From positions 186,001 through 250,000 of the forward strand of contig JAPETS010000019.1 of NCBI GenBank assembly GCA_026023565.1: 64,000 nt of DNA, written 5' to 3'. The position numbers and the translations under genes were made by a program. The notes under the pieces are model-generated. The model saw only the letters and a program-made list of their open reading frames with translations, did no database searches and was not told the DNA's origin. The stretch comes from Cirrosporium novae-zelandiae. Taxonomy: Eukaryota. Shown here one piece after another: positions 1-64,000 of this stretch; within the stretch, counting starts at the first letter, position 1, and every line of letters starts with the position of its first letter.

Positions 1-583
1 ACCCACCCATACTACTTCCTGAAGCCACGATTCCGACCGCCAGTCCCCTCTTCTTGGAGAACCATTGGGATACAACAACCATTGCGGGAAGCGATATACC
101 TGCTGTTCCCAGACCAAATGCAACACCCTGTGCAAGCATAACTTGGTAATATTCTTTACAAAGGCTCAGCATGCAGAGAGCAAAAACTGCAAGGACTGAG
201 AATGGTATAGTGATGGGACGTGGCCCATAGACATCGACAAGCTTTCCAATTATGGGGCCGAAGCAGAAGAGGAGGAATATCTGAAGGGTGGTAATCCAGG
301 CGAGGGACGAGGTAGACTGGTCCTTGAGAAGGACATCCTGGTAATAATACTGGAAGATGCCACAGCTTAAAAACATTAGAAGATGATGAAGGAGAGGGGG
401 GGGGCGAATGATTACTAACGCATTGACATAGCCAAAAGTTCCGAATTGCATAAGGAAACCGGCGAGTACACATAGCCAGGCCTTGTATCCTCTATCTGGG
501 GGAACAAATGCATCGGTTTTTGTCGCTGTTTCGATGCTCGGGTCCTCTACTGGGTCATTGCTCATTCCTTCCTCATTCTTCAT
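1..583 (-). CDS. MFS monocarboxylate-porter (MCT/Mch-like) transporter, 5' part; runs off the left edge
   Basis: Manual translation, missed by the ORF track: ATG at 583, MKNEEG...PPDRGYKAWLCVLAGFLMQFGTFGYVNA, GT-AG intron 419..366, then CGIFQYYY...FGPIIGKLVDVYGPR...QGVAFGLG...SQWFSKKRGLAVGIVASGSSMGG. These are typical MCT-family motifs. Confidence 0.9.
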   Translation of the reverse strand, partial: MKNEEGMSNDPVEDPSIETATKTDAFVPPDRGYKAWLCVLAGFLMQFGTFGYVNALVIIRPPPLLHHLLMFLSCGIFQYYYQDVLLKDQSTSSLAWITTLQIFLLFCFGPIIGKLVDVYGPRPITIPFSVLAVFALCMLSLCKEYYQVMLAQGVAFGLGTAGISLPAMVVVSQWFSKKRGLAVGIVASGSSMGG

Positions 584-1839
584 ATTCACTGAAGTGGAGC
601 TGGGGGATGTTTCTTCGGCCATGGTTAAATAAAGACAAATATTCAACTAGAAATAGAAATCTATCGAGTGCAAGATATCTATACTTGACAGTGAAAAATA
701 TTAATAAATACTTGAAAAAGCAAGGGAATAATGAATGTGGGAGCATCGTAAAACACCTCCTAATCATATATATATAAAAGAAATATGAATCGGCAGTCTT
801 GTCAGGAGGTCGTCGGCCGATGCTCTCCAGAACTATAGAATAGAAAAGAATAGCTTTTAGCGTCCATCAGCATAATATCTCCAGAAAAGCAAGAGAAAAG
901 TCCAATTAGGCCGATAAGCGTAAGAAGAAACCAAGGATCGTAGTAGTTAATACCCATAATGATAGTCGTAGGAAGCATAATTGAGGTAATGAAATAAACC
1001 AGGGTGGGGATCCGTCGGGCGACGTCCTCGGCCGAGGCACTAAGTCCTAAGGATCGAGAAGGTATTCCTAGAACAATCTCATTTAATTAAAGACCTGGAA
1101 ATTATAGCCGTCAACTAATTCTTGGTGATAGAAAATATCTACGCAATCAGGATTAGGTCTCGGTAGGGAATGCTGTAGAGAATATTTATGTGATGTTGAA
1201 GATGGTATTAAAATATCAAGCAAGGAGTAGCCTAGCGCCTAAGTTTCTCCAAGCTAACGCCATCTACTTCGTCTAAGAAGATTCACAACTGTCCAGTTAC
1301 CTCTATATACCCCTTGCAGTTGCCACTAACCATCTCAGCTATGGCCAACCCTCACCATATTCATAGTTTGTACTAAATTCGATGAGCATAGCAGTCACTA
1401 TTCATAATCTCTAAATGAATCCTAGCGACAGTAGTGCTAAATTGAGTATAACACAAATCACACTCCACCAGACAACACCAACCGAATGGGTACGGTGGCT
1501 GGTTAGGATAAAACGCGGACCCTAGGTGATACACATGCCTCGTATACTTAAATCCTAGAGTAGAAGGCATATCCTCAACAAACCAGCAAACCTGTCATAT
1601 ATCAACCTATATCTTAGAGCACTTCTCCTGGTGATATATTTTCATGAGACCTTTCATGCATCTACGCACTATAGGACCAATATATTTTTCTTTAGAAAAG
1701 CAAGATTTATTAGTTGTATCTAGGGAGTTAAATGATAAAATCTGCTGAGCAAGTCAAGTGAGGGTTCACAAAACGAGCCGTACAACCAGGCTTCACCGTT
1801 TGAAAATAAATTCTATTGTCTTCATAGAGTCGGCTGCTA

Positions 1840-4770
1840 TTATGGCGGTGCCGTTTCAGATGAAACGTCAAAGTCCCAAATACCCTTGAATAAATTAGCG
1901 ATGGAGCAATAATAGTTTTTTGCTGGTTGAAAAGAGAATATCTCACCCATTGTTCAGATAAATCAACAAAGCTTAATCCATTAGTAGGAAAATCAAATTC
2001 CCTGGAAGTATTTAATACTGGGTCGGGACTGGGTACAAAATTGAGACTTGGTAAGGATTGTCCTATCCCCACATTGGGAAAATATCTAGTGAAGTTTTCA
2101 TTTTTCATTTCATCGTGATTGGTTGGTTCGGGTATAGGATGATTCTGATTTTGGATGCCCTGTACATTTATAGTGGTAGAATACCCCCCGTCCAAGGAGC
2201 CGTAATGCCTCGCTGTCGAATCTATCATGCGTTGGATGACAAACCAGATCTTGGTAGCATTCTTTACCCTGATGTCCTTGAAAGTTTTAAGAGCCCTTAG
2301 GCCTCGCTGCCTCAGTTCAGATGTCTCTGGAATCGCGAACACCGGGTTACGAATCTCCGACAGGACATACATGACGGCCTGAAGTGAAGAATGGGAGCGT
2401 ATATGCCATTGGAATGGCTCGGTGATCTTTTCTGAACAAGCAAAAATAAGACTTTCGAGGAGATAAATTGATTTAGTAAATATCCTACATGTTACGTTAG
2501 CATTGGACGCTTGAAAAGATTAAAACAGGAACGAAATTGATTATTTTTAGGCTAATTTGGTGTCGCTATGTGCTGATGTAGGGTGGATTTACTTACATCA
2601 CTCGAACCTCCCATGATATTACATTTTCACGACACGAACGCGGACATCTGGTCCAAAAGGTAATCCAGAGTCCCCATTCAATCAATTCTCCAAGGCCACG
2701 AGTTAGCTTCTGGACCATACTCTCGGAGCCACAATGCCGTATGTATAATCTTTCAACTCTGTCGTGAAGTTCAAATGCCAATAGCCTCGTCTGTTCGAAT
2801 AATTCCTGCGATTCATGTTGATATATTTTGCTTGGATATTGGTTGTTTGGCTCTTTTAGAGCTTTCATTTTACGTTCCAGTCGATAACAAGCATGTGCAG
2901 CTCTTCCCATGTATTGTATCCCGGTTAAACGAACTAGATGTTGAGTCATATCTGTGAATTTCTCCATGTGATGTACCGTAGAGGGATTCTGGTTAGGATG
3001 AAGATCTATATCATCAATATTAGTTGGTAGTAAAGTATCAAAATCATCAATGGATATGGTTGGTTCTTGGCCTAATGCTTGGGCTGCACGATAGTCTAGG
3101 TGGCATATTTGATGCCAAAGTCTTCGCCGAAGCTCTACATTGATTGCATCCATGGATTTTGATGAAAATAGTGTAGGTTCACGGTGGAGGCCCTGAGAAA
3201 GGGCGATTCGAATGGCAAGTCCAGAAAGGGACCACACTTTGCCCATATTATCGTCCTGGCACTGACAAGTCTATATTAAAATTAGTAGGCCCAATCCTAC
3301 AGACAGTTGAAGAAGTTTTTAGGAAAATTATAAGATTAAATAATGATTGATCTCTTGAAGGGATCACTTTGGGCCAAATATATCACCACATACTGAGGGT
3401 TCGGTGCCGGGAAGACAATAATGATAGATTTTATGCATAGTAATAGACAATATAGAATGGGAGATAAACGAGATGTGAATATAAGGCTGAAAACCCGACG
3501 ACTATGGCAGCTTATAGGTTCGAGTACGAAATGGAGATGCTTCCCACTAAAACCAAAAGATAAAGCTCAAACAAAGAAGTAGAAAGTTACCTACCAGTAA
3601 TATTACAAATGCCTGCAATACCTCAAGGGAAAAAGTCGTAAGAAGATTTGCTCGCTGTAAACTTAATTCTGTTCCTTCCTGAAATTTTTCTAGAAGCTGA
3701 GTCTGATCAGTTGAGAAGTGATCCATGGCTTGCTCTGCTGTCAAACTCTTTGTAGCAGCAAGAAGAACTGATAGTACAAGAGGTTCAAGATCAATTAAAT
3801 CCTTGTCGGCATTAGTATCAGCTAGAGGAGTTCCAGATGTTGTATATGGTGTAGCCCTTTCAATAAAAGTATTGAAGCGTGCGGTAAAAGTTGGTCGGTG
3901 GAGTAATCTCAACATAGGGTCTACATTGGCAAAGAATGTGTCTAGAAGGAAGAAACACTGTTCTGGTAGATCCGGGTAGAAGTAAACTGGGTCGTTCTCT
4001 CTTTCACCTCTTCCAAAAATCAATGGCAGGGAAGAATCTTGAGGAGGACTTTTATCTGAGGGAGTCCAAGCTTCTGATAAATTATCTTCATTATCGGCTT
4101 GATTCTGTATCAATGCTTTGATATCTTGAATCTATAGAAATTAGTATAAGAGTGTTCCATAATTGATTAAAGGAAATTAGATGCTAGGCGCAAAACTTAC
4201 CTGGTCTGCTAGTAATGCCCAGTGATTTGACATAACAAAATGAGATTTACTGCCTTCAAGTAGTAACGTCCCGTCATAGCCATCATCTGTTATTGCTTCC
4301 CGGTCGCTGTCCTCTGCCAACTGTGCAGCACGCAAATGATTTGGTCTTATGGGAACCGCTTCTGTTACAATGTCCGTAGAAGAGCTACCCGCCTCTTCAT
4401 TTTTATTATTGTGCTCGAGTTGTTGTAAAGAACCACCAGCTACACGTTCTATGAGCTCTTCCAGTCGTCCTAGCCGAGCATTTATTTCAGATTGTTCGTT
4501 TTGTTGGCGCTTTCGGCCTACACCACCTTTGGAAATTCTGGACGAGCTCGAAGCTGGTGAATTTATCTGGGTGGGACCTGCCAAACGAGCATTGCGATAG
4601 GAACATTGATGGTCGCCTCGGAGGCAGGCGGAACAGGTAGGATAACCATGATCACACTTTACTTTTCGTCGACGACAAACATCACAAGAATTAATAGGGC
4701 GTAATGGCGATTGGGGCTGTTCAGATGGTTTTCCGGATTGGGGAAGTGGGACGATGAGTGGCCGGTTCAT
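1840..4770 (-). CDS. Zn(II)2Cys6 transcription factor with fungal-specific TF middle domain (multi-exon)
   Basis: SCDVCRRRKVKCDHGYPTCSACLRGDHQCSY binuclear cluster; FFANVDPMLRLLHRPTF; AIRIALSQGLHREP...ELRRRLWHQICHLD. ATG at 4770 (the track's 4827 start is TTG). Inferred last exon GIWDFDVSSETAPP* ends at 1840. Some internal exon boundaries are approximate. Confidence 0.9.
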
Positions 4771-5796
4771 GGTGACGAAATCCAAGAGCTTTGGTGTTGA
4801 CGAATGAGAAAAAGAGGCATCGCTCAACTTTGCAGAGACGATCAGATAATAATTAAAATCAAAGATAAAGTACAGATTTATCTAGTTAGTACTTTAGTAG
4901 TTAAGTGGGGGGAGGAAGAATGGCGACATCATCCAAACAAGGCTGTAAACGTTACAGGTATTGACATGTACAGGCGTGACAGGCTAAAGTCTAAAGGAGG
5001 AATAATAATTTCGTAACCTATTGTGCCTATTATTCTGATTATTTCTTAACAATTCCACCACGATCCCTCTTAGTTATCTTCTGCTTTACATGGTACCAAC
5101 CACACGGTGCCAACAATAATATGTATCATTGTAGTTGACTTTAATAGCTTCGGATTTGACAGCTTTTCTCGTTGACCTGACCCGCTGTCCGCTGGGAAGT
5201 ATCTCCTTCTCCATTGTTTCCGCCCTCTTGTCATTCGTCGACTACCAAGTTTTGCTAACCCCTCAAGTCCTGAACCTTGCACAATCAAGATTCTCCCCAA
5301 GGTCTCCCCATGTCCAATCTTCGTTCAGATCCTTATGAACCTTGGGTTATACATGTGCGATGACGTCCTTGCTATTCCTCTAACTCTCGAAACGATGACT
5401 TCCTTCCCCTTCAGGCCCCTCTACCTTATCCTTTTGACCCCGAGGGATTACACATCTTCTATTTAAGAAGGTCCGAAGAGCCCTGTTTTCTGATTTCAAC
5501 TACACCTGTGTATACTTACTTCCTCGAACTTATTGTGAACATTCTTCATCATTATTATCCACCTGTGAATAAGTCCATTGAAGTATATAATTGACTTTTC
5601 GATTGATTTTTCCTCAAAACCTCGCACCCATTCGAGCAAATCGCCCATTATTAGATTTCAGTCCTTGGACATCAGCGTTTTGACGTCCTACTACCAACTT
5701 CGCCGGCCTCATCTCGAAAAAGGAAGAGCCGCTCAGTCTCCTCCAACTTCAAGGACCACAGGGCTCACCCAAAATTCATCTCCTCCAACTAGCATC

Positions 5797-6027
5797 ATGT
5801 GTTTCGGAGGTTCTGGCCATCGAGAGCCCGTCGTCCGCATAGTTCAGCGCCCGGCGACTCGCCCACGTCGTGCCTTTATGCACGAGCAGGTTGTCTTCAC
5901 TTCACCTCGACACTCTCGGTCATCGTACCATGAGACGGTGACAAGAAGGGGTGTTAGTCCGGTAGTTCACGTCCCGAGACGAAGTGGGGAACGATATGTC
6001 ATTAAGGAGAGGACCTACCGTCGATGA
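5797..6027 (+). CDS. Small Arg-rich hypothetical protein (76 aa, MCFGGSGHREPVVRIV...)
   Basis: First real ATG of the 5578..6027 frame is at 5797, in good context (catcATG) after a pyrimidine-rich leader; composition looks coding. No family recognised. Confidence 0.55.
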   Translation: MCFGGSGHREPVVRIVQRPATRPRRAFMHEQVVFTSPRHSRSSYHETVTRRGVSPVVHVPRRSGERYVIKERTYRR

Positions 6028-7195
6028 AGCTGCATTGTTCATAAACTTTCAATTCGAGATGAACCGTGAATGAGAATATGGATATGAGATAATAACTTGC
6101 TCTGAGTTTCTTTGGCCCTCAGAGCTCGGAGTTGGAGGCCATTGTGTATATCAGCATAATTTTATGACCCGAAATCAAACATACGTTCCTTAATATTAGC
6201 CTAGGATTGTCTGGACTAGATGTTTCTTCGAGTTTGGTAGACCATCAGACTGTCAAATCCACTTCGCGGAGGAAAACATTTTAGCTTAGTCGATACAGCA
6301 TCACCGGTCTGGATTCTCAACCCTGTATTTTAGAGAACTTGATGATGAAAGAATGAAATATTTTTGTGGGTTTCAATTCCTTAGGCTATAGTTAATATAA
6401 GGTTTTTCGCTCCGATAAACTCATATGTAAATGCAAAATAACATGCATTAGTTTTTCAACGTGGTTTCAAGTTGTTTGAGTCTCCAGGGGTTCAAATATC
6501 AAAGATTCCGTATGGAACGTTAGGAGAATATTTAGGGAGGCCCCTAAAACAATTAATTCCTGTATCACTCGGAGAAATTCAGAGTCGTTTATTGTACTAT
6601 ACAACCCACGAGGGTATGAGACCGAGATTGCCCTCTGTGAATTGCTTTGCGAGCTTCATCTTATTATGTTCAACGACAACAATTGGACTTCTCCGTAAAT
6701 TTATGGAGTTCAAATAATCAGTTCGTAAGAAAAACGTGTTGACTTGGGCAAACATGAAGGCTAATCGTATAGGTGTTGTAAAAATGGGAACTCGGTCAAG
6801 GGCAGGGCTAAAAAGTAACCTGCTATATAAATGTACAGCACAAAAGTACGAAGAAACAATAAAAGAATTCAAATCGGATTATCATTTTAATTTGATTTCT
6901 ATTGTAAACTGGCTTTGTTTGAAAGCCCTCAGGGCCTCTTTATATTATATAGTGTATATGCTATACCTATACAATACATATCTTGTAAAGTCGGAAGCCG
7001 GCGAGCCTTGGCCAATTGCGGATGTTGGAGGGAAAAACGCCAATGATGTCACCCGTCTACGCTGTCCTTGATCGTACCTACCACCCTACCTTCCCAGAAT
7101 TTCTCTTGTGAAAATCCCTTCGCAGCTTTATAAACTATCAGAAAATTGTTACTTGCTTAAAAGTTGACTACGATAATACCTAAAATTCCACTACC

Positions 7196-8271
7196 ATGTG
7201 AGTTCTAAAAGAAATCAGCCCTGGCGCGCCTGACGTTGTTATAGGAATCGGTCTCTATCAGTACGGTCAAACAAAGATGGGACAGGCGCAAAGGCCCCAA
7301 GACATCGCTTTACCATAACAACCCTTCGAGGAATGCAGCAGCCAGAGTTGAGCAAGAAGCTGTTTAAGATAATCAAAACGGAAAACCATGTCGTGGCGGC
7401 ACATGAGACTGCTGGTAGAGAGCGGGTGTCGGTCGCATCGCAGCTATCGGATTGGGGAGAATCAACTGGCGATGATGGCGTTTCGGATATTGCAGATAAA
7501 TTAGGCGTCATCCTATCGGAAGTTGGCGAACAAGAGTCCCTATTCGCCGAGAACCTCGAAGACTACCGTGCGGTGTTGAAGCAGATTAGGAATACGCAGA
7601 GTTCTGTCCAGCCGAGCCGAACCCACAAAGCGAAGGTCTCCGATGAGATACAGAAATTGAAGTATAAGGATCCGACCAATACGAAGCTTGTGCAGCTCGA
7701 ACAAGAGCTGGTAAGGGCGGAGGCGCAGAATCTAGTTGCTGAGGCTCAGTTGTCAAACATTGTATTATTCGATCCAACCTCTCTCAAAATGACTTGCTAA
7801 CATGTGCAGACACGTCAAAAACTTAAAGAAGCCTATGACGTCCAATTGCAGGCTATTATCGAGAGAGCAGAGAAGCAAATAATCCTAGCTCGCCATGGTC
7901 GTCGCCTGCTCAACCTCCTTGACGACAAGCCAGTTGTTCCGGGCGATTTTCGTCCCGCTTTTGATAATGGATCTGAGGCACGGCAGATCTTGAACGATGC
8001 TGAAGAAGATCTTCGAAGTTGGGAACCGAATTTTGAGCCCATCCAGAGTAACGCTGGCAATACAGGATCTGGCATCCCTAGTCCAGTGAACACTGCAGTA
8101 CCCGTTTCTACAGAGGCAGATGCCGGTCCAGCAAGTATTAAAAGCCCTGTCAGTCCTGATGGGAAGCATCAACCAGCGGAAAGTCCTTCTAGTTCGGTGA
8201 AGAGGGAGTCTGAACGGATACCGAGCGACAGCACTGCAGTTGAGCAGCCAATAGTGCCGGCCGCCGCATAG
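7196..8271 (+). CDS. Eisosome BAR-domain protein, Pil1/Lsp1 family (PilB/Meu14-like paralog)
   Basis: AT|intron 7198..7244|G gives MNRSLSVRS...QQPELSKKLFKIIKTEN; SDIADKLGVILSEVGEQE; LEQELVRAEAQNLVAEAQLSNI|intron 7762..7809|TRQKLKEAY...IERAEKQIILARHGRRLLNLLDD. Confidence 0.9.
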
Positions 8272-8777
8272 GCAGCAAGGACTTCACGAGGAAATAAGTT
8301 GTATTCATTATAATGCTCTGACTTTGGAATTGATGTTATCTCATGTTTAACGAAAGAATGATTTATGATTGTCTCATTAGCACAAATACCAACAATACAA
8401 TGAATAGAATTAATTAGCTTCATGGACTTCACCATAGAGTAAAAGTTGAAACAGGGGGCAGAAACCGAACCCTCAAATACCAGAGGTTCATTTTGCTCAG
8501 AAGCCTTCAAGATAATTAACATTTTCGAGGATTGGCTCTTTCTCCATGTACTGACAATCTCTATTTCTACCTGTTGTTACCACTTCTTGGCGAAGTCACG
8601 TGAATTTGTTACAGGCTGCAAAGCTTCGGTAATATGACGCGGAAGCTCAGTGTTTGGCCATCAAAAGCTCCTTACCATTGCTGTATCGAGCATATACATT
8701 TTTTTACTGAAACCCTTCTACTTTCATAATTCTCTTTCAGCAACTCTCTCCTGAATCATCAACTAAGAGATATCATC

Positions 8778-9790
8778 ATGGATACCCTAGTCGCTCAATA
8801 CAGCCAGCCAAAGCTCGAGGAATACTCAGAGGATCAAACAGAGCTTACACAAGAACTACCACCAATATCGCTGAATTTTGCTCTACCTCCCGTAGATCGT
8901 GTAAGATTCTCTCCTGTCTTCCTTTGGCAGTCTAGCTTCAATGAACTAAATTATTTGTAAACAGCCTTCAGCCTGGTTACGTGCAGTAACAGACGACCAT
9001 GCAAATCCTGAATGTCCAATCAAGCTTGCCCACGGTACAACTACACTCGCTTTCCGCTTCCAAGGTGGTATCATAGTTGCTACGGATTCAAGGGCAACAG
9101 CTGGGAATTGGATTGCTAGCCAAACTGTCAAGAAGGTTATTGAGATCAACAACTGTCTGCTAGGAACTATGGCTGGTGGTGCAGCTGTAAGCCTCATCCA
9201 TTTTGAATATAATTTGTCTGGGTGGCCGACTAATGGATTTAGGATTGTCAATATTGGTTAGCGTACCTCGGGATGCAATGCCGTCTACACGAGCTTCGCC
9301 ACAAACAACGAATTACCGTTTCTGCGGCGTCTAAGATCCTCGCAAACCTCGTTTACTCTTATAAAGGCATGGGTTTGAGTATGGGTACTATGTGTGCAGG
9401 TGTAACACCTCAAGAAGGACCTGCACTCTACTATATCGACTCGGATGGAACGCGATTAGCTGGAAATCTCTTCTGCGTTGGATCTGGACAAACATTTGCA
9501 TATGGTGTACTCGATGCAGAATATAAGTATGATCTGACGGAGAAGGAAGCCTTGGACCTTGGAAGTAGGAGTATCCTAGCGGCTACTCATCGGGATGCCT
9601 ACTCTGGTGGTTTCATTAACCTTTACCATGTGAAGGAAGACGGATGGGTCAAGCATGGCTTTAGCGTAAGTCCCGTTGACGAATCACGTCTGAACTTAAC
9701 TAACAGCTTTTTTAGGATACTGCTCCAATTTTCTGGAAAACTAAGCTAGAGAAGGGAGAATTCTCAAATGTCACCTCCCAATTAGATTAA
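8778..9790 (+). CDS. PRE2: 20S proteasome subunit beta5 (chymotrypsin-like)
   Basis: Propeptide then [67 protein letters not shown]. Three introns; last exon [24 protein letters not shown] ends at 9790. Confidence 0.97.
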
Positions 9791-10810
9791 TATCATGCTT
9801 GAGAGGATTGTCTTAAGTTATGGGTCTTATGCGCAAGAAGCTAGTTGACAGAGTATAGTTTCTAGACCTTATGATACTAGTTGAATGGCCGAATGCATTT
9901 CCCCGGTTCGTAATGATTTTCAACTGAGATAAGATGATGATTAAAACCATTCTGCTAAACTTGCCACTTTTCTACATCTGACCTACAACATAGGCTTCAA
10001 CAAGAAATCAACTAGTGGCCATATGAAAACGGAATTCAGAAAATATATACAGCTAAATCGAGTTTAATCAGGAAAGCTATCACCAGTTCCCACTTTTATC
10101 AGCTATTTTAGCTGATTCTACTTTGGTTTATAAGGGTTGGTGAAATGGTGTGTGTTTTAAGAAGTAGTTAAAGATGAAGGGTCAGCGAATTGAACATGAT
10201 ATAAACTAATGAGATATATGTGGATAAAGGAAGAACTTCCAGCACCATTTTGTGAGTTTGAAATATCAAAAAGGCGTCATAATCAAGTCTGATATTTTAT
10301 CTTTCCCAAATTTTCAATATACCGAGACAGCTGGGAGCGATGGATAAGACGGGGTATCTTTCTAATCTCTCCCAGTGTTTTACTCGCGTCATTAGCAGCA
10401 CAAGGGATTGTTTTCTAGTTCTAGACTTTATGCATGCTATCTTCACTCACATTTATTCCATTCACTAGATTTCATTCACTGGTTTCCAAATCTATAAGCA
10501 GTACATTTCGTTTTTCATTTTTCGTCTTGTTGGATATTCCAATTACGGTCTCTTGGTCTGCAATGGTCGGGTCATCCTTACCTCGCCTGAGATTCTTTGA
10601 CAGAGCAGCTTAACTATCTGAGTGATGCAATTCCAGAATTCGTAAGGAATATTCCTGCCAGCCAGATTAGATTCAGGTATCCTAGCCCTAGTTGAGGAGA
10701 TCTTTAAACAACTTCTCTGCAGTCTTCGATATCCTCTTAATCGACCTTGGTCTCTACGCTTCCTTTTTGGTGCTATATGTGTTGATTCAGGCAGTATAGA
10801 ACTCTCTACA

Positions 10811-11788
10811 ATGCCTACCGACTTTCGTTCAACCTCGGTTGGGAGTACCAGCTTAACCACCCCATCCTTTCAAGGTTCTCCTATAGTGCTACCCCGAACC
10901 TCATCACCACATAAAGCAGTCGAGCCTCATAATGATCAACTCTTCGCACAGTGGGCTGAGCTTTGCCAGAGGTTTGATACTCTTAGCCTGGATGAACTGA
11001 TAACCAAGGCAGAGTCAGTCCTAGCTAAGGAGAGTCGAAATGGTCCATGTATCTCGGAGACCACTAGTGAATGCCATTCTAGCCATCAGACTAATCGAGC
11101 CAGAAAGGATCAGTGGTCCCTTAAAAGTTCTATGCTGTCAGAGGGTCGAACGGAAAATCAGAATCTTAGGCAAGACTCCCACAATCTTCAATCTAATGAT
11201 ATCAATGCTTTCAGTCTTGAAGAATCAGCAAACAAAATACCCTTAGTATTCTCGCAAGAGACGCCAGCACGTGGAACAAGTTTTAAAGAGGACTTCTATA
11301 ACGATCAGTTTGGTGATTACTTGGGCTATTCTGGTAGCAATGGCCATACCACCATGTTTGAAGCCTTTCATGGAACTCTATCCACGAAAAAGAAAAAGAA
11401 CAAGCTAATCAGTGCATTTAGCGCTAGCGTACAAACAGAAGAATATCTAATAGGCGCAGAAACTCCAACCAATTACAAGCCCATGGCACTTGTAATCATC
11501 CCCTCGAACACCGACGAATCTTTATCCTCCGCTCAAATCCACAGCTTTCCAGGGATACCCAAATCCAACGTCGTGTGGGGGAAACGCAACGATAAGCCCA
11601 AACCCACCAAGGTCTCAATAGACGAATACAGGGCTATGCAACGCAGGGCAATAGCTCTGAAGCGCAACCTTGTGCCAACCGGGTCGTCTCGCTTAGAGAA
11701 GGAAGAAGAGGCGAGAAAGGAGAGGATTAGGAAGAAGATGGAGGCTTTAGGACTAGCGGACTCTAGGGGGGGAACAACGAGTAAGTAA
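10811..11788 (+). CDS. Hypothetical protein, 325 aa, charged helical C-terminus
   Basis: Long intronless ATG-initiated ORF; basic run KKKKNK; C-terminal RLEKEEEARKERIRKKMEALGL. No family recognised. Confidence 0.6.
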   Translation: MPTDFRSTSVGSTSLTTPSFQGSPIVLPRTSSPHKAVEPHNDQLFAQWAELCQRFDTLSLDELITKAESVLAKESRNGPCISETTSECHSSHQTNRARKDQWSLKSSMLSEGRTENQNLRQDSHNLQSNDINAFSLEESANKIPLVFSQETPARGTSFKEDFYNDQFGDYLGYSGSNGHTTMFEAFHGTLSTKKKKNKLISAFSASVQTEEYLIGAETPTNYKPMALVIIPSNTDESLSSAQIHSFPGIPKSNVVWGKRNDKPKPTKVSIDEYRAMQRRAIALKRNLVPTGSSRLEKEEEARKERIRKKMEALGLADSRGGTTSK

Positions 11789-13841
11789 GCAAGGCCCATC
11801 GAAAAAGAATATTCGAGGCCTAGAGATAGACCTGAGGTTTTCAGACGACGTCGAGGGCCTGGCGGGAGGTTATAACGATCGACTGGTTGAGTTAGAGGTA
11901 GAAGGGGTATTTGGTCTTAAGGGAGTGTTACTAGATTGTTTTATAACAAAACTTGAATACGGGGCGGCGCACCTGCTCTGTTTATCCACAACATTGTGTA
12001 GGGGTCTTTGAGCTTCTGGTATACACGTTGTTCTATATATTAGATCCTGAAGCAGAAGAAATTGTTCGCGTTCAGCCGCTCCTCGCTAACCAGAACTCAC
12101 GTTTGAGTTGACAAGAGCAGCGAATGTTTAATCTCATACTTGTGCCTAGGACACAAGAAAAATAAACCTGGGTCAACTTCATTACGAAAGCATGGGTAGT
12201 GAATAATGCTTTCCAGATCTAAGGAATTTTTCTGTGCCAACCTAGGGAATAGGTAGATTGGTTGAAATAAAACGCCGTATTAATTATATTCTATTTGCCT
12301 ATCGTTTTCTAACTAAAATGATAGGTAGCGACAAAGCTCTTTCAAAAGCAAAGCTACCTGCCAGCACATTTATCTCATGTACCCAGGATTTCACAACGAT
12401 AATTGACATAATTTGTTAATAACGGAGCTATAAAGGGTAGGAATAGCATTGACTGTACTATTATCCCAAAGGGTATAAGAAATTCTTCCATCTCTGGCCA
12501 AGCCCTCGTGAGTAAAGTAACAATCTTCGCTGTACCATCCCAGACCAACACTTGTGCACCAGATTCGGGTGCGACTCTGACCATGTTGTCCCAGTACGAA
12601 TCGCCGCAACAGTAGCCTCGTGAAATCAATGCGAGTGGTGCTACTAGAAGCCACATAGAGGCGGTCATTCTAGCGATAAATGGTATGTGAAGGTTGGGTT
12701 CAATCTAAAACATGTATAAAAATCAGGATAAAATCGATTTAGGTTTCTACCCTTACAAATATAAAACAGAAAAGATGGAAGGCACAGACTACCGTCTCAC
12801 GCATGTCCAAGGGCCCATAGAGATGAATAATCTGTTCCATGTTCAGGAGTAGCAAAAGTATTACTGTAAAGTCTACCCAATCCATAGTGAAGAGGATTGT
12901 AGATGATGATAATAATCGAGTATGTGGAAGTTGACTGGACTGTGAGAAGCAGTGAATGGTGTTTTTATCTACGTACATAGTGAGAAGCTTGAGACCACTT
13001 GCCGTGCTGCATAGCTCGTTCGTCCTTCCATAAGAAGAGTACTTGGACGTATTGGAAATTCCCAACCGTGCCTACCACTTTTAAAACTTCAACTTGCAGT
13101 TTACTGAGGCTCAAGAGCACTGCAAACGTATTTGCGGGGGGGGTGCCGATAATCGTGTGACTAGTTGTATGCCTCCATGGCTCGGGGTGCCTAGTTAACT
13201 ATAATAGTTAATTAAGGTGGACGGTGGCGAATATATACATTAAGCTGCTTGTTATCCACCTTGGGTACCTATCCATAAAACACATCCACAAACTGCGAGT
13301 AGAACAAAATTGAGTGGGTTGATGAACAAGCGGCGTAAAAGGGTTATTAATTATTTGTTTTGCTGAGGCATTGTTAGGTCTGGAGAGTCTTCTGGTCTAC
13401 CATCGTAGGACCTGCTGTAATATCTCGGTTGACAGCTATATCTTCTATGACTTAATTCGCCCGCAGATTGCCATCTTCAACAATCTAATCACATTCACAG
13501 CTGGATGTTTAGGTTCGAAACCAAAACTCTTTCACAGGAGATAAATATGTAGATGAGTAAGTAAACAGTAGATAGAAGTTGTAAATAGATAATTAAAAGC
13601 GAATAGATGGGTTAATAATACCTGAATATTTATTTTTCAAATACCTAGGTACCTAGGTAGCAAAGATCTACTTCTCAGTGTAAACGCACGAGCAGTGGGG
13701 GCCGGGGCGTGTCCGAAACATTTCTCGTCAGTTGATACAGCTGCGTAACTCAATATCATAACACCACAACACTACAACACCACAATATCCCAACATCACA
13801 ACATCAACTAGCCCATCACCCTCTCTACACAACCACCCAAT

Positions 13842-15201
13842 ATGAGTTTATTCCCAGGATCGGGTGGGAATACAGGTGAGTAACGTACGCGTGTCTTTTT
13901 TATGAATCTTATGACAGGCTGTCATGAGGGATGCATTGCTGTCTTCTAGTCTCTTATTAGATCACCTATTCAACCACTCCATTCAACATACATTAATCAT
14001 TTGGCTGCTTAATTCGCGATTCTAGTAGAAGCCCTAATAACATGTTTATATTCATTTAGCACCACAGGCTACCAATTCTAGGCCATTTTCGTTTGGAAAT
14101 TCTCCTAGGCCACCAAGTTCAACGCCACAGACTACCAGTAACAATTTCTCGTTTACAAGTCATTCTAGCAATGGCTTTCTTGCATCCTCAGTTCCTGCTG
14201 GGCCACCACGCCCCGAATCTGATGCTACCTCAGAGGCTTCCAAGGGTTCGATCTTCAGCCCCCCGATATTCAAGAGTACCTTAGGTCCTCCAACTGCTAC
14301 GCCTGTGCAAGTATCGGGGTCAGGAAATAAGACAAAGCCGAGCATTGATCATACGAAAGAAGATGCTTCAGCAGCCAGGTATATCCTATGTTCATATATA
14401 GTATGAATGATGTTTCTCCTCTCAAAGCTTCCCCAAATCTGATCCCACCTTAACTAAATTGAAATGACAGAGTTTGTAGCTAGTAATCACGTTCTCGTTA
14501 TTCGACTTTATCGAGTATAGTATTTTTTTATATACTGACTATTCGATAGGGTTGATGACTTCTTGAGTCCAATTATCACTCTAGTTGTGGGGGAAGAGCA
14601 AAAGAAAATGACGGCCCACCAGAGTTTGCTCTATCGAAAGTCGGGATTTTTTGCTGCAGCACTTTCGGGAAACTTTCGTGAATCTAAGGAAGACCTTATT
14701 AAACTACCAGAAGATGATCCTGAGCTCATAAAACTACTCCTCCATTGGATGTACACCGGGAAAATATTACCAATCGATAAGAGGACCTGGAAGATCATGT
14801 TCGATCTAATGGTACTCACAGATAAATACGACATCTCCGAATTTGCGCAGGACTTAATTTGGCCAATATTAAATCTATTCAGTACAATTCGACTATCGAT
14901 GAAGGAAAAAGATATCGCACATACTTACTATGCCTTGCCGCCAACCTGCGGGTTTAGAACAACGCTAGTCGCCTTCTTCATAGCCACTTTCCAGCATCAA
15001 GGTATCTATAAGTCTATGTTGAAGATTGTCACGGATAAAGACTTCTTTGGAGAAGCAACTCTGATCTTGCTGAAATGGAAGAGTGGTAATGCCGTGTTGA
15101 AAGAAATTCTGGATAAAGGGGAATCCTCAGCCCAGGACCTTCTTAAGCGAGATATGTGGTATTCGCAACAGGACGAGATTCTGGGGGTTAAATTCATATA
15201 G
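13842..15201 (+). CDS. BTB/POZ-domain protein 1 with Ser/Pro/Phe-rich (FG-like) N-terminus
   Basis: Exons 13842-13875, 14060-14378 and 14550-15201 splice in frame. BTB motifs ITLVVGEEQKKMTAHQSLL..KSGFFAAALSGNFRES..IKLPEDDP..LLHWMYTG..LTDKYDI. Confidence 0.85.
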
Positions 15202-15743
15202 GGGCTAGGAGTTATCATTAGAGAGTACATACTTACTTTCGTACTCATAAGGAGCGTTACAGCATTCGAGTTTTCCAAGGCAAGAGTTCCCATGGATGTT
15301 TATTCCACTAGATGGTCTGTTTTGTACACTAGAGGCTGCTGCTGCATTACCTAACGGGCTCAAGGGCTCTCTTGACAAGAAATCCGTATATCAGCATTTA
15401 GGGAAAGAGCGTACAAGAAAATTATACAGCCTCGTATATATTTAAATGAATTTAGTAGTACATCCACCCTTGATCTACCGCAAGCATTAACTAAAGAAGT
15501 GAATTTAGCTATACACTTACTTGACAACTCTTTATCGCTTTACTCTCTTCTACCTCCCATTCACGATAAGAGGGATTCGAATCAGCGACGAGGATATCAA
15601 ATTCAGGTATGCATCTCTTTTGCTATAGTTCTCACTGGATCCTCTCTTGAGTACCTTAGTGAAGCAAGCCAAGTCGATATAGACTAAGAGATGCTATAGT
15701 TAGCCACACCACTGACCCAGTACCTTCAGCAATTGCTGAAGTT

Positions 15744-16507
15744 ATGGATTCTCTAATCTTAACCGATACGCAAAGGTCGGGCGCTATGAATAGACTTCGC
15801 GAAAAGGAATCGCACGAGATAAGGTACACTACATCATCTAGCCTATTTCTAATTATGAACGAGTCCATTCACCATTTCTCAGATTTCATGATTACACCAG
15901 CCCAGTGGTCACCTTGATCGGGAGAAATGAGCAGAAAAAATTCAACATCCATCGAAGCCTGCTTTGCAGCCACTCTAAGTTCTTCAAAGAAGCATTCTCA
16001 GGCAACTTCAAAGAATCCGCCGAAAATACAATCCGCCTTCCAGAAAACCCCATCTTGATAGAAAGCCTTGTCCGCTGGATGTACACTACACTAGGCACCC
16101 AAGACCTAAGCTGGGAGATCCTACTGGGCCTCATAGTGATCTCAGACAAGTATCTTATCGACACCCTCCTAGACTGGGCAGCAAGGCGAATCCTATTAGA
16201 ATTTACCAAAAAGGAGAGGGACGTTCTGCCCATGGACGACATAGGAGACGCCTACAACAAGCTACCATGCTCCAATTCATTTCGAAGCACGCTGGTCGCA
16301 TTGTGGGTTGTAGAATACGACTCGCTTGCTGCCCTAGACGAAATGCTGAGGTACGTGAATCAGGAGTTTTTAAAAGAGGCGATTATGATTCTTCGTCGTT
16401 GGAGTATCGATGAGATTTGCTTGTCGATTGCGAATGCTGCAAATAATTTTGGTACTGACGAGGAGGAGTATGTTCTTCGGCCGGGGTTTTGGTATTCTTC
16501 TACATAA
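15744..16507 (+). CDS. BTB/POZ-domain protein 2
   Basis: Exon 15744-15823, intron 15824..15882, BTB exon FNIHRSLLCSHSKFFKEAFSGNFKESAENTIRLPE..VRWMYT..ISDKYLI; visibly paralogous to the upstream gene. Confidence 0.85.
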
Positions 16508-16612
16508 TCATCATCAGCACACGTCCCGTTTTTTTTTTTTTTTTTGGTGACGGTTAACTGTTCTGTTCACGGGTTTACTGTAAAAGGTCAAGGAGCGGTT
16601 TAAAACTGAAAG

Positions 16613-17048
16613 GCAGCATAGCATGAGCGCCAAAAAGATGGGAAAATAAGCAAGGTTTTCCTGAATAATTAACCTCCCATGAGCCAGCGTAGCACTTTTA
16701 TAGGACCCAAAAAAGAAACTAAAAGGCAAGATTATACTGTACTTTGGTACTTTCGACAGATAGAAATGAAAGCGACCAGACCTCAAAAAAACGAACCTAG
16801 AAAAATGACCTTGGGGAGATCTTCAAACACAATCAATTTTCAATAATTCAACTGAAGGCCTCCTTAAGGTCAGTCATATTATTCTAGTTCCATCTTTGGG
16901 CCTGGTCGCTTTCATTTCTACAGTATCCGTCAAAAGTAACTAGGTTACTGAGGAATTAATAGACTAGTTCCATATTTTCATATTCCCCTTCCCCCCCCCC
17001 AAAAAAAACGTCAAGTCCCAAAGAAATTCTAGTGCTTTGCTATGCTGC
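16613..17048. mobile_element. Degenerate foldback/MITE-like element with nested inverted repeats
   Basis: Perfect 19-bp inverted repeat TAGAAATGAAAGCGACCAG (16761-16779) / CTGGTCGCTTTCATTTCTA (16902-16920) inside longer imperfect arms. Outer inverted pair GCAGCATAGCA (16613-16623) / TGCTATGCTGC (17038-17048) has nearly the same centre. True ends uncertain. Confidence 0.6.
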
Positions 17049-17907
17049 ATTTATATTTTATACTTAGTTTACACTTTTTCTTACCCCCTATTATAGCAGA
17101 AAAGTACGTACTATACCCTAAGTACCTACTCAGTATCCTCAGTAGATATATAGATAGATAGATAGACTCTAAACCCATGGCAGTAAAGAGTAGAGAAGAA
17201 TAGAATAGAGTAGAAATCGCTAAGCTCTCACTAACTAATTAAACCCCGGAATGATTCTTCGAAGGCACGAAAGGTACGGTTACCTTACTTTACCAGGTGC
17301 CTACCTTACCGACCGACCGTACGTAAACTCTAGGGAAATAAATTAAATTAAAGTAGGGCTTTTGTTTTTGTTTTCTGCATTTTGCCTTTCCGATTGCTAT
17401 GTGTGGATGAGGATGTGGATGTGTAGCTATATCTACTAATGAAGCAAACAAAAAAAAACAAATTATCTTCTAATAAGCTAACAAGTTTATGTTAAGAAGA
17501 TTTGGTGATGTTGGATCCCACTAGGTAGGTAGGATTTATATGGACGTGGTGGTGATGGTGATGGTGATGGAATATATAGGAGTTGGTTAGTTAGGTCTTT
17601 ATCGCTGAGGAAATGTTGGTATTGAGACTTGAGATTTGAGTTTTGGTATTGGTATTAGTATTTGTATTGGAGTGGGAAAAACTGGTTGGATTTACATCGG
17701 GGGAAATTCCTTCAATAGGTATTGTTTTTTCTCTCTTCAGAATCAGAAGTATAAAACTCCTAAAAAATAAAGCTCTATGATTTCTATATTTATATCTATA
17801 TCTACATCCAACCCCCTTAATTAATTTCCCCCTGAAACACCACAGTTTCCTGATAATATTTACAGAAGAAAATTTCTCTCGAATTCTCGTAATAAGGTTA
17901 CACCCCT

Positions 17908-19054
17908 CTAGTTTTTCTTGAGAGTATAGCCTGCGGCAGCATCAATAGCAGAAGCAGAAGCCTGCGCGCCACTTGCGAGGGAAACAGTAGGGAGCCATCC
18001 CTGGACATTAACATCGGTTCCGGTGACGGCGATAGCATCGGCGGTGCTGTTGACGCCCACGGTGATATATCCAACCAATCCGTCTTCGAGAGAGTCGCCT
18101 AGCATGGCGGTGGAAACCATGGCGGAGTAGCCGTCGGCGTTGGCAACGCTCATGAGGGAGTCTTCGGAGTTGGTGGTGCGGTTGAGGGTGGATAGGTGGG
18201 CCTTGTAGGGGCTGAGCTCGTATACCTTGTTGATCAGGCTCTCCTGGAAGAAAATCTGCCCGACATGCTGGACTGAGGCGTTGGAGTAGCTGGTGTCGGT
18301 TCCGGAGACGTTGGTCTGCACGGTAACATGGATGTGGGTCTGGGGTGGGGGGTTAGCTTATTCTTCTGGTTATTGCTTGGGATGATGTTCTTACTGTGCG
18401 GGAGGCGTAGTATCCGGGGAATATGGTCAGGAATTCTGTCATACCATCGGTGTCGGTTTTGGAGATTCCTCTAAGGAAGGTGGTGTCGTCGGTGGTGCCG
18501 TCTGAGCGCTGAGTCCAGCCGTCCAGGACGGAGACGGTGTTCGGATCGATGCCGGTGTAAGAAGCATAGGTGCCAGTGGCATTGCAGGACCAAATGGACA
18601 ACCAAGCGTTTGGCAGTGGCTCACAAGTCTCGGTGTCAATCACACCAAAATCAAGGTAAAGGTCGACCCCTTTCGAGTCTTCCCTCACATCATGACGGTG
18701 TAGCTCTCCATCCACTCCATACGGTCCAAAGATGGTATCGGGTGCCAAAACGCAGGTGGTGTTTTGGATGGTGGAGTAGACATTGCGGTCAATGAGGTTG
18801 TTGCGAGCTGCGATGGCTCCCTTTTCTTCACCCATAGCTTCGAGGCGACGCTTGTAGAGGGCTTCTCGACGCTTCGTGAGAGTGGCTTCACGGCGCGCAG
18901 AGATCTGGGCGGCGCATTTGGAGCTGGAACTGGGGGCACGGGTGTTAAGTTGTCGCCTGGGGTGGTTGTGGTTGTGGTTGTGTAGTTCAGGATGAGCAGC
19001 AACCATGGACACAGCAGCAGCAATGCTGAGAATGGTGGGGAGAGAGAAATGCAT
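17908..19054 (-). CDS. Secreted (extracellular) intradiol ring-cleavage dioxygenase-like protein
   Basis: Signal peptide MHFSLPTILSIAAAVSMVAA; CVLAPDTIFGPY; DTETCEPL..WSCNATGTY; FLRG; TIFPGYYASRT|intron|THIH (2 Tyr + 2 His iron-ligand pattern retained); HVGQIFF. Confidence 0.9.
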
Positions 19055-19584
19055 CTTGAACAGGTTTAGTTTTGGGGATGGTTAATAATCCGAAAATGAG
19101 GATTTGAGTGGAGATTGATAGTAGAACAGATAAAACTGAGTTGAGAGGAGAGTTTGTTTGTTTGATGGAGAGGAATGATCTGCTGAATAGGAAACACTAT
19201 CAGTATTTAAGCCAGGCTCTCATCTTTTCTCAACCCTAGATACCCTCAGATATTGATAGGGATTTAGATATAAGAAACCCAGCCAGGGTCCGAAAGTTTA
19301 ATGGATGACGCGGCTGGAAACCATACTAATGAAGTATTGGATATGTCGATCTCCCGGAAACCTGGAAAATACCTTTTTCAACCGACCAACTGGAGCTTGG
19401 GAATTAGCAATGCGTCAAGGCTATCCTGTGTAGGGTATCTCCCAAAATGGAAATGTGGAGCGGGGGTCTCTAATCCAAGGTTTGGATATCAATGCCTGGA
19501 TTATAGCCAACTAGTGACGCGGTCTTCATTGATAGAACACCAATAGGTCTTCCCACGACCACTCATTTGAATATCTTAGCCAGT

Positions 19585-19620
19585 GTGATAGATGTGATAG
19601 ATGTGATAGATGTGATAGAT
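19585..19620. repeat. (GTGATAGAT)x4 tandem repeat, each unit containing an HGATAR site
   Basis: Four exact 9-bp copies about 530 bp upstream of the dioxygenase ATG. Confidence 0.85.
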
Positions 19621-20746
19621 GGCACAGAAGATAAGGCATTCCCAATGCAGTAACCCGGATACTAATATTTATATTTCAAGTTATCAACGAGGAAGGTTTT
19701 TCATCAGCCTCATATCTCGAGGACAGGGATATTTCATAACAAGGTTATATTCTGGAAAAACGTAGAACAAAAACAGGAATGATTCATTAGGTGTGGAGAC
19801 CAGGGAACCCACTCTCAAAAAAAACCTGAGGAACGGTGTGTGTCAACAATTAGCAGGCGGATTTGTTATCTGAATAGGCCCAAGGTCAATTGGCTGAAAC
19901 ATCAAGTATATCCGTCAAACACGTCGAGGGAGAGGCCTGTCAGTAATCTACCGAGGAAGACTGGGGGAAGAAGCTTAGTTTAGTACAATGCATGACGCGT
20001 AAAAAAATGTATAACTATAGGGCATTGCTTATTTCAGACAATCAATGTCGATGGAGTCGCTCTCTCAACGTTTTGCCAGTAGACTCGGGGAGGCGGAGCG
20101 GGGACCCGCAGAAACGCCGTTATGAAAGCTATCTAGAAAATGATGGTGGTGATAGAAATTGGGTTCTTGGCAAGGAGAGGACATACGTATGAGTACGTAT
20201 GCTTAAGCCCCACCTATTAGAAAGAAAAATAAAGATTTCCTAGGAATTGAGGAATACTCCCTTTCGTATACAAGTTGGCTAATGGTTGCATAATTCATCA
20301 TGGTCTTGATTATTGTCGTGATGGTTTTCTGCCCTGGAGGCTGAAATAATTTTTAATTTTTAGTGTTTAGCTGCAGTTAACCTTGTGCATGCTGCTAACC
20401 CTATCCAGGCTTGCCTAGCCACACTAATCCTATTCTGGGAATAGCCAACGTCTCAAACTCAAAACACTAAACTCCCGTTTTTCCCTCCGCTATTGGTCCA
20501 ATTGCACTTCAAACTCATAGCTCGGAGAGAAGGTGAACCTTACTGAATTACCATTAGCTGGCTCCAGAGCCAACGCAACATTCTAAATGTTTCTCCCATA
20601 GTTACTGACCTGCGAATCATGAAGACAAGAGCCAAATGAGAATTGCCAGCTTCCCCAGCGACCAACATGATTATCGTGAGAAAGCCATTGGACCGTTATC
20701 CTTGTTCTATTTGATTTAAGTTACCAGTCATAACGGCAATATAGCC

Positions 20747-21625
20747 ATGTCCGTCTTGCTCAGTCCATCCAAGAGGAAGCGTTCAAACCTATCGGGTGAA
20801 CACCAGACCGTGGTTACAAAAAGGGTAAAAACTGATGGTGATTCAATTGCGAGATGTTTTCGGTATGGTATCCACATTCCTGTCTGAGACCAACCACTGA
20901 CAAACCACGGCAGTGATGATTATTCTTCAGTGCCGTTTACTCTGCTTGTAGGACCTGAACCTCGTCGTGAAGGTGAGAGGCGCTTCTATGTCCACGAAAA
21001 CATCCTCCGTCGTCGTTCATCCTTCTTCTGCGCAGCTTGTGACGGCCCTTTCCAGCAAGGTCAAGAAAAAACCATTCACCTTCCTGATGCTAAACCAACC
21101 ACCATCGCCCATTTGATTTATTGGCTTTATAATAGTCGTTTACCATATGCTCAGTTTGCCAAAGACTTTTTGCCTTGGTCCACGCTTGTTGAGTTGTGGG
21201 TAGCTGCTCACCGATACGATATTAAAGAACTTCGAAGGGATGTTTTACTAGCTCTCATAGACAAGAGAACAGATGCCTCTAATCATGATGATGAAAATGA
21301 TGATGAAGAGCCCTTGGAACGCCCACCAACCGAAGTATTGGTCTGGGGTTTCAACCAGGCTCCGGCAGATAGTCTCTTCCGTGATATTATGGTCTTCTTA
21401 TGTTTGGTATACATGAGAGAGGGTAAAGTTAGTCAACTTGAGGAATTGGATGATACAAATCTCATGAACGAACGATTCGTCAGACAGTTTTCAAAACACC
21501 TCATCTACTGGCAAGGGCTGGAGTTTGGAGGGGATCGTGTCCTCAGCTTGTATCGAGCTGATGCTGATGCACTCCGCGACTATCCTACCGTTGGGCCGAA
21601 CAAGAAAGATGACGATTCTGATTGA
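20747..21625 (+). CDS. BTB/POZ-domain protein 3 with N-terminal NLS-like exon
   Basis: Exon 20747-20862 (MSVLLSPSKRKRSN...TKRVKT), intron 20863..20913, BTB exon FTLLVG..FYVHENILRRRSSFF..F..GQEKTIHLPD..LIYWLY..WVAAHRYDI. Confidence 0.85.
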
Positions 21626-22757
21626 ATGTGAGCTGCAGGCAGACAATCTGTCGTGGATTTGGGATATTTAGGAATTGGGAAGGCTGCTGGAGTTCTGGTG
21701 GGATCTGTCAACCCCTCTTTGGTCGAATTTGTCTTTCCATTTCTCCGTAAATACGGGATGTTTGTTGGTCGGGCCGGTGCTTGGATGTTATCATGACTTC
21801 ATGAGAAATACTAACGAGGTAATATCAGTACACCACTACGTTTATACCTTGAGGGATCAATCGGTGTGTATATGATCTAATTCATGTTTGCGGGGGTTGT
21901 ATAATGAATTGGACGATATGACAGCTATACCTTCAACAGGCAGGAGGAATGGGAATATCTAGAAAAAATAGATGGTCAGGATACTTGGGGGTACATGTAT
22001 ATTCAAAGGATTCCGGTTTCGGAATGGCTTCAATAATTCTAGATAGGATTTGACTTACACTATACAGTATTGGTTGGGTTATTAGCTGGTTATTAGCTGG
22101 TTATCCGGCATCGGACTATAAATTTTGAATGTCAAGTTAAGTCAAGCACTACAAGTTGAATACCAAGACTGTGGGGTAAGCTTATCCGCCCAGCCATTCA
22201 GCCACCCACAACAGCCCAATGCGTCATCTCAATCGAATCTTCCTCGGTTTGTGAAAGATCCGAGTTGTTACTTTCCTCTAATTGAATTTACATAGATTCA
22301 AGGACCTTGTGTACTCTACTGTAAGACTTCTATCCGGTGCTTACCGCCATCCTTTGCCGGTCCTCTGTGTGGCCCCAGCGACAAATGGTGTGGAGGAAGC
22401 ATGGGGATGACTTTAGCTGCAGCATCTTGCGAAGCACGGGGATCTACCACCATCTAAAAGGCACCCAAAATTCCTGATTTGTGTTGAGACATCATGCCAT
22501 TCTTTTTTTTATCCGTTCCAATGCAACGTTGAAAAGACCTGCTTGCTCCACCGAAGTAAAAAATAAAAAAAAACCACCTGATTGAACCCTTGACTGGTGT
22601 TCAACAACGCCCTAACATATTAGCCGGCCCGTCTTTTTGTCAATTCTATTTCTAAGTCTCAACGGCGCACGCTACTATTTCAGCGCATCGAAGCCTTCTA
22701 GAAGATCTTCCCGCAACCAGCCGTCCTAAGCTATCACCTGAGCTTTCGACTTGAGTC

Positions 22758-24561
22758 ATGGCGACCAATATCAACCCACACGATCACGACCGGCCCATTG
22801 CTGAGGTGGACAATAAAATAGATCCGGTCCGCTGCGATCCAGAGAAAGACCTCGAAACACTTGAAATTGGAGATTCTCAGATTGCCCCTAGACCACGAAT
22901 TGATCCCATGTCTGAACAAAGGGTTGTAAGGAAGTTGGATTGGAGGATACCTCCTCTGGTCGCAGCACTGTGTATGTCGAATACCCGCTGTCAATTGTCC
23001 AGACAAAAAACTTATTAGTCGTTTACAGATCTTCTCTCATTCCTGGACCGATCAAATATTGGGTGAGCTCGCAACCTGGTGATATTTATTTCCATCCCTC
23101 AGAAATCTAATGCAATTGGCTGTAGAAATGCAGAAATCGCGGGAATGAAAGAGGATCTCAACCTCCACGGCGATCGCTACGAGTGGCTCTTGACCATATT
23201 CTATATCTCATACATCATTTTTGAACCGTTGGTCTTGATGTTTAAGATTCTTCCTCCTTCCTATTGGGCCACCTTTGTGGTGTTCGGCTGGTACGGTTTC
23301 CATCTTATTTTTGATTTTCCTAACCTAATTATTTTTCTAGGGGTCTAATTGCAACACTTCAGTGTGTAGTGCAGTCATGGGAAGGAGAAATGGTCTGCCG
23401 ATTCTTTCTTGGCGCTGTCGAAGCTGGCTTCGGTCCTGGAATCCCATACCTATTGTCATTCTTCTATCTTCGGCATGAGCTCGGTTTCCGGATTGCTCTC
23501 TTCCTCTCCGCGGCACCTCTAGCTAGTACCTTTGCTGGTGCTTTAGCATACGGTATCACTTCTGGGCATTCACACCTGGCCAATTGGAGACTTCTCTTTT
23601 TGGTCGAAGGACTACCGACCATAGTCATGGCGCCTGTGGCCTTCTTCTTTCTTCCGAACAAGCCCGAGGATGCTCGATTTTTGAATGAGGAGGAAAAGGA
23701 GATTGCGCAAGCTAGAGGAGTTAGGCAGGTGGGAGATGCAGTAAGAATAGGAGGTATCGTGTGGAAAGATATTGGACTCACGTTCCTAGACGCTAAAGCT
23801 TGGTTTACTGCGGTATGCTGTCAAAACTTTGGGATATAACTTACAAAACTAACCTTCTCTAGCTCATGTATTTCAGCTGTAATGTTAGCTTTTCTTCCCT
23901 CCCTGTATTTCTACCCACGATTATCGAAGAAATGGGCTTCACCTCGGTCCAGGCACAAGGGTTGTCAGCTCCACCATATTTCATCTCTTTTATGATTACC
24001 ATATTTTCCGCCTGGGTTGCCGATCGAACCCAACAGAGAGGCCTGACGATTATCTCGCTTTCAATAATGGGTGCTGTGGGCTATGTTCTCCTTGCCAGCT
24101 GTACCACCATCGGAGTGCGTTATTTTGGAGTATTCCTCGCTGCCGCCGGAGTATTTCCTGCTATTGCAAATATTCTTCCATGGGTTCTCAGTAAGCCAAG
24201 GACATCGAGAAATCTCTAGAAAAACATAGCTAATGACGCCGTAGATAATCAAGGAAGCGATACTCGTCGTGGAGCTGGGATCATGATCCTGAATCTGATT
24301 GGTCAATGTGGCCCATTGCTTGGTACGCGAATGTTTCCGGATAGACAAGCCCCTCGTTATATCGAGGGCATGTGGGTTTGCGCTGCCTTTATGTTCTTCA
24401 ACAGTATTCTTTCTCTGGCGCTTCGGACACTTCTTATGTGGGAGAACAAAAAACTTGACGAGAAGTATGGCCCTCGCTGGATATCAAACAAAGAATCGAC
24501 TAGCAAGGAGCACGATGCGGCCGAAGAGAACTATGGGCCGAACTACAGATTTATCTTGTGA
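22758..24561 (+). CDS. MFS transporter, anion:cation symporter (Dal5/Tna1-like) family
   Basis: Six exons: RKLDWRIPPL..LSFLDRSNIGNAEIAGMKEDL; RFFLGAVEAGFGPG..LSFFYLRHELGFRIALF; WRLLFLVEGLPT; AQGLSAPPY; NQGSDTRRG; C-terminal NYRFIL. Confidence 0.92.
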
Positions 24562-25144
24562 TTGTATGTCATATAGAGAAGTGGCTAGAGCGATTTTGGG
24601 GGCCTGTGTGCAATATTCACAGTACTGGGCTATCACGATTTACCGTTCATCAGCCACGAGGAGCATTGACTAGGGGTAATTTTGAGGAAGCCTTCCAACA
24701 ACAATGTCAAAAATTCAATTTCATGCAGCCAAACTTCAGTTGCCACTCGGATGTCGTATAGAACAAGCGTTTTCAAGACTCTGTATGGTCTTTCCATTCA
24801 ATATTTCGTAGGGCTTACCTTCATCAGGTCTCCGGAGCTAATAGTTCGTCTCAGTTTCCTAGGTTTTCACTGGAACACCATCGAACTTGACTTGAGGTCT
24901 TTGTTTGTATATGGTCATGCGGCAGGTCTGGACAATCGTGGCATCTCGGGGCATAAAAAGGGACCTATTCTCCCTTTTCTCTTTCTAGAATACTTCTAGG
25001 TCAACATCCACTGTCTTCTTAACCGGTCAACAAATCCTAATATTTCCCAGACAGTTGTGGACATTGTAAAGCGACGCCTATCCAGCCTTTGGATCTCTAT
25101 ATCAGAAATACTCCCCGACAACAAAGAGCCATCAATCTTTTAAG

Positions 25145-26761
25145 ATGTGTTTCAGAGTAGTTGACGAGTTCACAGGATGTGGTCACACCAAGGAGCTCAT
25201 CTGCAAATGTGTTCCAGCTTCCCAGAAGCCAGCCGGCTACCAATGCCCCAACATTCGCGACGGCCCACCAGCCAAGCAGGTCGGAAAGAAGTGTCAAGAC
25301 TGCATAGACGACGAGGCAACCTGGGCCAGCTATGAGGCAGCCATGAGGAATGAGACCTGGGCTCGTCCGGTAACTCCAACCAACCGGGCAAATCCAGATG
25401 GTCCCAAGCATTATTTCATTAGCAGGGTTTATTATTTCAAGTGCAAACATTATGACCACTACCTCCACTCGGAGACCCTACGCAACCCAGATGACGAGAT
25501 GTTCCTTACGTATGACTCGATTGACGGAGGTCTCTGTCCTAACTGTGCAAACCTTCCAGACAGGATGTTCCGGGCTCTGGTTGAAAACGGTGAACTTGAG
25601 AAGGAAGATTACTGGAAGACCTGGGAAGATTTCAAGAGTGGGAAGAATGTTCCCACCCAGGCTGGCTCATCTTCTGCTATAGAGAATAATTACTGGAGCA
25701 ATGCTTATAGAGATGAGAATGGGGATTTGGGTCCTGCTGGAGGTCGTGGCCGGCGCCGCATAGATATGAGAGAGCCGTCTCCTCCGTCTTTTGAGGAAGT
25801 GGAGGCATCTCGAAGTCCAGCTAGCGGTGGGAGAACCCCACGCTCTCGACCATCTCCTCCGCTGCCTTCCCCTCCACATGGTTGCGAGCCCATCAGTCGT
25901 CCATCATTTGGCGAATACGAGAGCCAGAGCGACGATGAGCATGACTACTCGCAGGGAAAGAACAAAGGTCGCCGCGGTGGCCCCATAGCATATGAGCGGT
26001 CTTACCCACAATACAGAGAGCCTTCACTAGCGCCCAGCAATCGGTCACTGTCACCTGTTAGGAACAATGTGATGAAGGGTAAAGGCCCAGCATCTCGAGG
26101 CCATCCAGGAAACAAAGCTCTCTCCGACTCGGAAAGAGAATTTAGCGATCGACTTAGTGACTCTGGCTTTGAGGAGGATTATGACCCCAAGGGTAAGTGC
26201 AAGGCCATAGATAAAGGTAAAGGCCGTGCAGGTGGACCACCTCCTCGTAACTCTTATGGACAGCCTGCTCGTACTAGTAGTGGACACGACAGAGAACTTA
26301 ATCACAAGTTTGACTCCTTCCGTATTGAGAGCGATGACGATGCCGACTCCGATATTGCTTCGGTAGTCAGCGACCTCTCGGACCACGAACAGGATAGGAA
26401 CAAGCTTCCTCGTGATGGGGCACAATCTCTCATTCCAGAGGACCAGAAACTGTTAGACAAGCATGCGGCTGTCATCGCCAGACTCCCTCCACCGATTAGG
26501 AATGACACTGCAAGAGTCCTCGGTATCCTTAAACGAAGGGAAGAGGAGGCTTCTGCCGCCATGCAGCAGCACAATGAAGGCAGCATTCCCGACCCCGACG
26601 GTGTTCGGGAGAAGAAGCGAATGGAGGCTCTGGCCAAGCAAGAGGCAGAAGCGGCAGCGACAGCAGCAGCAGCAAGTGCTGGAGGTTTCACTGGTCCACA
26701 AGGCTTCAAGAATCCAAACCTGCCTCATCAAACCAGCAGAGACAACAAATATACCAGATAA
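25145..26761 (+). CDS. Hypothetical protein, 538 aa; two Cys/His-rich N-terminal modules and a long disordered tail
   Basis: Intronless ATG ORF; MC..GCGH..C.C..CP..CQDC and YYFKCKH..LCPNC; remainder is Pro/Ser/Arg/Asp low complexity. Confidence 0.75.
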   Translation: MCFRVVDEFTGCGHTKELICKCVPASQKPAGYQCPNIRDGPPAKQVGKKCQDCIDDEATWASYEAAMRNETWARPVTPTNRANPDGPKHYFISRVYYFKCKHYDHYLHSETLRNPDDEMFLTYDSIDGGLCPNCANLPDRMFRALVENGELEKEDYWKTWEDFKSGKNVPTQAGSSSAIENNYWSNAYRDENGDLGPAGGRGRRRIDMREPSPPSFEEVEASRSPASGGRTPRSRPSPPLPSPPHGCEPISRPSFGEYESQSDDEHDYSQGKNKGRRGGPIAYERSYPQYREPSLAPSNRSLSPVRNNVMKGKGPASRGHPGNKALSDSEREFSDRLSDSGFEEDYDPKGKCKAIDKGKGRAGGPPPRNSYGQPARTSSGHDRELNHKFDSFRIESDDDADSDIASVVSDLSDHEQDRNKLPRDGAQSLIPEDQKLLDKHAAVIARLPPPIRNDTARVLGILKRREEEASAAMQQHNEGSIPDPDGVREKKRMEALAKQEAEAAATAAAASAGGFTGPQGFKNPNLPHQTSRDNKYTR

Positions 26762-27588
26762 GCTCCGCAGTGCTGGAGTGTGAAAATGGTCATATTACTG
26801 GTGTTGTGAGCTGGAGTAATGAGGCGATGGGGTCTGATTCTGGGGGGTTGATCTAATTTGTGTATTTAGTAAAGGGTTGTTTGGGGGATTACACCAAGTT
26901 TCTGCGTTTCTTGAAGATTTCTGAAATTGACATGTATCTTCTTCCATCTGTATTAAATTCATTCTTGGTGGACTTGTGCATCCGAGTCTCAGATGTATTT
27001 TAGATTTAGACTATGCAATAGCTGGTAATGATTGATTAGAAAGTAGTTCTCCTCTTCGTGTCGTGTCTTGATATCGTAAGCTGTCAGGACTGAATTGCTT
27101 TGGTAGAACGCCGCCGAGATACGTTGGGAAGGCCGGGGGGGGGAGGGTTAATCTTTAACCCAAAATGCTCCCAATAAGACTTCTCCTTCAAATAAATATG
27201 GGGTAATCGTATCCAAACAACCTTTTGAATTTCTTTAACAATCTTGCTTGTTCTGTAAGTCGTTGTTACCTATTGCTATAATTACATAATTACATGTATT
27301 TTATAATTCAAAAAAACGAAAACAAAAAACAAAAAACAAAATGCCATCATTCTAAGCTTTTGTCTCAGAAGATTCCCCCGCCCTCTCTCTCTCTCCCTCT
27401 CACTTTCTCTCTTCCAATGTGCATTTATTAATCTTCAATTCCCTTCCTCGTCTCAATTACTTATTGTTCTTTTCCTAATTGATACTCTAGCCTCGATATT
27501 TCTGACTTGAATCACATTCTGTTATACTCTCCGTGTGTTCTTGTCGTCAATAGTTTTATTCGTATTCCAATCCGTCGTCTCTGTCGTC

Positions 27589-29741
27589 ATGGCTGAAGAA
27601 GATAAACAGAATCTCTGGGGAGTGGTGGATATGGGAAGGTACGTTAAAAGATCAGATGGTTAGATTGACATCATCGGTCACCTTTCCTGTTGGTTCTAGC
27701 CTCTCCTTTACTTTGGTCCTTTGTGTGGCATTCGCTTAGATAATTAATTGTTTGAGCTCCACCCTTTCCGGCCAAATTTTCGTCATGATTCATTTATAAT
27801 TCCTTCTCACCGCTTCAATACCCAACAAGCACCTAACAAGGGCATGTGGTTTAGTGGTATAATGTTCCCTTAGCATTAAGCATGGGAGAGGTCCGGCGTT
27901 CGATTCGCCGCTTGTCCATTGTTGAGTCCTTCAATCATTGAAGGTGCCTGGTTATCTTTTTGCTCTTTTGATGATATGTGTGTTCTTGTTGAGGCGAAGA
28001 TAGATGCCTCCATGCACTTCTGTTTTTTTATTTCTTTGCTTCTATGGCAATCTATTTCATTTTTGTGCATTCTGAGCATCGCTAAATCCGAACATGTAGC
28101 AATGGAATCCGCTTCTCGATCTCCGACCTCTCTCCCAAATCAGCTCGAGTAATGCCAACCCTCTTCCAAGAGCGTATTGCCATCTCCCTTTATGATGTCC
28201 AGTATTCAGACAAAGGAGAAAAGCAACCAATACCGGAAGAGGTGATGCTCTCGGTAACAACCGAGATCGCACGGTTCAAATCAATATGTCACGAATTCGG
28301 AATCCCCTCGCCGCGCATCAAGATCCTTGCCACTGAAGCCACCCGCGAAGCCATGAACTCAAACATCTTTCTCGACCAAATCAGCATCCACACCAGCGCG
28401 GAGATCCCTGTGCAAATGCTGCCAAAGTCCGACGAAGGGAAGCTCGGCTCCTTCGGCATCGCAAGCTCCTTCCACAACGCCTCCGGCATCATCATGGACC
28501 TGGGTGGCGGCAGCACACAGATCTCATACCTCCTCCCGGAAGACAACCTGAAAAGTGGCGACGATGCATCTATAAACCGTTACATCAGTCTCCCCTATGG
28601 CGCCGCAGCCCTGAAACTGCGTTTGGCAGAAGCCGAAAAACAAGGCAAGGCCGGCAAAAAGAAACTCCACGATGAGATCAAAGATGCCCTCAAGCAAGCC
28701 TACTCGGACCTCAATGTCCCAGAATCCCTAACTCAACAAGCCGAAACCTCGGGCATGAATTTGTACCTCTCAGGCGGCGGCTTCCGCGCCTGGGGCTACC
28801 TGCTCATGCACACGCATGACATAGCTCCCTATCCAATCCCACACATTAACGGCTTCTCGGTCCCCGCCGCGCGCTTCTACAATACCGAACCTATCAAACC
28901 CTGCGCCACGACGCCTACTTCAATTTTCCGAATCTCAAAGCGTCGCAAGACGCAAATCCCAGCCGTCGCCTTCCTAGTCGAGGTCCTGCAGGACGCCCTA
29001 CCCCCCACAATCAAAACCGTTTACTTCTCTCAGGGCGGCATCCGTGAGGGCTTCCTGTGGTCTCAGCTCCCTCCCGAAATCCGTCAACAACACCCCCTGA
29101 TTGCCAGTACGGCGGGCCTCGGGTTCCAACCCACAGGCACAGCTAACCCCCTCCAAACCTCTCTCCCCCCCGCCCTCCTAACCCCCCACAATCTCACTCT
29201 AACTCAAACCCTCCTCCCCCTCCTACAAACGCATCACTCGATCCCCAAAGATGCCCGCGCCTCCTCGGCGCTCCACTTTCCAATAACCGGCCTCCTAGCC
29301 TCCGTTCACGGTCTCTCCCATATCGACCGCGCCATGCTCGCTCTAGCCCTCAGCGAGCGCTGGGGCGCCGACCTCCCCCCTTGCGACACCACTTTCGAAA
29401 AAAATCTCGAGGAAATCGTTGGTGTCGAGCGTGTTTGGTGTGCGAAATGGCTAGGCAGGGTCGGTGCGCTTTTGGGAAAGGTTTATCCCGCTGGGGTTGT
29501 GGGGATGGGGGGTGGTTCGGGGGAGAGGATCAGGATTAAATGTGAGGAGATGGAGGAGGATAAGGATAAGGAGGGGAAGAAGAAGAAGAAGAATAAGAAG
29601 AGGGGCGGGGTTAGGGTCATAGTGGCTGTTAGGGGTGTGGATGTGCGGGATGAGGTGAGCGATTTGGAGAAGATGGGGAAGTGGGGGAAGGGGGAGGGGG
29701 TTGGGTGGAGGGTTGAGGTTGTGGTTGGGGGGTTGGAGTAG
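27589..29741 (+). CDS. RTG2: Retrograde regulation protein 2 (Ppx/GppA-family ASKHA protein)
   Basis: Exon 1 (27589-27638, MAEEDKQNLWGVVDMGS) joined across intron 27639..28099 rebuilds VDMGSNGIRFSISDL; LATEATREAMN; MDLGGGSTQ; SLPYGAAAL; LSGGGFR; QGGIREG. Confidence 0.93.
27840..27918 (+). tRNA. tRNA-Ala, anticodon AGC, with a 7-nt intron
   Basis: Acceptor stem GGGCATG/CTTGTCC with the G3:U70 alanine identity pair; A box TGGTTTAGTGG; anticodon stem TTCCC/GGGAG with AGC at 27872-27874; intron TTAAGCA 27876-27882; T arm CGGCG-TTCGATT-CGCCG; discriminator A. Mature length 72 nt; T5 run at 27957-27961. Confidence 0.95.
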
Positions 29742-29807
29742 GGGGAGTTGATTCGGTGGTAGTGATTTGGTAGTATAGTAGTTGGTGGGGGTTAGTATGG
29801 TTAGTAT

Positions 29808-29935
29808 GCACACATAACATACATACATCCATACACACACACGTATTGTTAGTTGGTATACATACACACATACATACACACATACATACACACATGCATA
29901 ACCATTACATACCTATATACCTATAGACCTATATA
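29808..29935. repeat. Compound (ACAT)n/(AC)n microsatellite in the RTG2-MAM3 convergent intergenic region
   Basis: Directly visible runs such as acatacatccatacacacacac and catacacacatacatacacacatacatacacac. Confidence 0.85.
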
Positions 29936-30824
29936 CTTCACTTTTAAACCAACAGAAAAACAAGAAGCCGTAGACTAGGAATTTCTTAATTGCCTAGGTA
30001 ATTACACTAACTTGTAAATCTTGTAAGTTGTAACCAAACTAATTAGCGGATACCCCTCATAAAACATTAAACATTTTATTTAACATTTAACATTTAACAT
30101 CTGATAGTGACATCCCCCATCCCATCCGCATCCCATCCCATCCATTCAACCTCCAACCTCCACCTCAAGGGGGACTAATAGTAGTCTAATAGTAATAAAA
30201 TAAATAAAATGGATAGACAAATTGACATATAAGTATATAAGTATATAATACATCTCCCACCCATTTACTCCTCAGCCCCTCAACCCCCCTCTGCCCCTCT
30301 CCCCTAACCCTCTCCCCTAGCCACTTCATAACCATCTACACATTCACATCCCCCCCCCACCACCACCCCCTTCCATCATTCCCCTATCTCTCATTCCCTT
30401 TATTCCTTTCTTCTCTTTTTTAAATGACTCACGAAATAAACAAACAAATCAATAAATAATAATTAATTAATTAATCAGTTAACATCCTCCATGTTCTTCT
30501 CTCCCCCTTTCTCTCATTTTAGAATCGATAAAAAAAGTCGTGGATAGGTGAGTTATAATCAATCAATCGGGTTATGTCATTCATTTTCATTCAATTGAGT
30601 AGTAACCCTTCCTTTTCATATCCCATGTGTGAACGTACAAACGGACGAACTACTTCCTTTTTACTCAATTTCCGTTCCGTTTTCATTTCCATTCCACCTA
30701 TTCCAATACCGAGGAGAGAAAAAAAGAAGAGGAAAAAAAATTGGCAAGGTAAAACAAAACATCAAGCTATGCATGCATGCACTGTACGGTACGGTACGTA
30801 CGTATGGTTATGGCTATGATAATG

Positions 30825-33474
30825 TTACGAGCGGCCGCCCAACAACGGTGTTGCCTCATCCCTATGACCCGATGCATGTTTCGCCGCGGCCTTGTTCTTC
30901 CTCTTCTTCCTTTTCTTCCTGCTATTTAGTGATGCGCTTCCGGCATGCCAGTTGGATTCGTCATGGTCGTGGTCGTTTCTTGAGTGATCGGATTTATGTC
31001 CATGTTCATCATGCTCATCTATGTCTGCGATTACGGAATCTCTTAGTTTGCTGCCTTCCTCGTCCGAGGATGAGGTTGTTTCAACGATTAATTTCTTGAC
31101 GCCGTTGACGTCGATGATGTTTGTTGTTATGCTACCGCTGCGAACGACACTCCGGTTCATGCCTCCGGGACTCCAGCTACCACTGCGTCTATGATAGTCG
31201 CTATGTGAACTGTGTCTTGTTGGACCACCAGGACTTGATTTTCCAGATCTGGAATTGGGCGTTCCGGGAGCTTGTACGGCCTTGTCTTTCTGGATGTGCT
31301 CAACTGGGGAGGTTAAAGTTCCGCGATCCATAGATCCACGTCCTGTTTGCACCGCCTGTACACCATCGCTAGCGTCCCTTCCTCCAGTGACTAGGCCTGC
31401 ACCTATACCGGCTTCTATCAGAGCAGGAGAGTTTTCAATTGTGGAAATTGGGACGTCGATAGTAATAAGTGGTTCGGTGTCTTCGTCATGCCGCGTAGTC
31501 TCGCCAATGGGGGATGGCTTGCTGATGCTACTCTCTGTTGGGGCGCGGGATGCAGTGCCAGGTTTTATCTTGACAGAGGTATAGCGTGTCTGTTTTGGAC
31601 GACTCGCCAGATTCGAGGGGCCAAGGTGTTTGAGATGTTCACGAATTTGTGGCATGCTTGTTCTGACGATTTCTGGTTCATGTGCGGAACCGTTTTGGCT
31701 GGAGCGGCGCATCACTATTGTTGCAGTCTTGTTGGGAGGTGTGCCGGCCTCTGAAAGTTTCCAAGAGCCCTTCCGACTGATGTTCCCTCTGTCGCCGCCG
31801 TCGAGCACAGCAGGTACTTTCCGGGTTTCGGACAATTTTGCAGCATCCTTTTTGCCATCATCTGAAAGATAGTTAGCTTTAGTTTCAACATCATCAGCTC
31901 CACCCTCGAACTTTGCGGAGCTCGGATTAATGATGTGACCTTTTGGAAATTTGCTCATAGGAGCCGGGGCGAGTCGTCTGATGGCCTTATGGACGTCGAT
32001 GAACATGTCTGATTCATCAATAATCTCTTCTCCGATGAGTTCCTCGATGACATCCTCGAGTGTGACGACACCGAGGGCACCATGATCTGCGCTAGGGAAT
32101 TCAGAGACCAAGACCATGTGAGATTTGCCTTCTTGGAAGAAGTTGACAATGTCCAAACAACTAGTTTCTGGTCGAGTTTCCGGGAGAGTTGCAAGGGCAA
32201 ATTCAGAGACCTTTTTAGCATCTTCGGGATCATACGTAATAAGCATTTTGACTAGGAGCATGCCAACAAAATTCTGGTCATTGTCTGGGGTGTGAATGGG
32301 AATTCGAGAATATCCAGCACGCAAAATGGTATCCATTGTTTCCTCGTTCAGAATATCATCCAGGGACATTGTGAACACATCATCCATAGGCGTCATGACC
32401 GAACCTACTGGCTTGTCCTTCAGATCCAGCACGGCGCTGATGATGGTCACTTCATCTTCATTCAACCTTTCACTGGCTGCTCCAAGTGTACGGTGGAGAG
32501 TCACAAGTGTTTTCAAACCAGCTTTCTTATAAACCGTGCCATGATCCTCACCAAGCAATTTATCGAGCAGTTTTGCTGTAGGCCAAGCGATGGGCGACAT
32601 AATATACATAAGAGCAAGGACAAATGGTGCCATAAAAGCGCCAATTGGTAATCCATATCGAACGCAGACAGATTGTGGAGCAATTTCACCGAAGATGACT
32701 ATATCTCATATTAACAAGAATATTTTGGACATGTGGTTCTCTCACTTACCAATCAAGACTGTACTTCCCAGAACAGCAGGCCAACCACCACCTAATGATC
32801 GATCTAGAACGATAGGTAAGGTTTCATTTGTAATGACATTACTGAGCAATAGGGTCACAAGAACCCAATGCTTTCCTTTCTCCAATAGGTTGAGAACCTT
32901 CCGAGCTTGTTTCCGTTCAGCACCTTCGCCAGATTTCTCAGTTACTTGGAGATAGATTTCATCCTAGAATAAGTCAAGATAAGTTAGTAATTGGTTGCAC
33001 GAATAATGGGGTTGATCTCGAAGCGCGTGATAGTTACAAAATGAGGGCTTTGGCCATGCGGCCACTTTCGGCCATCCACAGCATCATCGATCACCAGTAA
33101 TTATAATTCTTTTTTTTTTCAAACAAAGAGGTCAAAAGGGATTTCTATCATACCTGGCCCATCAGAGCAATGGTTAATCCAGCAAAAGCACCTCCGAGCA
33201 ATACAAGAGCTGCAGCTACAGCCAAGTAAATCCATAGAGCAGGATCTTCTGGATCTTTGCCTTCTGGCTCCTCTTGTATGGACGCCCAGGATAGTGGAAT
33301 TGCTTGAACAGCAGGTATTTGAGCAATGCTAGCAAATAGAAGCTTAGTAATAGCGAGAATTGTCGGTCTATTTGCAAGGACATGGCCTATTTGTCCACGA
33401 CTCGGAGCGGACGAGTAGCTGGCCTGCTTGCGAACTCCATTATGAAGATATCGCGAACCCCGCGTGGTTGACAT
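30825..33474 (-). CDS. MAM3: CNNM/DUF21 + CBS-pair metal homeostasis membrane protein
   Basis: [113 protein letters not shown]. Two introns. Confidence 0.93.
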
Positions 33475-33690
33475 TCAGGGTAGGCAATGATTCAAGTAGA
33501 TTCTAGAAAAGAATCAATGGACAAGAAATATCTGAAAGAGAAAATTAATATTGTCCTGGACTTGGAGGTAGTAGAAGCTCCAATTTCTGGGATGCTGGTT
33601 GTTGATATGTGGAGAGGATACCAAGAGTTAAGTAAGAGCTAGAGGATTTTAGGGCGACAAGGGACTTTTAGAGGGATTTTCTCAGTGCTT

Positions 33691-33838
33691 GCAGTTGGTT
33701 TCAATTGGTTGCAGTTGGTTGTAGTTGGTCATTAATGGATCGGAGTAGTTTGCAAATTCGCAATAGTTTCTACTGGGCGGTATCTGGGCAGTATCTGACC
33801 GGTATCTGGCAGCCTGGGCGCCGGGCTGGGCGCTCCAA
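33691..33838. promoter_or_regulatory. Repeated motifs in the ~615-bp divergent MAM3/RQC2 promoter
   Basis: Four near-copies of a 10-mer (GCAGTTGGTT, TCAATTGGTT, GCAGTTGGTT, GTAGTTGGTC; 33691-33730) and three GTATCTG copies (about 33780-33808). Function is inferred only from position. Confidence 0.35.
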
Positions 33839-34089
33839 TCTTCCATCCGTTGCTCCGTTTAAGTCAAGGTACCGAACTTTGAGTCACGGGTATCCCCAGT
33901 CACGACTCACAATCACGACGTCACAAGCTCAGCCTCATGGTCTGCTCGGTTTGCTCTGTTTGATAACAAATTTACTTTTGTACCTTTCATCAAGTGTTTG
34001 GTAGATATCTAATAATACTTATTATACTTACTCATCTATCCGAGAGAAAAAAGAAGAAACAAAAGAAAAGGAAGAAGAAAAATTCAATC

Positions 34090-37000
34090 ATGAAACAGAG
34101 ATTCTCCTCTTTGGATGTAAAGGTAAAGGATGCATCCATTACATCCATTATCAAACAAGTGGTCTGATAGTCTAATAATTCTTCGCCCTCTATAGGTTAT
34201 TGCCCACGAATTGTCCAAAAGCTTCTTGAATCTGCGCCTCGCCAATATCTATGATCTATCTTCGGTATGCTGCAGTTTTCACCAAACAGCGGTCACCAGG
34301 CAGGACTGATTTAATCTAGCGCATCTTTCTTTTCAAATTCCAGAAACCCGGACACCGCCAACAGCTTTTACTTGATTCTGGTTTTCGATGCCATATTACC
34401 AATTATGCTAGAGCCACTGCTGATGCTCCTTCACCTTTCGTTAGCCGTCTGAGAAAGTTTTTGAAGACTCGTAGGGTCACTTCAGTGTCTCAAGTTGGTA
34501 CTGACCGAATTATTGATATCCAATTCAGCGATGGCCAGTACAGACTATTTCTGGAGTTCTATGCTGGAGGTAATATTATTCTTACCGACAATGAGCTGAA
34601 AGTGTTGGCACTTCAGCGGATAGTACCTGGGAGTGTAGGGGAAGAGGAAGTCAGAATTGGATTGACATATTCCCTCCCGACCCGCCAAGACTACAATGGG
34701 ACCCCTCCTTTGACTCTGGATCGAGTTAAAGATGTCCTGGAGAAGGGTGCTCAGCAGGTCCAAGCACAATCGGAACCAGTTCCAAAAAAGAAGTATAAAA
34801 GAAAAGGGGATGCATTGAAAAGGACTTTAGGGTCTGGCTTCAAAGAATTCCCAGGTGTATTGATCGACCATGCCATCATGGCAGCAAATTTTGATTCAAG
34901 CATTCCTCTTGAACAGATTTTAAAAGACGAGTCTTTGCTTGGGAAAATCCTGGATCTCCTTCGAGAGGCGAAAATGATTAGCGAAGATGTAGTATCATCA
35001 GACATCTCTAAAGGGTATATCATTTCCAAGGTGACTGACAAGAAAGAGCAGCCTTCAAGTGGAGTAGACCAACAAGCATCAGACGAGAATCGTCTTCTGT
35101 ACGAAGATTTTCATCCCTTTATACCCCTTCAATTCAAGTCAAATCCTACACTGAAGATAATAGAGATTGAAGGCTTCAATAAAACCGTTGATCAATTCTA
35201 TTCCTCCATTGAATCCCAGAAACTAGAATCAAGGCTTATAGAGCGTGAGGAGCTCGCCAAGAAAAAACTTGAAAAGGTACGATCAGAACATGATAAACGA
35301 CTGGGTGGACTTCAACAGGTGCAAGAGTTGAATGTGCGAAAAGCGCAGGCGATCGAAGCTAATCTGCAGCGAGTCGAAGAGGCAATTGCCGCAGTCAATG
35401 GCTTGATCGGGCAGGGAATGGACTGGGCAGAAATAGGCCTTTTAATTGAAATAGAGCAGAAGCGACATAACCCAGTTGCAGAGATGATTAAACTTCCCCT
35501 CAAGCTGTACGAGAATACGGCTACATTACTACTTAGCGAGGCCGAGTTTGATGATTACAATGACTACGAAGGAGATGAAACAGACAGCGCTTATGAGTCT
35601 CAAAGTGACGAGGAGGAGCCCTCCACGGGTATTCTCAAGAAAGAAAAGACCGAAGACAAGCGATTGACGATAGATGTTGACCTTTCTCTTTCACCGTGGG
35701 CTAATGCGCGTGAATACTATGACCAAAAGCGAAATGCAGCTGTTAAGGAGCAAAAGACTATACAATCATCGACAAAGGCGCTTAAAGCTCAGGAAAAGAA
35801 GATTTCTGCCGATCTCAAAAAGGGATTGAAACAAGAAAAGCAAGTTCTGAGGCCCGTGAGAGAGCAATTCTGGTTCGAGAAATTCATCTTCTTTATTTCC
35901 TCTGACGGCTATTTGGTCATCGGAGGTAGAGATGCACAGCAAAATGAACTGATCTACAGGCGCTATCTCAAGAAAGGAGATGTCTACGTGCACGCAGATC
36001 TCGAAGGTGCAGCTTCTATTATCATTAAGAACAACCTAGATACTCCAGATGCTCCTATTCCACCCTCCACACTATCACAAGCAGGGACTTTAGCAATTGC
36101 CACCTCAAGTGCTTGGGACTCCAAGGCCGTAATGTCTGCTTGGTGGGTGAATGCTGATCAGGTTTCGAAAACTGCATCGACCGGGGATGTTCTCTCGGCT
36201 GGGAACTTTATGATTAAAGGACAGAAGAACTTCTTGCCACCTGCACAGCTTTTGCTAGGATTCGCAGTTATGTTTCAGATTAGCGAGGAAAGTAAGGCAA
36301 ATCATTCAAAGCATAGACTTCAGGAAAACCCCGAGACCCCAGTGCCGCATCAAGACACTGCAAACAGTAGAGAAGCAGCCGAAAGAACTGGGGAACCTAG
36401 CAACAAAGAAGAAGAGGACGCATCAAACACAGAAGCTGTTGAACAGAACGAAGAGAAGGAGCAAGAAGAGAACACCAACGAGCAGGCTGAATCTGACTCA
36501 GACATTTCCGAAGACGAATCGGAAGAACAAGAGCAAGACACAGCAGCCTTTCAATTAAATCCGTTGCAGACCAGCACCTTACTTTCCTCGGAACAAGACG
36601 TTGAAAAGCAATCAGAACACGAGGAGAGTACAGTAGATCCAGAAGGGGATGGTGGGGATTCAAGCGGGGACGAAGAAGAAATAGAACACTATAAAGAAGA
36701 AAGCTCCTCAGCAACAGCATTTGGAGGAATCCGCCACCTTTCTGCAAAGCAACGCCGCCTCCTGCGCAAAGGGTTGGATCCGGCATCCCAGCCCTCAACT
36801 CCAACCACCCCCTCCCGCTCTTCAACCCCCGGCCCATCAAACCCCACAACCCAACAAACCTCCAACCTGCAACACCTCCCCCGTGGCAAACGCGCCAAAG
36901 CGAAAAAGGCCCTCCAAAAGTACAAAGACCAAACACCTGAAGACCGTGAACTAGCAATCCGCCTCCTCGGCGCTGACGGCGGGCAGAAGAAAGCCTTAGC

Positions 37001-37649
37001 TGCAGCTGGGAAAGAAAAAAAGGAAGAGGAGCAAGAGGAAGCTAAGAAACGAAGACGCGAACAGCATTTCAAACTCAAAGAGGCAGTTAAAAAACACGAA
37101 GAGAAGAAACTGCAGCAGGCAGATGGAACAGGAGGAGACTCCATCTCAAACAAAGACAACCCCAACGAAACCAAAAACGAACAAGAAGAAGATGAAGAAA
37201 CCGCCCCACCACCCCTAGACCTCGCAACCCTAATCGGAACCCCCCACCCCGCCGACACGCTCCTTAGCGCAATCCCCATGTGCGCTCCCTGGACCTCCTT
37301 AACGCACCACAAATACCGCGCCAAGCTCCAACCAGGCACCACCAAAAAAGGAAAAGCAATCCGTGAAATTCTAGGCCGATGGAACGAGGAGACCAAGGAT
37401 TCTGGACCGGGGGGGAAGCCGAGGAAGGGAGAGAGCGAGGAGGAAGCCAGGTTGAGGAGGGCCGAGGGAGAGGTGATTAGGATGTGGAGGGATGTGGAGG
37501 TTGTGGGTGTGGTGCCGGTGGGGAAGGTTAGGGTTTTGATGGGGGGTGGGAGCGGGAATGAGAAGGGGAAGGGTGGTGGTGGGGGTGCGGGACAGAGGAA
37601 GGGGAAGGGTGGGAATAGAGGTGGGAAGGGGAGTAAGAAGCAGAGGTGA
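34090..37649 (+). CDS. RQC2: Ribosome quality control complex subunit Rqc2/Tae2/NEMF
   Basis: MKQRFSSLDVK|VIAHEL..LRLANIYDLSS|RIFLFKF..DSGFRCH; GTDRII; LEFYAGGNIILTD; WFEKF..SSDGYLVIGGRDAQQNE; VHADL.GA; QVSKTA; LPRGKRAK; IPMCAPW..KLQPG..KKGKA. Confidence 0.96.
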
Positions 37650-38953
37650 TTGGCCTTGGTGATGACGATGATGATGATGATAACAACGATGATGAGAAAA
37701 ACGATGGTCCAGTCCAGTCTGGTACAAAAGCAACGATGTCAAAATGCAATTGCAAAATTCACGTATAAATTCGATGATTAGATATCACCCAGTGTAGATA
37801 TATAAGATAGCTAACTACACCTGAACATACATAGATATATACACCTCCCCAATCCAATCCCCCAAACCCCTTTCTCTCTCTCTCTCTCCTAGACTACAAA
37901 TCTACAAGTACTATACCAAACCACTCACTCCTCTTTCTCTTCTTTCTCCCCTCCTTCTTTTCCTCCTCTTTTCCACACGCTACAATAAATCGATTCCATC
38001 CTACTCAGTACAATCCCACCCTAACTAGTCAACTACCTAACCAACTTACATGATCTGGTATTAATTTTTATATTTTATATTCATACCATACCATCCCAAC
38101 TTCTGATGCCCTCCCTTCCTTTTTTTTTATCACTTATTTATTTCCTTAAGAGAAAGGGGGTGGGTGGGGAACTTTTCGTTTTTGTTTCTTAATTTTTATA
38201 GCTGCCTTTGTTTCAACACGCACATTTCCCATTTCCGTAATTACGATACGATACAGTCATATCCTACGTCCTACATCCCAAGCAAATTTAAACTAACTCA
38301 AGTAGACTAATTAATTATGTTTTTTTTTACTTTACTTTACTTTATCTGGAACATGAAACTACTCACTACCACCTAGGATAGGCCTTTTGCCATATCTAAT
38401 TAATTATTCCAGCTCCCCCCATTCAATTGAAGGGGGGGGGTTGTGGATCTCTTTCCCTCCATTTCCACCTCTCTGGTTTCACCTCTAACTCTCAAGTCCG
38501 AATACGAGATTCATCCATGCAAAGGAAAAAAAAAACGTCACTATCACTAATCTTGGCAATTCAATTCAATCCATAAAAGAAGCACCTATCTTTATCTTGA
38601 CGACCTATCGAAGAAAGTTTTTTTAGAAAAAGGAAAAAGTAAAAAAAAAAGGTGCCACCGTTCATCTCGACTCATCTAGTCTCTTGTCTTATCTTGACAC
38701 TTTCTTTCAACCACTAAACGCTCCGTCACGAAAGAATTCTCGAAAAAGGGGTCGCCACTATCCATCATCATCCATCATAAAAAAGAACGAGGGGGTATCG
38801 TCATCAAAATAGGACTAATAAAATGAAATGAAAACACCAGCCACACTTAAATAAAGAAACAAACACCGTAACCATGCCTAATGCAATGCCATGCTATGTT
38901 CCGTGTAGCCTTAAACCCACCCTTCCTTTACAAAACGCCTAATATCCTCAGAA

Positions 38954-41652
38954 TTAGTATCGAGGCTGATTAGGGTTAAATCTGGCTCCCGGACCCGGGT
39001 AAGCCTGATAACCTTGACTGTTTCCACCATTGTTGTGACTGCCACCGTAGGGGTCTGCCGTGTTAGATCTTGGAGGGGATCTAAAACCGGCTGGACTTGC
39101 TGTGTTGTTCCTTAGAGGAGCTCCAAAGGTTGCTGGAATAGCTGTATTAGACCTTGGTGGGGGGCCATAGTTTCCTGGAGTAGTTGTATTGGCCCTTGGC
39201 GGAGGCACAAAGGTTTCTGGATTGGCATTATTGATTTGTGAGGGAGGTTCGAAATTAGCTGGGCTTGCTGTGTAGGCCCTCGGAGGAGCGAATGTAGCTG
39301 GACTAGCTGTATTAATCCTCGGCGGAGGACCATAATTCGCTGGACTCGCGGTATTTTCCCGGAGTGGCGGTCCCCTTGGTGGAGGGCCCATCCATCCACC
39401 TGGACTGGCTGTTGCAGCTCTTGGTGGCAGTATTGGGCCTGGTGGAGAATTATATTCTCTGTAAGCATCGTATATGGTGTCATCGTAAGTAGCCGGTGGT
39501 GTAGTACCCCTCTGTTGTGGCGGTGCAGTCCCGAGCCGTTGGGGAGGAGTGGCCATTTGATGCATTGGCAATGGAGCAGTACCCACTCTCCGTGGAGGAG
39601 ATTGCGACGAGAAGTAGTCCCCTGGAGGCCGAGAGGTGGTGGGGGTAGAGAAATTACGGTATGTGGGAGATGGCATGTTCCCCAGAGGTTGTGAGGAAGC
39701 AGGTGTAGCACTTCGGGACATGGACGGGTTAAAGGCAACATAGCCGCTATTATTTGATGGTTGGGGCGGGTTGGCAGGAGTTTGGATGCTCATTTCAATA
39801 TCCTGACCGGGAGGTGGCATTTGCCTACTCCCAGCAGAAGAAGGCGTACGCCTGTCGAGATACTCTGCTGGAGAATTAAAAAATCCGGGAGTGGAGCGTC
39901 CCTGAGTATCAAGTGGCGGCAAGACTGGGGTTTGACGACCAAAGCTCACAGGAGAGTTCTCACGTAGGGGGCCCATGGACGGTGGAGGGGGGCCTAGGTT
40001 TCTTCTCCCCATAGCATCAACAACCATAGGAGTATTTTGGCGAGGTGGAGGCATTGGTGCAGGGCCAGGGGTTCTCCTTCCCATTGAATCATAATTACTC
40101 ATATTTGAGTCTTGTTGAAAAGCCGGCCGTCCCATTGAATCGTAGCTCATGTTTGTATCTTGGTTAGGAAGTGGGTCCATTGGTGCTCCTGGTGTACTTC
40201 GGCCTTGTGAACCAAATGATTTTTGCGTGAACTGGGAGCCTCCCGTCACTGTGCGATTCAACAATGTAGGTGCATTACTGAAATTGTCCTCGGAATTGCG
40301 TGGAGCAGGCCCATCAGCGTAGCCCATATCGCTTGCTCCACCCACCAACGGAGCATTTGATGCGTAACTCCTGTTCGACATGGCAGATGCTTGAGTAGCG
40401 GACCGCGAGGGCCCTCCAGGTCGTTTATTATCGATGTTTGGAAGGGTTGGCTGCCGATCAAAGCTAGGCCTTGGGTTGTCATTCCTCGTCGGTGGTCTCG
40501 AGGTATATGGAGGCAAAGTGGCTTCAGTATTTGTCCTTGTTGGATGCGGCATATCTGGTAACTTGTTGTCGGTGTTTTGGAGAACTGGTATCGTCGGTTT
40601 GCGTTGAACCTCTTGAGGCTTTTCGCCCTTTCTCCTCGCCTTAGCTTCTTCCTTGGCCCTTTGGGCTTCTTCTTTCTTAAAAGTTTTTTCGATTTTCTTT
40701 TTTACGATCTTGTGAAGACTCTTGTCGACCTTTCGTTTGCAGTATCCTTTAAGACTGCCGTCCGCAGTCGGAATATGGTGCCAAAGAAAAAGAATGTAGA
40801 ATATACATCCAACGAGGAGCGATATGACATGCAACACCCATATGATCAAGGTAAACAGCATACCACTAAGGATCAACACCTGTTCTTTATTGGTCTCAGC
40901 TAGAGCTTCAATATTGATGAAAAACTGAACAAAGTCTGAAGTCCCGTCAGATGATTTATTATCTCCTGTAGGCACGAGGTTCAACTCCATGACGGAATAT
41001 AGCGTTATCGCATTGATTACTTGGCGCGGACCTTGGGCGAAGCAGACTCGGAGCCAGCCTAACAAGATTAGTAGGAACTCAACAATAACACTTGGGCGCG
41101 TTACCTTCAAAGGCAAAGTATGTGAAGAGGGCAATGTACTCAACGCCTTTTTTACTCTTGGTAAGGGCAGCAAACAGAAGGAAACGTCGCCAGCCGCGTC
41201 CGTTATTTCCCACACGAATACTCTGTAATCGCACAGCCAAAGGATCCAGATAACTTGCCGCAATGCCACTGCTCCTGATTGCTCGAAGGGCTTTTAGCCA
41301 ACGATGGACCAGTAATACAAGAGAGAGGACAATGCATCCACCGAATATCCATCGTGAAACTTTAAAGGGTATCGCTGGGTCCACAGAACTAGACCAGGTA
41401 TCGAAGACCAGGAGATTAATTGCTGTAAATATGTCGACGACGTAAACAGCAACGGAAACTATTAACATGACGATGAGAAAAATGTAGGATAGCACCGGGC
41501 CACAGGAATTCGACCTGAAATCGGAAAGATTCTACGTGATAATTGTCAGTGGATTGGGCCAACAAATAAAACAGGAAAAACCATACGATGTATTCCCATT
41601 TTTGTTCCGCCTTCACGTCGCCTAGCTTCTCTCTCTGCCCGCAGCAACCCAT
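38954..41652 (-). CDS. Kch1/Prm6-family fungal potassium transporter / pheromone-regulated membrane protein with long Pro-rich tail
   Basis: MGCCGQREK..EQKWEYI|NLSDFRS..YIFLIVMLIVSVAVYVVDIFTAINLL; YIALFTYFAFE|GWLRVCFAQGPRQVINAITLYSV; FLWHHIP..SLKGYCKRKVDK. Two introns (~41586..41533, ~41105..41060). Confidence 0.85.
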
Positions 41653-42955
41653 TGATACACAGAATCTAAATATTATTCTTCAACTTGGCCCTGCCAAGTA
41701 ACAATGTCTGATTATCGTAAGGAATGTGGTATCTGTAAATCCCAGGGCTTAATTAGATAAGCCCAAGTAGGATTAGAAGCGTCGGTCCAGCCGATTCAGA
41801 TTTGGATGGAGGATCTCATGGATCAAAGCCTGGATGTGGTGATGTTGATAAAGGTAATGCGCAACGGTATTTCCAATCGCGAAAAGGCTCAAGGTAAATC
41901 AAAGGTGTTTCGAGTTGACAATTCGAGCAACTGCTCGAAGTTGCACAATCAATGAATGTCTGTTCTAGATAGGACTTATAGTGAGGGTGAATTGACATGA
42001 CCTTATTTACAAATGAGGTACTGTCATCCGCCAAGGAAAAAGGAAGGGTCAAGGCCACGGGAGTTGTTTCGAATTGTTTGGAGGATATTCTCAATACTGG
42101 GATAGCTGAAGTGGTTGGCGCTAGTATTGAGTATATCTACCCGTGGGGTATAGCTGTGGGATAATATTAAGGAATGTAAGTGATGGTTGAAGTCTTGTGC
42201 GACAGCGATAAAAAAAGAAAAGGTCAGTAAAGAGAGGACCTATAGAGGGGAATTTTACTATGCGGTCGGAGAGATATGAAACAAGTTGAAGGGAGAGATC
42301 AAAAGGTAGAGATGGACAGGAGGAGGGCGATTCTTCAATGTCTTTGGTGGTCTTGAGTGGTTGCATCCAATAGTTCCGGTTTGGGGACAACCTAAAGAAA
42401 AGCCTAGAGGAAAGCCTAGAGAGGAGAGTAGCCTATCAACAGGGGGGGTTGCATTAAACCCAGGCACTCACTAAGTCATCCATATTACCTTATTTGACCT
42501 TAACGCCAGTAACTTTGTTCATTAAGGGTTTAGCTATCATGACCAGTCCAATAGGCATTTAACTGTGCTCAATTGCCCATCGCGGGTTCCTGCATGCTTT
42601 TTTGTCGCCGAACTCTCCCAACAAAGCCGTTAGAGGCTTGTCAGATATCTGTATCAGACAGACATTTCCATCTCTTGGCATTTAATGTCTCCCGTCTCCG
42701 ATTGACATGCTGCACATCAGGGCCCATTTTCCTGTTTCGCCAACAAATGATCAACATCTATCAACAGCATTTTATTCTCATTTTTACTTTTCTACTGGTT
42801 AAAATTCAACTTTCTTTTTTTCTCCATTGGCGATCAGACTATAGACTATTTATTAGTTAATAATGTAACTGTAAAGGTTACAAAATGCGCCTACTCGAGT
42901 AAGTGATGATGGAAAGAAAAGTGCTTATTTCCTAAAAATTCAAAGTTTAATTACC

Positions 42956-43995
42956 TCAGTACGCAATCATAGGAGAGAGATAGGAATTGACCTTCGTATT
43001 CGAATTCGTTAAATCTCCTTTATCAATATCTTCAACTGACGTCAATTCCTGCGTCTCCACAATGCTTACTTAGCCTTTGTAAATATTGCATTTATCCTGT
43101 GCTTCTTGCTACTTCAATTTTTTCATGTCCTTCTACTTCTTGCTCGCATGAATTTTACTCTCCTGTTTCTCCAACGTCTGAACCCATCTCTCAGGGAAGG
43201 TAACTTGTATTTGCAACTACAACATCTTCTCCCCTCTAACATACTCTGCCTGCGATCTATTGTTAAATGCCTGCGACTTCAAGATCTTGTCAGCATCTGC
43301 CATAGCCTTTCCTGGCCATGTCTTCGTAATAGAGATCAAGATCAGCTCGAGCAATTCTTCTGGGAACCCTGCCTATTGAACTGCGTATGTACCATGCTCC
43401 CTAGCCCATGCAACACCAGATTACTCAGTAACCCCGTCGTTTTTTAATAGCTCAATGTCGCTGAATTCCTTGATCTGCGTCTCGAGGTCATGCTTACCCT
43501 GAGAGATGCGTCTTGATCATCTTCCGAAGCCTCTAAGCTTCCTCAATATGCTTAGCGCGTAGATCATACAATTTTTAAAGAGTGCTAGTGACTTAGCTAA
43601 ACACCAGCGTGAATAAAATACCTACAACAAGCAAGTGAGATGACGGACAACATTCCATCTAAGATTGTACACGCGGAAGAAGAGAATAAGATCCAAAAGC
43701 AAATGAGGCTCTAGACCTAGTAATGTTACTAGGATGAAATGATTGGAGATAAAGCTTTAGGATTCTGAGGAAAGAGGTGGACATGACTACGCCAGAATGA
43801 TAGCCGATTCTTGAAGGGCTCCCTAGGATGTCTACTAGAGTCTAGCATGGGTGAGATGTATGTATGCAACCAAGTCAATACCGCAATACGGATATCAGGC
43901 CTTGGTAAATCAAGGAAAATATATCTCGTAGTGCTGAACAGGAAAAGAATAAGATAGAATGCTTTCATACTAGTAATAAAATAAAGTAGCAACAT
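42956..43995 (-). pseudogene. Probable decayed gene with multiple in-frame TAA/TAG stops
   Basis: A minus frame from ~43498 to 42956 reads as protein-like text (..WAREHGTYAVQ*AGFPEELLELILISITKTWPGKAMADADKILK..) broken by six TAA/TAG and no TGA. The upstream 43729..43995 ORF also continues through clustered TAG/TAA. No family recognised. Confidence 0.4.
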
Positions 43996-45115
43996 AATGA
44001 ATATACTTAAGTAGTGGAACTGAAATTTTCAATGAGTTCGCAAGACGTTAGAATAAAGAACCATCTATTTATATCTATTGGTGGGGTTAGATTATTATTG
44101 TAATGGCTTTTATTTATTATATATGTTATAACTGTATATTATACATGCATATATATCCATTTCAATCATTATTAATACCCAGACAACCTCTTTACCATCC
44201 CCCAAAGCCCGTCTTCCCCCCAAACTTCGGGCGTGTCTGACTACGAATCCAAAAGACCAAAGAGCAATACTTACTAAGGACACTATCAACTTGAAATTGA
44301 ATATCTGCTCTTCTTCAAGCTAGCTATCAATATCATAGTAAGTGGGTTTCGCATATGCATGCGTACTCCGATTTCGCCGTATCCTATTGCGTCATCGAAT
44401 AGCATAGAAGGACTTGATATATATCATATCACCCCGGAGAGACGGAAGTGCCATTGGAGAAAAATGGAGGGTAGAACCTCCATCTACAGCCATTAGACTA
44501 CATCGTCAAGGTACGCTCAACTATTAATCAGTAGATATTGTCAAAAGGGCCAAAAATGTTTTGTCGTACTAGATCCCATTGGAGTGATATCGCTGTGGAA
44601 ATCCACGGATAGTGGTTTCGAATTGCCATATTCGGACGTCCGAGCAGTAGCATTACTTCCGTGACCATCTCCGGCTTCCCAATTCCAGGAAGGGAAACTT
44701 AATCCAATCCAAACACTCACAGCTACTTAGATGAAGCATCTTCCAAGAAAAGCCAACTCTTGCAACTGGCCCCCGCGCAAACACCCACCCTTGTCATGTA
44801 AGCACAATGGGACCATTTGAACCCCTGACTGATTCTCACGACGAGTTGGAACGCACAAAAAGCAGAGGGAAATGTCAACGAGTGACCAATTTGCATATAT
44901 AGCTGCATATGTTGGCATGGGATATGCAAACGACGTCTGCGTTGTGAATGACGTGCTTGAGATAAGACAGGAAAAATCGAGATCAATAGGAAATAGACCC
45001 CGCATTAGAAGCTGGAGAAATCAGATAAAATGCTCAAATAGAAAAGACAAACAAAAGCTATAGATGTGAAAAGCCTAATAATTGAAATCAAAAATTTGTG
45101 CTGGGAATAATTGCA

Positions 45116-46726
45116 ATGGCTGAAGCAAAGGCATCTGGTAATGGCGGGAAAAAGAAAATCCTCTTAAACGCGTTTGATATGTTTACAGTTGGACATCTTT
45201 CCCCAGGACAATGGAAGGTAATTTCAACCTTAATTACAGCAAACAGAATCACTAGTCAAACATGTTAACAATTATTTCAACCCTAGAATCCCAAAGACCA
45301 ATCTGCGAACAAAGACGATCTCGAATACTGGATCAACCTTGCAAAATTACTAGAGAAGGGGAATATCAACGCTCTCTTTCTTGCAGATACCTTTGGTGGA
45401 CATGAGACCTATGAAGGAAGTTTGGATAATTGTATCCGTAGGGCAGCGCAATGGCCAGTGAGGGATCCCACAATCGTAAGTCTGGTTTTTTGTATTCCGT
45501 ACAGTTCAAGAGCCTGCTTATCTGACAATCATGATAGCCCATATCTGCAATGGCAGCTGTGACCAAAAATCTTGCTTTTGGAATAACAGCCTCCACAAGC
45601 GCCGATGCACCCTACCTCCTCGCAAAACGTTTCTCAACTTTGGATCATCTCACAAAGGGCCGTATAGGCTGGAATATTGTTACATCCTATAAGAAGTCGG
45701 CATTCAAAGCAGTTGGGCTTGATAATCCAATCGACCATGATCTACGCTACGATCAAGCCGACGAATACCTACGCCTTCTATACAAATTATGGGAGGGCTC
45801 ATGGGCGGATGATGCTATCGTGAAAAATGCCGCTGAAGATATATTTGCTGATCCGGACAAGATTCGCCAGATCAACCATCATGGGAAATTCTTCAATCTT
45901 GAGTCACGATTCATAGTAGACCCATCTCCCCAACGTACTCCTTTCCTCTTCCAGGCTGGTACATCACCGTATGACCCCTAAACCCAATAATTTTTATCGG
46001 CTAGTTCTGATGTTTTCCAGTGCTGGTTCGTCATTCGCCGCGAAACATGCCGAAGCAATCTTTGTGACCAGCCATAGTCCTCAAGCCCTTCGGCCAAAAA
46101 TTGAAAAGATTCGCCAACTAGCCGAAGAAGCAGGTAGAGACCCAGCTTCCCTCAAATTTTTTGGAACATACACCCCCTTCATTGGCCGTACTGAAGAGGA
46201 AGCTCAAGCCAAGTATGAAGAAGGACTAAAAAACGCTTCCGTTGTCGGTGGCCTTGTGCTTTTTAGTGGCTGGACCGGTATTGACATATCGAAGGTTCCT
46301 CTTGACGATGAGATTACATCTACAAATTTAACAGAGGTAAACAGGATACATTCTGCCCTGGATAACCTTACAGCAACTAGTAAAAGCATACCAAAATGGA
46401 CACCGAGGGTCATCGCTCAAAAATCAGCTATCGGAGGTCTGGGCCCTGTAGGAGTCGGAACCCCTGCTACTATAGCAGACGAGCTTGAAAGTTGGGTTAA
46501 CGAGGCAGGGCTTGATGGTTTCAACATTGCACACGTTACGACTCCGGGCACATTTGAGGATGTTGTTGAGTTATTGATTCCAGAGCTACATCGACGTGAT
46601 ATCTATCCTTTAGAGAGTCAGCACGGCTTAACTGCGAGGGAGAAAGTGTATGGCTTCGGCCAAGCACGTCTGAGGCCAGACCATATTGGAAGTAAATACA
46701 AATACGACGTCTATAAGGAGGATTAA
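45116..46726 (+). CDS. Luciferase-like FMNH2-dependent monooxygenase, NtaA/SnaA/DszA family
   Basis: KKILLNAFDMFTVGHLSPGQWK|NP..YWINLAKLLEKG..LFLAD; RFSTLDHLTKGRIGWNIVTS; HDLRYDQADEY..YKLWEGSW; PSPQRTPFLFQAGTS; FAAKHAEAIF; DGFN. Three introns. Confidence 0.93.
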
Positions 46727-48019
46727 GCCAAATATCTAGCATCTATGTGAATGCAAGCTAACAGAAAATATCACGGTAGATTGCCACAAGATCTCTGATT
46801 GCCAGAAGAAGAAGAAGTGCAATGACCACGGAAATAACCATTTAGCTTATATTCCACTTCTAGGGTAAAAAACCAAGTCTAATGCTTTTAATGGGTAGAA
46901 ACGAAAGGGACTAGACTTACGTAAGTTGTATATACTTTGAGGTCTTCGAACTGACTATGAAGGCCACTAAAGCCACTCTTTCGTTCCACCTTTGGGTCAG
47001 TTTGTTTTCATTTTTACACTGGAAATACTATCTAGCGTGATTCACATGCCTAGTAAGGTACCTACTACGAAAAAATAAAAAATAAAATAGCAAAATAGCA
47101 AAAAGTTCAGATGCCCCCCCTGCGTCAGAGTTAATTGAACATCTTATGAAAACCCTCTCATTCCAGACCTGCTCATCCTAGATAGAGGGTTCTTCGTCAA
47201 CCCTTCCCAAATTCCTTGCATTTTCGAAATTTGATTTTTGTCGTTGGTCGGATTCGACCGCAGTACCTCCATTGTCCTGACTCTGAAATGCGCCCGGTGG
47301 TACTGAATGATTTACCGCTGAGCCAATGCGGTCTCTCGTTGAATGAATGAAGTTTAATATTCCACTAGCTTTTGATTGTGTTGTGTGGTGCTGTGTTGAC
47401 CATCGAGGAGGCCTCCGAAGTGTATTGTCATATCTAAGACTAGCACGCATGTGGTTCTGTTTCTTGTATTTACGGAACATCGAAAATCAAGAAGAGCCAC
47501 TTACGCGTTTTATGTGAAGCAAGTGGAACGGATCTGCCTCCCCATTGCATTGAAGGAGGACCACCCTCAATGTCTCAATTATACACTGCATCCCCTAGCG
47601 CCAACCCCAATCGGCTAATATTTCTAGATCCATAGACTAATAGTACATCTTATGAAGTGGCACCTGGTATAAGTAGCACACATTCGGTATCCAGTGAAAC
47701 TCCGATAATCACTGCCAAGTCGGAGACCTTGCACAGAATATGCAGACTTCTGCAATACCAATCATCATGCGTACAATGGAAAATCTCTACTAGAATACTT
47801 GGGGAGTCGAAGATGGAGCTGTGCACCCAAGTTGACATTCACAGCATATGCTTAATGATGGATGTGGATGAAGAGGACTTATGGGGTTTATCTTAAGCGT
47901 CCCCCCAGGCTTTGGTTCTTTCTCCTTCTTCTATTATTGATGTGAAGCAGGCAATTGAATCAGTTTATTTATCAAATATATACCACCGACTAGACAAAAC
48001 CTCTCTAGATCTTTAAACA

Positions 48020-49745
48020 ATGGCGAAACCTACAGAAGCCCAACGACGTTGGTATCACTGGTATGCGCCTAGCGATACCTTGGAGGAAAGAAAGTTGATC
48101 GTGAAGTTGGATCTCCTAATCGTTCCAATTGCTTTCACGGTTTACTGGGTGAAGTATATGGATCAAGCCAATATCAGTAAGTGCAATTATGTCAGACTGG
48201 GGAGATTTCTTTTTGCATTGCTGAGTCAATAACGATAGACAACGCCTACGTGAGCGGGATGAAAGAAGACCTAGGCTTTTACGGCAACGAGCTTGTTCAC
48301 TTCCAGACGATCTATGTTTTGGGAGCGGTTTTGGGCCAGATTCCCTGTGCATACCTCTTGACAACAATTCCGATGCAATTATTGATCCCGACCATGGACC
48401 TGGGATGGGGGACATTCAATCTTCTTCAATTTCGTGCCAACTCGTACTCGGAAATCATGGCTTATCGCTTCATGGTCGGTCTTTGTGAGGTTTGAGGTTA
48501 TCCAAATACCGAGAGGTATCTTTTATGGTGGCTAACGCGTCAAGACAGAGCGCGTATTATCCGGGGGTGCACTACGTCCTAGGATCCTGGTACCGAGCGG
48601 ATGAAATTGGCCGCAGGGGAGGTCTCTTCTTCCTTGGAAATACCCTGGGAACCCTAACGGCATCCCTGATCCAGAGCAGAGCTTCATCCCACCTCGACGG
48701 CGTCAACGGTCTAGCTGGCTGGCGCTGGATGTTTATTATTACATCTATAATGACCCTCCCTCTCGGCATCCTAGGCTTCTTCATCTGGCCCGGCACGCCC
48801 TCCAAACCTAGAATGCTCTTCCTCTCTCCTAAAGATATCCGCCTCGCAAAATCCCGCCTCCGTATCAACGGAGCCCAAGACACCACCGCCTCCACCAAGT
48901 GGACTTGGTCCCTCTTAAAGCACGTCTTCTCCACTTGGAAAATCTACATGCTCACAATCTGGACCATATTCTCCTGGCAGGGAAACCTGAACACCTCATC
49001 TGGCGGCTTTCTCTTATGGCTGAAATCCCTAAACCGTTACTCCGTCAGCGAGATCAACAACCTCAACGCCATCTCCCCGGGCCTCGGAATGCTCTACGTC
49101 CTCTTCCTTTCCTTTGGCAGCGATCTCTTCCTCGGACGCATGGGTGCCATAGTGCTCGGATACTCAGTACAGATCACGAGTCTCCTCATACTCTCTGTGT
49201 GGAACGTCCCGGAGCCTGCGAAGTGGTTTGCGTTCATGACCACATACTTTTCCAGTGCTGTCAGCGTTATTCAGTACGGCTGGGCAAACGATATCTGCAA
49301 GCACAATATCAGGGAGCGGGGGTTTACACTTATTGTGATGAATGCTGTCAGCCAGAGTACGACTGCGTGGACGGCGTTGCTGGTGTTTAAGACGGTGGAA
49401 GGACCCAGGTTTCCGAAAGGGTATCCATTTGTGGCGGCATGTGGAATGACGTTTCTAGGGGTGACGGTTTTAGTTAGGTATTTGCATCGGAGGATGGAGT
49501 ATGTGACTTTTTTTTTTGGTTTTTCTTAAAAATCTTTAATCTCGTGGATATTTCAGAGATCACTAACACTCTCTCCCTCTCACAGGAAGAAATACGAACA
49601 AGATGCCCTAATAATCTCAAGTGAAGAACCAACCCCCACCGCAGAGCATCATCATGACCAAGGTAATGAAAGCCAACCACCACGACCAAACATTACAAAA
49701 ACCGCATCTATTAATATTATTAAAGAGGAAAAAATGTCAATTTAA
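48020..49745 (+). CDS. MFS transporter, Dal5/ACS family, Seo1/Fen2(Liz1)-like subgroup
   Basis: ERKLIVKLDLLI..WVKYMDQANI|NNAYVSGMKEDLGFYGNEL; YPGVHYVLGSWYRADEIGRRGG; LDGVNGLAGWRWMFII; TVEGPRFPKGY. Three introns; last exon ends ..EEKMSI* at 49745. Confidence 0.9.
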
Positions 49746-50796
49746 TTCATGATTCTTAATCAAAATATACGTGATTTATATTAAACATACCTCACACGCA
49801 TCGCTACTATAGGAAAGAAAAGGAAAATGGAACAAGAAAAAAAAAAGGGGGGGGGGGGAGTATGTAACGATAAACAATAAACAATAAACCATACCCAACA
49901 CCCCATTTACCATTTCCATTTCCATACCCCTCCTTTACACCATCCACCCTCCATCCACCCTCCATCCACTACAGCCTAAGTAAAATAAACGTAAGCCATA
50001 AGCCAAACACAGAACCCCCCCCCTTTCCTCCCAGCACCCAGAAAAATAAAAGAAAAGCGTCCATAACCCCCCAAAGCACTTAGGGAAGCCTTTTTATAGC
50101 AATACCCTTTACCACCTATGAAATCCTAAAGAAATTCCGAAAATGAACTCTTTTTTCCTTTTTCTTTTTTGGTGGGAGGGGGGAGGGATTGAATACATAA
50201 GCTTACCCCGAAGATGGAACGCCAAGATCTACTAAACCCTGAAGAAGAAGAAAAGAAAAAAACTTGGGTACCTAGAACTGGGGGTGGGTAACACGATTCC
50301 AAGATTTCAATTTCCACTCGATTATGTTTCCAAGATTATTCCCCCAAGATCCTCGAAATGTAAATCTCTTTTCTTATTATTATGCTTAGGGATAGGTATA
50401 AGATCTTCTACTCTAAATTGCTAGACCGGCCATGACCGAAAGTGAAAAGCAAGTCAGGTTCCATCATTATCATGATTGATTCATGGTTCATGGTTCATGG
50501 TCCATACAATATATAAATACAAATATAAACAACCCAACCAACAATCACATAGCTGTACAGATACCCGAGTATATACAGTACACCTCCTCTCCACCTCTAA
50601 CCCCCTTGCTATACATACCACGACTTCCCCATCAATCAATCAATCAATCAATACCTCCAGCCCTTATCCCAAATCACCACCACCCCCATTTCTAAATAAA
50701 GTTCTCCCCTTTATTCATTCATTCATTCATTCAGAGAAGAGGAGGAGGAGGAGGGTGTGTGTGGAGATCTCTAACTCGAGTAGACTCCATTCCACT

Positions 50797-51026
50797 CACG
50801 CGGGTCCCAAAATACACAGGACTCACAAATTCCTTTTTTTTAAATTATTATTTTTCCTGGGGAGGCCTTCCAATTGAATTGTTATTGAAATTAAAAATTG
50901 ATTTTGTTCGAAGGCCTTCCTAGGATCTTTTTTGGGGGGTGGGCGTAGTGTGTTGGGTTCGGCACGTAGGCTGGCTCAGGGAAAGGAATTTATGAGTCCT
51001 TCTTTAGTTATTTTGGAACCTGCGTG
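50797..51026. mobile_element. MITE copy A (230 bp, ~40-bp imperfect TIRs, CACG...CGTG termini)
   Basis: Left end CACGCGGGTCCCAAAATACACAGGACTCACAAATTCCTTT; right end AAAGGAATTTATGAGTCCTC...TATTTTGGAACCTGCGTG. Reverse-complement match to 53142..53362; no coding capacity. Confidence 0.88.
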
Positions 51027-53141
51027 CCAGCCACTCTAGATAGAATGGATGGATGGATGGAGGGATGGATAGATAGATAGATGCAACTAATTAATTATCC
51101 ATTATCCATCCAGTCACTAATTAGTCTATTATAATCGGACCGCCCGAACCGGCCGTACCGAACGGATAATTAATTAATTACTTAGTATGATGTAATGCAA
51201 TGCAATACGATAATTATTATGACTGACGTAATAATCTAGGATAAGATAAGAAGATCTCCCTCTTTTTTTAAGGTTTCCGAGAAAAGTAATTATAATTTCC
51301 GTGAACTCCTTTGCGTTTACGTGTGCGTTGTGTGTTGTGTTATGTTGCACGTACTTAGGTAACTTACGTGACGGAATTGTTGGTTTTTTTTTGTGTGTGA
51401 TTTGGAGTAGTTGTGAAAAAAAAAAGGGGCATGTTTGCTTGCGAACTTCCTATTGATACTTAGGTAAGTACCTTTGTACAGTACAGTGTGTGTTGTAGTC
51501 TAATGAACGGGGTGTGGCCGTTTGATTAATCAATGTTTTTTCTCTTCCCCCTTCCACATATCTACTCTCGTGGGTTCTGAGTGGATATCTAAGGCGTTGG
51601 ATTGTAGGCATGGGATAAGCCAGCAGGTGTATGGAATCAAATCAAATCAAATCATGTCATGCATCTATCTATATAGGTAGTAGGTAGGTAGTATACTTTT
51701 ATGTTGATGTTAATGTTAATATTGATGTTGATATGTTGTTATACTGTCCGTTTATTTCCTATATCCCCCCCCCCCCTTCTACTATTTCGTTAATCGCGGA
51801 GAGAGAAAAAAGAAGATCTATATGAATCTGAGCTAGCCATTTCGTTTAAATAGACGTATCTTTTTTGCTTCTGTACTGCTATATCAACTTCCTATATTTT
51901 TTCTCCCCAGACCGTTTATCTAATTAGTTCAAAGGTTTTATTGAGAACCCCGTACGCATGGTATGGTATGACATGGGTATGATGGGTTTTGGGGTTGGAC
52001 TTTTGTCTTGAATATTTCTTTGGAGGATTGTGGATATTCCTTCCTTCTAGTATTCTTGCTCTGGTAAACATGTACATGTGCAGTAAGTAAGCTTTCATGA
52101 TCTACGGGAGTGTTTAGATGCGTAAGTGGTATTTATGTTCATTTCAACCGGTTATGTGGGAAATTCAAGTAGCTACTACACATTACTCCCCCTTTTTCCT
52201 CGTTTGCCATTACGATAGCCCACACAAAGACTAAGTTAAGATGTGGACTGCGCAGCTACACCATGTGGGCGGGTTTTCAACTTTCTGCTGTCGAATATGG
52301 TCTAGAGTATTGCAACCAAGTCCGCTACTACAGCCCAGTTGACACCATGGTGTCGGATTTGACCTCAATATTAACCTATTCCATTCAAAGTCGACGATAT
52401 ACTTCCCATCATCACTTTCATAACTCAAAAATATGTGTGCTTATGTTGGGCATTTTGGTAATCTCCTTTGTTTGAAAACCTTACCCCAAGGAACTATAGT
52501 CAACCGATATTACGCTCTAATGTGGCAAGATTTGGGGAGATATTCTGCCAAGTATCATAACTTTGGGGGATCCGTTGGCCCCGCTACTGGCTGCGTGGGA
52601 CATTTGAATTCTGTTTTGATGAAGCAATCTTCCTTTTATCTTCTATTCTTCAATATAATAATCTATTTCATCGTTTATCTCGGGGTTAACTTGGTGTTCT
52701 CCGACAGAGCTGGATGGAGAAAGTTGCGTAAATCTAACCTTGAGCCATCATGTGTGATCATAGGTTTTGTTGATGTTGTGAGCTGAATCTCGTCTGCTTG
52801 TAGGCTTGATGTAGGTAGCTGTCACATGAAGTTTAGAGCTATGTATGGTGGCCTTTTGCTTGTTGGTCACAAATTTTGGTGGATGGGGCACGATACCGAC
52901 ATTTTTAGTCATGGATGCAATCGATGTGAGGAGTCTCATCTCGCCGCTTTGAAAATTTGAGGTACACAAGCTCGTCGTATGACTCCTACGGTGGTCAATG
53001 ATGGTTTTTACCTCGTTCCACTATTCATATATTTTTGTTTGTACCTTGAGAGAACTGCTTCATGGACAGAACAGGGTCCGATTAGTTAGCTACCTTACCT
53101 TGATAACCAAAAGCAGACCTGGTAGCATCTTCCTACCATGT

Positions 53142-53362
53142 CACGCGGGTCCCAAAATAAAGAGGACTCAGAAATTCCTTTCCCCGAGCCAGCCTACGTG
53201 CCTACCCAACACTACGTCCACCCCCCCAAAAAAGATCCTAGGAAGGCCTTCAAACAAAATCAATTTTTAATTTCAATAACAATTCAATTTGAAGGCCTCC
53301 CCAGGAAAAATAATAATTAAAAAAAGGAATTTGTGAGTCCCGTTTATTTTGGGACCCGCGTG
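53142..53362. mobile_element. MITE copy B (221 bp), inverted relative to copy A
   Basis: CACGCGGGTCCCAAAATAAAGAGGACTCAGAAATTCCTTT ... AAAGGAATTTGTGAGTCCCGTTTATTTTGGGACCCGCGTG (first 20 bp of the TIR pair perfectly). Flanks catgt / catgc. Confidence 0.9.
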
Positions 53363-53791
53363 CATGCCTGACTCAGAATAATTTCCATTGTCTCACCAAT
53401 AGTTGAAATCACAAAAATATATTTTCGAGGTCTTTCCATGCTACAGATCTTAGTTTTAATAGGACCCAATTCTATCCTTAGGCACTGTTCTGGTTAAAAG
53501 CACCCAAAATGTAATTGTCGATAGCTACCGACGTCTTAGTTGTTTGGTCTGCGAGTGTCGGTCGATGGTTCGATCCATATCTACGCTGAAAAGTACGGAT
53601 GAGAAGTGAGGTTTATCTTCAGGATCTTGATTAGCGAAGGGTAACGCCCATTATCTCTGATATCGACACGCCTAGTTAGTCCGGTTTATTCCGTCGAACT
53701 CCGTAATCCGCCTAGCCAATGCATTCATTCCCAAAACCAACTCAGTGGTATCATTACGCCGTGATCTTTATGAGGTGGCCAATATATCTCT

Positions 53792-54579
53792 TCATCTCTC
53801 AACCAGAAGCTTCTTCTCTTCCGCCTTGCTCATACTCTCCTCTCCCCCTTGCACCTTTTTCCCAGGGACACCATTTTTAGCTCGTTCGATAGCTAATCCC
53901 GCAACCTCCTGCACGGAGATATCTGGAATTCTAGCCGCAATGTTGAAGAATTGGGAAGAGCCACGAGGAATGATTCCGAGAGGACGGACAACAGAAAGCT
54001 CAAATACACCTCGATGTTGGGATAACGTGGCGCTGAGGGGACTCATAACTTGTTTCTGAGAGAAACATAGTTAGTTGTGTATCTTTACAATGGGAACGCA
54101 AACCTGTGAGTAATATTAAAAGATATAAACACACTTTCAATTCATCAGCATCCTCTTTGATGAACAGACTGTGTGGCACATTTCTGTCACATTCCCACCC
54201 GGCGCACAGCACAACTCGAAAGCCCTTTGTGGGTCTCTTCTCCAATATTGGAGCTATTTCTCGCAGGAATGTGTCAAATACACTTGCAGAGTCTAGCATG
54301 ACGGAATTGCTTGATTCGCCTGCATCATGGGGAAGTACCCTGTTCGACCTTAGTATGCTTTAGCTGGAGCGAACATAGTTAATGATACCAAATTAAGCCC
54401 TCTACTTCAGTAAATATTTCCACTAGTTTTTGATGTTGCAGGCCCCAAGAATGAGTCTCCTCAATATCAGACACATTTCGGAGTGGCAGGGAAGTGAAAA
54501 TGATAGAGGGATCCGCAGTGCATTGAGAAATTATCTCATCCCCAAGGAAGGTGTTGTTCCCTTTAAGAAGAAATTTCAT
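53792..54579 (-). CDS. Hypothetical protein, probably a degenerate NAD(P)-binding Rossmann-fold (atypical SDR-like)
   Basis: Three exons splice in frame: MKFLLKGNNTFLGDEIISQC..GLIW|SNRV..KGFRVVLCAGWECDR..ELK|KQV..SVVRPLGII..ISVQEVAGLAI. Layout resembles fungal MKVILTG.TG..G proteins. Confidence 0.6.
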
Positions 54580-55637
54580 GGTTAGGGTGGATAGTATCAA
54601 GAATGGAAAGAGATCTGGCCAGTAACACAAGAAAGCTTGAGGTAGAGGAGTGTTTAGCTATTGGATATTGTCAGTTTCAATCGCGACCTAGAAGTAGTTG
54701 GCTGGGCATATCAAATAAGGAAATCCACCTACATTCTTTTTCGATATAGATGAACCTTTTGGTTAAAGGTCTCCAAGTACTTCTATTTTCCTAGTTCTAG
54801 TTTTCGGATTGGAGGAGTGTGAGAGTAATATAAGGCTGACTAGAAAGGCTGACTAGAAAAGCTACTGAGCTCGGTCCTCTTATGAGATTTAGAAGACGTG
54901 TTTGAAAGAAGAACGTGAAAGTAATGTCCAATATGAATAGTTGCTTCTCTTGTTTGTGGATTGTCAATGAAACAAAGCAAACAATTCTCCTTCTCCAGAT
55001 TGAAGATGAAGTAACGGAGGTTCGGAGATATTTTCATTTACATACATGTTATGCAATGATACATATGATGCGCCATCTTTGACTACTTTTTAAGCTTAAC
55101 TTATTAAGAGCTCTAAGCTCCCAGTGGCTTCTATGTCATTCTTTAATTCTCAAGCTTAATAAACAATATAAATCTATTGATGAAACAAAATCTGATGCTT
55201 TCATAATGAAAGTACGTAAGAATCCTTCTTATAGGCAATCAGAAGATTGTAATTGCCCAAGATATATTTTCAAGCCCACTTTCTGGACCATTGCTGAATC
55301 CCTCATTGGATAATGGATATGAAGATTATGTATTTATCCTTGTCTCACAAACCGTTCGCTATCAGTTCATCCGTTGTGACATTATCTAAATAATTAATAT
55401 TAAAACGACTAATCAGAATCAAAAAAATTGTTCGGGAGATGAATTAGACCCAGGATTATCATGTTTGCGATTTCTTGCATAGCTTTGAAGCGGACCTACC
55501 CCGCATCTTGAACGCGCCGGGTTAAAAGGCTGATCATGTCTGCTTGCTACGTCCCATTGTTATAGCTTATAGATTGCTCTCAAACCATCTATTCAATTTT
55601 TATAGCTTTATTTCGATTGATAGATAGATCATCCAAC

Positions 55638-56732
55638 ATGGATACGGCAAAAACGCAAAGCCACGGACAGGATAGCAATAAAGTTGTTATTGTTACCGGA
55701 TCCGCACGTGGCATGTATGTCCTACCTGTTTACTTATCAAATCCATGAATTCAAGGTCCTGGCTGAAGTATCAAATAGAGGGAAAGCCATAGCCTCGCGC
55801 CTCGCTCGCGACGGATACAGTGTCTGCATTAATGACATCGAGGCTAATTCCAACATCGTTGACGAGGTAGTACTTTTTTGTTTTCCGAAGTTGTTGGAGA
55901 GAGTAATCTAGATTACTATGAAGATACACCGACATAGGAAATGTTTATACTGCTCATTAACACTGGGGCGACCCGCAAGTCGAATATAATTCCCCGTGTA
56001 TCGTGGTCTCAAGTATTCCGACACTAACTTGCCCGGTCTCCTTTTTTATTACAGCCACTGACACATATCTTCTGACCCTAGACGGTTAAAGAAATTGAAT
56101 CCTATGGCCGCAAAGTTATAGGGATCACCGCCGATGTATCCAAACAATCAGAGGTGGAATTCCTTATTAACCAAACAGTCGACAAGCTTGGCCCTCTTAC
56201 CGTAATGGTAGCCAACGCTGGCATCTCTCAGGTGAAACCGATTCTCGACTTCACTGAAGACGATGTTCGACGCATGTTCGACGTTAATTTCATGGGTGTT
56301 TGGAACTGTTATACCTGCGCTGCTCGACAGTTCATTAAACAGGGAACACCTGGAAAACTCATTGGTGCTGCGAGCATTGTGGCATATAAACCCATGGTGA
56401 TGCTCGGACACTACAGCGCGAGCAAATGGGCGGTTCGTGGCCTTACCCAAGCGATGGCTATGGAGATGGCAAGGCATAAAATCACTGTGAATGCATATGC
56501 TCCTGGGATTGTGGGAACGAAAATGTGGGAGCAGATAGATGAGGAGATGGGGAAGATAACGGGAGCAAAGAAAGGAGAGTCAATGATGAAGTATGTGAAT
56601 GATCTGACAGCCTTGGGGAGAGTTAGCGTGCCAGAGGACTTGGAAGGTGTATTGAGTTTTTTGGCGAGCAAGGATTCGGATTTCATGACTGGACAGACAC
56701 TGATTTGTGATGGTGGTATTTGTTTTACTTAG
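55638..56732 (+). CDS. Short-chain dehydrogenase/reductase, acetoin(diacetyl) reductase-like
   Basis: KVVIVTGSARGI|GKAIASRLARDG; VMVANAGI; catalytic YSASK; ITVNAYAPGIVGTKMWEQID; FMTGQTLICDGG. Introns at ~55715 and 55867..56081. Confidence 0.93.
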
Positions 56733-57057
56733 CCGTACGATGTGGGAATTGATGGGCCTTTGAGTATACACAAAATATCGGATTTGATTTGAAATTAGTA
56801 TAGGATAGGTACCTAGGTAGTCAACCCTGTCGGCAAGGTAATAATCTGTAGAGGACGAGGACGGAAACAAATGTTAATCAGGTTCGCTTAACTTACCTCT
56901 TGCGTCTAAGCGTTAGTCATAGAGTTCCTTGGAGCTGTCGGCCTGGTCGACGATCCCTTTAGCAACTAGAAACTCTAGAAGTATTAAGAAACTATGAAGA
57001 TAATTGTGAACACCTGGAATCACCTGGCTTCATCGTCAATATAATCCCGAAGTCAAG

Positions 57058-58598
57058 ATGGCCTATGCATTAAATAATACCAAGCGAAAATTTCACAGGA
57101 TCCTAGATTCTCTTACAAACATCTCAAGCACGTCCCTAGTGGAGACGCCGAACAAAAGCAATTCCCCAACAGCGCCGGGTCCCAACACCAATACATCTAC
57201 AAAAAGAGCTCGTCTTGATCGCCCTATCTCTGCTTCCGCTGCACTATCTACGGAAACAACTTTAAAATCTACGAGAACACCCTCTGGGTCATCTAATACA
57301 ACTCTGGAGCGCAAAAACCCTAGCTTCGCTCCTTGGGACCGGAGCCAATTTCTGAACCGTCTAGAAACGTTTAGGCAAGTTCATCAATGGGCCCCTAAGC
57401 CTGATGCCGTAAACGAAGTCCAATGGGCAAAACGAGGCTGGAGATGTGTTGGGGTCGAGAGGGTTGGTTGTCATGCATGTGGAAGAGTGGTAGTGTTAAA
57501 GCTCGAGAGCAAGGAGAGGAAAGGGAAAAAAGAGGATGTAGAAATTGCAGACGAAGAGTGGAGTGCGAATGTTGGTGAGTACCACCATTGATAAGGCGAG
57601 AGGGCTAAACTAATCTTGCTGTCAGAGGACCAACTGGTGCGACGTTATTCGAAAATGATTATTAGTGAACATGACCAGAATTGCCTATGGCGAAGACGTG
57701 GGTGTGACGGTAAGTCTACTGCGAATCATCATTGAAGGAAGCAATAACTGAAGATCGTTTAGATTCGATATACCGTCTTCCGCTTGTTCAAGCGTCTACA
57801 TCGATCCCCGCCTTACGAAAACGATACGACTCGCTCCTCAAGATTTCCCGCGAACTCCCATCAAATGCATCGCTACCTGAAAATATAAACCTTTCCCTAA
57901 TATTGCGAAGTTTACCAGAAGATTTCTTTAATGACCCTGGAAATGAAATCACTCAAGGTGGACTAGCAACAAATAATGGGAAGCATTCTTCAAAGTTGCG
58001 AATTAACGAAGTGGCTTTTGCTCTTGCTTTATTTGGATGGGACCCTGAACCTGGAGAAGTTGAAGGGCTTGTGTCTTGCAAAGCATGCTTCCGTCGGTTA
58101 GGGTTGTGGCTATTTCGGCCACGATCGAAAAAACACGGCGATGCTTGGCCAAACGAAGAGGATACCGATCCGGTCATGAGTCGTCTCGACGTCACGCAAC
58201 ATAGAGATTATTGTCCATGGATTAATGCTATATCACAAAATGGTGGCCCTTCACCAGGCAAGGTTCTGTCCACAACGGAGTCGTTGTGCGGGTGGAAGAT
58301 TCTTATTCAAGTGTTGGAGAACGCATATCATATCCAAGGAGTTGCCAAGGACCAACAACCTGAAATAGTGCTCACCGACAGAATACGAGATATGGACGAT
58401 AATTCATCGGAGGCTGCTTCACTCACCCCGACTGCTGCCGAGGATAGAGATGTTAAAGACAAGGAACGGTTCGCGAAACTACGAAAGTTGCGTAAAATAT
58501 TTGACGTGAAGGGTAGCAATCGATTGGCAAAGAGGAAGTCTGCAATGTCGTCGGCGCCAGCATCATCGAGCTTGAATAGTGGGGGGGCGCATCAATAA
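57058..58598 (+). CDS. C3HC zinc-finger protein, Rsm1/NIPA(ZC3HC1)/Pml39-like
   Basis: TKRKFHRILDSL; FAPWDRSQFLNRLETFR..WAPKPDAVNEVQWAKRGWRC..CHAC; H..NCLWRRRGC; AFALALFGW..CKACFRRLGLW..HRDYCPWIN. Two introns. Confidence 0.88.
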
Positions 58599-59112
58599 TT
58601 TAGACAAGTTGGGTCAAGGGCTAAATTATATGCGGGATTTTTGGCAACGGGAGGATCCATGAAAGAGATGGGATTGGTGCCTGCCGGGTAATACACTGCT
58701 TCAGTTGATTCATTCGTTGCAGATACCCTTTAGCTTTACTTGGCTACGTGAATTTTTCGGCCAGATGGAAAGGACATGGTTATGGTTATTTTGGGTTTCC
58801 GAGGGTCCGTATATGGAAAAAAGTCCTTGGCTGGAAAGTATTTTGACATGACGCCACGGCTTAATTAGGCGAGAAGGTGGGTGTGTATCTAACAGAGTTT
58901 GTGCGAATAATAATGTGGTGCCTGAGAAAGGAATGCAAAAGTGATGAGGAGAAAGAGATGGACAAGAGGGAAGCGAGTCACTTGCAACACAAAGGGAGCC
59001 GCACATGATTTTATGCCAGAAATGATTTGGTTGAAGTTTACAAGACAATTGGTGTGATTATGTTGAAATCCTGACCTCAATCTTCACTCCATGTCAACCA
59101 AATAATTGGATT

Positions 59113-59150
59113 CCCCGCATTTACTTTCCTTTCTCTAGTGGATCGCGGGG
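59113..59150. promoter_or_regulatory. Paired CreA/Cre1 (SYGGRG) carbon-repression sites upstream of PCK1
   Basis: CCCCGC near 59113 and GCGGGG near 59145 in opposite orientations; another (CTCCGC) near 59302. Fits a glucose-repressed gene, but the motif is short. Confidence 0.45.
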
Positions 59151-59506
59151 TTTGCCTCATTTCCTACAGGCTACTGGTATGTAAAGGGATGATCCACAGT
59201 TCAATGATGAAAGCGGCATACACGTGATTTCCAATTTGGCTTGAAAGACGTTAGGGCCATCGAATCAAGGACCTCTAAAGGATAACCCCTCTAAATTCTC
59301 TCTCCGCAGCTCGTCGAAATTGACACTTTTTAACATTCGGAATACTCTCACGGCAATAACAACTCTCTTATCAATTTCAAACGCATCGCAAGCCTTCTAT
59401 TGCAAGGTTATCGGTAGGAAATCTACATCCTCACTGGCTTGCAATAGAGATAAACCTTTATCCGGGTGGCTAGCGAAAACATATCGGAGCTTTCTAACGA
59501 CCTGTT

Positions 59507-59519
59507 CGGGTAAGACCGG
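59507..59519 (+). promoter_or_regulatory. CGG-N7-CGG site (AcuK/AcuM, AOD2/AOD5 type) in the PCK1 promoter
   Basis: CGG GTAAGAC CGG about 80 bp upstream of the first ATG. This spacing is the known site of the gluconeogenic Zn-cluster heterodimer that activates PEPCK in Aspergillus and Neurospora. Confidence 0.65.
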
Positions 59520-59600
59520 TCTGGTCTAGACTTGTTGTGGAGAACCGTTCATTGTGAGCTAACAAGCCATGTGTATATATTAGAAGATATATCCTTCATC

Positions 59601-61883
59601 ATGTCCTCGAAAACCATCCCAAACATTCCTCCACTTCGTCCTTCTTCACCCGCCCCACTCTCTTCCGACTTTGCTAGACAACAAATCTCGAAACAACAAA
59701 AAAGCAACTACCATTCTACCTCATTGCGCACCATGGTTGCCAACTCAGTTAACAAGACTGCTCTTCACCCTAGTGGTGTCCAGTAAGTGCCTCGCTGTTC
59801 TCCGCCTTGCCTATCTCGGCCTACCTTTGCTTTTGTTATCCACACATCATATCTAACCAGTCGATTTTAACAGGCCCGCTCGAGAGCACACCGAACTTGA
59901 AGAAGAGCTCCACGAAACAGCACACATTGACTATGACCGTGTCGCCATCGTAAGTTATGATAAACGTTGGATCTGCTAAATTTGTTGCTGATTTTTCGCA
60001 GGTTGCAAACCCAGCTGTTGCAGCGCTCTACGAAGATGCCCTTGTATATGAAACTGGAACTGCCATCACAGCAACTGGAGCTTTAACAGCCTACTCAGGA
60101 GCAAAGACTGGCCGTTCACCACTAGACAAACGTATAGTGAAGGAGGAGGGGTCTGGCAAGGACGTATGGTGGGGACCCGTCAACAAGCCCATGTCTCCCG
60201 ATGTAAGTTTCAACTTTTCCTTTGCTTTATGCACACCCCTACCCCCCTTACCCGTTTGGTTGAATGGCAGTCAATGCTCGAATACCAAGTTTTGAGGAGA
60301 AAAGGCTTGGTTTCTTGGATTTATATGCTTTCAACTCCCAAACCTTTCATTACCGGGGTTGTTTTGCCTAGGGCTGCCGTATCCCCGCACCCGAGAGCAA
60401 TCTAGAACTCCACAAATCACGTGCATGACGTCACACCGCGGCAAGGCTTTCGGGTATCGACATGTGCTAATGTGTTCCTGTTGTTCCTGACAGGTTTGGC
60501 GAATCAACCGAGAGAGAGCTGTCGACTACCTCAACACCAGAAATCGAATTTATGTCATCGATGGATATGCTGGATGGGATGAACGATACCGAATCAACGT
60601 CAGAGTTGTTTGCGCCAGAGCTTACCATGCCCTCTTCATGCGCAACATGCTCATCCGTCCCAAGAGGGAAGAACTCGAAAACTTCCACCCCGATTATGTC
60701 ATCTACAATGCTGGATCCTTCCCGGCCAACAGATTTACTTCTGGTATGACCTCGGCAACATCGGTTGCAATTAACTTTGCCGACAAGGAGATGGTCATCC
60801 TCGGTACCGAATATGCTGGTGAAATGAAGAAGGGTATTTTCACAGTGCTCTTCTATGAGATGCCTGTGAAACACAATGTTTTGACTCTTCATTCATCTGC
60901 TAATCAAGGAAGAGATGGTGATGTAACAGTATTTTTCGGTCTGTCTGGAACTGGCAAGACTACACTGTCTGCTGATCCCAAGAGAGCTTTGATTGGTGAC
61001 GATGAGCACTGCTGGAGTGACACGGGTGTCTTCAACATTGAAGGAGGAGTATGTTCTTCTACCCCATTATCAATATCCATGCTAACCATTTCAATAGTGC
61101 TATGCTAAATGCATTGGCCTCTCTGCCGAGAAGGAGCCCGATATTTTCAATGCTATCCGATTTGGCTCCGTCTTGGAGAATGTTGTCTTTGACCCAGCTA
61201 CCCGTACTGTCGATTATGATGATGCTACATTGACAGAAAACACCCGATGTGCATATCCAATTGAGTACATCGAGAACACCAAGATTCCATGCATTTCAGA
61301 CAACCACCCTAGCAACATTATTCTGCTCACCTGTGATGCTCGTGGTGTCCTCCCTCCCATCTCCAAACTCACCGCAGAACAAACCATGTTCCACTTCATC
61401 TCCGGCTACACCTCCAAGATGGCCGGTACTGAAGATGGTGTTACCGAGCCCCAAGCAACCTTCTCATCATGCTTCGCTCAACCCTTCCTGGCTCTCCACC
61501 CTATGCGCTATGCCAAGATGCTTGCGGACAAGATCCAAGAGCACAAGGCCAATGCTTGGCTCCTCAACACCGGTTGGGTTGGTGCTGGTGCTGCTACTGG
61601 TGGAAAGCGCTGCCCACTCAAATACACCCGTGCCATTCTCGATTCCATTCACTCTGGAGAACTTGCCAAGGCCGAGTATGAAACATATGATATCTTCAAC
61701 CTCTTCGTCCCTAAGTCATGTACTGGTGTTCCTGATGAGCTACTTAACCCTGCCAAGTCATGGACAGGCACTGCCAACTTCACAGGCGAAGTCACGAAGC
61801 TGGGTCAACTCTTCCGAGAAAACTTCAAGAAGTACGAGGATGAGGCAACGCCCGAGGTCATCAACGCTGGCCCGGCTGTCTAA
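59601..61883 (+). CDS. PCK1: Phosphoenolpyruvate carboxykinase (ATP)
   Basis: [91 protein letters not shown]. Four introns. Confidence 0.98.
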
Positions 61884-63876
61884 GTGTAAGCTTATATTAT
61901 GATGATGGTTTATTCGGTGTTATCTGGTCCTTATGATGGAACGAATGGATTTCTGGCACAGTATCCCTGGGGCATTTCTTTATTTATGAAAGTTGAACAT
62001 CTGGGTCTCTCTATATGTGACGAGAAGACAGGAAAAGGCAGAATGTGCATATTTGTACCTTTATAATTTCTTTTAACCCTTTTTAGCTCGAGCGAGATTT
62101 CTATTAGCACATATTACCCTTAGACAAAATCGCTATTCCTCCTAGCTTAGTAGCTGTGGTGGGGTCGAAATACATTATTGAAAAAGTGAAAGTTTAATAT
62201 GACTATTGGAAATATCTGTTATGTTCTAGATGTAAGCAGCCAAGCTATAGCCAAGCTATCAAGGTCATTTGCCTTTCGACAGTTAAACGGTGTGGCTTTG
62301 GGAGAAAGTTAGAGGATGTAGTTTATAACTACACCAGACAAACTGGCTCGCTTCCCCGCAATTGTACTCGGCTCAAGTGAGTAAAGCGGCAACTTTTCAT
62401 GTTTCGGGAGCAGGTGGGGGGAGGAAATTTATTAATAAGCTACTTGACTCCTATCAAAGTATTTTATTGTTGATCAACAAATTGCGAATAAGATGGGAGA
62501 TAATGATAATCCGAATTATCCATCAGATGAAATTCCTTTTAATCAATGATTTAAGGAATACGCTATCAGAAAAGGGAGTGAGAAAATGGAAGATATAACC
62601 GCATATGTTATATAATGTCAGCGGGATCGAGGTACCTGTATGCAATGTACTCCTTTCTACCCTTAACAAGACCCAGGGCGGCTGACCATTTTGGCTGTAT
62701 ATGTGTGCATCTATGTTCATGGAAACCCTTTCATCTGATAGGTCCTCTTCCTTGAAAGTACATGATTCCAACCAGGTACAGACTTCCAAGCTGTCTCGTG
62801 CGAATTGCCAACCGTCAACTTCCCCGCATTGTTACCTCGTTCCCCTCCACATCCGCTTCACCAACCAAGGGCTTCCAACAGCTGCCAGCAGCCCTGCTAC
62901 CTTTGCTGCGACAACAATAATACCGGCTTGAGAACCTGCCTGTAACTGGATAATGGATCGATGGATGATGGATGATTTCGGATTCGTTGAGGCGGGGATG
63001 ATATCAAGTTTGTAGTACACGTACATGTTACAACTAATTCCCATCTCTTCTTCCTCGGCCACTCCAGCTTTTCCTACTTGCTCCATTTCGTTCATAACAT
63101 ATAATCCCTCTCGTCTTCTTTTCCGGCTACATATTTGTATTCCTATTTCTCCCGCCCTTGTTCAGTATATTAATCAAGGGAAACCTCTTTGTTTCATTGC
63201 CCTGTGTGACGGTCACCGAGCTCTCTCATGGTGGCTGATGGTCTCGGATCAAACGAAATCGATATCAGGTCTACGAGTATCTGGGATGCAGTGATATTTC
63301 TAAATATTCACGGGTTGAAGAATCAAAAGGGTTGATTGAAAAGATCAATAAGCCGTCGTATGTTTATCTTGCTTCTTCTTCTTCACCCCTCTACAATGTT
63401 GCAATGCACCTCTGTCAACAAAGACCGTGCATGTGAGAGACTCCGACTTCCCAACACTTAACTCGTCACACAAGCTCCCCAACCTCAACTAAATTGACAT
63501 TTCTTGTCCTTTCTTTCTTACAATTCAATTGATAATCATTCCCTGCGATCGGTTTTATAAATTTACTTTTCACCAGCAGGACTCTGATGAAATAGCAATG
63601 TCATACTTATCCAAACATGAAGCTAACCTCGGTGATAGAAGTAGGAATCATAACTCTGAGCCTTTGAAGGACCGACCACAGAAATATTAGCCGCTACCGA
63701 CATCATTTGCCCTTGGAAATTCTCATATCAATATTAATCAACTAAACTCCTATAACCTTTTCATCAATCCGTCCACCATCTTATTGAGCATTCCTCTTAG
63801 CCCAGCGGCTTTAAATCTGGCCTGAACCTACCAAACTACGATAGAGTACTTAACTTCAATCTCCCCTCTGCCTAAC

Positions 63877-64000
63877 ATGTCGTCCCCATCATCGACCCTA
63901 ACTGGCCGGGCCAGACGTGCCACGGAGGACTTATCGTCCTTTACCAAATCCATGATGGAAAATCCATCGGCCGCAACCCAGAGTTTCCTCCATACACCCA
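63877..64000 (+). CDS. 5' end of a gene, possibly a mitochondrial 2-oxoglutarate/malate (dicarboxylate) carrier
   Basis: Open from ATG 63877 to the edge: MSSPSSTLTGRARRATEDLSSFTKSMMENPSAATQSFLHTP. The FLHTP ending recalls the N-terminus of that carrier in Pezizomycotina, but only 41 codons are visible. Confidence 0.35.
   Translation, partial: MSSPSSTLTGRARRATEDLSSFTKSMMENPSAATQSFLHTP

Follow-up and report, generated by a model that had tools for sequence, protein, structure and literature searches.

How is a protein-coding gene expressed when a tRNA gene lies in its first intron, on the same strand and in the path of RNA polymerase II (Pol II)? This question is raised by a locus in a 64,000 nt stretch of genomic DNA of Cirrosporium novae-zelandiae (hereafter, the window), in which a tRNA-Ala(AGC) gene is found within intron 1 of a homologue of RTG2. 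The original prediction, made from the same DNA, had proposed that this arrangement could couple RTG2 output to the activity of RNA polymerase III (Pol III). The reading that we favor, to which we assign a probability of about 0.6, is that a sense-oriented member of a tRNA family resides in an ancient intron as a Pol III unit of its own, that the intron is spliced, and that the nesting is near-neutral.

The host gene is, by homology, a homologue of RTG2 (retrograde regulation protein 2, with a Ppx/GppA-type ASKHA fold). The protein matches the Pfam families RTG2_C (PF23566, 4.8e-44) and Ppx-GppA (PF02541, 4.5e-30), both past the cut-off, and the closest solved structures to the RTG2 homologue are exopolyphosphatases (3hi0_A at 2e-13). 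The gene model (Table 1) is based on homology and on a database prediction, the C. novae-zelandiae protein P0001, which comprises 563 amino acids (17 + 546) and uses the same two exons. Exon 2 is 100% identical to P0001, the N-terminus of which, MAEEDKQNLWGVVDMGSNGIRF, agrees with exon 1. Intron 1 divides the conserved motif VDMGS/NGIRF, and the phosphate-binding motif DMGSNGIRF arises only when exon 1 is joined to exon 2. Across an alignment of 26 RTG2 proteins, VDMGS is found in 20, whereas S17 to S23 are invariant in all 26; the open reading frame of the host gene is intact and keeps all invariant columns of this alignment.

Table 1. Features of the RTG2 homologue and of the nested tRNA-Ala gene. 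Positions are those of the window; the A box and B box were read by eye against the general consensus.
Feature	Position	Strand	Details
CT-rich tract 5' of the RTG2 start codon	27370-27415	+	candidate; likely core-promoter/5'UTR region
RTG2 exon 1, coding part	27589-27638	+	encodes MAEEDKQNLWGVVDMG + AG (first two bases of the Ser codon); translation
RTG2 intron 1, spliceosomal, phase 2	27639-28099	+	461 nt, GT...AG
Intron 1 donor GTACGT	27639-27644	+	sequence
TATAA, candidate upstream Pol III (TFIIIB/TBP) element	27795-27799	+	45 nt 5' of the first tRNA base
tRNA-Ala(AGC) gene	27840-27918	+	79 nt including the 7-nt insert; ARAGORN with introns allowed, Rfam RF00005
A box	27847-27857	+	10 of 11 consensus positions
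Anticodon AGC	27872-27874	+	ARAGORN
Putative 7-nt tRNA intron	27876-27882	+	at the canonical 37/38 site; equivalent placing by ARAGORN 27872-27878, i(33,7)
B box	27897-27907	+	9 of 11 consensus positions
8-bp inverted repeat without mismatch, tRNA 3' trailer	27928-27944	+	folds as a 7-bp/3-nt hairpin
T5 run, candidate Pol III terminator	27957-27961	+	first after the tRNA, +39 to +43
Intron 1 branch-like CTAAA	28082-28086	+	sequence
Intron 1 acceptor TAG	28097-28099	+	sequence
RTG2 exon 2	28100-29741	+	546 codons + stop; reads C AAT GGA from the junction = S-NGIRF; without further intron

The boundaries of intron 1 were set by homology together with the conserved intron position. The original prediction had put the introns typical of this DNA at 45–60 nt. 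A crude splice-signal scan of the window, to which we give no weight, yielded nine candidate introns of 49 to 87 nt and 14 longer, unvalidated ones. A fairer yardstick for the 461 nt is the equivalent RTG2 intron in other fungi (50 to 433 nt, median 102). For comparison with orthologous introns, 80 metagenomic RTG2 loci were analyzed, all from distant relatives with 39–49% protein identity. An intron at the equivalent Ser codon is present in 44 of these loci and missing in 36, and 41 of the 44 introns were confirmed to be of phase 2, with GT...AG borders that rebuild an AGC or AGT Ser codon. Judged from these sequences, the intron position is ancient. The tRNA is another matter: ARAGORN, with introns allowed, found none in any of the 44 orthologous introns. 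Introns of at least 100 nt occur in 23 loci, 16 of which gave no Rfam tRNA match at E ≤ 0.1, and the remaining seven resemble duplicates of those 16. The best words shared between intron 1 and the 44 orthologous introns are 9–13 nt long, which is at chance level (E of 0.48 or worse), and no second copy of intron 1 was found elsewhere in the window. Because none of the 44 orthologous introns holds a tRNA, the nesting is, as far as sampled among these distant relatives, lineage-specific.

The arrangement could be an artefact, if the assembly had fused two loci via a repeated tRNA, or if RTG2 started downstream and exon 1 was unused. The window does come from a metagenome-assembled genome, and the k-mer contigs of the probable source sequencing run (X1) break within the tRNA. 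However, each side of the intron encodes half of the same conserved motif, at a position shared by the 44 loci described above, and the depth is equal on either side (347.9 versus 357.6). If translation began instead at the following in-frame ATG (28152), DMGSNGIRF would be lost, and the intron, which is stop-rich in all three frames, encodes no alternative DMG segment. We regard an artefact of either kind as extremely improbable.

With introns allowed, ARAGORN reported one gene in the window, namely this tRNA-Ala(agc), and Rfam RF00005 matched it over the entire model (1–71 of 71) with 44.8 bits, compared with a gathering score of 29, and an E-value of 3e-08. Default ARAGORN and a whole-window Rfam gathering scan each returned nothing, because the anticodon loop contains a 7-nt insert. 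This insert had been overlooked in the original prediction. In the resulting 14-nt loop, the sequence of a 7-nt anticodon loop is repeated almost exactly in tandem; taking out 7 nt leaves the loop TTAGCAT. The putative tRNA intron is very short, and a review gives a range of 14–60 nt for budding yeast (PMC10275265). Two non-standard pairs, U6:U67 and U13:U22, were apparent in the cmscan alignment. Alanine identity is defined by a G3:U70 pair together with A73, and both can be read from the sequence (G 27842 opposite T 27915, and A 27918), as can the intact U8, A14, G18G19, T-loop, and A and B boxes. TATA-dependent tRNA genes occur in fission yeast and in plants, which is the basis for the role suggested here for the upstream TATAA. 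By these features, this is a eukaryotic nuclear-type tRNA-Ala gene with Pol III type 2 signals, and its transcription by Pol III is predicted.

The anatomy given in the original prediction thus stands. The 461-nt intron that splits the motif is supported alike by its GT...AG borders, its conserved position, and the exons of P0001, and the tRNA gene on the sense strand, found by both ARAGORN with introns and Rfam, lies wholly inside this intron, given splice borders set by homology. The T5 run, a candidate terminator, is present 39 nt beyond the tRNA 3' end. The 8-bp inverted repeat is also present, although weakly beyond chance: perfect 8-bp repeats with a loop of at most 10 nt appeared in 100 of 2,000 dinucleotide shuffles of the intron, and the window contains 14 of them in total, this particular sequence occurring once. 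The minimum free energy fold of 27830–27965 contained no cloverleaf (z = −0.87), an uninformative outcome that is usual for single tRNA sequences. Two further candidates within the intron were discarded. A box C/D snoRNA in its 3' part (TGATGA at about 27970, CTGA at about 28072) reached just 12.9 bits with snoU13 (E of 5.1), lacks a terminal stem, and is considered noise. A target-site duplication, CTTCAAT at 27812 and 27929, is a repeated 7-mer without statistical weight, and the unit it implies would include neither the TATAA nor the T-run.

Evidence on further copies of the tRNA came from the assembled contigs of run X1. Over 27808–27908, the summed contig depth climbs from about 348 to 2,868, the contigs break at 27865 and 27891, and loose contig ends at 27836, 27840, and 27920 lead into different flanks. 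A 65-nt ungapped contig with a depth of 733, about twice the single-copy value, covers the 7-nt insert. Hence this tRNA-Ala is a multi-copy family, and there are siblings with the same insert, which argues for a working gene family. The stretch is covered by run X1 only; two other runs (X2 and X3) match only low-complexity or short conserved parts of the window, and low-complexity contigs from other organisms stack up on the CT-rich tract upstream of RTG2.

The nested member of this family might nevertheless be an inactive or decaying copy, on which no Pol III complex assembles and which is inert intron filler. Its non-standard pairs, the odd insert, and the moderate Rfam score are consistent with decay, and so are its differences at two of 65 positions from the depth-733 sibling contig, in which a T replaces the A at 27878 and renders the duplicate perfect. 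Moreover, the first T5 run lies 39 nt downstream, compared with about 10 nt in a sibling at another genomic site (loose end at 27920). However, the breaks and loose ends imply that siblings are identical to the nested copy over 27836–27866 and 27890–27920. These stretches contain U6, U13, U22, and U67, so that the mismatches look family-wide and not like decay of the nested copy. The siblings also share the insert, and the identity elements, conserved positions, and both boxes listed above are intact. With two non-standard pairs, a 7-nt candidate intron, and a terminator 39 nt away, the nested copy may be weak or inactive; that it is nothing but inert filler appears unlikely.

Intron-encoded snoRNAs are produced from Pol II introns, and RNase P and RNase Z could similarly release the tRNA from the RTG2 pre-mRNA or its lariat, with no Pol III transcription of the tRNA gene itself. 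The sense orientation would permit this route, the tRNA-like GUT15 RNA of Arabidopsis offers a precedent (PMC6152437), and the idea has been put forward for C. elegans (PMC4999229). Here, it is very improbable: the autonomous Pol III features (A and B boxes, upstream TATAA, and T5) are all kept, and the members of its multi-copy family are dispersed and differ in their flanks, which are unrelated.

A different consequence of the nesting would be regulatory coupling, in which TFIIIB, TFIIIC, and Pol III on the nested tDNA act as a Pol II roadblock or local silencer, and/or RNase P and RNase Z cut the tRNA fold of the pre-mRNA. RTG2 output would then be expected to go down when the tDNA is occupied and up once the Pol III factors leave. 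The geometry on which this idea was originally built is confirmed: the sense tRNA gene begins about 250 bp past the ATG, ahead of the main exon, and the exons on its two sides each supply an indispensable part of the DMGSNG motif. Hence, Pol II must traverse the Pol III unit, and the tRNA sequence is necessarily part of the pre-mRNA. Budding-yeast data make a Pol III coupling of RTG2 output conceivable, since TFIIIB is a roadblock to Pol II at 132 of 272 tRNA genes, halting it about 65 bp upstream, and Pol II readthrough is reported for no tRNA gene (PMC5052057). In addition, Pol III complexes are reported to alter neighbouring Pol II transcripts (PMC4228148), a host promoter and an intronic tRNA to interact in C. 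elegans (PMC4999229), and tRNA-shaped intronic elements to be able to change splicing in human cells (PMC7722341).

Several observations argue against such coupling. As 0 of the 44 orthologous introns hold a tRNA, the tRNA is not a conserved part of RTG2 control; this absence, in orthologues of 39–49% identity, is one half of what the original prediction had itself named as evidence against coupling. Canonical intron-nested tRNA genes of Arabidopsis are reported to leave host splicing unaltered (PMC6152437), and with 56% of the intronic tRNAs of C. elegans in sense orientation (PMC4999229), this orientation is not avoided. Altogether, we consider coupling unlikely. Its more specific form, a valve in which a tDNA occupied during growth stalls Pol II or has the pre-mRNA cut, whereas a vacated tDNA allows more full-length mRNA, is decidedly improbable. 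If true, this valve would tie retrograde (mitochondria-to-nucleus) signalling to the state of tRNA synthesis in this lineage, and RTG2 would be a natural ascomycete gene that is expressible only by Pol II readthrough of a sense tDNA.

The same nematode and plant data, together with the intron nesting of 264 of the 608 tRNA genes of C. elegans (PMC3342880), favor a tolerated, near-neutral nesting. Under this preferred reading, one copy of the multi-copy tRNA-Ala(AGC) family, all observed members of which have the 7-nt insert, would have come to sit, sense-oriented, in the ancient intron 1 of RTG2. Carrying its own A and B boxes, preceded by a TATAA and followed by a T5 run, the tRNA would most likely be transcribed independently by Pol III; with normal splice signals kept, the host intron would most likely still be removed, and the joining of exon 1 to exon 2 would restore the nucleotide-binding motif VDMGSNGIRF. 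The nesting would most likely be tolerated and near-neutral, of a kind that is common in nematodes and plants. We infer each of these parts, Pol III activity, splicing, and near-neutrality, as the most likely state. By analogy, full neutrality is unlikely for a tDNA that is active within an ascomycete gene, because TFIIIB roadblocks Pol II in yeast; bound Pol III factors might cause a modest dampening of RTG2 transcription at most.

This type of nesting is already well known in animals and plants. For a fungus, open-access full text yielded no account of a nuclear tRNA gene nested in an intron, and cases may pass unremarked in annotations. On present evidence, the locus is an annotation-level curiosity with parallels in nematodes, plants, and humans. 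Its potential interest lies in the budding-yeast data, which suggest that Pol II is blocked almost absolutely by a tRNA gene that is occupied: an intact, conserved regulator that would be expressible only if Pol II passes a sense tRNA gene offers a natural test of the leakiness of this barrier. The locus could also reveal whether a pre-mRNA is contested between the spliceosome on one side and RNase P and RNase Z on the other.

Among the known systems, the nested tRNA genes of C. elegans (PMC3342880; PMC4999229) resemble the present one in that a complete, Pol III-signalled tRNA gene of a multi-copy family lies in a spliceosomal intron, and in that nestings turn over fast between species. The worm differs in that 264 of 608 genes are nested, in large introns, and many nestings are conserved; our locus is a lone example, located in intron 1 of a compact fungal gene 250 bp past the start codon, and no sampled orthologue shares it. 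In Arabidopsis, both the canonical nested tRNA genes and GUT15 share with our locus a sense tRNA or tRNA-like sequence in an intron and the question of host splicing (PMC6152437). However, the GUT15 element is described there as not transcribable by Pol III and as inhibiting splicing, and the lack of an autonomous Pol III promoter and terminator that marks it does not apply here, where the A box, B box, TATAA, and T5 are present; with these full Pol III signals, the gene resembles the canonical nested genes of Arabidopsis, not GUT15. The tDNA/TFIIIB roadblocks of S. cerevisiae (PMC5052057; PMC4228148) likewise concern an ascomycete tDNA in the path of Pol II, with a predicted collision point some 65 bp ahead of the tRNA. 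As reported, those roadblocks are intergenic and end non-coding or read-through transcripts, whereas here Pol II would need to pass the tDNA to yield a functional mRNA. Finally, the human nimtRNAs, described as splicing enhancers (PMC7722341), are also intronic, cloverleaf-forming sequences with a possible influence on splicing, but they are numt-derived look-alikes of mitochondrial tRNAs, whereas the RTG2 intron harbors a nuclear-type tRNA-Ala with G3:U70.

The first exon of RTG2 lies on the forward strand and consists of sixteen codons (MAEEDKQNLWGVVDMG) and AG, followed by the donor GTACGT. After the acceptor, the sequence continues with C AAT GGA ATC CGC TTC, so that splicing rebuilds a Ser codon from AG and C, and the protein continues with NGIRFSISDL for 546 codons. 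The protein search retrieved 1,272 relatives from 7,999 scored candidates. The best was P0001, a database protein of 563 aa (17 + 546) with 100% identity, labeled as a hypothetical protein of Cirrosporium novae-zelandiae (class Xylobotryomycetes). Its N-terminus equals exon 1 plus exon 2 exactly; therefore, the 461 nt intron of the original prediction is identical to that of the database gene model, which is itself a prediction. The large exon matched the Pfam families RTG2_C (4.8e-44) and Ppx-GppA (4.5e-30), and the closest solved structures are exopolyphosphatases (3hi0_A, 2e-13). RTG2 is intact, with all residues that are invariant in an alignment of 26 RTG2 proteins. Exon 1 encodes the Asp-Met-Gly of the phosphate-binding loop, a start at the next in-frame ATG would remove this loop, and no substitute for the segment was found within the intron. 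Therefore, functional RTG2 requires that Pol II crosses the tRNA gene and that the 461 nt intron is spliced out. The region 3′ of the stop codon is filled with C-rich tracts and with simple repeats of the ACAT/ACAC and TTAACA types (29770-29940 and 30050-30130), and contigs of the public sequencing run X1 are cut at 29544-29610 and 29852-29901.

No tRNA genes were found in the window by ARAGORN with default settings or by a whole-window Rfam scan at gathering thresholds. With introns allowed, ARAGORN identified one gene, tRNA-Ala(AGC), with a 7 nt intron, and a focused Rfam scan matched the entire RF00005 model (44.8 bits, gathering threshold 29, E = 3e-08). Both results confirm the predicted tRNA-Ala in the RTG2 intron. 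Detection is a matter of tool sensitivity, as the gene is visible only in these intron-allowing or short-region scans. The non-standard pairs are 6:67 and 13:22 (cmscan). The anticodon loop, 14 nt in length, consists of the 7 nt loop TTAGCAT duplicated almost perfectly in tandem, and a normal loop is restored by deleting any 7 nt window from it, including the one at the canonical site after position 37. The 8 bp inverted repeat that had been pointed out is present and unique in the window, but it is weakly non-random, given that 100 of 2,000 shuffles yield a perfect 8 bp palindrome and that the window contains 14 of them.

Features of the RTG2 locus and of the tRNA gene nested in its first intron
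Feature	Location	Strand	Basis
RTG2 ATG	27589	+	sequence reading
RTG2 intron 1, from GTACGT	27639-28099	+	sequence reading; P0001
CTAAC	27832-27836		
tRNA-Ala(AGC) gene	27840-27918	+	ARAGORN, introns allowed
G3:U70, A73	nested tRNA, 27840-27918	+	sequence reading
U8, A14, G18G19, T-loop TTCGATT	nested tRNA	+	sequence reading
A box, B box matches	nested tRNA	+	sequence reading against the consensus
TATAA	45 nt upstream of nested tRNA	+	sequence reading
First T5 run	39 nt downstream of nested tRNA	+	sequence reading
First usable AG past CTAAC	27853-27854		
Anticodon loop	27870-27883		
C-box-like TGATGA	~27970		
D-box-like CTGA	~28072		
Acceptor TAG	28097-28099		
Next in-frame RTG2 ATG	28152		
RTG2 stop codon	29739-29741		

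The CTAAC just 5′ of the tRNA gene is a perfect branch-site consensus; in 461 nt, the motif has a chance expectation of about 0.45 occurrences. Together with the first usable AG, which lies within the tRNA, it could form a decoy 3′ splice site leading to an unproductive isoform. Further 3′ in the intron (27954-28075), the C-box-like and D-box-like motifs are roughly 100 nt apart; a box C/D snoRNA was considered and rejected as probable noise, given that the snoU13 match reaches only 12.9 bits (E = 5.1) and that a terminal stem is lacking.

Run X1, from which the assembly was probably made, contains 97% of the sampled words of the stretch. Among its contigs on 27000-30000, those flanking the nested tRNA have depths of 347.9 and 357.6, and the summed contig depth across 27808-27908 is 2868. 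The contigs end at 27865 and resume at 27891, and loose ends at 27836, 27840, and 27920 lead into unrelated sequence. An ungapped contig of 65 nt with a depth of 733 (about twice single-copy) covers 27848-27912 and has a T, not an A, at 27878. We read these break points as several more genomic copies of the tRNA gene with other flanks, at loci that are themselves unseen. By the same reading, at least some sibling copies share the 7 nt insert, there as a perfect duplicate of the loop, and some are identical to the nested copy over stretches that include both odd pairs. Therefore, the contigs point to a functioning family in which every member has the mini-intron rather than to a single broken copy. 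The T5 run of one sibling is located about 10 nt past the tRNA, compared with +39, beyond the 8 bp palindrome, for the nested gene.

For comparison with other fungi, metagenome contigs were scanned with the 26-protein alignment, yielding 288 pattern matches and 227 confirmed relatives, the best 80 of which were kept. These loci have 39-49% protein identity and include no close relative of C. novae-zelandiae. An intron at exactly the window's position was found in 44 of the best 80 loci, and the codons are contiguous in 36; the 44 are not independent, several looking like the same organism sampled repeatedly. A scripted check found a phase-2 GT...AG intron that rebuilds AGC or AGT in 41 of the 44. 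One locus (L001) has no GT...AG pair at the exact offsets, and the introns of two others (L072, L073) are 89 nt long. The lengths range from 50 to 433 nt (median 102). These observations indicate that the intron position is old and widespread and that introns at this site often exceed the length of ordinary fungal introns. The window's 461 nt is the longest seen, but as part of a broad length distribution. In the alignment, five of the 26 proteins (P0002, P0005, P0007, P0047, P0051) have unrelated residues immediately before SNGIRF, and one further protein begins at MGS, as gene-caller read-through of the intron would produce; the five N-termini are probably mispredicted in this way.

The original prediction proposed a search for a tRNA in orthologous RTG2 introns; among these distant relatives it is absent from all 44 (ARAGORN -i), and the tRNAs detected in three of the 80 loci are all more than 2 kb downstream. 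Of the 23 loci whose intron is at least 100 nt long, 16 were covered by an Rfam search, which gave no tRNA at E ≤ 0.1; the remaining seven are apparent duplicates of these 16, judged from equal length and splice motifs. The 433 nt intron of L012 (1144-1576), nearly as long as that of the window, contains neither a tRNA nor any Rfam family, and no sequence shared between the window's intron and the 44 orthologous introns was found. Because the comparison set lacks close relatives, the nesting appears lineage-specific only as far as sampled. About 1.6 kb downstream of the RTG2 homologue in L003, a sub-threshold TPP riboswitch match (6329-6424; 35.3 bits, gathering threshold 54.3, E = 0.0021) may represent a fungal thiamine-gene intron riboswitch.

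The anticodon loop appears to have been duplicated in tandem to give the 7 nt tRNA intron, and the duplication is perfect in sibling copies in view of the T at 27878. A review describes the acquisition of a canonical-position intron by a eukaryotic tRNA gene as a mechanism hard to imagine (PMC4090602). The present case suggests that such an intron arose through a 7 nt slippage duplication, which would be a simple DNA-level way to gain a tRNA intron; no discussion of this route turned up in a listing of open-access papers. A contig of run X3, from another organism, carries a tRNA-Ala-like 3′ half matching 27883-27918, preceded by the anticodon loop to position 37 (TTAGCA) and then a different, longer insert of about 20 nt. 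Canonical introns in tRNA-Ala(AGC) genes may thus be common in related fungi and more widely spread in the family.

Judged by its sequence, the nested gene has all that a Pol III type-2 gene requires, and it is a member of a dispersed family. Independent transcription by Pol III would be the default expectation; it is very unlikely that the tRNA is instead made from the Pol II intron. Pol II would start from a promoter 5′ of 27589 and pass the tRNA gene, and the 461 nt intron would then be spliced out to give functional RTG2. We favor, with a probability of about 60%, a nesting that is tolerated, is close to neutral and attenuates RTG2 modestly at most. Real regulatory coupling of RTG2 to the nested gene, as proposed originally, is improbable, an inactive nested copy equally so, and an artefact is scarcely credible. 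An effect on RTG2 would be in line with a budding yeast study, in which Pol II is stalled by TFIIIB at 132 of 272 tRNA genes, about 65 bp upstream of them, and no Pol II readthrough of tRNA genes was seen (PMC5052057), and with a report that TFIIIC loss alters adjacent Pol II transcripts (PMC4228148). The case is of note for its position towards the 5′ end of a conserved regulator, its sense orientation, and its occurrence in a phylum with tRNA genes as known Pol II barriers. In open-access full text, no fungal nuclear intron-nested tRNA gene was found, the matches concerning mitochondrial genomes or other kingdoms. The arrangement as such is already known, and studies in other organisms argue against a strong effect on the host: in C. 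elegans, 264 of 608 tRNA genes are nested in introns (PMC3342880) and 56% of the intronic tRNAs are, as in RTG2, in sense orientation (PMC4999229), and in Arabidopsis, canonical tRNA genes nested in introns leave host splicing unchanged (PMC6152437).
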